IMG/VR virus record: IMGVR_UViG_2737471860_000005
Reading direction: 5' to 3' (one strand)
Length of the DNA stretch: 10,662 bases
Source of the DNA: a virus
Lineage: Duplodnaviria; Heunggongvirae; Uroviricota; Caudoviricetes
In this document: positions 1 through 10,662 of the stretch, one piece after another
How the letters are laid out: each line of letters begins with the position of its first letter
Position numbering within the stretch: the stretch's first letter is position 1
Notes under the pieces: model-generated
The model's input: the letters and a program-made list of their open reading frames with translations, nothing else
Told to the model about the DNA's origin: nothing
Database searches by the model: none
Position numbers and translations under genes: made by a program

Positions 1-53
1 GGCCATAACAGTATCTACGCAGTACCTGTAATATATTGAATCTGCAGGACTTT

Positions 54-87
54 GTAGGCCAGATAAGGCGTTAATGCCGCATCAGGC
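54..87. repeat. REP (repetitive extragenic palindromic) element in the 3' flank of ybiU
   Basis: GTAGGCCAGATAAGGCGTTAATGCCGCATCAGGC closely matches the enterobacterial REP consensus as I recall it (GTAGGCCGGATAAGGCGTT..CGCCGCATCCGGC), with imperfect dyad symmetry; it lies in an intergenic position downstream of a gene end. Confidence 0.6.
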
Positions 88-169
88 ATTAAGAAAGCGC
101 ACTTGTCAGCAATCTGAGTAACGTCGAATCGATTTTCTTAATCCCACATCAATTCACTTCCATTAACTC

Positions 170-1435
170 TCAAACATCCATGCCCAACGCTCGCTTACCG
201 TGAATGTTGAGGTCGGCAAGCGTAAAGCGTCCTTCCCAGTTTGTTTCATAGTCCTCGCGCGGGAAGTCGCCCGGCGATGCGCCTTTTTCCAGTGCGGCCT
301 TCACCTTGTGCGCGTAGGCAAGATTTTTCTCGCACATCGGTGCCGCAGGAATGTACATCACGTTGCCCCAGCCCTGTTGATTTTCAACGGGGGCAACGGA
401 ATGGATGACGTCGCAGTGCCACCAGACGGAGTCTCCGGCTTCGAGTTTTGGAATGCTGGTTAACGCCTCAATCAACAGTGGATGCCATTGCTCTGATACC
501 GGCAATACTCTTCCGGGCGCTACGCCGCACAGTTCATCCTCCGGCACATCATCAAGCAGCGGACGTAACAGTACGTACGCCATGGCTTCAGGAATGGGCA
601 CGACGTGCAGCAGCCCCTGACCAGGCAGCATATCAGAGAGCGCTGTCCAGCCCTGGAATGTCCGAAACACGGAACATTTGGTGGTGTTGTCCACCGTGTA
701 CTCTTCAACTTCCGTACGATGTGCCGCATGCCAGGGATCATATTGCGCCAGATTGCCATTAAAGACGTTGGCGAAAACGCGCTGATACGCTGGAAGCAGC
801 CAGCGTTCCAGCGCCCCGGAGTCGGTATGCGCTCCAAGACCTTTGGAGGTCGTTCCGGGCGGACGGCGGCGGATACGGTCAGGGTAGATGACGCTCACAT
901 CCGGGTTAAACCATTGCTTTCCATCACTTTCAAATGTCCACAGACGATTGAGAAACGACTGCGCATTCGCCATTTCTTCACTCTGGCGGGCCTGCATTTG
1001 CGCCTGCGACCAGTAGATGGGGTAAATCTCGGGACGTGAAGCGCTGAGCGTCCCGAAGAAATTATCGCCGGGGCCTTTGTAGACCTCGTCAAAGCGGTTG
1101 CGGTCCAGATAGTCCAGCATCGACTGATCCCAGCCTAGCGCTTGTTCGCGGGGGAAATGGCCTTTTATCACCGCACAACCGCGACGTTTAATCTGTTCGC
1201 GCTGATCTGCAGTAACATGACCTGCTTTGATATCGGCATAAGACAGCACCGGCCAGACGGCATCGCCCTGTGCTTTGAGTGCGTTGATTTCAGCCACTCG
1301 CGTGGCAATGTCATCGCTTAGCTGATTAAAGATCTGCTGGACGTCGCCAAGCTGCGCCCGCAGCGCGTGCTTCATCTGACGGATAGCTGCTTTGTGATCG
1401 GCAGGCAATGTGTCGCTGGTAAAAGTAGAAGCCAT
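170..1435 (-). CDS. ybiU: YbiU, DUF1479-family protein of unknown function
   Basis: Long uninterrupted minus-strand ORF; the translation (MASTFTSDTLPADHKAAIRQ...) is recognised as E. coli YbiU. The ORF track starts at GTG 1439-1441, but ATG at 1433-1435 preceded by GAGGTGG is the more likely start, so I give 1435. Confidence 0.88.
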   Translation of the reverse strand: MASTFTSDTLPADHKAAIRQMKHALRAQLGDVQQIFNQLSDDIATRVAEINALKAQGDAVWPVLSYADIKAGHVTADQREQIKRRGCAVIKGHFPREQALGWDQSMLDYLDRNRFDEVYKGPGDNFFGTLSASRPEIYPIYWSQAQMQARQSEEMANAQSFLNRLWTFESDGKQWFNPDVSVIYPDRIRRRPPGTTSKGLGAHTDSGALERWLLPAYQRVFANVFNGNLAQYDPWHAAHRTEVEEYTVDNTTKCSVFRTFQGWTALSDMLPGQGLLHVVPIPEAMAYVLLRPLLDDVPEDELCGVAPGRVLPVSEQWHPLLIEALTSIPKLEAGDSVWWHCDVIHSVAPVENQQGWGNVMYIPAAPMCEKNLAYAHKVKAALEKGASPGDFPREDYETNWEGRFTLADLNIHGKRALGMDV

Positions 1436-1485
1436 AACCACCTCTCATTAACTTTCATTCGAAACCATTCTGATTTGCATGTGAC

Positions 1486-1514
1486 AATATAAGTTATAAA
1501 TAAGTTAATGCAAG
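1486..1514 (-). promoter_or_regulatory. Candidate sigma70 promoter for ybiU
   Basis: On the minus strand: TTGCAT (1514-1509), 17-bp spacer, TATATT (1491-1486), about 45 nt upstream of the ybiU ATG. Hexamer match only, no other support. Confidence 0.25.
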
Positions 1515-1542
1515 TTTAATGATTTGATGTGATGTACAGGAT

Positions 1543-1578
1543 GTAAAAAGAAGGGAAAACCGGAGCGCACGGCTCCGG
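1543..1578 (-). terminator. Rho-independent terminator downstream of ybiV
   Basis: Perfect 7-bp inverted repeat CCGGAGC/GCTCCGG (1560-1566 and 1572-1578) with a 5-nt loop; on the minus strand it is followed directly by a U-rich run (UUUUCCCUUCUUUUU, 1559-1543), 9 nt after the ybiV stop codon. Confidence 0.6.
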
Positions 1579-1586
1579 TAGAGAGG

Positions 1587-2402
1587 TCAGCTGTTAAAAG
1601 GGGATGTGTTATCCAGCACCGCCTGAATCACATTCAGCGCGCCTTCATGATTATTATCATCGGTAGCGTAACGGGCGATTTGTTTAATGTTTTCCGCAGC
1701 ATTGCCCATCGCAAAGGAATAACGCGCCATTTTCAGCATCTCCGCATCGTTACCGCTGTCGCCAATCGCTACCACATTTTGCGGTGACAGATCCCAGCGT
1801 TTCAGTAACCGCGAAATACCGTTTGCTTTATGTAGACCGGGAATAATCAGGTCGATAAAGCCAAAACCACTGGTGACGGGTTTCATAATGCCATCGAGCG
1901 CTATGTGCAGTTTGTCGATCACTAACGGGATTTGTTCATCTGGCAGGTTGAGCGAAAACTTGAACAGTACGTCGTCAATCTCCTGATAATCTTTTACAGC
2001 TTTCAGGCGATGGTAGTGTTTTGCCATCAGTGCGACAAATGCTTCGGGGGCATTTTCGCTGACATATGCACTTTGCAGACCGCAGGCGACAAAATTGAGT
2101 TGCTTATCTTTTAGCAACTCGCCAATAACAATCCGCGATTCATGTCGGGTCAGTTCGCCGTGGAACAGTTGCTTGCCATGTTCGTAAACCAGTGCGCCGT
2201 TTTCCGCGACAAAAGAGATCTCATCCTTTAGCTCAGGAAAGAACGAAATAAGCTGGTAATACTGATTACCGCTGGCGACAACGAACTCAATGCCGCGCTT
2301 TTTCAGTTCCTGATATTGCGCCATAAAACGTGGTTGGTTGTACGTTTTGGCGTCGTTAAGAAAAGTACCGTCCATGTCTGTGACGATAACTTTTACGCTC
2401 AT
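1587..2402 (-). CDS. ybiV: HAD-superfamily (Cof-type) sugar phosphatase YbiV
   Basis: 271-aa ORF with the N-terminal HAD motif DMDGT ([11 protein letters not shown]) and a C-terminal GDSGND motif; recognised as E. coli YbiV. AGGAG lies 7 nt upstream of the ATG. Confidence 0.88.
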
Positions 2403-2516
2403 AGGTGTGCTCCTGGCTCGAAAATGAAACCGTAACAGTGTAATAACAATGTGACGCAGAGCACAAATTATATTTCGAATGAAAGTAAGGATGAAATTGA
2501 TGATGTGAATGATTTA

Positions 2517-2539
2517 GCCCGGCGACGCCGCAGCCGGGC
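2517..2539 (-). terminator. Hairpin downstream of ybiW, possible weak terminator
   Basis: 7-bp inverted repeat GCCCGGC/GCCGGGC with a 9-nt loop, 9 nt after the ybiW stop. The following minus-strand sequence is only modestly U-rich, so terminator function is uncertain. Confidence 0.3.
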
Positions 2540-2547
2540 CGAAGAGA

Positions 2548-4980
2548 TTACAGCATATGTTCAGTACGAGCGATGATATCGTCCTGAGCGTCTGGAGAGA
2601 GCGCGGTGAAGAAGGCGGAATAACCCGCGACACGCACTACCAGATCGCGGTACTGATCCGGATGTTTTTTCGCCTCCAGCAGCGTTTCGCGGGAAACGAT
2701 GTTGTACTGAATATGCCAGCCTTTATGCACCTCGAAGAAGGTGCGCAGCAGGATCATCAGCTTCTGCTTGTCAGATTCGTTCTCCAGCGTTGCCGGATTC
2801 AGTTTCTGGTTGAGCAACACGCCGCCGAGAATCGCTGCCGTAGGCAGTTTACCCACCGAGCCAATGACCGCAGTAGGGCCGAGATGGTCAGTACCAGAGG
2901 CCGGACTAGCGCCTTCTGCCAGCGGGGTGTGGGCTTTACGCCCGTCCGGCGTTGCCATAGTTTGCGCGCCAAACGGTACGTTAGCGGAGATAGATGACGT
3001 ACCCGCGTAATAGTTGCCGCCAACCGGACCACGACCGTAGCGCGGATTATGGTACTGTTTCAGTTCGTCGATATAGGTCTGATAAGCGCGAGCCAGCAGC
3101 GTATCGACAGTATCATCGTCGTTGCCGTACTTCGGCGCACCGTTAATCAGCCGCTGACGCAGTTGCTCATGAGTCAGGCCATCGAAGTCATCCGCCAGTG
3201 CGGCAGCCAGCTGTTGCTGACCAATCGCGCCCTGTTCAAATACCAGTTTCTTCACTGCCGCCAGGCTGTTGCCGAGGTTGGCAATGCCAACCTGCAGGCC
3301 AGAAACCCAGTCATATTTCGCGCCGCCTTGCTTGATACTTTTCGCTCGCTCAATACAGTCATCCACCAGCGCCGAGCAGAGAATATCGTGCACGTTCTCT
3401 TCCAGCATGGTGTCGACGACATATTCGATTTCGATTGATTTACGCGTGTAATAACGGATTTGCGTATCCCACGCGTCCATTACTTCATCGAAATTGTTAA
3501 AGTTGCCTGCCGACAACGCTTTTTCTTGTGGCAGGAACACTTTGCCGCTGGTGGCATCACGCCCGCCTTCCAGCGCCGCCAGCATCACGCGGGCGAAGTT
3601 GATAAAGCTCATGCCGGTACAGCGATAGCCCCATTTGCCACCGACGGCGGTTTCGATACAACCAATCGCTGCGTAGTCGTAAGCGTCCTGCGGTTCAATA
3701 CCGAGTTTAATAAATTCCGGGATCACGATTTCGTCGTTGTTGAACGCCGGCATCCCGAAGCCGCAACGGATCACCTGTACGCAGGCGTCGAGGAAATCAT
3801 TACTCATTCCTGCATGGTAACGCACGCTGAGGTTAGGCTGAGTGGAACGCAGGCGACCGCAGGATTCGAGGATCGCGTAAGAGAGGGGATTCACTGCATC
3901 CATTGGTTGACCATCAACCAGATTTTGTCCGCCAATGGTAACGTTCTGATACAGCGGACTTCCCGCAGAGGCTTTTGAGTGTGAGCCGGAGCGGATCTTG
4001 TTCACTTCCAGCAGTTTCAGCCAGCAGCTATGTAGCATCTCGATGGCGTGTTCGCGATCCAGCGTCTGGTTGAGTTCAACGTCGCGGCGATAGTACGGGT
4101 AGAGATACTGGTCCATACGACCAAACGATACCGAGTGACCGTTAGATTCGATCTGCAAAATCAATTGGATGAAGTAACACAGTTGCAGCGCCTGCCAGAA
4201 AGTCTGCGGCGGCTGGTGGGCGATAAGATCGCAGTTTTCTGCCATCGTCAGCAGTTCATCGCGACGGCTTTCGCGAGTTTCGGTAGCAGCCATTTCACGC
4301 GCCAGGGCAGCGAAACGTTCAATGTGTTCACTGACTGCCACCAGCACGATATCAATCGCTTTCAGGAATTGTTCGCCATGTAAATCTTCCAGCACCGTCA
4401 GATTGATGCGCGAGCGACGTTCCGCTACTTTCTCACGCAGACCATCAAGACCTTTTTCCAGCAGCAGCGGGAAATTCACCGCCAGGTGCGCATCGCCGGA
4501 GGTCATATTGCCTTCCGCTTTAATGATTCCGGTCGCCAGCAGACCTTTTTGCTCATCGGTAAACATGCCGTAGCAGCGATCCTGTACGGTCTGACCGCGC
4601 CACCACGGGCACACTTCATGCAGAACGCGTTTGTTCTCTTCGCTCACCGCAAAGCCAGCACCGGGACGATCTGCCAGATCATCAATCTCTTTTTCGATCC
4701 ACGAGACAGTATATTCCGGGAAGATCGGCGCGGCGCGAACTTCGCTTGCCTGGTTGCCAATGATCAACTCATCGTGTTTGATCCAGATGGTGCGATTCGC
4801 CAGGTGATGCGCCAGTGCCAGCGCGCGACGTACCGGGATCGGCTTATCGAGATGTTGTTGATACATCTCGGTATAGTGCTGCGCGCGCTCGGTACAGACT
4901 GGCGGTTTCACAATATGCACCAGCGCATTTTTGTGCGCTTTAATGCGGTCGCTGAGCGTGTCCAGTTTCAGTGTGGTCAT
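2548..4980 (-). CDS. ybiW: Glycyl-radical enzyme of the pyruvate formate-lyase family (YbiW/PflF)
   Basis: 810-aa ORF with a C-terminal glycyl-radical signature (VVRVAGYSAFF) about 30 residues from the end; the size and motif fit PFL-family glycyl-radical enzymes. Its ATG (4978-4980) sits 6 nt after the ybiY stop with GAGGA inside the end of ybiY, suggesting translational coupling. Confidence 0.88.
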   Translation of the reverse strand: MTTLKLDTLSDRIKAHKNALVHIVKPPVCTERAQHYTEMYQQHLDKPIPVRRALALAHHLANRTIWIKHDELIIGNQASEVRAAPIFPEYTVSWIEKEIDDLADRPGAGFAVSEENKRVLHEVCPWWRGQTVQDRCYGMFTDEQKGLLATGIIKAEGNMTSGDAHLAVNFPLLLEKGLDGLREKVAERRSRINLTVLEDLHGEQFLKAIDIVLVAVSEHIERFAALAREMAATETRESRRDELLTMAENCDLIAHQPPQTFWQALQLCYFIQLILQIESNGHSVSFGRMDQYLYPYYRRDVELNQTLDREHAIEMLHSCWLKLLEVNKIRSGSHSKASAGSPLYQNVTIGGQNLVDGQPMDAVNPLSYAILESCGRLRSTQPNLSVRYHAGMSNDFLDACVQVIRCGFGMPAFNNDEIVIPEFIKLGIEPQDAYDYAAIGCIETAVGGKWGYRCTGMSFINFARVMLAALEGGRDATSGKVFLPQEKALSAGNFNNFDEVMDAWDTQIRYYTRKSIEIEYVVDTMLEENVHDILCSALVDDCIERAKSIKQGGAKYDWVSGLQVGIANLGNSLAAVKKLVFEQGAIGQQQLAAALADDFDGLTHEQLRQRLINGAPKYGNDDDTVDTLLARAYQTYIDELKQYHNPRYGRGPVGGNYYAGTSSISANVPFGAQTMATPDGRKAHTPLAEGASPASGTDHLGPTAVIGSVGKLPTAAILGGVLLNQKLNPATLENESDKQKLMILLRTFFEVHKGWHIQYNIVSRETLLEAKKHPDQYRDLVVRVAGYSAFFTALSPDAQDDIIARTEHML

Positions 4981-4985
4981 GGTTG

Positions 4986-5340
4986 TTATCCTCGTAAGGT
5001 CGCGGTTAACCCTTTCTGGCAGGCATACTGCTGGGCAAAGTCGAGCAGTTCTGGCGCATCAAGCGGTTTTTCCGGGGCGTCATAGGGCAGATTAAGTAAG
5101 TGATATTTGTTGATGCCCAGCGTGTGGTAGGGCAGAAAATGAATTTCGCCAACGTGCAGCTCGTCGGCGGCAAAATCGGTAATGGCTTTTACAGAGGTTT
5201 CGTCGGCATTAAAGCCCTGAATCAGCGGCACGCGGATAATGATTTTTTTGCCCGCTGCGGCGAGTTTTTTCAGGTTATCCAGCACCCTGGCGGCGTTACC
5301 GTCGGTCCACTGTTTAAACGGCGCGTCGGCAACGTGTTTT
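4986..5340 (-). pseudogene. ybiY: 3' fragment of the glycyl-radical-enzyme activating enzyme gene ybiY (pflE), truncated by prophage insertion
   Basis: The reading frame ending at stop 4986-4988 (...[28 protein letters not shown]...) runs upstream without an ATG to about 5340, where composition switches abruptly to AT-rich phage-end sequence and a stop appears at 5349-5351. The N-terminal part, which should carry the radical-SAM CxxxCxxC motif, is absent from this window. The activase identity rests on gene order next to ybiW and on memory. Confidence 0.75.
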
Positions 5341-5359
5341 AAATATGACTAGGTAATTT

Positions 5360-5491
5360 ATTCAAGATAACCGGGAAAAGATTAAAAAAGACGGGATTTG
5401 ATGGGATTCAATAAGTTAGGTACTGAACGCATTCAAGATAAAACGTACCGAAAACGCTCAACGCCTCGGGAACGATAAAACATTCAAGATA
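5360..5491 (+). repeat. attL transposase-binding-site repeats (L1-L3-like)
   Basis: Three direct copies of the 10-bp core ATTCAAGATA at 5360-5369, 5431-5440 and 5482-5491. The middle copy continues AAAACGTACCGAAAAC, resembling the MuA end-binding consensus that ends in CGAAAA. Confidence 0.6.
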
Positions 5492-5542
5492 GGCGCGCCG
5501 TGTATTTTAAGCCTTTTAAGACATTTCAAAAACATCAGTATG

Positions 5543-5610
5543 GCCTTTAAAAAAGAATTTTAAAGGCACCATGAAGGCAGGTCAATGAAGTTAACCTGCC
5601 TTCGTTTTTA
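5543..5610. terminator. Tandem hairpins at the 3' end of the repressor gene; intrinsic-terminator-like on the plus strand
   Basis: Hairpin A: 10-bp inverted repeat GCCTTTAAAA/TTTTAAAGGC (5543-5552 and 5558-5567), 5-nt loop. Hairpin B: 9-bp stem GAAGGCAGG/CCTGCCTTC (5573-5581 and 5595-5603), 13-nt loop that contains the c stop codon, followed on the plus strand by GTTTTTA (5604-5610). Confidence 0.4.
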
Positions 5611-6106
5611 CACTCTCTGAGAGAATACTAGCTTCAATCTCCGCCAAAATCTCTCTGACTTGCTCGTCGGGCATATCGACCAGCATCAACGCAGCTAGGC
5701 GTTTACGGCCCTCCAGTTGCAGCAATTCTTGATTTTCCTTATCTAACAAGCGTAGCACGGTCTCAACACCTTTCCTTGCGAGCATGTTGGTTAGGGCCTC
5801 TCGTTCCTCATTGGTAAGAAACGAGAGCATTTCAATTAGCTGATCGCCTTGGCTTAAATTACTTTGTAATTCTTGTGTTTTTGGTGAATTTCCGTTACCT
5901 GTTTTTAACCATTCAAGACTAACGCCTTCACTTTCTGCAATGCGTACCAATATGCTTTCACGAGGCTCTGGTGTGTTTCCCTTTTTAAAATAGCTTTGTA
6001 ACGTGTTGATATTTATTCCCCAAGCTCTGGCGGCAGCACTTCTTGATGGATATCGCCTAATAAGATAGGCCATGCGCTCTACGATAGGTTCTTTTGCCTG
6101 CTCCAT
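5591..6106 (-). CDS. c: Prophage repressor (Mu c-like C-terminal region, HTH N-terminal domain)
   Basis: 171-aa ORF transcribed divergently from ner, with GGAGG 7 nt upstream of the ATG. The N-terminal region looks like a helix-turn-helix (SRSAAARAWGININTLQSY). The C-terminal segment LAALMLVDMPDEQVREILAEIE resembles the Mu repressor C-terminal region as I recall it. Position and orientation match Mu c. Confidence 0.7.
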   Translation of the reverse strand: MEQAKEPIVERMAYLIRRYPSRSAAARAWGININTLQSYFKKGNTPEPRESILVRIAESEGVSLEWLKTGNGNSPKTQELQSNLSQGDQLIEMLSFLTNEEREALTNMLARKGVETVLRLLDKENQELLQLEGRKRLAALMLVDMPDEQVREILAEIEASILSESVKTKAG

Positions 6107-6297
6107 AAAAGTACCTCCAGGTATTTTTCTGCTTAAAGGTTCTTTTCTATCTATCTAATTGAATAGAAATGAAATCTTAAAAAACCAATAAAAATACAAA
6201 AAATACCTTGAATAGGTACTTTTTGTGATCTACGATTTTATTCACTCGGATATCCGCGCGAATATCCGAGCGGGTAATTTTGTAGGGTAAAGGAAAG
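6107..6297. promoter_or_regulatory. Divergent early control region (Pc/Pe promoters and operators; possible enhancer)
   Basis: 191-bp AT-rich intergenic region between divergent c and ner. It contains two copies of TTGAATAG (6159-6166 and 6208-6215), the partial palindrome AAAATACC-N7-GGTACTTTT (6200-6224), A-tracts, and a possible rightward promoter TTGAAT (6208-6213), 17-bp spacer, TACGAT (6231-6236). It lies about 770-960 bp from the left end, comparable to the Mu operator/enhancer position. Confidence 0.5.
6245..6270. promoter_or_regulatory. Palindromic operator-like site upstream of ner
   Basis: CTCGGATAT-CCGCGCGA-ATATCCGAG: 9-bp perfect inverted arms. The left arm contains the self-complementary 10-mer CGGATATCCG (6247-6256), and the half-site ATATCCG recurs 12 bp later (6262-6268). 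It sits 28-52 bp upstream of the ner ATG, just downstream of the putative early promoter -10. Confidence 0.45.
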
Positions 6298-6549
6298 ATG
6301 AGACAAAGAGAAGATAGTGGCCGCGATTGGCCTTCGCTGATGATTCAGCAGGCACTCAAAGATAATGGGTGGTCTTCCTTTCGGGAGCTTTCACTCCATG
6401 CAGGTTATGCTCAGGATTCACTGAAAGCGGTAGTTCGTACACCAAACAAAAAATACGAACGCGTTATTTCTGACGCTATAGGTGTCCCGCCAGAAGTCAT
6501 CTGGCCCAGCCGATACCGTAATGATGGAATAATCAGGAAGGCGTCGTGA
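6298..6549 (+). CDS. ner: Ner-like DNA-binding early regulator
   Basis: 83-aa ORF with AAGGAAAG upstream. It contains RDW near the N-terminus and PEVIWPSRY near the C-terminus, both matching phage Mu Ner and the Ner/Nlp family as I recall them. It is the first gene of the rightward early operon. Confidence 0.8.
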   Translation: MRQREDSGRDWPSLMIQQALKDNGWSSFRELSLHAGYAQDSLKAVVRTPNKKYERVISDAIGVPPEVIWPSRYRNDGIIRKAS

Positions 6550-6550
6550 T

Positions 6551-8647
6551 ATGCAGTCGTACGTTACCGTAAATGACCTGCTCGGTGTTCCTGGAATGCC
6601 AGCCACAGCAAAAGGCATCCGACAGGCGTTACAGCGTTTTTCTCGTGGTCTTGGTGACATGAGCCGCCGTAGGGAAGGCTCAAAAGCCATTGAGTACCAC
6701 ATTGATTGCCTACCGGAAATAACACAAAAGGCACTACGTGAACGTTATGTGGAACAACTAGTAGCTACGGAGAACAACGTTTCTGAAGTAAAAGCTGTTA
6801 CTAGGAAGACACGTAATCCCGATGCTGTTCAGGCGATCGAAGCATATCGCGGTTCTCCGCAACTGATGGAAGAACGCCTGAATGCACTTACCGAAAACCA
6901 GCGTCGGGTATCTGAAGCAAGGGCAGCGCTGGTGGTGGAAGTGCTGAAGCTGGAAAGCGCCGGTAACATCGGGCGACTGAAAGCCATTAACTTTCTTGTT
7001 GAAAAGGCTCGTAAAGACGAGCTGCCAGAGCGACTGCAACAGGCCGCGATTAACGCCAATGCAAAACGTGGCGCTAATCGCACTATCAGCCGTGATCCGC
7101 TTTACCAGTGGGTACTGAAATACAACCAGTCGCGGAATGCCGCAGAACGACTGCTGTTACTGGCACCAGGTAAACGTGACGAAATAAAACCGGAAGAAAT
7201 TAGCTGGCTACCTGAATTTCTGGCGCAGTATCGCCAGGTGAACGGCAGACCTATGTCTGAAGCCTACGAGGATTTTGTCGCGGAATGGCAGCGTCGCCAT
7301 GCAGACGAACCGTACATGCTGGAGGTGATGCCCTCTTACGATGTGGTTCGTTATGCCATGAAGAAATTGCCGGAAGTGGTGAAACAAAAAGGACGCGTTA
7401 CCGGCAGTGAATACCGTCAGCTTGAAGGATTCACCCGTCGCAACTGGACCGCTATGCCGGTGAATTATGTCTGGATTGGTGACGGTCACGGTATGAAGCT
7501 GAAATGTGCGCATCCGATCCACGGGCGTCCATTCTCACCAGAAGTCACGTTTGTGATCGATGGTGGAACACGGTTTGTTGTTGGCTGGAGTCTTGACCTT
7601 GCCGAGAACGTGTTCGCCGTTGCCGGTGCAATACAGCACGGCATTCGTAACCACGGAAAACCGTTCCTGTATTACTCGGATAACGGTTCCGGTGAAACGG
7701 CAGATATGCTGGATAAAGAGATTGTCGGGATTCTGCCCCGTCTGGGCATTAACCACCCCACCGGTATTGCGGGAAATCCACAGGGACGCGGCATTATTGA
7801 ACGCCTGAACCGGACGCTGCCGATGCGTATAGCCAGGAAGTATCGCACCTATTTTGGCAAGGGTGCTGACCGGGAATCATTGCGTGTGCTCAATCGCGAT
7901 CTGCGTTCAGCATTTAATGCCCTGCAACAGGACAAACCGCTGAATGCTCGCCAGAAATCTGCAATGCGTGAGCTGCCATCATGGACAGAACTTATCGAGG
8001 CTATTCGTGAAGGTGTGGAATGGTACAACAACCGCCCACATTCTGAGCTGCCGATGAAACCTGACGGACGGCATTACAGCCCGGCAGAATTCAGAAAAAA
8101 ACGCCTGGCAGAAGAAGACACCGAAATTGAGTGGCTGAGTGATCTTGAGCTGCGCGACATGTTCCGCCCGATGGTGGAACGGCCTGTAAGACGGTGCGAA
8201 ATTCAGTGGCTGAACAATATTTACTACGCGCCGGAATTGCGTGACGAACACGGCCGCAAAGTTCTTATCAGTTATGACATTCATGACGCAGAGCGAATTA
8301 CGGTACGCCGTAAAGACGGCAGCTTTATTTGTGAGGCGATATGGAACGGCAATAAACGCGCAGCCTTTCCTGTCACGGCTGAATATCACAAACAACAGCA
8401 GCGTATTAAAGGAATGCGCAAACGTGCTGAGGAAAAAATTCGTGATGCTGAAGATGAAGGTATCCAGATTCTGGAACACAAACAGTCTGAACCATGTCTG
8501 GATAATGTTTATCGCCCGGTTGGTAATACGGTAACCGTCCAGCAACAGGATTATGAAGAGGATTACGACGAAGATTATAAACGCGATTTCTGGCTGGGTT
8601 TGCAGAAACTTGCAGCCATACAGGAACAGGATGATCCGCTGGCCTGA
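6551..8647 (+). CDS. A: Mu A-like DDE transposase
   Basis: 698-aa ORF starting 1 nt after the ner stop (TGAtATG). The N-terminal motif GSKAIEYHIDCLP resembles the MuA/Mu-repressor winged-helix motif (GVKGGKAIEY). Candidate catalytic residues are D311 (WIGDGH), D377 (YYSDNGS) and E417 (IIERLNRTL), followed by WYNNRPHSEL, typical of a retroviral-integrase-type core. Confidence 0.88.
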   Translation: MQSYVTVNDLLGVPGMPATAKGIRQALQRFSRGLGDMSRRREGSKAIEYHIDCLPEITQKALRERYVEQLVATENNVSEVKAVTRKTRNPDAVQAIEAYRGSPQLMEERLNALTENQRRVSEARAALVVEVLKLESAGNIGRLKAINFLVEKARKDELPERLQQAAINANAKRGANRTISRDPLYQWVLKYNQSRNAAERLLLLAPGKRDEIKPEEISWLPEFLAQYRQVNGRPMSEAYEDFVAEWQRRHADEPYMLEVMPSYDVVRYAMKKLPEVVKQKGRVTGSEYRQLEGFTRRNWTAMPVNYVWIGDGHGMKLKCAHPIHGRPFSPEVTFVIDGGTRFVVGWSLDLAENVFAVAGAIQHGIRNHGKPFLYYSDNGSGETADMLDKEIVGILPRLGINHPTGIAGNPQGRGIIERLNRTLPMRIARKYRTYFGKGADRESLRVLNRDLRSAFNALQQDKPLNARQKSAMRELPSWTELIEAIREGVEWYNNRPHSELPMKPDGRHYSPAEFRKKRLAEEDTEIEWLSDLELRDMFRPMVERPVRRCEIQWLNNIYYAPELRDEHGRKVLISYDIHDAERITVRRKDGSFICEAIWNGNKRAAFPVTAEYHKQQQRIKGMRKRAEEKIRDAEDEGIQILEHKQSEPCLDNVYRPVGNTVTVQQQDYEEDYDEDYKRDFWLGLQKLAAIQEQDDPLA

Positions 8648-8655
8648 ATAAAAAA

Positions 8656-8677
8656 ACAGTCCGCGGAAACGGACTGT
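8656..8677 (+). other. Stem-loop in the A-B intergenic region
   Basis: 8-bp perfect inverted repeat ACAGTCCG/CGGACTGT with a 6-nt loop, 9 nt after the A stop and 44 nt before the B ATG. It has no U-tract, so it is not a classical terminator; it could be an RNA stability or processing element or a partial attenuator. Confidence 0.35.
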
Positions 8678-8720
8678 TAAACAAAGGAAACAAAGCTGAT
8701 TTGAATAAACGGAGAATAAT

Positions 8721-9650
8721 ATGACCGATATTAATGATGTTTTCAATACGATTAGCTCACTGATTACTGACAGCGTAAAAACTCAGAGCGTTATTGCTAA
8801 AGAGGCAGGCGTGTCAGAGGCCACACTCTCGGAACTCCGCAAAGGTCGTTACAAAGGCGATACCGAAGGGATGCATGACAAATTACTGATGTGGTATCAG
8901 GCCTGGCAGAAAAGCCAGGAATTACCAGGCGCACCGCAACTTGTGGAAACACAAACCCTGCGTGATTTGCGTGAACTGTTCCAGACGGTGCGTGTTATGG
9001 GGTGTATCAGCGTTCTGGTTGGTGTGCCGGGGGTAGGAAAAACCGTTGCAGCCCGTGAATACAGTAATCGGGTATCTAATACCTGGATGGTGACCCTTTC
9101 CCCTGCACACTCAACGGTGACTGAATGTCTGCTGGAACTGGCAGACGCGCTGGGAATTGATAATCCGCAAAGGAATAAAGGTGCACTGACCCGTGCCATT
9201 CGCAAAAAACTGAATGGTACACGCGGTCTGGTTATTGTGGATGAAGCTGACCACCTGAGCATTGACGGGCTGGAACAATTACGTGCCATTCAGGATGCCA
9301 CCGGAGTCGGGATGGTATTGATTGGTAACCCCAGCCAGTTAGCCAAAGCCACACATCGGGGAACGGATGACCTTGCACGTTTGTTCAGTCGTTTCGCCAT
9401 GACAAAGCAACTACGTAAAGCCAAAAAGGCTGACGTGGTGGCAATTGCAAAAGCCTGGGGCATTGAGGGCGAAGATGAATTATCACTCATGCAGAGTATC
9501 GCGGAAAAACCAGGTGCATTACGTGTATTAACTCATACGTTGAATCAGGCGTGGCTGGCAGCCAGCGGGAAAGGCGTTCCTCTGTCCAAAGACTACATTA
9601 AAGCGGCTTTTAAAGAGGTTTACAGCAACCCGAAATTACTGAACTGGTAA
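8721..9650 (+). CDS. B: Mu B-like AAA+ ATPase (target DNA activator)
   Basis: 309-aa ORF with Walker A GVPGVGKT (residues 101-108) and Walker B LVIVDEAD (about 170-177), plus an N-terminal HTH-like segment (SVIAKEAGVSEATLSELRKG). It lies immediately downstream of the transposase, as in Mu. Confidence 0.85.
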   Translation: MTDINDVFNTISSLITDSVKTQSVIAKEAGVSEATLSELRKGRYKGDTEGMHDKLLMWYQAWQKSQELPGAPQLVETQTLRDLRELFQTVRVMGCISVLVGVPGVGKTVAAREYSNRVSNTWMVTLSPAHSTVTECLLELADALGIDNPQRNKGALTRAIRKKLNGTRGLVIVDEADHLSIDGLEQLRAIQDATGVGMVLIGNPSQLAKATHRGTDDLARLFSRFAMTKQLRKAKKADVVAIAKAWGIEGEDELSLMQSIAEKPGALRVLTHTLNQAWLAASGKGVPLSKDYIKAAFKEVYSNPKLLNW

Positions 9651-9661
9651 TAGGGTGATAA

Positions 9662-9892
9662 ATGATGATGTCACGAAATATAAAAATGGCAACGGATGCG
9701 CAGCACTGGTTACAGGCGCGCGGAAGTCACGTAAATGAATCATATATCGGCGTGGCACGCCCGATTCTTGAAATCACTTATCCACCTGTTGAACTGGTAA
9801 AAAACGCGGTCAGGATTATGGAGCATAAATCAGGTATTGCCCGTTCTGTATGGACGACACGTCTTAATGGTTGCCAGATTATCTGGAGATAA
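9662..9892 (+). CDS. Small early protein of unknown function (occupies the Mu kil position)
   Basis: 76-aa ORF beginning 12 nt after the B stop. Three consecutive ATGs (9662, 9665, 9668) follow GGGTGA, so the true start is probably 9665 or 9668. No motif recognised; assignment is by synteny only. Confidence 0.5.
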
Positions 9893-9894
9893 CG

Positions 9895-10125
9895 ATGTGT
9901 ATTAAAGCTGAAAAATATATTGAATGGGTTAAACACTGTCAGCACCACAGAGTACCGTTGACGACATATAAATGCCCTGGATGTGGTGAACAGATTATGA
10001 CGCAATGCTCACCAGAAAAGGAAATTCGGGATTCTCTGACATGTTGTCCTTGGTGTAGTGCAGTTTTCTTTAAACAGGTACAAGGTGCGAAGGTAAAAGC
10101 CAGCGTAGTTATTCAGAATCAATAA
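9895..10125 (+). CDS. Small zinc-ribbon protein (CxxC...CxxC) of unknown function
   Basis: The ORF track gives a TTG-forced start at 9871, but ATG 9895-9897 has GGAG 6 nt upstream, overlapping the previous stop. The 76-aa product carries CPGC (residues 26-29) and CCPWC (49-53) plus further Cys/His residues (HCQHH), a typical small zinc-ribbon arrangement. Confidence 0.55.
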   Translation: MCIKAEKYIEWVKHCQHHRVPLTTYKCPGCGEQIMTQCSPEKEIRDSLTCCPWCSAVFFKQVQGAKVKASVVIQNQ

Positions 10126-10136
10126 GGAGAAGCAAA

Positions 10137-10400
10137 ATGGCAAAAGTAATTATTGAAATTAAAAATACAGTATCTGGAATTAAAGGACGGAATTTGTGCA
10201 CCAGCATTGCGGTGGACGGTAGTGCGGAACTGGACGGTGATGAGGGTACACTCGCTGGCATGGTGGCGTTACTGGTGCTTAATAAAAGCCAGAAAATAAT
10301 TAATGAGTCAGCTCATGAAGCTATTGAGATTTTGAAAAACGATGGTGTCATCACCGGTGGCCGTGTCACTGAAATGGCTGTTGAAAAAACATGCCACTGA
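10137..10400 (+). CDS. Hypothetical small early protein
   Basis: 87-aa ORF with a strong AGGAG 7 nt upstream of the ATG, starting 11 nt after the previous stop; same strand and tight packing with its neighbours. No motif recognised. Confidence 0.5.
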   Translation: MAKVIIEIKNTVSGIKGRNLCTSIAVDGSAELDGDEGTLAGMVALLVLNKSQKIINESAHEAIEILKNDGVITGGRVTEMAVEKTCH

Positions 10401-10414
10401 AAGGAACGCTGACA

Positions 10415-10657
10415 ATGAACGTCAAAATCCGAAATGAAATTCAGGCATTAATCCGAATTCAGGAACGCAATAACAACGGTGGTGAATTACGCGAGTTTAT
10501 TTGTGCGCGTGAAGTTGATGGTTATGGTGAAAAAACTTACCTGATAGCTTTTGACCATTACAGCATCTGTGCGCGTTATTGCGGTGAAAGCATTTCCAGC
10601 GCCATTGCGTTTGGCGGTGCGTTCAACGTGGATTTATGGGAATACGGGCTTTGTTGA
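10415..10657 (+). CDS. Hypothetical small early protein
   Basis: The ORF reaches stop 10655-10657. I prefer the start at ATG 10415 (AGGA 9 nt upstream, product MNVKIRNEIQ..., 80 aa). The track's alternative, ATG 10391, overlaps the previous gene by 10 bp and lacks a clear ribosome-binding site. Contains several Cys residues; no motif recognised. Confidence 0.45.
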   Translation: MNVKIRNEIQALIRIQERNNNGGELREFICAREVDGYGEKTYLIAFDHYSICARYCGESISSAIAFGGAFNVDLWEYGLC

Positions 10658-10662
10658 ATAAA

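Follow-up and report, generated by a model that had tools for sequence, protein, structure and literature searches.

The ybiY gene of the Escherichia coli strain analysed here is interrupted by a Mu-like prophage. The reading that best accounts for the locus, to which we assign a probability of about 0.93, is that a transposable prophage of Mu architecture (approximately 36–37 kb) was inserted into ybiY by DDE transposition with a 4-bp duplication, leaving ybiY destroyed and ybiW cut off. The stretch of DNA examined (the window) is the entire 10,662-bp contig JWZI01000080.1 of the draft E. coli assembly GCA_000818995.1, and contig 40 of SRR2239602 (Logan assembly) is identical to it across all 10,662 bases. 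SRR2239602 is assumed to be the same isolate as GCA_000818995.1, and both junction contigs described below come from SRR2239602.

In the mechanism we propose, the prophage would have entered chromosomal ybiY, which encodes the radical-SAM activase of YbiW, at codon 181–182, duplicating 4 bp. Codons 1–182 and the promoter region beside fsa lie at the right end of the phage, and a promoterless 3′ remnant of ybiY, followed by intact ybiW–ybiV–ybiU, at its left end. The ybiY promoter, which is active under anaerobic conditions, would then no longer serve ybiW, YbiW protein would be without its cognate activase even where some was produced, and the strain would lose its anaerobic, YbiW-dependent use of 1,5-anhydroglucitol. 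Transcripts of the phage repressor gene run toward ybiW, and would meet two hairpins and about 600 nt of untranslated RNA; strong polarity is therefore to be expected.

The left junction was located with a 1.4-kb query spanning the site, which was compared with 5,426 complete E. coli genomes. All 5,426 match the query at 100% over its first 645 bases only, i.e. up to window position 5344, and none of them (0/5,426) carries the insertion, ybiY being uninterrupted there. The uninterrupted gene order in NZ_CP025892 is fsa, ybiY, ybiW, ybiV, ybiU, and the match to the window stops 542 nt into the 900-nt ybiY. The minus-strand frame at the junction encodes residues 182–299 of YbiY with complete identity and has stop codons a few bases into the foreign DNA; the GC content changes across the junction from about 0.55 on the host side to about 0.42 on the phage side. 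The border lies between positions 5343 and 5344. The first phage base (5344) is a T, by chance equal to the next host base, and it was placed by comparing ten independent left junctions and four prophages with both junctions. The preliminary description had ybiY ending abruptly at about 5340 (interval 5330–5355) against an AT-rich phage end, and had proposed aligning the flank to uninterrupted ybiY–ybiW loci; the break is within that interval, the alignment maps it to the nucleotide (5343/5344), all 5,426 genomes continue with ybiY, and end repeats and early phage genes run from 5344. The possibility raised there that 5340–5590 is native host DNA fails, in that none of the 5,426 complete genomes follows the window past 5344 at this locus. 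In NZ_CP025892 (strain 503025) ybiU is itself cut short by an IS3-family insertion (1–1736 of the compared locus), which is why identity of that genome to the window begins only at window position 520.

The reciprocal junction was sought in a protein collection through the exact 182-aa N-terminal YbiY sequence, which is present there. Contig 301 of SRR2239602 carries fsa, codons 1–182 of ybiY, a stop codon, three inverted copies of the phage end repeat, mom and com. The truncated ybiY on this contig (182 aa) stops at a TAA supplied by the phage end. Read in the sense of ybiY, with a slash marking the junction, the right junction (contig 301) is ...CTTGCCGATTTA / TAAAGCGCGAAAAATTATTCAAGATAG..., the left junction (window) is ...ACCTAGTCATA / TTTAAAACACG... 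and uninterrupted ybiY at the same site is ...CTTGCCGATTTAAAACACG.... Codons 1–182 carry the CX3CX2C motif and the ferredoxin-like cysteines and adjoin fsa, hence the native promoter region. The 3′ remnant in the window (4986–5343, minus strand) comprises nt 543–900 of ybiY, i.e. residues 182–299 and the stop codon, and is identical to the YbiY C-terminus. At the break this remnant lacks a start codon of its own; the longest ORF inside it begins at a GTG and spans 99 aa. No Pfam domain is detected in residues 182–299; uninterrupted YbiY is a 299-aa protein with Radical_SAM and Fer4_12 domains. A complete YbiY/PflE activase is not encoded at this locus, residues 1–182 and 182–299 lying at opposite ends of the prophage, and it is this arrangement that means ybiY is destroyed. 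The recovery of a reciprocal junction in a run whose left contig is 100% identical to the window also argues that the ybiY junction is neither chance nor artefact. What the preliminary description expected of the far side of the prophage, namely the N-terminal radical-SAM part with the operon promoter and a short direct duplication, is seen on contig 301, and with both halves present and the prophage between them its claim that a Mu-like prophage splits ybiY holds.

Two other candidates for breaks in ybiY were rejected. Contig ends appear to pile up at codon 180 (a cluster of 253 members, one contig having an N-run there), but the fragments span 59–189 aa, and the apparent pile-up arises because an exact 180-aa look-up selects contigs ending there by construction. 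Contig NODE_1797 of ERZ13616375, which encodes a 182-aa YbiY and was considered as a junction or excision scar, has a ybiY that is continuous except that codon 183 has become a stop by point mutation (AAA to TAA); it was retrieved because the look-up was by exact sequence and the product is the same 182 aa. The change lies at 9350–9370 of this E. coli metagenome contig, which thus represents an independent natural ybiY null.

On the host side of the break the window holds three genes, all on the minus strand: ybiW (2548–4980; glycyl-radical enzyme, 810 aa; Pfam PFL-like 1.8e-209, Gly_radical 1.6e-32), ybiV (1587–2402; sugar phosphatase of the HAD family; Pfam Hydrolase_3 1.3e-53), which has its counterpart at the homologous position in NZ_CP025892, and, downstream of the locus, ybiU (170–1435; Gig2-like protein, 421 aa; Pfam PF07350 2.3e-154; gene call from the source assembly). 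ybiW is intact. It encodes a full-length glycyl-radical enzyme, identical to that of NZ_CP025892 at 810/810 aa, with the GCIETAVGG cysteine loop and the RVAGYS glycine motif. The locus resembles ybiY–ybiW (pflE–pflF) of E. coli K-12 in its genes (fsa, ybiY, ybiW, ybiV, ybiU) and in its identical YbiW sequence; it differs in that ybiY of the window strain is split after codon 182 and the prophage parts ybiW from the ybiY promoter.

YbiW is described in two recent reports as a 1,5-anhydroglucitol-6-phosphate C–O lyase of an anaerobic pathway (PMC13450708, PMC12441222, citing Ma et al., JACS 2024), and the same reports have its product cleaved by aldolases such as the product of the neighbouring fsa (PMC13450708, PMC12441222). 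Upstream of ybiY, the ybiYW operon is served by a promoter that is active anaerobically and repressed by YciT (bioRxiv 10.1101/2025.05.13.653802). In the window strain ybiW lies behind the promoterless 358-nt ybiY remnant, with the prophage between it and that promoter. The ybiY promoter now drives only a 182-residue fragment, which has the cluster-binding cysteines but lacks the remainder of the radical-SAM fold. The DNA itself establishes that the activase is lost; that ybiW expression and the YbiW-dependent 1,5-anhydroglucitol route are lost with it is what we infer. The preliminary description had likewise held that ybiW probably lacks its cognate activase and upstream promoter, in agreement with a ybiY that is split by the prophage and a promoter region that sits with fsa at the far end. 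The isolate is predicted to be unable to use 1,5-anhydroglucitol anaerobically via YbiW, and as a natural ybiY-null, ybiW-intact strain it offers a ready test of the need of YbiW for its own activase. On the host side the event is ordinary in kind, a transposable prophage having disrupted a non-essential operon by inserting into it; with many unrelated insertion sites in the phage family, it bears out the footprint of Mu-type insertional mutagenesis that had been proposed.

Whether ybiW is wholly silenced depends on the region between the phage end and the repressor gene c (5591–6106, minus strand). Two hairpins lie there (5543–5603; the inverted repeats I7 and I12), the first with a 10-bp AT-rich stem (5543–5567) and the second with a 13-bp stem over the stop codon of c (5573–5603). 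For the minus strand of the region the fold energy is −34.1 kcal/mol (z = −5.4); for the plus strand it is −31.8 kcal/mol (z = −5.1). A T-run (GTTTTT) follows the 5573–5603 hairpin on the plus strand only. In the direction of c the hairpin gives way instead to AUGGUGCC and then to the other, AT-rich hairpin, with no immediate U-run, so that it does not qualify as a canonical intrinsic terminator of c. Of the terminator-like structure at the 3′ end of c that was earlier thought to limit read-through, the stable 13-bp hairpin stands, but not as a canonical terminator for c. With its T-run on the plus strand, the 5573–5603 hairpin looks like a terminator for host-side transcription entering the phage, and it may serve to insulate the phage end rather than to terminate c. 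A promoter-like sequence, TTGACC-17-TAAAAT (minus strand, 5585–5557), overlaps the hairpins.

The only rival explanation of real weight concerns function, and bears on these same elements. It holds that ybiW is still expressed, either by read-through from the c promoter or from the 5585–5557 site, and that YbiW is activated by another activase, for example PflA or PflC, such that the pathway works. We regard this as unlikely, though less so than the other rivals considered. Read-through is helped by c and ybiW lying on the same strand with nothing else between them and by neither hairpin being followed by a T-run on that strand, but two stable hairpins (−34 kcal/mol) and about 600 untranslated nt separate the c stop from the ybiW start, an untranslated stretch of that length makes Rho-dependent polarity likely, and repressor promoters are weak in lysogens. 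The promoter-like site scores 10/12 and both of its hexamers are kept in an 86% identical relative, but it is a single match where chance predicts 2.5. As to activation, E. coli has PflA, PflC and other glycyl-radical activases, and cross-activation occurs among its glycyl-radical enzymes (PflA with TdcE and GrcA). Against this, activation of YbiW in vitro is poor even with its own partner, yielding 0.02 radicals per monomer (PMC13450708).

The inserted element itself has the left-end organization of Mu: a leftward repressor, then rightward ner, A, B and kil, with com and mom at the right end (Mom, PF25680, on contig 301 of SRR2239602). The c-like repressor (171 aa), transcribed toward the host junction, matches PHROG 3037 (transcriptional repressor, 2.1e-53) and, weakly, the helix-turn-helix of Pfam Phage_CI_repr; sequence comparison with Mu c gives no significant similarity. 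The divergent region between c and ner (6107–6297) is AT-rich (GC 0.37–0.40) with direct and inverted repeats (D2, I1, I4, I8, I15), and from its place between divergent repressor and ner it is presumed to hold the operators and the early promoter. The ner-like early regulator (6298–6549, plus strand; 83 aa; Pfam HTH_35 4.6e-14; PHROG 769) is 36% identical to Mu Ner. Transposase A (6551–8647, plus strand; 698 aa, DDE type) matches Pfam Mu-transpos_C (2.1e-18), HTH_Tnp_Mu_1 (1.7e-6) and, weakly, rve, as well as PHROG 310 (1e-193). It is a transposase of the MuA type at only 24% identity to MuA; in pairwise alignment NGDGY and IDN of the MuA core fall opposite GDGHG and SDN, the aspartates of which we take to be the catalytic residues. 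The nearest transposases are those of Yersinia phage vB_YpM_5 (81%), Pseudomonas phage VW-6B (48%) and Klebsiella phage Kp4852-3 (41.5%). Directly downstream of A is a MuB-like AAA+ transposition ATPase (8721–9650, plus strand; 309 aa; Pfam Phage-MuB_C 1.5e-23, AAA_22 8.2e-20), which shares 44% identity with MuB along its whole length. The stretch 9662–10662 (plus strand) comprises kil (PHROG 2743 Kil 1e-41) and the beginning of the semi-essential early region; it is 94% identical in nucleotide sequence to Mu 4307–5293, and from kil onward the phage DNA is 91–94% identical to Mu. This Mu-like DNA, together with a distant c–ner–A–B segment, indicates a mosaic in which a Mu backbone is joined to a transposition and immunity module unlike that of Mu. 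At 10662 the contig breaks off within the semi-essential region, which is 94% identical to Mu; a second Mu-like sequence in the same genome may have broken the assembly at this point. No Rfam RNA family was found anywhere in the window.

The same phage is found in SRR7221515 inside the 3′-terminal part of yfcG, a short way upstream of folX, with 0 mismatches over window 5344–10646 (5.3 kb). Ten different left flanks were obtained in all: seven from prophages that a viral-contig search for the left terminus brought up, and one each from the window, the yfcG copy and a relative in E. coli 06-00048. These ten flanks, together with the identical phage at yfcG/folX, support transposition without a fixed attachment site. 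In ybiY the insertion happened recently and is specific to this strain. The alternative that the element is a decayed, immobile remnant long fixed at ybiY draws on the fact that in this strain the prophage is seen only in its left 5.3 kb and its right ~1.3 kb, its completeness being judged from relatives. We consider it improbable: all five early genes are full length, with lengths that match those of the plaque-forming Yersinia phage vB_YpM_5, a copy without mismatch over 5.3 kb is present at another locus in another strain, and the insertion is absent from the 5,426 complete E. coli genomes. That the ybiY junction is a transposition product confined to part of a culture with replicating phage, or an assembly chimera, is the least probable reading: transposable phages do make many new junctions upon induction and the window is a short draft contig ending inside the phage, but two assemblies give the identical 10.66-kb contig with 5.3 kb on either side of the junction, a matching right-junction contig exists with the expected duplication, and a mixed population with appreciable intact ybiY would be expected to break de Bruijn contigs at the junction.

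The ends of the prophage and its target duplication both depart from Mu. The left end (attL-like, 5344–5500, plus strand) begins with the terminus 5′-TATGACTAGG and contains three direct ATTCAAGATA(A/G) repeats (5360–5370, 5431–5441 and 5482–5492). Three inverted copies of the ATTCAAGATA repeat stand at the right end, so that both ends carry multiple repeats in inverted orientation. As in Mu there are three such repeats per end; they are presumed transposase-binding sites, but their sequence is not the Mu consensus. The terminal ~110 nt and all three left repeats are kept in ten relatives with differing flanks. The first end repeat (TTATTCAAGATA) begins at position 15 from either terminus (window 5344–5370; contig 301 of SRR2239602, 1452–1480). 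The left terminus is TATGAC in 10/10 junctions (in reverse sense ...GTCATA, followed by variable sequence). For the right end, an exact 20-mer search gave no match, and a looser pattern gave mostly chance matches among the matches listed; right junctions were recovered with a degenerate 26-mer. The right terminus reads ...GCGCT(T/A)TA in all seven junctions, with variable bases beyond it (reverse sense TA(A/T)AGCGCG). The termini of the phage family are thus 5′-TA...TA-3′ (left TATGAC..., right ...GCGCTTTA), in contrast to the TG...CA of Mu.

Target duplications are exactly 4 bp in each of the four prophages for which both junctions are available (TTTA, TCCT, TATC and AAAG). At ybiY the left copy occupies 5340–5343 (TAAA on the plus strand, TTTA in the sense of ybiY; nt 543–546 of ybiY). 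Plus-strand reads, again with a slash at the junction, give ...GCCGATTTA / TAAAGCG for the right junction (contig 301 of SRR2239602), ...GTCATA / TTTAAAAC for the left and GCCGATTTAAAAC for the uninterrupted host. When the phage and one 4-bp copy are taken out, the reconstructed empty sites align along their whole length with uninterrupted E. coli genomes, one of them at 337/337 bases. The target duplication of Mu is 5 bp. A duplication of that length was considered at ybiY, where ATTTA is common to both junctions, and rejected, as the base beside GTCAT is the same in 10/10 left junctions and two other prophage pairs exclude 5 bp; a 5-bp duplication can be modelled in two ways, and neither fits more than two of the four pairs. 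The 5-bp target-site duplication that the preliminary description had anticipated is thus right in that a short duplication flanks the prophage and wrong in its size, which is 4 bp, read directly and with three other prophages in agreement.

Many unrelated insertion sites, a short target duplication and gene disruption are common to Mu and the ybiY phage, and to these likenesses are opposed the divergent transposition proteins, the repressor unrelated in sequence, the end repeats, the terminal dinucleotides and the length of the duplication. The closest sequenced relatives are the Yersinia phages vB_YpM_5 and vB_YpM_6 (Muvirus; PMC10434027), whose transposase is 81% identical and whose DNA, from the middle of A onward, matches at about 90% of nucleotides. 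Termini like those of the ybiY phage also appear in the vB_YpM_5 record, ...GCGCGCTTTA and TATGAAGAGG.... These phages differ from the ybiY phage in the immunity region, where the repressor and ner are each 47% identical, and in the internal end repeat, which is ATTTGATAC as against ATTCAAGATA. The vB_YpM report (PMC10434027) contains no analysis of ends or target duplications, and the accessible literature on these phages makes no mention of TA termini or of a 4-bp duplication. The D3112-like Pseudomonas phages (Casadabanvirus) have a transposase that can be aligned over 94% of its length at about 30% identity, better than MuA. They differ in an unrelated genome backbone and in a 5-bp stagger, as given in a figure legend of PMC5977238, compared with 4 bp in the ybiY phage.

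With a 4-bp duplication, against 5 bp in Mu and in D3112-type phages, the lineage of the ybiY phage appears to differ from both. On balance we favour, with some reserve, the view that it represents an undescribed enterobacterial lineage, with the structural backbone of Mu and a heterologous transposition and immunity module that would cleave at TA rather than CA and with a stagger of 4 rather than 5 bp. The family with TA termini is apparently functional, judging from its plaque-forming relative vB_YpM_5. If this view is right, the phage provides a naturally occurring variant of the Mu transpososome that differs in how ends are recognized and in target geometry. A TA-terminus, 4-bp family could be compared with MuA to learn what determines the required terminal dinucleotide and the strand-transfer stagger, and in this respect the transposition module, with its TA termini and 4-bp duplications, is of greater interest than the host knockout.

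The 86% relative in E. coli 06-00048 was considered for defining the ends and set aside for that purpose, because it has a Mu-type right end (TGAAGCGGCGCACG...), flanks from unrelated loci and a second copy on a plasmid. In this strain the left-end relative is present on the chromosome (NZ_CP015229, 1925157...) and on the 136-kb plasmid NZ_CP012497. The left flank of the chromosomal copy is plasmid-like DNA, and its Mu-type right end (TGAAGCGGCGCACG...) abuts a T6SS/Rhs locus; the arrangement looks like a phage-mediated replicon fusion, a recombinant of two Mu-like prophages or an assembly problem.

Follow-up and report, generated by a model that had tools for sequence, protein, structure and literature searches.

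The contig analyzed here joins E. coli chromosomal genes to the early region of a phage, and it raises the question of where the prophage begins, what kind of end it has and which protein reads the repeats found there. The whole stretch of DNA under study, referred to below as the window, comprises 10,662 nt (Table 1). A first-pass annotation of its sequence had described the attL of a Mu-like prophage. The host–phage junction, the order of the early genes and the repeats agree with this assignment. The region 5344–5500 is very probably the attL of a transposable Mu-like prophage inserted in ybiY of E. coli, and its cores are the putative transposase docking sites L1–L3. The end resembles the attL of Mu, yet it is not of the MuA type: it is an ordinary kind of feature with a different site, different termini and a different duplication.

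Table 1. Features of the window, with positions counted from its first base
Feature	Position	Strand	Remarks
Window	10,662 nt		whole draft contig JWZI01000080.1, assembly GCA_000818995.1
ybiU (Gig2-like), ybiV (HAD hydrolase), ybiW (glycyl-radical enzyme)	within 1–5343	−	Pfam
ybiY, 3′ part (glycyl-radical enzyme activating protein), cut by the insertion	4986–5343	−	matches intact ybiY at 100% identity as far as the junction
Left copy (predicted) of the 4-bp duplication of the target site, TAAA	5340–5343	.	empty site GTGTTTTAAATCGGC
Left terminus 5′-TATGACTAGGTAATTT	5344–5359	+	first core follows after these 16 nt
Core 1 (L1) ATTCAAGATA	5360–5369	+	exact copy; element positions 17–26; invariant in 8 left-end variants
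Conserved L1–L2 stretch AACCGGGA...CGGGATYTGATGGGATT	5369–5408	+	homologous to Mu bases 29–68; candidate pac or bending element
Core 2 (L2) ATTCAAGATA	5431–5440	+	exact copy; element positions 88–97
Core 3 (L3) ATTCAAGATA	5482–5491	+	exact copy; element positions 139–148
Putative immunity repressor, 171 aa, placed like Mu gene c	5591–6106	−	Mu-like gene order
Ner-like regulator	6298–6549	+	Pfam HTH_35, E 4.6e-14
Transposase, 698 aa, proposed core-binding protein	6551–8647	+	residues ~136–195 are the candidate recognition cassette
MuB-like AAA+ target-DNA activator	8721–9650	+	Pfam Phage-MuB_C and AAA_22; 44% identical to MuB

The left boundary of the prophage can be placed to the base. Positions 1–5343 of the window correspond to the minus strand of the E. 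coli chromosome, and the prophage follows from 5344. Comparison of the intact ybiY gene (...GTGTTTTAAATCGGCAAG) with the window (...GTGTTTTAAATATGACTAGG) puts the junction at 5343/5344, inside the interval 5330–5350 expected by the first-pass annotation. The host side is matched up to 5344 by all 5426 complete E. coli genomes, the agreement of T5344 with the host base being due to chance, and none of these genomes carries the same ybiY insertion. The same phage, with a 100% identical transposase, is found beside folX in another sample, where the sequence is identical from T5344 on and unrelated before it. Related left ends are located in narI, yhfX, fliH and one plasmid gene, and at five more flanks on six IMG/VR contigs, and all of them start with TATGAC. 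Altogether 13 independent junctions share this start, and the base before it may be A, C, G or T. The 13 differing flanks and the folX copy thus define T5344 as the left end of the prophage. The dinucleotides TG at 5335–5336 and 5346–5347, between which the end had been sought, are both present, but neither is the terminus because all 13 junctions begin with TATGAC. The 13 different flanks and the short duplications show insertion at many unrelated sites. The boundary adjoins an early region with the Mu order of repressor, ner, transposase and MuB-like gene. Few complete E. coli genomes contain this transposable-phage lineage: of the 5426, 4 have left ends and 6 have right ends. The insertion removed the 5′ part of ybiY, the gene for the activating enzyme of the YbiW glycyl-radical enzyme, and the YbiW/YbiY pathway of the host is presumably inactive in the strain carrying the window.

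The three direct core repeats that had been annotated at 5360, 5431 and 5482 are exact matches to ATTCAAGATA. They are spaced 71 and 51 bp apart and lie within 132 bp, and no other exact copy occurs in the window. When up to one mismatch is allowed, the window contains 7 matches against 0.54 expected, a number reached in none of 200 shuffles. Alignment of 8 distinct left-end variants shows that the nine bases TTCAAGATA are invariant at all three sites; the L2–L3 interval, by contrast, is largely scrambled. At L2 these bases are unchanged in all variants though both flanks differ, and the L3 core is invariant in every variant at element position 139 or 140. Over 23 distinct sites of the 8 left-end and 4 right-end variants, TTCAAGATA does not change although the flanks do, and outside the core the only information in these 23 sites of both ends is AA at positions −5 and −4. 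Since the sites share little beyond the 9–10 bp core, a second half-site as in the 22-bp MuA site is not evident. Among the three cores of the window, only the middle one is followed by ACGTACCGAAAAC, as was initially described. This extension had been read as a sign of unequal sites; it is not conserved and does not match a Mu half-site, and therefore gives no evidence for unequal affinity. Its candidacy as a Mu half-site was ruled out by the lack of a consensus match and of conservation in the relatives, although an A-run about 13 nt downstream of L2 recurs in most variants. A GC-rich palindrome, GGCGCGCC, stands directly 3′ of L3 (5492–5499) in most variants, and the right ends of the relatives have a similar GCGCGC at 4 nt from their tip (TTTTGCGCGCTTTA; locus L010, 36078–36091).

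The right end was studied in relatives of the phage. A complete prophage of 35.2 kb is present in yhfX of strain STEC346. Its transposase is 92% identical to that of the window, and its first 32 bases, including the first site, are the same. Its right end reads ...TATCTTGAAT-N25-TATCTTGAAA-N12-TATCTTGAATAATTTTGCGCGCTTTA, and contains the inverted copies of the core that the first-pass annotation had predicted for this end. There are three of them, starting 17, 39 and 74 nt from the tip. The same pattern is present in three IMG/VR contigs, in STEC388 and in 06-00048, with diverged spacers and identical offsets. Counted from the respective tip, position 17 is the start of L1 as well as of R1, and R1 and R2 are 22 bp apart. 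The right terminus of the relatives, TAAAGCGCGCAAAATT, is equal in length to the left terminus. The element thus starts with TATGAC... on the left and ends with ...GCGCGCTTTA-3′ (...CTTTA) on the right in the relatives, that is, with TA and not with TG/CA.

The size of the target duplication follows from the same relatives. The empty yhfX site is CAGCATTCGCTG, and the occupied site reads ...CAGCATTC before TATGAC... at the left and, after ...CTTTA at the right, ATTCGCTG. Comparison of the two therefore shows that the four base pairs ATTC are duplicated. For the 4-bp duplication GATA, the joined flanks gave one gap-free match to E. coli ybjI with 88% identity, and the duplications CAGG (fliH) and TATA (06-00048), also of 4 bp, were read from their two flanks only. 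A 4-bp duplication is thus seen in four pairs, of which one was verified directly on an empty site and another through the joined-flank search; in GenBank record LC727895, a related Mu-like phage is also annotated as having a 4-bp duplication. The duplication of 5 bp assumed for this prophage has to be corrected accordingly; alternative definitions of the ends that would give 5 or 6 bp were rejected against the yhfX empty site. The right junction of the window's own prophage, searched for as GCGCGCTTTA plus 0–6 nt plus TCGGCAAGAAAC... in species-representative genomes, gave no match, and a second contig with the same phage breaks off about 3 kb before the right end. If the attL reading is true, this junction would read ...TATCTTGAATAATTTTGCGCGCTTTA followed by TAAATCGGCAAGAAAC, and the inverted cores would lie at distances of 17, 39 and 74 nt from the tip.

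Genome 06-00048 provides a control, as it also contains a true Mu-type prophage, with TG...CA ends and the 5-bp duplication GCGAT. A left end of the window type joined to a true Mu right end in this genome was first taken as evidence against matched ends. The prophage appears to be a recombinant of a Mu-type and a window-type prophage, and the case therefore supports the rule that ends are matched. In this genome (NZ_CP015229) the Mu-type prophage is chromosomal, in an rhs gene, and the window-type prophage lies on a phage-plasmid-like replicon. The two appear to have recombined, which leaves two hybrid prophages separated by about 100 kb of plasmid DNA (L005, 1150–36205; L030, 3001–3103; L031, 4014–4200). 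Since the same plasmid is also on deposit as a replicon of its own, this arrangement may be an assembly artefact. In FDAARGOS_943 (L004, L029) and STEC388 (L009, L028), the window-type prophage is broken by IS elements, and its two ends are now separated by about 0.9 Mb; this implies that the genome underwent large rearrangements once the phage had inserted.

The protein most closely connected with the cores is the product of the transposase gene. It contains the Mu C-terminal domain, a weak match to the integrase core and an N-terminus of the Mu I-alpha type, and in its structural model the folds of I-beta and I-gamma resemble those of MuA. Three phages use a different core, (A/T)TTTGATAC: Yersinia phage vB_YpM_5 (MT374853), the LC727895 phage located in a Stx phage, and a prophage of E. 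coli DEC12A. Their transposases belong to the lineage of the window's and are 76–82% identical to it, but only 35–37% identical in residues 136–200. Between vB_YpM_5 and the window, identity is 97% in residues 201–300 and 37% in residues 136–200. Comparison of five proteins of the ATTCAAGATA type with three of the TTTGATAC type revealed 21 fixed differences, all in residues 85–193 and 19 of them within residues 138–193. A Salmonella prophage, whose transposase is 56–80% identical elsewhere, keeps the cassette residues together with ATTCAAGATA cores spaced 71 and 52 bp apart. The core type, as judged from these sequences, co-varies with residues 136–195 of the transposase. This co-variation is not a statistical proof, because it involves two core types and eight proteins that are related by descent and by mosaic recombination. 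The cassette includes a motif typical of the recognition helix of a helix-turn-helix, which is RTISRDPLYQWVLKY in the ATTCAAGATA type versus RTLSAITLKRWIAAF in the TTTGATAC type. Residues 136–195 probably sit in the I-beta-like part, a placement made by domain order and not by residue-level superposition. Phage vB_YpM_5 (L022, 4560–8023) is otherwise Mu, its MuB, small terminase and large terminase being 99%, 99.5% and 97.6% identical to those of Mu. It is essentially a natural graft, a Mu with the transposase gene and both ends swapped for those of the window lineage (82%), with TTTGATAC cores.

We propose that the cores at element positions 17, 88 and 139 are the left docking sites for the DDE transposase encoded by the prophage itself. 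The helix-turn-helix in the I-beta-like subdomain (residues ~136–195) would read each core. The left cores, together with the three inverted cores of the right end, would assemble a transpososome of the Mu type, which would nick after the terminal A of the 5′-TA...TA-3′ ends and join them to the target with a 4-bp stagger. The binding of the transposase to the cores, the chemistry of cleavage and the role of the L1–L2 stretch are inferred.

The similarities to the attL of Mu and the MuA transpososome are considerable. Both systems have three transposase sites at the left end, the first about 5–27 nt from the tip, and three at the right end with an R1–R2 distance of 22 bp, and both have the same order of early genes. 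The transposase shares the I-alpha/I-beta/I-gamma arrangement, the DDE core and the Mu C-terminal domain, and the L1–L2 stretch is homologous to Mu bases 29–68. Unlike in Mu, however, the site core is ATTCAAGATA and not ...AARYRCGAAAR; the latter motif has no match in 5344–5500 even with one mismatch, and elsewhere in the window there are 2 against 4.2 expected. Over the core, the identity between the transposase and MuA is just 24%; in the end-binding region of the transposase no sequence match to MuA was found, and the PDB sequence matches to MuA are marginal. The termini are TA...TA versus TG...CA, the duplication is 4 bp versus 5 bp, and the sites L1–L2 and L2–L3 are spaced 71 and 51 bp here versus 105 and 40 bp in Mu. 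The three right-end cores of the relatives have the same orientation, whereas R3 of Mu is inverted. The phages of the TTTGATAC type share the core offsets of 17 at the left and 17, 39 and 74 at the right, but their L2 and L3 are at positions 121/163 or 112/164. The terminal sequences of the window type, TATGA... and ...GCGCGCTTTA, are shared by vB_YpM_5 and, where sequenced, by DEC12A; LC727895 differs with ends TGTAACC... (TG, not TA) and ...GCGCTATA (...GCTATA).

More distant systems resemble the window in part. Tn7 also has multiple TnsB sites at its ends; it carries no phage genes, makes a 5-bp duplication and is a different type of element, so the likeness is one of architecture only. The transposases of Haemophilus SuMu and of the Pseudomonas D3112 group are related to that of the window, with 42% and 30% identity, and B3, D3112 and SuMu are likewise transposable phages that leave short target duplications. 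A 6-bp duplication has been reported for B3 and a 5-bp duplication for Mu (PMC8705779), compared with 4 bp in the window lineage. No paper describing these ends was found in the literature; members of the lineage are deposited in public records, one of which annotates the 4-bp duplication. The ends are not described in the paper on vB_YpM_5 (PMC10434027).

The DNA between L1 and L2 had been noted as Mu-like, and this impression holds. After the first core comes ACCGGGAAAAG...GACGGGATTTGATGGGATT at 5370–5408, and positions 5369–5408 are identical to Mu bases 29–68 (AF083977) at 29 of 40 positions, which was equalled in 3 of 2000 shuffles. The stretch lies at nearly the same distance from the left tip in both phages (offset 26 here versus 29 in Mu). 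It is strongly conserved over the 8 left-end variants, with the DNA past element position 77 diverging, and vB_YpM_5 is intermediate between the window and Mu in this stretch (35/43). We take the pac site of Mu to map to roughly bases 32–58; literature searches yielded no published Mu pac coordinates. Packaging of Mu begins at the left end (PMC2837660), and the Mu L1–L2 spacer is bound by HU, as cited in PMC3145075. Most likely, the stretch has a role in head-full packaging that starts at the left end (pac), in protein-induced bending, or in both. The reading of 5369–5408 as pac is plausible but unproven. The presence of the motif was compared with the similarity of the small terminases, and the two do not track cleanly, because LC727895 is without the motif though its small terminase is closer to that of Mu (57% versus 47% for the phage of the window). 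In LC727895 (L026, 2094–2300) the Mu-like CCGGGA...GATGGGAT stretch is absent between L1 and L2.

The early genes next to the left end follow the Mu pattern. The repressor ORF gave no Pfam match, and homologous repressor ORFs occupy the same place in the relatives. The similarity between the N-termini of repressor and transposase known in Mu was sought and not found. The MuB-like gene is followed by Kil-like and gp6-like genes. A hairpin, GAAGGCAGGT...ACCTGCCTTC and then GTTTTT, is located on the plus strand at 5573–5603, where it overlaps the repressor stop codon, and is kept in the relatives; it could stop host transcription entering the prophage. Two palindromes, each with the half-sites TACCT and AGGTA and with A/T runs on its flanks, lie between the repressor gene and ner at 6107–6128 and 6196–6226 and are probably operators. 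The second of them contains a one-mismatch core, ATTCAAGGTA, at 6204–6213, which looks coincidental.

The assignment of the cores to the transposase has to be weighed against other functions. They could be operators for the prophage repressor, for Ner or for another regulator, as the repressor gene has its 3′ end about 100–230 bp away from them and the one-mismatch copy falls in the repressor–ner intergenic region. However, this copy is the centre of a TACCT/AGGTA palindrome, and the other such palindrome contains no core. Operators are also difficult to reconcile with the inverted recurrence of the cores at the right end, where any early promoter is 35 kb away and the offsets from the tip are fixed. 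Left-end variants with repressors of different length (171 versus 195 aa) keep the same cores, and the core type tracks the transposase cassette. We regard an operator function as very improbable. Small terminases often bind repeated motifs, and the cores might instead be recognition repeats of this enzyme, with the repeat array itself as the pac site. The packaging of Mu from the left end (PMC2837660) would fit such a role, yet the right end has an equal number of cores and packaging starts elsewhere. Phage vB_YpM_5 has the small terminase of Mu and uses TTTGATAC cores that are absent from Mu, and the cores follow the transposase cassette and not the terminase. A terminase array is scarcely credible as an explanation of the repeats.

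A further alternative accepts the docking sites but regards the end as a relic, left by a defective prophage whose repeats no longer function. It is favored by the fact that the window covers only the first 5.3 kb of the prophage and that several relatives are truncated by IS elements, and contradicted by the presence of the identical phage in another sample, at a chromosomal site unrelated to ybiY, by the intactness of all early ORFs in the window and by the unmutated cores. Such decay seems unlikely. The preferred reading thus remains that of an attL with three transposase docking sites.

The finding allows the prophage boundary to be annotated to the base, with its start at 5344, ybiY inactivated and TAAA as the predicted duplication. 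It also documents a 4-bp duplication and TA termini in a Mu-like group; the reviews consulted cite only 5 or 6 bp. The most useful aspect of the finding is the natural swap of specificity. It offers a natural pair of end specificities in close transposases, in which about 20 changed residues stand against a changed 9-bp core. This pair is a compact system for studying how transposases of the Mu type read their ends, and possibly a source of orthogonal mini-Mu tools. We tentatively suggest, as a picture that may or may not hold, a Mu-like lineage with 3′-TA ends, a 4-bp stagger and a swappable cassette (residues ~136–195) matched to interchangeable ATTCAAGATA and TTTGATAC cores, which would yield mutually orthogonal systems. 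Mu-type and window-type prophages are both present in genome 06-00048. If the systems are indeed orthogonal, different Mu-like prophages would be able to share a cell without cross-mobilizing each other.

Follow-up and report, generated by a model that had tools for sequence, protein, structure and literature searches.

The window, by which we mean the whole stretch of 10,662 nucleotides that was analysed, carries part of a Mu-like prophage sitting within the ybiY gene of E. coli. At the leftmost position of this prophage lies a minus-strand ORF encoding a protein of 171 aa, with an ATG start and a GGAGG Shine-Dalgarno sequence 7 nt 5' of it, which is transcribed away from the ner-A-B genes, as in Mu (Table 1). 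The A gene product is a MuA-like transposase with 24% identity to MuA itself. A search of the window with Rfam recovered no RNA families. Mu is the model transposable phage, in which a repressor and a transposase with a common DNA-binding domain compete for operator and enhancer, and the C-terminal half of its repressor carries a tail controlled by ClpXP.

Residues 2–169 of the 171 aa protein match positions 12–187 of the 189 positions of the phrog_3037 profile with an e-value of 2.1e-53, that is, over the full length, and by sequence the protein thus belongs to this existing, uncharacterised family of phage 'transcriptional repressors'. Its homologs form 152 clusters in Enterobacterales. An ortholog is labelled 'hypothetical protein' in RefSeq, and NCBIfam was found to hold no model for the window repressor, Mu c or D108 c.

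Table 1. Genes, protein regions and control elements of the repressor locus, in window positions
Feature	Position	Strand	Basis
c-type lysogeny repressor gene	5591..6106	-	ORF list, phrog_3037 profile match, synteny
Predicted N-terminal DNA-binding domain, residues ~5–70	5897..6094	-	AF2, Foldseek, PF07022 in family members, phrog_4/2328/8 matches
Linker, residues 71–87	5846..5896	-	pLDDT 56–62, secondary structure absent (AF2)
Helical C-terminal domain, residues 88–160	5627..5845	-	BLASTP D108 c, phrog_7148, hhalign, AF2
C-terminal tail, residues 161–171, ending K-T-K-A-G; candidate ClpX-type degradation tag	5594..5626	-	family conservation
Candidate operator 1, inverted repeat AAAAGTACCT-cc-AGGTATTTTT	6107..6128	.	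motif enrichment; abuts c start codon
Candidate operator 2, palindrome ACAAAAAATACC-N7-GGTACTTTTTGT	about 6196..6226 (repeats 6199–6223)	.	centre at the putative early-promoter -35
Putative early promoter Pe, TTGAAT-17 nt spacer-TACGAT	6208..6236	+	manual sequence reading; position kept in alignment
Palindrome CTCGGATATCCGCGCGAATATCCGAG, likely Ner-type operator	6245..6270	.	GATAWCCG repeats kept in five related loci
ner-like gene	6298..6549	+	PF13693 E 4.6e-14, phrog_769 E 6.6e-24
MuA-like transposase gene, 698 aa	6551..8647	+	phrog_310 E 1e-193, PF09299 E 2e-18
Mu-type winged-helix (I-alpha-like) domain with GSKAIEYHIDCLP, transposase residues 1–65	6551..6745	+	PF02316, phrog_7148, BLASTP
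MuB-like gene	8721–9650		downstream of the MuA-like transposase gene

The N-terminal head of the repressor and its counterpart in the transposase

Structure prediction with AF2 yielded an N-terminal head of five helices (residues 8–16, 22–29, 33–39, 50–60 and 64–69; pLDDT ~75–85), with a beta-hairpin wing being absent from the model. The segment SRSAAARAWGININTLQSY, which the original prediction had singled out as HTH-like, spans residues 21–39 and coincides with the predicted helices 22–29 and 33–39, which make up the helix-turn-helix (residues 22–39, nt 5990–6043). Foldseek searches with this head returned 434 Cro (TM 0.76, rmsd 2.4), the 434 repressor (TM 0.75) and P22 c2 (TM 0.71), each with probabilities of 0.99–1.00, as well as SinR and 186 CI, with TM scores ranging overall from 0.67 to 0.76. 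Among the top 50 matches listed, all those of high probability were of the Cro/C1 type, and none was a structure of the Mu repressor or of the MuA I-alpha domain. The head is therefore predicted to adopt the five-helix Cro/C1 fold of the lambda/434 type, with the helix-turn-helix formed by helices 2 and 3.

With PF07022 the window protein reaches 19.1 bits, short of the Pfam cutoff of 22, while this domain is detected in 19 of 37 family members at E<0.01 and PF01381 in 2 of the 37; several homologs also carry precomputed matches to PF07022/PF01381. Further matches of the head were to phrog_4, phrog_2328 and phrog_8. A sequence search of the PDB with the family profile drew in weak matches only, with e-values of at least 0.028.

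The transposase, in turn, had been described as keeping the winged-helix motif that typifies both Mu proteins, which reads GVKGGKAVEY in Mu c and GVKGGKAIEY in MuA when taken straight from the Mu record. This is confirmed, as its N-terminus matches PF02316 with 28.8 bits (cutoff 23.3) and the N-terminal part of phrog_7148 with an e-value of 6.3e-8. In BLASTP comparisons transposase residues 1–63 align with D108 c residues 6–66 at 33% identity (E 2e-9), and the same region recovers MuA residues 1–59 (E 5e-5). PF02316 was not found in the window repressor at E<=1, in keeping with the claim that its N-terminus lacks the Mu-type motif. That the head might be a highly diverged homolog of the Mu-type winged helix, with fold and sites still common with the transposase, draws some support from the helix-turn-helix core that the Mu-type domain likewise has and from the distance already seen between Mu c and D108 c (31% identity), but retains very little probability and is contradicted by the comparison of the two N-domain profiles (hhalign probability 0.2%, E 0.36, 9 columns), by a BLASTP e-value of 41 against the transposase of the same prophage, by the AF2 and Foldseek results above and by the family members, which reach PF07022 or PF01381 and not PF02316.

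The Mu-type C-terminal half and the exchange of heads

Homology of the repressor to the C-terminal half of Mu and D108 c spans residues ~86–166. The resemblance had been proposed earlier, with the condition that it be significant, and this it proved to be: D108 c is recovered by BLASTP over 72 residues with an e-value of 8e-7, and positions 79–161 of phrog_7148, the profile that represents Mu c and D108 c, with an e-value of 1.2e-11. Reciprocally, phrog_3037 matches Mu c (E 1e-4) and D108 c (E 6e-4), in both cases via the C-terminal halves only. Profile-profile comparison with hhalign gave a probability of 95.3% (E 2.3e-8) for the full profiles and 96.1% (E 2.9e-9) for the C-terminal domains taken separately. 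These domains align colinearly across 84 columns, interrupted by one 2-residue gap, at identities of ~24–29%; some positions are invariant, and the motifs SFLT..E and REIL are common to both. The segment LAALMLVDMPDEQVREILAEIE (residues 137–158), which had been quoted as Mu c-like and as part of the region implicated in protease-controlled stability, does align with residues ~153–175 of the 196 of Mu c; it is, however, not the protease determinant itself and lies in the preceding helical domain.

The C-terminal domain is all-helical in the AF2 prediction. The model of the isolated domain has a low pTM of 0.39, and a fold search with it against the PDB and BFVD retrieved nothing credible (probability <0.5). 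An autocleaving repressor of the S24 type was also considered and is ruled out by the absence of the S24 peptidase (PF00717) at E<=1 and by the predicted all-helical C-terminal half. By analogy with Mu and D108, residues 88–160 probably constitute an oligomerisation or regulatory domain.

To gauge the spread of this domain, a joint profile was searched against 1.84 billion proteins. It retrieved XRE-headed and Mu-type-headed proteins alike, in 105 clusters with e-values down to 1e-28. A word-indexed search with D108 c had returned only 7 relatives; the Mu-type clusters surfaced in the exhaustive profile search. XRE heads are found in ~64 of the 105 clusters (50 resembling the window protein and ~14 with another XRE domain), Mu-type heads in 19 and a MerR head in 1. 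The XRE-headed form is thus the majority among proteins with this domain and the Mu/D108 form the minority, so that the modular repressor of the window is no exception.

Within these clusters we encountered swapped pairs, in which unrelated heads are joined to C-terminal halves that are 66–68% identical overall; one such pair shows complete identity throughout the final ~60 aa. The similarity between the members of head-swapped pairs begins at the linker, which is also the region that varies most in length in the family alignment and is likely a recombination zone between the two modules. The exchange also reaches beyond the repressor gene: the sister prophages L008 and L010 differ exactly in the repressor head, the control region, ner and transposase residues 1–65, whereas they share 98% identity in the B gene and 91% identity in the A protein from residue 91 to its end. 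Domain swapping is common among Mu relatives and no one-off oddity.

Helical, leucine-rich segments may come to resemble each other by chance or convergence, and the likeness of the C-terminal half to Mu c could be read in this way. The comparison with Mu c alone, which is of marginal significance (E 0.026, 24 residues), speaks for such a reading, as do the weak, spurious matches that this region gives with helical families unrelated to it (MgtE_N, GA and designed cages). We nevertheless consider it very unlikely in view of the long colinear alignment, the D108 c and hhalign values, the confinement of the reciprocal PHROG matches to the C-terminal halves, the retrieval of both head types by one profile and the near-identical C-terminal halves that occur on both of them.

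The control region and the state of the locus

The intergenic region between c and ner is rich in a 10-bp element. When up to one mismatch is allowed, the motif AAAARTACCT is found at 7 sites where 1.2 would be expected, and 6 of these sites lie inside 6086–6223. Some of them pair into inverted repeats, the first of which (candidate operator 1) is kept in E. coli 06-00048 and has additional half-sites in its vicinity at 6086–6095 and 6137–6146. The palindrome of candidate operator 2 is found at a conserved position in E. coli 06-00048 and in Yersinia phage Tongde and is degenerate in VW-6B; on the minus strand it was also flagged as a hairpin weakly resembling a terminator. The putative promoter Pe keeps its position across an alignment of five related control regions and, with 8 of 12 consensus matches, does not reach the cutoff of the promoter scan, which found no consensus promoter between c and ner, the c gene's own included. 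We infer Pe from manual reading together with this conservation. The third palindrome is likely a Ner-type operator rather than a repressor site: its GATAWCCG repeats occur in all five related loci, and the Ner proteins of those loci are similar. A scan of the control region (6107–6297) with the IHF consensus found no site.

It is conceivable that the gene is not an active immunity repressor, having been left behind in a defective prophage remnant or serving as an accessory regulator. The window holds the left 5.3 kb only of the prophage, and the immunity region is rare: among 5,426 complete genomes of E. coli, 2 have it at a coverage of at least 80%. Against this, the c, ner, A and B ORFs are all intact, the family shows conservation, 16 columns being invariant in the alignment of phrog_3037 repressors, and homologs occupy the c position in plaque-forming Mu-like isolates, namely the Yersinia phages vB_YpM_5/6 and Tongde and the Pseudomonas phage VW-6B, in which the homolog has been annotated as the C repressor (PMC10434027). 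An inactive or accessory role is accordingly unlikely.

A probable two-module repressor and its significance

Taken together, we favor, with a probability of about 0.72, the interpretation that the gene encodes the lysogeny repressor of the Mu-like prophage and that this protein consists of two modules, a lambda/434-type head and a Mu Rep-type C-terminal half with its tail, acting through the operators and the control proposed here. The head (residues ~5–70) most likely binds inverted repeats of the form AAAARTACCT-N2-5-AGGTAYTTTT as a dimer. One such repeat would lie over the -35 of the early promoter that drives ner-A-B and the other abuts the repressor start codon, and binding to them would silence early transcription, possibly with autoregulation of the repressor as well. 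The second module (residues ~88–160 and the K-x-K-A-G tail) most likely provides oligomerisation, by analogy with Mu and D108, and a C-terminal tag of the ClpX type probably makes the repressor conditionally unstable. RecA-stimulated self-cleavage is disfavored because the S24 peptidase domain is absent. Since the repressor does not have the winged-helix I-alpha domain of the transposase, Mu Rep-like mimicry of the transposase at the enhancer is not expected, and any block of transposition over and above transcriptional repression would require sites that physically overlap but are unrelated. Exchange of the modules occurs in nature, with the repressor head, operators, ner and transposase I-alpha domain as the swapped unit, and would proceed through recombination within the linker.

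The tail is kept across the family even where the preceding 30–60 residues cannot be aligned: among 85 representatives K is found at position -4 in 47 and at -3 in 31, A at -2 in 40, and G, A or V at -1 in 69. PMC10584840 and PMC3983244 place the ClpX-recognition element of Mu Rep at its extreme C-terminus, and PMC3983244 gives the consensus of C motif-2 as R/H-x-K/R-K-hydrophobic. The window tail KTKAG resembles VKKAV, the tail that we read from the Mu sequence, and is by this analogy a candidate ClpX-type degradation tag; it departs from the strict motif, with a final G and not V. The C-terminal module might instead serve oligomerisation only, with induction proceeding via an antirepressor, Lon or dilution and the basic tail being used otherwise, for example in modulating DNA binding. 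Apart from the departure from C motif-2 and the terminal Gly, this alternative is favored by the 31 of 85 representatives in which a simple K/R-x-small-small pattern is not met. For SfMu, whose repressor is of the D108 type, induction by UV has been reported in the absence of a peptidase domain (PMC4406740, PMC8541194); induction thus does not follow one uniform route in this group, which also speaks in favor of the alternative. Conversely, the composition of the tail is kept at a fixed distance from the C-terminus, the tails KKAV, KKAG and KRAV are interchangeable between Mu-type and XRE-type proteins, and C-terminal control by ClpXP is the sole induction mechanism documented for the homologous Mu Rep (PMC10584840). 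Of the alternatives weighed here, a purely oligomeric role retains the most weight, although we regard it as rather improbable.

The two-module repressor shares features with several known systems. Like Mu Rep (c, 196 aa) and D108 c (174 aa), it is of similar size, has the same position, orientation and divergence from ner-A-B, and combines the homologous C-terminal domain and a basic, small-residue tail with the lack of an S24 domain. It differs from them in that the head of Mu and D108 c (phrog_7148, PF02316) is a winged helix common with the transposase whereas its own is a Cro/C1 helix-turn-helix, in that its candidate operators consist of dyad-symmetric 10-bp half-sites, and in that, unlike Mu Rep, it cannot be a paralogous competitor of the transposase I-alpha domain. 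With the c proteins of the D3112 group (DMS3, MP22, JBD16C) it shares the N-terminal helix-turn-helix and the genomic position in a transposable phage; those of DMS3 and MP22 match residues 4–79/91 weakly in tblastn (39–40% identity, E 2e-3), and at this sensitivity, with matches ending at residue ~79–91, no similarity to the Mu-type C-terminal domain was found. The repressors of 434, P22 and lambda and 186 CI resemble it in the DNA-binding fold and in the dimer-type inverted-repeat operators over the lytic promoter, which are candidates in the window. They belong to lambdoid or P2-like phages and not to a transposable one, and it lacks both the S24 autocleavage domain of lambda, 434 and P22 and the C-terminal domain of 186. 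An XRE-type head likewise replaces the Mu winged helix in MuM16-1 and BcepMu, mitomycin-inducible Mu-like phages with lambda-like HTH and S24 peptidase repressors (PMC8541194); their C-terminal module is a LexA-type peptidase with RecA-dependent induction, whereas that of the window is of the Mu Rep type.

The locus does not represent a new kind of system. In most relatives the Mu C-terminal half has been recombined onto lambda/434-type heads, with the Mu-type domain being retained by the transposase. The locus would define a separate immunity type, and it is reasonable to expect, as proposed earlier, that immunity specificity differs and that repressor and transposase relate differently to each other at the operators. 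A widespread protein hitherto left without a functional label also gains an annotation. The C-terminal module is suggested to be a self-contained regulatory cassette. More tentatively, at somewhat less than even odds, the C-terminal half of Mu Rep could be a portable module for oligomerisation and ClpXP-gated stability, freely combined via linker recombination with unrelated heads, whether XRE, Mu winged-helix or MerR and even two within a single protein, transposase mimicry then being a minority special case. If so, Mu-type mimicry would possibly be derived, the repressor having captured the I-alpha domain of the transposase, and most enterobacterial relatives of Mu would repress transposition without it. 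Prophages L008 and L010 offer natural chimeras in which transcriptional repression may be separated from direct interference with transposition, and such chimeras could test how far Mu lysogeny depends on competition between repressor and transposase.

The N-terminal domain of the repressor

The window protein is a full-length member of the PHROG family phrog_3037 ('transcriptional repressor', E = 2.1e-53), and its first ~80 residues also match the generic phage HTH repressor families phrog_4, phrog_2328 and phrog_8. Against PF07022 (Phage_CI_repr) it scores 19.1 bits, just under the 22-bit threshold; 19 of 37 diverse family members match this profile and 2 of the 37 match PF01381. An AlphaFold2 model with the family alignment as input (mean pLDDT 75.6) predicted helices at residues 8-16, 22-29, 33-39, 50-60 and 64-69 and no strands, then disorder across a linker (71-87) and further helices in the C-terminal half. 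The HTH-like segment SRSAAARAWGININTLQSY (residues 21-39), singled out in the original prediction, coincides exactly with predicted helices 2 and 3. The other statements made there on the sequence were likewise correct, in that the quoted segments could be located and the Mu motifs are present. Foldseek searches against the PDB recovered 434 Cro (TM 0.76, rmsd 2.4 Å), the 434 repressor (26% identity), P22 c2, SinR, 186 CI, C.AhdI and ImmR, all of them Cro/C1-type domains and the best with probabilities of 0.96-1.00; Mu repressor and MuA I-alpha structures are absent among the PDB matches listed for this domain.

We also considered whether this head is a hidden winged helix of the Mu type. Alignment of its profile to a Mu-type N-domain profile with hhalign gave a probability of 0.2%, BLASTP against the N-terminus of the adjacent transposase gave E = 41, and PF02316 was not found in the repressor by Pfam at E<=1. 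These results, together with the structure prediction, argue against a divergent Mu-type domain, and bear out the proposal that the repressor N-terminus lacks the Mu motif. The transposase, as had been proposed, retains it in the form of GSKAIEYHIDCLP (GVKGGKAVEY in Mu c and GVKGGKAIEY in MuA). Its residues 1-63 align with residues 6-66 of D108 c (33% identity, BLASTP E = 2e-9), it matches MuA residues 1-59 with E = 5e-5 and PF02316 above threshold, and the family profile of Mu c and D108 c, phrog_7148, hits it through the N-terminal part of the profile (E = 6.3e-8).

The C-terminal half and tail

In a BLASTP search against Mu c alone the repressor gave E = 0.026 across 24 residues only; its residues 88-159 align with D108 c at 29% identity (E = 8e-7). 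The C-terminal half matches positions 79-161 of the 176 in phrog_7148 (E = 1.2e-11), a family verified with Mu c and D108 c themselves (E = 7e-73 and 2e-87), and both of these reciprocally match phrog_3037 via their C-terminal halves only. A profile-profile comparison of 37 family members with 8 Mu/D108-type repressors aligned 84 columns, window protein 85-166 with D108 c 80-165 (probability 95.3%, E = 2.3e-8), and the C-domains alone gave 96.1% and E = 2.9e-9. The joint C-domain alignment runs colinearly, interrupted by a single gap of 2 residues, and the SFLT..E and REIL motifs hold invariant positions. The suspected resemblance to the Mu repressor is thus significant. Given that the head of the Mu c profile matches the transposase and its C-terminal half the repressor, this profile is split over two proteins at the locus.

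In the alignment of the family (A1, columns ~200-291), many XRE-headed members carry unrelated sequences, of at least two or three kinds, in place of the distal third of the C-terminal half (residues ~130-160 of the window protein), which is where the resemblance to Mu c is greatest. These members retain the central LSFLT..LARKGVE segment as well as the KKAG/KKAV tail. PF07037 (YfeC-like transcription regulators) weakly matches window 5741-5863, corresponding to repressor residues 82-122 and the first C-domain helices, as well as 7 of the 37 family members, several XRE-headed relatives and, with 23.1 bits at a cutoff of 22.9, residues 42-132 of Mu c. A relationship between the E. coli YfeC/YfeD family and repressors of the Mu Rep type is possible.

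In the Mu repressor a leucine-rich multimerisation domain precedes a C-terminal ClpX-recognition element. The label of protease-controlled stability given earlier to this region has to be shifted: the stretch quoted for it, LAALMLVDMPDEQVREILAEIE (residues 137-158), aligns to Mu c ~153-175 and not to the extreme C-terminus. It is this extreme C-terminus that constitutes the recognition element in Mu Rep (PMC10584840; the last ten residues are shown in PMC3983244). The window protein ends in ...SVKTKAG, and family tails read KKAG, KAKAG, KRAG, KQAV or KKAV, even past 30-60 unalignable residues; the tail is VKKAV in both Mu c and D108 c and RSKAG in one D108-type protein. Over 85 full-length representatives, lysine occupies position -4 in 47 and -3 in 31, alanine position -2 in 40, and glycine, alanine or valine the last position in 28, 23 and 18, respectively. 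This pattern is compatible with a conserved degradation tag at the C-terminus, like those of MuA and Mu Rep, with an imperfect fit to the published consensus R/H-x-K/R-K-hydrophobic (PMC3983244). As Pfam searches found no S24 peptidase domain in the repressor, RecA-type autocleavage is unlikely, a difference from the HTH+S24 repressors of other Mu-like phages (PMC8541194).

A mosaic locus and the exchange of heads

The prophage left end lies in the E. coli ybiW/ybiY region and interrupts ybiY (glycyl-radical enzyme activase) at window 5344-5346. In comparisons with all 5,426 complete E. coli genomes, host ybiY homology stops at 5344, and only 2 of these genomes carry the immunity region at >=80% coverage (88% identity). 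The gene order is the c/ner/A/B layout of Mu and D108, and a GGAGG at 7 nt upstream backs the repressor start codon. Strong mosaicism marks the element: DNA after B (9660-10646) is 94% identical to the Mu kil region and its neighbours, the transposase shares only 24% identity with MuA, and DNA homology to Yersinia phage vB_YpM_5 (90.5%) starts at ~7135, within the transposase gene. Three direct copies of a short repeat lie in the stretch from the prophage end to c and are candidate transposase end-binding sites equivalent to L1-L3. The c transcript may terminate at a minus-strand hairpin that overlaps the stop codon of c and precedes a run rich in T.

Features of the immunity region and of the swap-pair loci
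Feature	Coordinates	Strand	Details
ATTCAAGATAA/G, direct copies	5360-5370, 5431-5441, 5482-5492		spacing 71 and 51 bp
Inverted repeat	5543-5567		perfect, 10-bp
Hairpin	5574-5604		GAAGGCAGGT-N11-ACCTGCCTTC
c-type repressor ORF	5591-6106	leftward (-)	171 aa
AT-rich spacer, repressor ORF to ner-like gene			191 bp
Candidate operator 1, inverted pair	6107-6128		AAAAGTACCT-cc-AGGTATTTTT, abuts c start
Candidate operator 2, inverted pair	6196-6226		ACAAAAAATACC-N7-GGTACTTTTTGT
Palindrome	6245-6270		CTCGGATATCCGCGCGAATATCCGAG, just downstream of putative early promoter
Ner-like gene	6298-6549	rightward	PF13693, E 4.6e-14
MuA-like transposase	6551-8647	rightward	phrog_310, E 1e-193; PF09299, E 2e-18
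MuB-like ATPase	8721-9650	rightward	PF09077, E 1.5e-23
Swap-pair locus, L008	L008 5001-5588		XRE head
Swap-pair locus, L010	L010 5001-5651		Mu-type head

A C-domain profile built from the window, XRE-type and D108-type sequences recovered 105 clusters from 1.84 billion representatives at E<=1e-3, whose heads were classified with local HMMs and Pfam. Fifty clusters have a head like that of the window protein, about 14 other PF01381-type XRE heads, 19 a Mu-type winged helix, one (P0127) a canonical MerR head and one (P0157) no recognisable head; 18 are fragments and 2 spurious. Two three-domain forms were seen, P0148 (XRE + XRE + C-domain) and P0187 (XRE + Mu winged helix + C-domain); for these and P0127, both genuine three-domain repressors and fusions created by gene calling are conceivable.

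Several pairs combine unrelated heads with C-terminal halves 66-68% identical overall. P0177 (XRE) and P0167 (Mu-type), which are identical over the last ~60 residues, both occupy the c position in sister Mu-like prophages (loci L008 and L010), a naturally occurring domain swap. Between these loci, identity is 98% for B, 91% for A from residue 91 to the end and 52% for ner; residues 1-65 of A are divergent and the control regions unrelated. From this distribution the exchanged unit comprises the repressor head, operators, ner and transposase I-alpha, with one crossover in the repressor linker. The repressor head of the Mu-type prophage resembles that of its own transposase (39% over 62 residues), whereas that of the XRE-type prophage does not. 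The exchanged cassette parallels the co-variation of repressor and transposase N-termini between Mu and D108 (Mizuuchi et al. 1986, as cited in PMC3820752). An XRE-headed repressor accompanies a wHTH-bearing transposase also in Yersinia phages vB_YpM_5/6 and Tongde, Pseudomonas phage VW-6B, a Mu-like insert in Stx phages and E. coli 06-00048.

Candidate operators and a probable two-module repressor

The window holds seven occurrences of AAAARTACCT (<=1 mismatch), where 1.2 are expected, a count reached in 0 of 200 shuffles, and six of the copies lie inside 6086-6223. The half-sites of the two candidate operators are dyad-symmetric, which would match a head of the Cro/C1 type that binds as a dimer. 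Within the family, residues T35, L36 and Y39 of the recognition helix do not vary, and conservation in the candidate operator is highest at its left half-site. At the centre of the second inverted pair is TTGAAT, which makes a plausible early promoter together with TACGAT 17 nt further downstream; it has 8/12 consensus matches and falls under the promoter-scan threshold. Four related control regions share the positions of both the palindrome and the promoter. From centre to centre the two pairs are separated by 93.5 bp, about nine helical turns, which, speculatively, would suit cooperative oligomer binding. The palindrome at 6245-6270 and the GATAWCCG repeats probably make up the Ner operator, since four related phages whose Ner proteins are similar conserve these repeats in their control regions.

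The family itself is an existing, uncharacterised one, annotated 'C repressor' in VW-6B and 'hypothetical protein' in RefSeq, and XRE-type repressors in Mu-like phages are already known (PMC8541194). In the literature searched, coverage of which was incomplete, we found no description of an XRE head on a Mu Rep C-terminal half, of the predominance of XRE heads or of the swapped cassette.

In Mu, Rep is homologous to MuA and its binding sites are the operator/enhancer and the ends (PMC3820752, PMC3145075). Here the repressor and the transposase have unrelated heads, so that the former cannot directly mimic the latter at an enhancer. On the best-supported reading, the protein is a lysogeny repressor made of two modules: the XRE head would repress Pe from the dyad operators, and perhaps its own gene too, the Mu Rep-type C-terminal half would oligomerise, and the basic tail would probably couple repressor stability to ClpXP.

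Follow-up and report, generated by a model that had tools for sequence, protein, structure and literature searches.

The spacer between the divergent c and ner genes of the prophage analysed here, that is the whole intergenic stretch of 191 bp at positions 6107-6297, probably constitutes a Mu-type early control region in which repressor operators, a likely IHF site, the early promoter Pe and a dyad acting as the Ner operator are combined, as judged from the arrangement and conservation of its motifs. The repeats found in this spacer are most likely ordinary parts of the phage lysis/lysogeny switch of an E. coli Mu-like prophage. The motifs listed in an earlier note on this DNA were all confirmed at the positions given there, but they do not form one system of repeats, and comparison with some 50 distinct relatives divides them among repressor sites, Pe, an IHF-like site and a palindrome upstream of ner.

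The window, i.e. the complete stretch of 10,662 nucleotides under analysis, consists of E. coli chromosome at positions 1-5330 (ybiU, ybiV, ybiW and ybiY, with 100% identity to many genomes), and the left end of a Mu-like prophage lies near 5343 (TATGAC...), so that the insertion lies at ybiY or within the 5' portion of this gene. When 5,426 complete E. coli genomes were searched for the c-ner region at >88% identity, it was found in none. The prophage genes follow the order of Mu, with end repeats of the ATTCAAGATAA type (three copies), c, ner, A and B, the divergent c and ner genes being followed by those for transposase A and ATPase B (open reading frames with matches to PF13693, PF09299/PF02316 and PF09077). 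The c repressor gene (5591-6106, minus strand, 171 aa; listed as an ORF and matched to phrog_3037, transcriptional repressor, E = 2e-53) encodes an HTH of the XRE/CI type with the recognition helix WGININTLQSY, as indicated by a weak PF07022 match and by alignment with relatives. The ner gene (6298-6549, plus strand, 83 aa) is the first of the early operon and encodes a Ner-family HTH protein (PF13693, E = 5e-14; phrog_769), which matches the Mu Ner structure 1NEQ at E = 5e-7 and was matched by sequence to 1NEQ/1NER (Mu Ner) and 7F9H (EnrR). Transposase A (6551-8647) and B (8721-9650) were assigned from the ORF list with domain and phrog matches. The ner stop codon ends at 6549 and the A start codon lies at 6551, and this gap of 1 nt suggests that the two genes may be translationally coupled.

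The three ATTCAAGATAA repeats, located at 5360-5492 and presumed to be MuA end-binding sites, are common to the loci L004 and L005, while they are missing in Sp18-type elements despite the related c-ner regions of the latter (L004, L005, L006 and L007 were compared); the end/transposase module and the immunity module therefore differ in history. At the 3' end of c there are two near-perfect hairpins (5543-5567 and 5573-5603), the second followed by GTTTTT on the plus strand, which may insulate the prophage from host read-through and which were not called by a simple terminator scan; a promoter-like TTGACC-17-TAAAAT on the minus strand, from 5585 to 5557, also lies near this end. At the opposite end of the gene, the c N-terminus is approximately 11-30 residues longer in relatives than in the window, and since window positions 6137-6150 (AGGTTCTTTTCTAT) align with the start region of these longer genes (..GTTCTTTTCTCAT), the window c seems to have lost an ancestral start and to begin now at 6106.

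DNA and protein searches yielded approximately 160 loci. Some 50 of these are distinct enterobacterial Mu-like prophages and phages that have in common with the window both the c family (WG-ININ-TL-xx-Y helix) and the Ner subfamily (AGY-x-x-DSLK). The closest relative, L004, is an element at 88% identity; in L005, L010, L011 and L090, which come from E. coli and Shigella, the same ner is combined with a different c, and the named relatives are Sakai prophage Sp18 (L006), Yersinia phage Tongde (L002) and Pseudomonas phage VW-6B (L003). One layout upstream of ner recurs in all of these approximately 50 relatives, namely an inverted half-site pair around a -35-like hexamer, a 17-bp spacer and a -10-like hexamer, followed by TTTATCC, GATAAC-N6-GTTATC-N6-GRTAAC, TTTTTAGGATAG and the ner ATG. 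Among other Ner lineages, inverted repeats upstream of ner are enriched, 26% reaching p <= 0.05. A distant Ner subfamily (helix G-L-K-P-DTLKNAL; L049, L052, L058, L060, L067 and L082) carries 12-bp direct repeats CCATGGGGTTAAC/CCATGGGGTAA in place of the GATAAC dyad upstream of ner, and the c genes paired with it have the helix LSYSTLNNY and go with a GATCTCAAAAGAGATC palindrome.

The palindrome upstream of ner is most likely a Ner operator and not a repressor site, the sequence evidence pointing towards Ner because the element is unlike the repressor half-sites and is the same in relatives with a different c helix and different operators. The element CTCGGATAT-N8-ATATCCGAG, which the earlier note had placed at 6245-6270, was found there in a stronger form than had been described, as a core of 26 bp in which two abutting arms of 13 nt (CTCGGATATCCGC|GCGAATATCCGAG) are complementary at 12 of 13 positions. 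The third ATATCCG was likewise confirmed at 6262 on the plus strand, in addition to the copies at 6247 (minus) and 6250 (plus). A palindrome of such strength is the single one in the 10.6-kb window, with 0.01 expected per dinucleotide shuffle. It forms the core of an extended dyad of 44 bp (6236-6279), the proposed Ner operator, which is centred between 6257 and 6258 and contains four hexamers spaced 12 bp apart: TTTATT (6237-6242, weak), GATATC (6249-6254), AATATC (6261-6266) and GGTAAT (6273-6278). Secondary symmetry axes at a distance of 6 bp arise because GATATC is itself self-complementary.

Conservation of the motifs in related prophages, which the earlier note had suggested as a check, was found for the centre of this dyad among 32 gap-free distinct relatives, where 74.7% of the cells of the 21-pair dyad are paired as compared to 23-45% in slid registers. 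In the same 32 relatives, changes on both sides of the dyad occupy 28 cells as opposed to 14.1 +/- 4.2 in shuffles (0/500). The arms change together from GATAAC/GTTATC to GATATC/GATATC in the window and Sp18 clades, and from CC/GG to AC/GT in L035 and L037. The palindrome is thus conserved and dyad-symmetric, of the kind that small HTH proteins would be expected to bind, as had been proposed, and Ner may occupy it either with one monomer per hexamer or with two per GATATC as in EnrR. Several pairs of relatives combine the same Ner and the same site with a different c and different operators (the window versus L005 and L090; L106 versus L112 and L107; L002 versus L104); since each site physically adjoins its gene, however, module swaps would keep site and gene together even if the two were functionally unlinked, and linkage to ner therefore confounds this argument for a Ner site.

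The palindrome also predicts a strong RNA hairpin, and there is a small chance that the dyad acts as RNA, forming a hairpin at the 5' end of the leftward c leader or of the rightward early transcript, where it would affect stability or attenuation with or without a protein on the DNA. Folding of the minus-strand RNA of 6200-6277 gave -27.5 kcal/mol (z = -6.2), the palindrome forming a hairpin of 13 bp, and of 37 relatives 28 have a hairpin that is more stable in minus than in plus RNA. Sites 2 and 3 of the dyad together with TTTTT look like a short terminator in many relatives, and the changes on both arms would fit RNA pairing too. Such a hairpin is nevertheless predicted by any DNA palindrome, while the sequence of the hexamers themselves (GATAWC) is conserved beyond mere pairing and the presence of four phased hexamers suits protein binding. 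Mismatches of the wobble type point to the plus strand for the outer arms but to the minus strand for the core, so that neither strand is preferred consistently, and the plus-strand fold is unremarkable (z = -1.0). Furthermore, an Rfam search gave no match at E <= 1 and a terminator scan of the window called none, the palindrome included.

The half-site AGGTWYTTTT occurs in six exact copies, all of which lie inside 6086-6223, and GGTAYTTTT occurs four times in the intergenic region, where 0.2 are expected in the whole window; these counts are above those of all 200 shuffles. An O1-like inverted pair (AAAAGTACCT-CC-AGGTATTTTT, 6107-6128) lies directly beside the c start codon and spans the Shine-Dalgarno sequence of this gene; it is also present in L004 and, in diverged form, in Sp18. 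An O2-like inverted pair (AAAAATACCT-TGAAT-AGGTACTTTT, 6199-6223) flanks the -35 hexamer of Pe. The partial palindrome AAAATACC-N7-GGTACTTTT, for which the earlier note had offered no interpretation, was recovered within it at 6200-6223 and, from its sequence and position, would be the best candidate for a repressor operator over the Pe -35. Two further plus-strand copies of the half-site, both AGGTTCTTTT, lie within the first c codons at 6086-6095, where the sequence also encodes the conserved K-E-P, and at 6137-6146, where it corresponds to the start region and N-terminal 'KEP' codons that relatives have in their longer c genes; as they coincide with present or ancestral K-E-P codons, these two copies are not independent evidence of operators.

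Since the sequence of the arms tracks the recognition helix of c across relatives, the AGGTWYTTTT half-sites are probably operators of the c repressor. The helices NTLNSY and QSY go with GGTAYTTTT, NTLQNY with GTTCTTTT, NTLKNY with GGTGTTTTT or GGTTCTTTT, INEGTLKNY with GGAATCTTT and LSFSTLNNY with GATCCACAT, and a Mantel test of c helix against operator arms gave r = 0.43 (0/2000 permutations). The similarity of the Ner HTH is also correlated with the operator arms (r = 0.45, Mantel) as well as with the Ner site, so that the Mantel test discriminates from the c side alone.

In Mu a third operator, O3, overlaps Pc in roughly the region that corresponds to the palindrome, and the element might accordingly be regarded as an O3-like site through which c autoregulates its own promoter, without any Ner site being present. 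The sequence GGTAATTTT (6273-6281), one position off GGTAYTTTT, lends this some colour, yet the proposal appears improbable: the GATAWC hexamers are unrelated in sequence to AGGTWYTTTT, the block is unchanged across relatives that differ in c helix and operator half-sites, and the correlation between c helix and Ner-proximal sequence is r = 0.09 (Mantel, not significant). GRTAACTTTTT is moreover conserved in all c types and is therefore not specific to one repressor type, for which reason GGTAATTTT, that is site 3 with its T-run, was rejected as a repressor half-site. Unlike in Mu, no O3-like repressor site is evident in the window. Where the earlier note had named 'Ner or the repressor' as the binding protein, the position shared with the Mu and D108 operators favours Ner, while the low correlation with the c helix argues against the repressor, and the palindrome is regarded in what follows as the putative Ner operator.

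The two copies of TTGAATAG reported earlier were found, at 6159 and 6208 and thus 49 bp apart, but they do not form a repeat element. A repeated 8-mer of some kind occurs in 55% of dinucleotide shuffles of the 191-bp spacer, and L004 retains the first copy only, such that this duplication is at chance level. That all of the motifs are functionless chance products of an AT-rich spacer is a reading to which this duplication lends support, but which is highly improbable and is refuted for the palindrome and the half-sites, considering the rarity of such a palindrome in shuffles, half-site counts that exceed every shuffle, and a position and dyad conserved across relatives from several enterobacterial genera; it stands for the TTGAATAG repeat only.

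One of these copies holds the -35 of Pe and the other lies at the IHF-like position. The Pe -35 hexamer, TTGAAT, maps to 6208-6213 on the plus strand and is therefore contained in the second TTGAATAG; a 17-bp spacer separates it from the -10 hexamer TACGAT (6231-6236, plus strand), and the predicted start lies near 6243-6244. In a weight-matrix scan of 52 relatives, the best plus-strand sigma-70 score fell at this aligned position in 42. The -35 reads TTGATT, TTTACA or TTGACA in relatives, its TT being invariant, as is the A at hexamer position 2 of the -10. Pe matches the sigma-70 consensus at just 8 of 12 positions, and a simple promoter scan of the spacer was blank for this reason.

The first TTGAATAG (6159-6166) shares 6 of its 8 bases with an IHF-like core (ATTCAATTAGATA, 6152-6164, minus strand), which has two mismatches to the consensus WATCAANNNNTTR. 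At this position 60% of 55 relatives are within one mismatch of the consensus, as compared to 12.5% in shuffles, and L005 and L120 match it perfectly, which suggests that 6152-6164 is probably a degenerate IHF site between two operator clusters. The likeness of ATTCAA, the reverse complement of TTGAAT, to the attL repeats had been mentioned as possibly coincidental, and coincidence it is, because L005 has the same attL repeats but carries TTTACA at the -35 and TATCAA in the IHF-like site; a link between the two was accordingly rejected. The A-tracts upstream of Pe (6179-6204, plus strand), in which bending had been suspected, do show an AA periodicity of approximately 10 bp, the support for which is modest (p ~0.02), and part of this stretch overlaps a weak half-site (6190-6197) and the left O2 half-site.

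For the leftward promoter Pc, two weak candidate -10 hexamers may be proposed on the minus strand immediately to the right of the dyad, CAAAAT (6282 to 6277) and TACCCT (6289 to 6284). In the weight-matrix scan minus-strand matches recur at these two positions in 12 and 21 relatives, respectively, with scores of 4.9-7.6 bits for the candidates, which share their relative position with the second promoter feature annotated in Mu, at 1063-1101. By this analogy Pe and Pc are probably convergent, with the site lying between them. The core of the palindrome extends from about +2 of Pe to 28 bp before the ner ATG at 6298, and the site misses the -35 and most of the -10 of Pe, the weak outermost hexamer alone reaching the last base of the -10. 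If Pc is real, the palindrome would lie between the starts of Pe and Pc, and Ner bound there would interfere with the two promoters. The earlier proposal that Ner would block both divergent promoters agrees with the placement known from Mu and D108, while its geometry has to be amended, given that the Pe -35 is left uncovered and the promoters are probably convergent.

Based on these assignments, the switch may be envisaged as follows. In the lysogen, repressor on the half-site pair that brackets the Pe -35 would occlude Pe, the other inverted pair adjoining the c start; between them, the degenerate IHF site would be followed by phased A-tracts up to the O2-like operator, as in Mu. Once Pe (TTGAAT-17-TACGAT) fires, Ner would be made and would bind the 44-bp dyad from approximately +2 of Pe onward, thereby throttling Pe in an autoregulatory manner and blocking the leftward repressor promoter, which would probably start at the right edge of the site.

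This analysis provides a concrete operator map for a widespread, uncharacterised enterobacterial lineage of Mu-like prophages, to which Sp18 of E. coli O157:H7 Sakai belongs. It comprises the Ner box, a 44-bp dyad in which GATAWC hexamers recur every 12 bp, and several types of repressor half-site that track the c helix; the latter predict immunity groups from sequence, and the map could guide the induction or engineering of such prophages. The understanding of how a Mu-type switch works is unchanged by it.

Concerning known systems, Mu has the same gene order as the window prophage, and its T-run repressor half-sites bracket the Pe -35 likewise (AAAAGC...TTTACA...GCTTTT). Mu carries a perfect IHF consensus, TATCAACGCGTTA, at 946-958 between its operator clusters, whereas the core at the equivalent place in the window is degenerate. 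Just after Pe, Mu has CTAAGT-N6-ACTTAG within features annotated in its GenBank record as the Ner-binding region; the hexamer-N6-hexamer geometry is shared while the hexamers differ (CTAAGT in Mu, GATAWC here), and the two Ner proteins are 36% identical. In classical Mu, the operator/enhancer sites are contested between repressor and transposase, which bind them through homologous domains. The window c differs from the type of Mu c and the MuA N-terminus in having an XRE/CI-type DNA-binding domain; it has no PF02316 match, and its N-terminus resembles neither that of Mu c nor that of MuA from the same prophage. In this MuA (6551-6850 region) the Mu-type N-terminal domain is retained, at 30% identity to residues 1-61 of Mu A; the operator/enhancer relationship may therefore differ from that in Mu. 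It is conceivable, albeit doubtful, that the competition between repressor and transposase for a shared operator/enhancer has been uncoupled or rebuilt. In that case the T-run, conserved in every operator half-site, could be the part that MuA reads, or a separate enhancer could exist. Independently of this, the Ner palindrome might also serve the leader RNA of the leftward repressor transcript as a stable 5' hairpin.

The Ner operator of D108 consists of two 11-bp inverted repeats separated by 8 bp, and in the D108 sequence CCGTGAGCTAC-N8-GTAGCTCACGG lies 25 bp upstream of ner, which is the placement of the window palindrome. Read as in the earlier note, the window palindrome has perfectly inverted arms of 9 bp separated by 8 bp, and it is situated 25-30 bp upstream of ner. 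The operator sequences are unrelated, however, the window spacer (CCGCGCGA) being GC-rich and itself symmetric as part of the dyad where that of the D108 type is AT-rich, and the window has two further phased hexamers that flank the core. At the level of sequence, an inverted-repeat site directly downstream of the Pe -10 and within 20-55 bp upstream of ner is found here as in Mu and D108. D108 Ner was reportedly described by Kukolj et al. in 1989 as a monomer that oligomerises on DNA.

EnrR of Edwardsiella piscicida (PDB 7F9H), a crystallised member of the Ner family with the same PF13693 fold as the window Ner, is a monomer in solution, of which two closely packed molecules bind the short continuous palindrome 5'-CTATAG-3'; its strongest ChIP peak lies upstream of its own gene (PMC9023278). 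EnrR has a preference for AT-rich DNA and serves as a global anti-H-NS factor. The window GATATC and the self-complementary CGGATATCCG are palindromes of the same form as the EnrR site. The base-contacting Arg40, Arg47 and Arg55 of EnrR align with Leu33, Asp40 and Thr48 of the window Ner, and the specificity must therefore differ.

A search of the literature found no paper characterising the operators of this Mu-like lineage. The c protein of Sp18 is 71% identical to that of the window and those of phages Tongde and VW-6B are 47-51% identical, while the Ner proteins of Sp18 and related Mu-like prophages and phages are 50-54% identical to the window Ner. The layout in the Sp18 group is that of the window, with a half-site pair round the -35, the GATAWC dyad and GRTAACTTTTTAGG before ner; the window has GATATC in place of GATAAC, and its palindrome, at 12 of 13 positions, is the most perfect of the set, the others attaining 6-11 of 13.

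Follow-up and report, generated by a model that had tools for sequence, protein, structure and literature searches.

Four small ORFs behind the B gene of a Mu-like Escherichia coli prophage match the kil-E7 block of phage Mu, with the last gene apparently cut by an insertion sequence

The DNA immediately downstream of the transposition genes of a Mu-like prophage raises the question of whether the small open reading frames (ORFs) packed there encode undescribed functions or are early genes that are already known from a related phage. We addressed it in a window (the whole stretch of DNA that was analysed, 10,662 nucleotides in length) whose source is a whole short-read contig, Logan SRR2239602_40, from a de Bruijn-graph assembly. 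The following features lie upstream of the ORFs in question.

1-5344: host DNA that matches several E. coli chromosomes at 100% identity and carries ybiU, ybiV, ybiW and a 3' portion of ybiY
5591-6106, minus strand: repressor gene
6298-6549: ner
6551-8647: A transposase, 698 aa
8721-9650, plus strand: B-type transposition ATPase, 309 aa, 44% identical to MuB

The left end of the prophage sits at about position 5345 inside ybiY, a gene for a glycyl-radical enzyme activating protein, of which a 99-codon 3' fragment remains (window 4986-5345). Precomputed Pfam matches of B include AAA_22 and Phage-MuB_C. A and B are separated by 73 bp, within which lies a hairpin with a perfect 10-bp stem (8655-8678). 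It reads AACAGTCCGTTTCCGCGGACTGTT on the minus strand and is followed there by a T run, and the terminator scan picked it up on this strand alone.

Downstream of B, four ORFs are followed by a short non-Mu sequence at the right edge of the window.

9662-9892, plus strand: ORF1, assigned to kil (Mu gp5), 76 aa if counted from the earliest of its three ATG codons, Shine-Dalgarno motif GGGTGA at about 9653-9658
9895-10125, plus strand: ORF2, homologue of gp6/E5, 76 aa, a small Cys-rich zinc ribbon
10137-10400, plus strand: ORF3, assigned to gp7/E6 (gnarl2), 87 aa, homologue of an O-antigen-altering accessory gene
10415-10646, plus strand: ORF4, 5' part (codons 1-77) of gp8/E7, the intact Mu gene having 139 codons
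10647-10662, plus strand: left terminal inverted repeat of an IS903-type (IS5-family) element, supplying the TGA stop of ORF4 at 10655-10657

An earlier note, made from the sequence letters, had described the ORFs as co-directional, tightly packed, each with its own ribosome-binding site and richer in AT than their surroundings, and this description was borne out. All four are on the plus strand, in the same direction as A and B, and make 97.3% of positions 9662-10657 coding, with gaps of 2, 11 and 14 bp between them and with Shine-Dalgarno-like motifs GGGTGA, GGAGA, AAGGAGA and AAAGGAA in front of ORF1 to ORF4, respectively; across the 2-bp kil-gp6 gap, the GGAGA motif of gp6 falls within the 3' end of kil. 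The GC content of the cluster is 43.1%, compared with 50.9% for A, 49.5% for B and 52.3% for the host genes. When the genes were compared with those of phage Mu, the dN/dS ratios were 0.10, 0.09, 0.14 and 0.12 for ORF1 to ORF4, and 36 of the 53 differences within the four genes fell on third codon positions of the plus-strand frames. Ratios of about 0.1 together with this third-position bias indicate that ORF1 to ORF4 are constrained plus-strand coding genes, beyond what chance would give. A promoter and terminator scan of the cluster gave no plus-strand signal above background, and an Rfam search of the prophage part of the window returned no match.

The origin of the cluster became apparent when a blastn search of the window against 50,697 phage records recovered phage Mu itself, with the following match.

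9660-10646, plus strand: mosaic module from kil to mid-gp8, 94.3% identical in DNA and without gaps to Mu 4307-5293

This is the sole blastn match between the window and the left 9.7 kb of Mu, and the corresponding Mu interval is annotated as kil, E5 (gp6), E6 (gp7) and E7 (gp8). Matches to the same span come from 14 phage records and from 49 genomes of E. coli. The placement of the ORFs in the position of the Mu semi-essential early region, as had been proposed before, was confirmed by this match: the cluster shares gene order, spacing and post-B position with that region (kil Mup05, E5 Mup06, E6 Mup07, E7 Mup08; NC_000929 4315-5481), and its proteins are 93-98% identical to those of Mu, with 5 residue differences in Kil, 4 in gp6, 2 in gp7 and 4 in the gp8 fragment. 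Unlike Mu, the window has gp8 cut after codon 77 by the IS903-type element, and its A, B, ner and repressor genes belong to another type that is only distantly related. With high confidence, we take the cluster to consist of near-unchanged Mu kil, gp6 and gp7/gnarl2 plus an IS-cut gp8, carried by a Mu-like prophage, an account that comes from comparison of sequences.

The assignment of ORF1 is supported at several levels. The protein is identical to Mu Kil (NP_050609) at 69 of 74 residues, matches PHROG 2743 over residues 2-76 (E 1e-41), and ORF1 of this exact contig has a precomputed Pfam match to PF26843 (Kil_protein). Translation could start at ATG 9662, 9665 or 9668, the starts annotated in Mu corresponding to 9665 or 9668. 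ORF1 is the first gene past the stop codon of B (9650), and Kil likewise follows B in 32 of 32 related loci. By homology, ORF1 is assigned as Mu Kil itself, and it is for the Mu protein that killing and rounding have been published. According to a passage of PMC3961180 that cites Waggoner et al. 1989, expression of Mu kil makes E. coli spherical, which indicates a block of cell elongation. Mu Kil shares its name with lambda Kil and Rac KilR, inhibitors of FtsZ or of division, and like them is a small prophage early protein toxic to host morphogenesis. However, the same passage describes Mu Kil as being without similarity to lambda or Rac kil, and the cells that it produces as spherical, not filamentous. 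A sequence search of the PDB with Kil returned nothing below E 0.8. The RefSeq and PHROGs label for Mu Kil, "protein for bacterial septation inhibition", conflicts with the spherical-cell description, which is the sole experimental account that was found; the label looks to have been transferred by name. A scan of the genome contigs for Kil gave a single match, which was spurious.

ORF3 is the gene for which the comparison with Mu brings the most recent functional information. Its product and NP_050611.1 of Mu are equal in length and identical at 85 of 87 residues (98%), R21C and S74G being the two substitutions relative to Mu, and it matches PHROG 10252 with an E value of 4e-56. NP_050611.1 (Mup07) is the exact protein that was tested as orf63 and named gnarl2 (PMC12373910 supplement; bioRxiv 10.1101/2023.04.06.535777), the naming dating to 2023-2025 (Silas et al., Nat Commun 2025; PMC12373910). 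Expression of gnarl2 shifted the O-antigen bands down in ECOR1 and ECOR22, and enhanced infection by T5 10^5 to 10^6 fold, with wild E. coli being sensitised (PMC12373910). This O-antigen phenotype is that of the Mu protein, of which ORF3 would encode a near-identical allele. Homologues of gp7 form 33 clusters, and all those with a source name come from E. coli, Salmonella or Shigella. A PDB sequence search with gp7 gave nothing below E 0.8.

ORF2 is likewise close to its Mu counterpart, with 72 of 76 residues identical to Mu gp6 and a match to PHROG 3786 at E 3.5e-39, and the Pfam family PF26833 (Phage_Mu_gp6) is precomputed both on ORF2 and on all 7 clusters of homologues. The cysteine pattern CPxC … CCPWC is kept in ORF2; C27, C50, C51 and C54 are invariant, and one cluster has Y in place of C30. 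An AF2 model of gp6 (pLDDT 91) consists of an N-terminal helix and a five-stranded Cys-rich sheet, and this zinc ribbon presumably binds a host or phage macromolecule. Foldseek comparison of the model with the PDB gave no match below E 0.8, while matches in BFVD (TM up to 0.82) were confined to uncharacterised proteins of Pseudomonas, Salmonella and Serratia phages. The family is tiny, with 7 clusters among 5.8 billion proteins, and a literature search for a function of Mu gp6/E5 found nothing.

These properties of gp6 bear on the possibility that the cluster is an undescribed host-takeover or anti-defence island composed of four novel small proteins outside described families. Such an island would be in keeping with gp6 and gp8 being without assigned function and belonging to tiny families, with a gp6 fold that resembles only uncharacterised phage proteins, and with the variation of the gp6 and gp7 positions among relatives. 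However, all four proteins are 93-98% identical to the products of Mu genes that were sequenced and named decades ago; phenotypes have been published for two of them (Kil and E6/Gnarl2), and Pfam families exist for two. The idea is refuted for ORF1 and ORF3 by their identity to Kil and Gnarl2, and for the cluster as a whole we consider it quite improbable. The statement of the earlier note that none of the ORFs could be assigned to a described family was likewise overturned by the matches to PHROG 2743, 3786, 10252 and 3690, to PF26843 and PF26833, and to NP_050611.1. Our Pfam and NCBIfam scans, in which the Pfam copy was older than PF26843 and PF26833, gave no match for ORF1, ORF3 and ORF4, and zinc-ribbon matches below threshold for ORF2. 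The view of the cluster as the likeliest site of an undescribed function in the window does not hold either, the genes being the known early genes of Mu, two of them with published phenotypes. Homology to Mu early proteins extends to all four products, but a phenotype has been described for Kil and E6/Gnarl2 only. By its sequence, then, the cluster is already known, as the Mu kil-E5-E6-E7 block at 94% identity with its last gene broken by an IS. It carries little weight as a discovery, being made up of Mu's own early genes, one of which was functionally characterised in 2023-2025; the use of the analysis is that a false lead to an undescribed function is removed and that the fourth ORF is revealed as IS-truncated, and gp6 and gp8 present themselves as targets for studies of host takeover by Mu.

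The fourth ORF requires separate treatment. As called, ORF4 spans 10415-10657 and encodes 80 aa, of which 73 of the first 77 are identical to residues 1-77 of Mu gp8; its match to PHROG 3690 (E 2e-49) covers positions 1-78 of 139 and is not one of full-length homology. Similarity to Mu is lost after codon 77, and the frame ends 11 nt further on, the last three sense codons and the stop (10647-10657) lying inside the IS end, and the continuation of intact Mu gp8 past codon 77 reads …GAATACGTGATGGAT…. The source contig runs 10 bases past the window, so that its non-Mu tail of 26 nt can be read as GGCTTTGTTGAATAAATCGAACTTTT (L003 10233-10258). This tail was found at no fewer than 27,363 sites in at least 5000 plasmids, and all 26 of its nucleotides agree with those at the left end of a 1057-bp element in a reference copy (L004) that is bounded by perfect 18-bp inverted repeats and encodes a transposase of the IS5 family (NF033579, E 3e-105). 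The tools themselves give "IS5 family" only, and we take the 18-bp inverted repeat to denote IS903. The identity of the contig end with the left end of the element is what relates it to the IS903/IS903B group of the IS5 family; unlike a full element of this group, only 16 nt of it are present in the window and 26 nt in the contig, and the transposase is that of the reference copy. Because Mu homology stops at the first base of the IS repeat, gp8 would be interrupted by the IS and the TGA at 10655-10657 would be IS sequence. The contig stops there because the IS is repeated. The far junction of the IS would consist of a 9-bp duplication followed by …GTGATGGATCGTGAA…, which lies beyond the end of the contig. 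As judged from this junction, ORF4 is an IS-truncated 139-codon gp8 and no intact small gene. Of the four small ORFs reported earlier, all are present, but the last one is the truncated form of a longer gene and takes its stop from inside the IS.

Two other readings of ORF4 have to be weighed against truncation. If ORF4 were a natural, short and intact 80-aa allele of gp8 that owes nothing to an IS, its start, Shine-Dalgarno motif and stop would all be expected in the window, where they are indeed found, and the databases do contain gp8-like proteins of 77-103 aa. By contrast, the departure of ORF4 from every relative begins exactly at 10647, with 71 of 71 Mu-like matches (57 in E. coli and 14 in phage records) ending at exactly 10646; the 26 nt past the junction are an exact IS903-type terminal repeat with at least 27,363 plasmid sites; and the C-terminal 62 codons of gp8 directly follow the first 77 in 31 of 31 related loci that extend that far. 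Moreover, P0017, P0020, P0003, P0007 and the entries labelled partial are partial, frameshifted or fused, in a comparison outside of which stand the short gp8-like entries P0023 and P0032-P0035. A short natural allele is hence exceedingly improbable. Alternatively, the junction could be an artefact of short-read assembly, in which gp8 is really intact and has been falsely joined at a repeat. Such a suspicion is invited by a contig that was built from a de Bruijn graph and terminates 26 nt inside a multicopy repeat, as well as by the presence of a single junction in the data, the second junction and the target duplication being beyond the contig. However, a 26-nt run into the IS needs read k-mers that span both gp8 codon 77 and the IS end, the break falls exactly at the first base of the inverted repeat as a true insertion predicts, and contig ends inside repeats are normal. 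We regard a false join as very improbable and retain truncation of gp8 by the IS.

The gp8 protein itself is a near-orphan, with 24 clusters among 5.8 billion proteins, and an exhaustive phmmer search of 1.84 billion representatives gave 11 matches, of which P0037 (33% identity, E 5e-4) is the one plausible distant relative. The AF2 model of full-length gp8 has a pLDDT of 49.7 and thus no confident fold, and a literature search for a function of Mu gp8/E7 found nothing. Among the database entries for gp8 (P0003, P0007, P0020 and P0024), several are frameshifted or fused, as in the case of a 231-aa gp7-gp8 fusion, and gp8 seems to be repeatedly damaged in prophages or in assemblies.

Taken together with what has been published for Mu, the layout suggests how the cluster may act. 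In Mu, the semi-essential region shares a long early transcript with A and B, and its deletion restores host viability after infection by a replication-defective phage (PMC3325207). The prophage in the window would be a transposable, Mu-like one that has inserted into ybiY of E. coli, and the cluster would open its semi-essential early region, distal to the promoter. By analogy with Mu, lifting of the repressor would lead to cotranscription of kil to gp8 with ner, A and B on a long early transcript, and each gene would be translated from its own Shine-Dalgarno site. Kil, a small host-toxic protein, would then stop rod growth and lead to spherical cells and death, as demonstrated for Mu. Gnarl2 would act as a small non-enzymatic effector by which the host O-antigen is shortened or altered, as demonstrated for the Mu protein, and this change probably cuts re-adsorption of progeny or superinfection. 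For both proteins we infer that the window alleles are equivalent to those of Mu. Finally, the IS903-type insertion after codon 77 of gp8, with its IS-derived stop, probably exerts a polar effect on gp9, gam and the early genes further downstream. The expectation that the region continues beyond the window agrees with the C-terminal part of gp8, gp9 and Gam being seen in relatives.

How a block so similar to Mu came to lie behind transposition genes that are not those of Mu can be approached from its neighbours. The A protein of the window is 24% identical to MuA and B is 44% identical to MuB, and no DNA similarity to Mu was found for A, B, ner and the repressor gene (5345-9650); B, the direct upstream neighbour, lies outside the Mu-identical module and is without blastn similarity to Mu DNA. 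Because A and B are this far from those of Mu, the kil-gp8 module would be a mosaic insert. Among relatives, the kil-gp8 block was found behind two types of A and at least three types of B. By these comparisons, Mu-like prophages with very different transposition genes exchange the block horizontally as a unit. The mosaic junction is sharp (9650-9660), the identity to Mu (94%) starting 10 bases past the stop codon of B. An engineered mini-Mu with a Tn903 kanamycin cassette, an origin prompted by the IS903-type end, was rejected in view of the module's identity to Mu, which is no more than 94%, and was also ruled out by the A, B and repressor genes not being those of Mu.

To see which genes of the block are constant, 32 IMG/VR loci anchored on Kil (L006-L037) were compared, 31 of which extend far enough for gp8, gp9 and Gam. 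Kil is present in all 32, and every one of the 31 that are long enough carries full-length gp8, gp9 and Gam. By contrast, gp6 occurs at 91-95% identity, as a diverged variant (63-76%), or is absent (7 loci), and the gp7 position holds the 87-aa Gnarl2 type to which ORF3 belongs or one of two other allelic types of 89 aa ("FNNT…" and "FTWLESS…"). Examples of the variable Kil-gp8 interval are 4498-4767 of L006, 4498-4767 of L009 and 985-1197 of L022. The earlier picture of a variable compartment thus applies to the gp6 and gp7 positions, but not to Kil, gp8, gp9 and Gam, which form a constant frame around these two variable positions. At the gp7 position, all three types start with MAKVI(I/F)E(I/F), have His as their last residue and are linked by hhalign (probability 83%, E 1e-5, 30% identity over 66 columns); from these features they resemble divergent alleles within a single family. 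Such variability is in keeping with an accessory gene as the gnarl2 paper understands the term. It is conceivable, although we think it rather unlikely, that the gp7 locus is hypervariable, with at least three allelic types, each tuned to a different surface-polysaccharide pathway or defence, and that gp6 or the N-terminal fragment of gp8 acts against the host or its defences in a way not yet described. In three of the loci without gp6 (L018, L022 and L036), an unrelated 70-aa ORF (MIVINIHDNLG…) fills the gp6 position.

Follow-up and report, generated by a model that had tools for sequence, protein, structure and literature searches.

An orthologue of phage Mu gp6 with a predicted Cys4 zinc-ribbon fold in the early operon of a mosaic Mu-like prophage

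Prophage and Operon Context

The window (the whole stretch of DNA analysed, 10,662 nucleotides of IMG/VR record IMGVR_UViG_2737471860_000005) comprises E. coli chromosome in its left half and the left end of a Mu-like transposable prophage in its right half. Host genes in the left half encode a Cof-type HAD hydrolase (1587–2402), a PFL-like glycyl-radical enzyme (2548–4980), and a glycyl-radical-enzyme activating protein (ybiY/pflE-like; 4986–5345, – strand), the last of which is interrupted by the left end of the prophage at ~5335. Only the C-terminal ~112 residues of the activating protein remain (profile positions 182–293 of 293), with the frame breaking at the prophage end. Roughly 5,000 E. 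coli genomes match the stretch 5300–10662 over its initial ~40 bases, at ≥99%.

The prophage encodes a repressor (c; 5591–6106, – strand) and, upstream of kil, an early operon on the + strand (6298–9650) that contains ner (6298–6549; Pfam HTH_35), the transposase gene A (6551–8647; Mu-transpos_C and HTH_Tnp_Mu_1), and the gene for the B ATPase (8721–9650; Phage-MuB_C and AAA_22). These are followed by kil (9662–9892, + strand), the 76-aa product of which matches PHROG 2743 “Kil protein” (E = 1e-41) and has 92% amino acid identity to Mu Kil; by the gp6 gene that is our subject; by a gp7 orthologue of unknown function (10137–10400, + strand; 87 aa; PHROG 10252; 97.7% amino acid identity to Mu gp7); and by a gp8 homologue (10391–10657) of 88 aa, compared with 139 aa in Mu.

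DNA homology to Mu is confined to 9660–10646 (94.3% identity over 987 bp; Mu 4307–5293). This stretch runs from 2 nt upstream of the kil start codon to a point within the gp8 homologue, and across it the gene order kil-gp6-gp7-gp8 is collinear with that of Mu. Outside it, B has 44% amino acid identity to Mu B, and A matches Mu A only locally (29%) and is 41–43% identical to Citrobacter-type Mu-like transposases. By these comparisons the prophage (5591–10646) is a mosaic with junctions at ~9660 and ~10646, in which gp6 sits with a c-ner-A-B module other than that of Mu.

Start Codon and Translation Signals

The gp6 coding sequence (9895–10125, + strand, stop codon included) starts with ATG and encodes a product of 76 aa, MCIKAEKYIEWVKHCQHHRVPLTTYKCPGCGEQIMTQCSPEKEIRDSLTCCPWCSAVFFKQVQGAKVKASVVIQNQ. 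The kil stop codon TAA (9890–9892) and the gp6 ATG (9895–9897) are separated by 2 nt, and a Shine-Dalgarno sequence, GGAGA (9885–9889, + strand), occupies the last two sense codons of kil, with the ATG 5 nt downstream. Phage Mu likewise has a 2-nt gap between kil and gp6, with an identical ATG in the Mu annotation, and this spacing, together with a Shine-Dalgarno sequence inside kil, is common to Mu, D108, and SfMu. A preliminary description of the locus had the gp6 start overlapping the stop of the preceding gene; given the 2-nt gap, it is only the Shine-Dalgarno sequence that overlaps the end of kil. An alternative TTG start at 9871 (84 aa) was rejected, because the ATG at 9895 has a Shine-Dalgarno sequence and agrees with the Mu, D108, and SfMu annotations.

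Based on synteny with Mu, gp6 would be transcribed within a long early transcript (ner-A-B-kil-gp6-gp7-gp8), so that the early-operon placement given in the preliminary description holds. No promoter- or terminator-like sites were found on the + strand from 8600 to 10662, which fits gp6 as a gene within a long operon. Translation would proceed from the Shine-Dalgarno sequence of gp6 itself; because this lies within the last kil codons, re-initiation coupled to kil is plausible, and the translational coupling to kil that had also been suggested is possible on the same grounds.

Orthology With Phage Mu gp6

The window protein is equal in length to Mu gp6 (NP_050610; Mup06; “gp6; previously called E5”; hypothetical protein; Mu 4542–4772) and 94.7% identical to it, the two differing by four amino acid changes (C17H, G19R, K63Q, and A71V). 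Identity is 90.8% to D108 gene 6 and 75% to SfMu ORF6, the latter described as of “unknown function” (PMC4406740). The protein has a full-length match to PHROG 3786 (E = 3.5e-39; residues 1–76 against profile positions 10–86 of 86), and PF26833 (Phage_Mu_gp6) is a precomputed match on every homologue at 68–93% identity, although the Pfam copy searched with the window protein was one without the PF26833 model. The likeness to Mu gp6 extends to the neighbouring genes (kil upstream, gp7 and gp8 downstream), the start codon context, and an arginine at position 45. Taken with the collinear gene order, these comparisons make it almost certain that the ORF is the orthologue of Mu gp6.

The gp6 family is thus already catalogued, as PHROG 3786 and PF26833, without an assigned function, and the window copy is an allele of a catalogued hypothetical Mu gene, a correct but ordinary finding that on its own adds little. 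Mu is the model transposable phage, and most genes of its semi-essential early (SEE) region, gp6 included, are without known function. What is gained here is a structural assignment for gp6, the Cys4 ligand set, the exclusion of an HCQHH stretch from that set, and a family-wide signature.

Selection and Family Size

Values of dN/dS (Nei-Gojobori) among the window allele, Mu gp6, and five E. coli prophage alleles range from 0.09 to 0.37, and the window and Mu genes are separated by 11 synonymous and five non-synonymous differences. When 1.84 billion cluster representatives were searched exhaustively with a profile, 193 relatives were retrieved at E ≤ 1e-3, mostly of 70–100 aa. These data indicate that gp6 is a genuine gene under purifying selection.

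Annotation of the gp6 ORF is missing from 28 of the 39 matching RefSeq E. coli records, a systematic gap. The frame is open in the four unannotated records with a full-gene match that were examined (L033, L034, L035, and L038); in E. coli W (L033, 601–831), gp6 is identical to Mu gp6, yet unannotated. Some copies are altered: L040 has an N-terminal frameshift, and ligand cysteines are changed in L038 (C54Y) and in the P0005 cluster (C30Y). The missing annotations and the altered copies could be taken to mean that the ORF is a chance or decaying frame rather than a functional gene, a reading that we regard as extremely unlikely. Against it stand the low dN/dS values, the retention of a conserved motif pattern with compensatory cysteine shifts across the 193 diverse cluster representatives (see below), a confident structure model, and the intact frame in the unannotated records examined. 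Chance or decay is effectively refuted by the conservation data, which favor a functional gene.

Cysteine Conservation and Predicted Fold

The preliminary description noted CPGC and CCPWC motifs about 20 residues apart, and both are confirmed in the ORF: CPGC at residues 27–30 (9973–9984, + strand) and CCPWC at residues 50–54 (10042–10056, + strand), with 20 residues separating C30 and C51. Conservation was counted in an alignment of 134 small gp6-family members (133 at some positions). Four cysteines are close to invariant (C27 in 124/134, C30 in 132/134, C51 in 133/134, and C54 in 134/134), so that the family does not show the lack of cysteine conservation that would have spoken against a metal site. 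The prolines of both motifs are also retained (P28 in 131/134 and P52 in 126/134), giving a pattern of two CPxC knuckles, the second formed by C51 and C54.

Where a ligand has been lost, a cysteine usually appears beside it. All ten members without C27 carry C29 instead (an xPCC variant), compared with 10 of the 124 members that have C27 (Fisher p = 5e-10), and the sole member without C51 carries C50. Overall, a compensating neighbouring cysteine is present in 11 of 13 members missing a ligand, and four cysteines are kept in 132/134. Because lost ligands are compensated in this way, there is strong comparative support for a Cys4 metal site. The first cysteine of CCPWC is a non-conserved extra residue (C50 is Cys in only 15/134 members), as are C2, C15, and C38.

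An HCQHH stretch (residues 14–18; 9934–9948, + strand) had also been proposed to form part of the metal site. This is not borne out: in most members H14 is replaced by R, H17 by A, and H18 by N, close relatives have RVQNN or HCQCH, and position 15 is Cys in 10/133 members. Since H14, C15, H17, and H18 vary across the family, we place HCQHH outside any conserved site; it lies within a helix and is not predicted to bind metal.

The AlphaFold2 model, built from a 109-sequence alignment, has a mean pLDDT of 92.6 and a pTM of 0.79. It comprises a helix (residues 3–17) and five strands (residues 22–26, 33–37, 44–50, 57–63, and 66–71). The predicted N-terminal helix (9901–9945, + strand) has two conserved positions, Y8 (kept in 108/133 members) and residue 11, which is aromatic (W, Y, or F) in 118/133; further conserved positions of the family are G19, Y or F at 25, T36, and K60 (116/134). 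The protein would therefore fold as an N-terminal α-helix packed on a β-sheet of two hairpins, each tipped by a CPxC knuckle: C27 and C30 in the turn between strands 22–26 and 33–37, and C51 and C54 in the turn between strands 44–50 and 57–63.

A single small zinc-ribbon or treble-clef fold had been envisaged for this protein. Because each CPxC motif occupies a β-hairpin turn in the model, the zinc ribbon is preferred, in agreement with the cysteine conservation; the treble clef was rejected, since it would require the second ligand pair to come from the N-terminus of an α-helix, whereas in the model the turn that holds C51 and C54 is flanked by strands, with no helix after it. On the combined evidence of alignment and model, gp6 is very probably a Cys4 zinc ribbon, in which C27, C30, C51, and C54 would most probably form one tetrahedral site that holds structural Zn2+.

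The Conserved Loop and the W45R and G42K Changes

The loop between the two hairpins and the start of the third strand (residues 39–47; 10009–10035, + strand) carry the family motif P-P-x-G-E-x-W-D-S/T, which in the window protein reads SPEKEIRDS. Position 45 is the most conserved non-ligand residue of the family, being aromatic in 123/134 members (W in 98, Y in 18, and F in 7) and arginine in only three; it is followed by D46 (119/134) and by S or T at position 47 (127/134). Arginine at position 45 (codon CGG, 10027–10029) is found only in the lineage of Mu and the window, tryptophan being present in SfMu, in D108, which is otherwise 92% identical, and in the rest, and the common G42 is replaced by lysine (10018–10020) in both the window and Mu. 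G19R is a departure specific to the window. Of the family signature, the window protein accordingly has Y8, W11, T36, P40, E43, D46, S47, and K60, with G19, G42, and W45 replaced. The W45R and G42K changes could signify an altered or weakened gp6 function in the Mu lineage, and they may reflect either re-targeting or relaxed constraint.

Distribution and Dispensability

A set of 5,426 complete E. coli genomes yielded 92 with kil and 38 with gp6; in 54 of the 92, kil occurs without gp6. In two of the loci without gp6 (L030 and L031, 2731–2764) the slot after kil is empty, with a gp7-like gene directly next and gp8 missing as well, and in a third (L032, 2739–2951) it is occupied by an unrelated, cysteine-free ORF of 70 aa. 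In Mu-like prophages of E. coli, the position just after kil behaves as a variable slot, holding gp6, nothing, or an unrelated ORF.

According to the preliminary description, absence or frameshifting of the ORF in closely related prophages without consequence would count against the proposed zinc-binding protein. In part this is seen, the gene being absent, replaced, or decayed in many related prophages; such loss speaks for dispensability and is not evidence against the zinc ribbon. From this distribution, gp6 is in good likelihood a dispensable, exchangeable accessory gene, consistent with the location of Mu gp6 in the SEE region (PMC4553209).

Beyond close relatives of Mu, gp6 homologues of ~30% identity occur in Citrobacter and E. 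coli prophages that retain the order c-ner-A-B-(Kil-like PHROG 2041 gene)-gp6, and in another Mu-like lineage gp6 lies farther downstream, adjoining gemA and mor. Relatives were also found in Serratia and Pseudomonas siphophages and in an 87-kb phage-like contig. A scan of IMG/VR viral contigs, using a subset alignment of the gp6 family as the query, identified relatives in 16 viral loci; the MuA and MuB HMMs matched in 0/16, and one locus encodes a tyrosine integrase. Because relatives occur without MuA and MuB, gp6 is not tied to transposition, and these genomic settings indicate a family that is horizontally mobile. Dispensability, exchangeability, and independence from transposition are the main biological points to emerge for gp6.

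Two further settings are chromosomal. In L012 and L013 (6001–6234), a gp6 relative lies in a non-phage chromosomal island, with neighbours that include umuD/umuC-like genes and genes for an HNH_2 nuclease, a NUDIX hydrolase, a cpYpsA-like protein, and a large NERD/helicase protein; this looks like a mobile-element or defence-island region. In L044 (6001–6225), a weak family member (P0170; relative P0137) is encoded in a bacterial chromosome, not a phage. Its neighbours are a ZrgA-like gene, a DUF3299 gene, and an ABC transporter, an arrangement suggestive of zinc uptake. The first CxxC knuckle is missing from this copy, which reads YPAIG there and could be a domesticated or convergent relative.

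Searches for Characterised Relatives

No characterised homologue of gp6 was found by sequence or by fold, nor was a functional study found in the literature. Pfam (in the copy without PF26833) returned generic zinc-finger matches only, all sub-threshold, the best being DUF7459 (E = 2.8e-4, below the cut-off). Neither PDB search was productive: the sequence profile had no match below E = 0.2, and Foldseek, run with the gp6 model, had no significant one. Only uncharacterised phage relatives were found in BFVD, and the PADLOC-DB defence models gave no match for the window protein at E ≤ 0.1. NCBIfam yielded sub-threshold matches to FmdB and ECs_2282; the FmdB-family zinc ribbon (TIGR02605) scored 17.1 bits (E = 0.0042), short of the 31.3-bit cut-off, and was rejected. 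One source names a 68%-identical homologue as an Elf1 transcription elongation factor, and neither the Elf1 profile nor its fold was matched. The PDB and BFVD searches brought up generic zinc ribbons or uncharacterised relatives only; comparable generic Cys4 ribbons of solved structure are the LysW amino-group carrier protein, the sarcosine oxidase delta subunit, MasE, ZitP, and RBR IBR domains.

A comparison with TraR and DksA had been suggested in the preliminary description. The C4 zinc finger of DksA/TraR resembles gp6 in having four cysteines in two CxxC pairs ~20 residues apart; the comparison gave no sign of kinship, there being no Pfam match at E ≤ 1 and a β-rich AlphaFold2 fold with no coiled coil.

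Small Cys4 zinc proteins of phages are also represented by Com of Mu and by Ogr/Delta of P2/P4. Kinship with these was rejected, with no Pfam match to Com or Ogr/Delta at E ≤ 1 and a non-significant Ogr/Delta match in BFVD (E = 1.3). Com is encoded by Mu itself, and differs from gp6 in genomic position and expression class: gp6 belongs to the early SEE region, whereas Com belongs to the late mom operon.

Proposed Function

Judging from its sequence, gp6 lacks a catalytic motif and is too small for an enzyme. The overall best explanation, to which we give slightly more credence than doubt, is that the window ORF is a Mu gp6 orthologue that forms a Cys4 ribbon and serves as an early accessory factor binding a host protein. 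The zinc-stabilised module would attach to a host factor early in lytic growth, and its role would be an accessory one in host takeover or counter-defence, not a part in transposition. Contact would probably be made through the conserved P-P-x-G-E-x-W-D-S/T loop, located at the far end of the sheet from the zinc site. Taken by itself, the step of binding a host protein is a tentative proposal that we hold with somewhat more reserve than conviction.

Nucleic acids are frequent ligands of zinc ribbons, and gp6 might instead be a nucleic-acid-binding zinc-ribbon regulator of phage or host transcription or translation, comparable to Com of Mu or Ogr of P2. In favor of this, the pI of the window protein is a basic 8.7, K60 is among the conserved positions noted above, and there are weak resemblances to regulators: the sub-threshold match to TIGR02605, a match to PHROG 1076 “FmdB-like transcriptional regulator” (E = 0.0044), and, in some gp6 relatives, a weak match to Zn_ribbon_TFIIB. 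However, the FmdB- and TFIIB-type matches fall far below curated cut-offs and cover generic CxxC knuckles only, and Com and Ogr/Delta are unmatched, as described above. Across the family, pI ranges from 4.7 to 9.3 (10th to 90th percentile; median 7.6), with many members acidic, and outside the ligands conservation falls on aromatic, acidic, or hydroxyl residues (W-D-S/T) rather than on basic ones. Because so wide a range of pI means that basic character is not conserved, binding of protein rather than of nucleic acid is favored, and we consider a nucleic-acid-binding regulator rather improbable.

The position of gp6 invites the alternative that it is a functional partner of Kil (a modulator, antidote, or co-factor), with stoichiometry set by gene coupling. 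In the window as in Mu, D108, and SfMu, the gp6 ATG lies 2 nt past the kil stop and its Shine-Dalgarno sequence lies inside kil. The ~30%-identical gp6 genes of Citrobacter and E. coli prophages follow a 96-aa PHROG 2041 gene, and the window Kil also weakly matches PHROG 2041 (E = 0.0054). Such a partnership is weakened because kil and gp6 occur independently: 54 of the 92 kil-bearing E. coli genomes lack gp6, with the slot empty or filled by an unrelated ORF; gp6 relatives are present in phages without a Kil-like neighbour; and gp6 takes a different position in the early region of another Mu-like phage. A dedicated Kil partner is on this evidence improbable, and the binding of a host protein remains the preferred account of gp6.

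To our knowledge, the arm and cim functions of the SEE region have not all been assigned to ORFs, and gp6 could be the ORF behind a classical Mu early-region function. More specifically, it might be an accessory of transpositional replication, perhaps the ORF behind arm or cim. The gp6 family is frequent in the early operons of several transposable-phage lineages, near A and B, and the SEE region is reported to hold the arm and cim functions (PMC4553209; PMC10052514). Against this, gp6 is absent from many Mu-like prophages whose A, B, and kil genes are close relatives, and the classical map positions are not linked to the gp6 ORF in the sources consulted. Because contexts without a Mu transposase exist, namely the phages and islands described above in which gp6 relatives occur without MuA and MuB, a dedicated transposition accessory is weakened, and it seems to us quite doubtful.

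A bolder form of the host-protein proposal is that the gp6 family comprises widespread zinc-ribbon proteins that inhibit a host factor (e.g., a defence or DNA-repair protein), encoded in a hypervariable accessory slot after kil in Mu-like phages and traded among unrelated phages and islands. This is conceivable, though we place it on the unlikely side. If it is true, W45R and G42K in the Mu lineage would reflect re-targeting in an arms race.

The gp6 domain also occurs at the C-terminus of longer proteins (P0084, P0094, P0147 [KPP23 ORF054-like], P0031, P0032, and P0034). These fusions were set aside as a clue to gp6 function, being too sparse; the N-terminal parts are without a Pfam match except for one, a dATP/dGTP pyrophosphohydrolase domain (PF04447).
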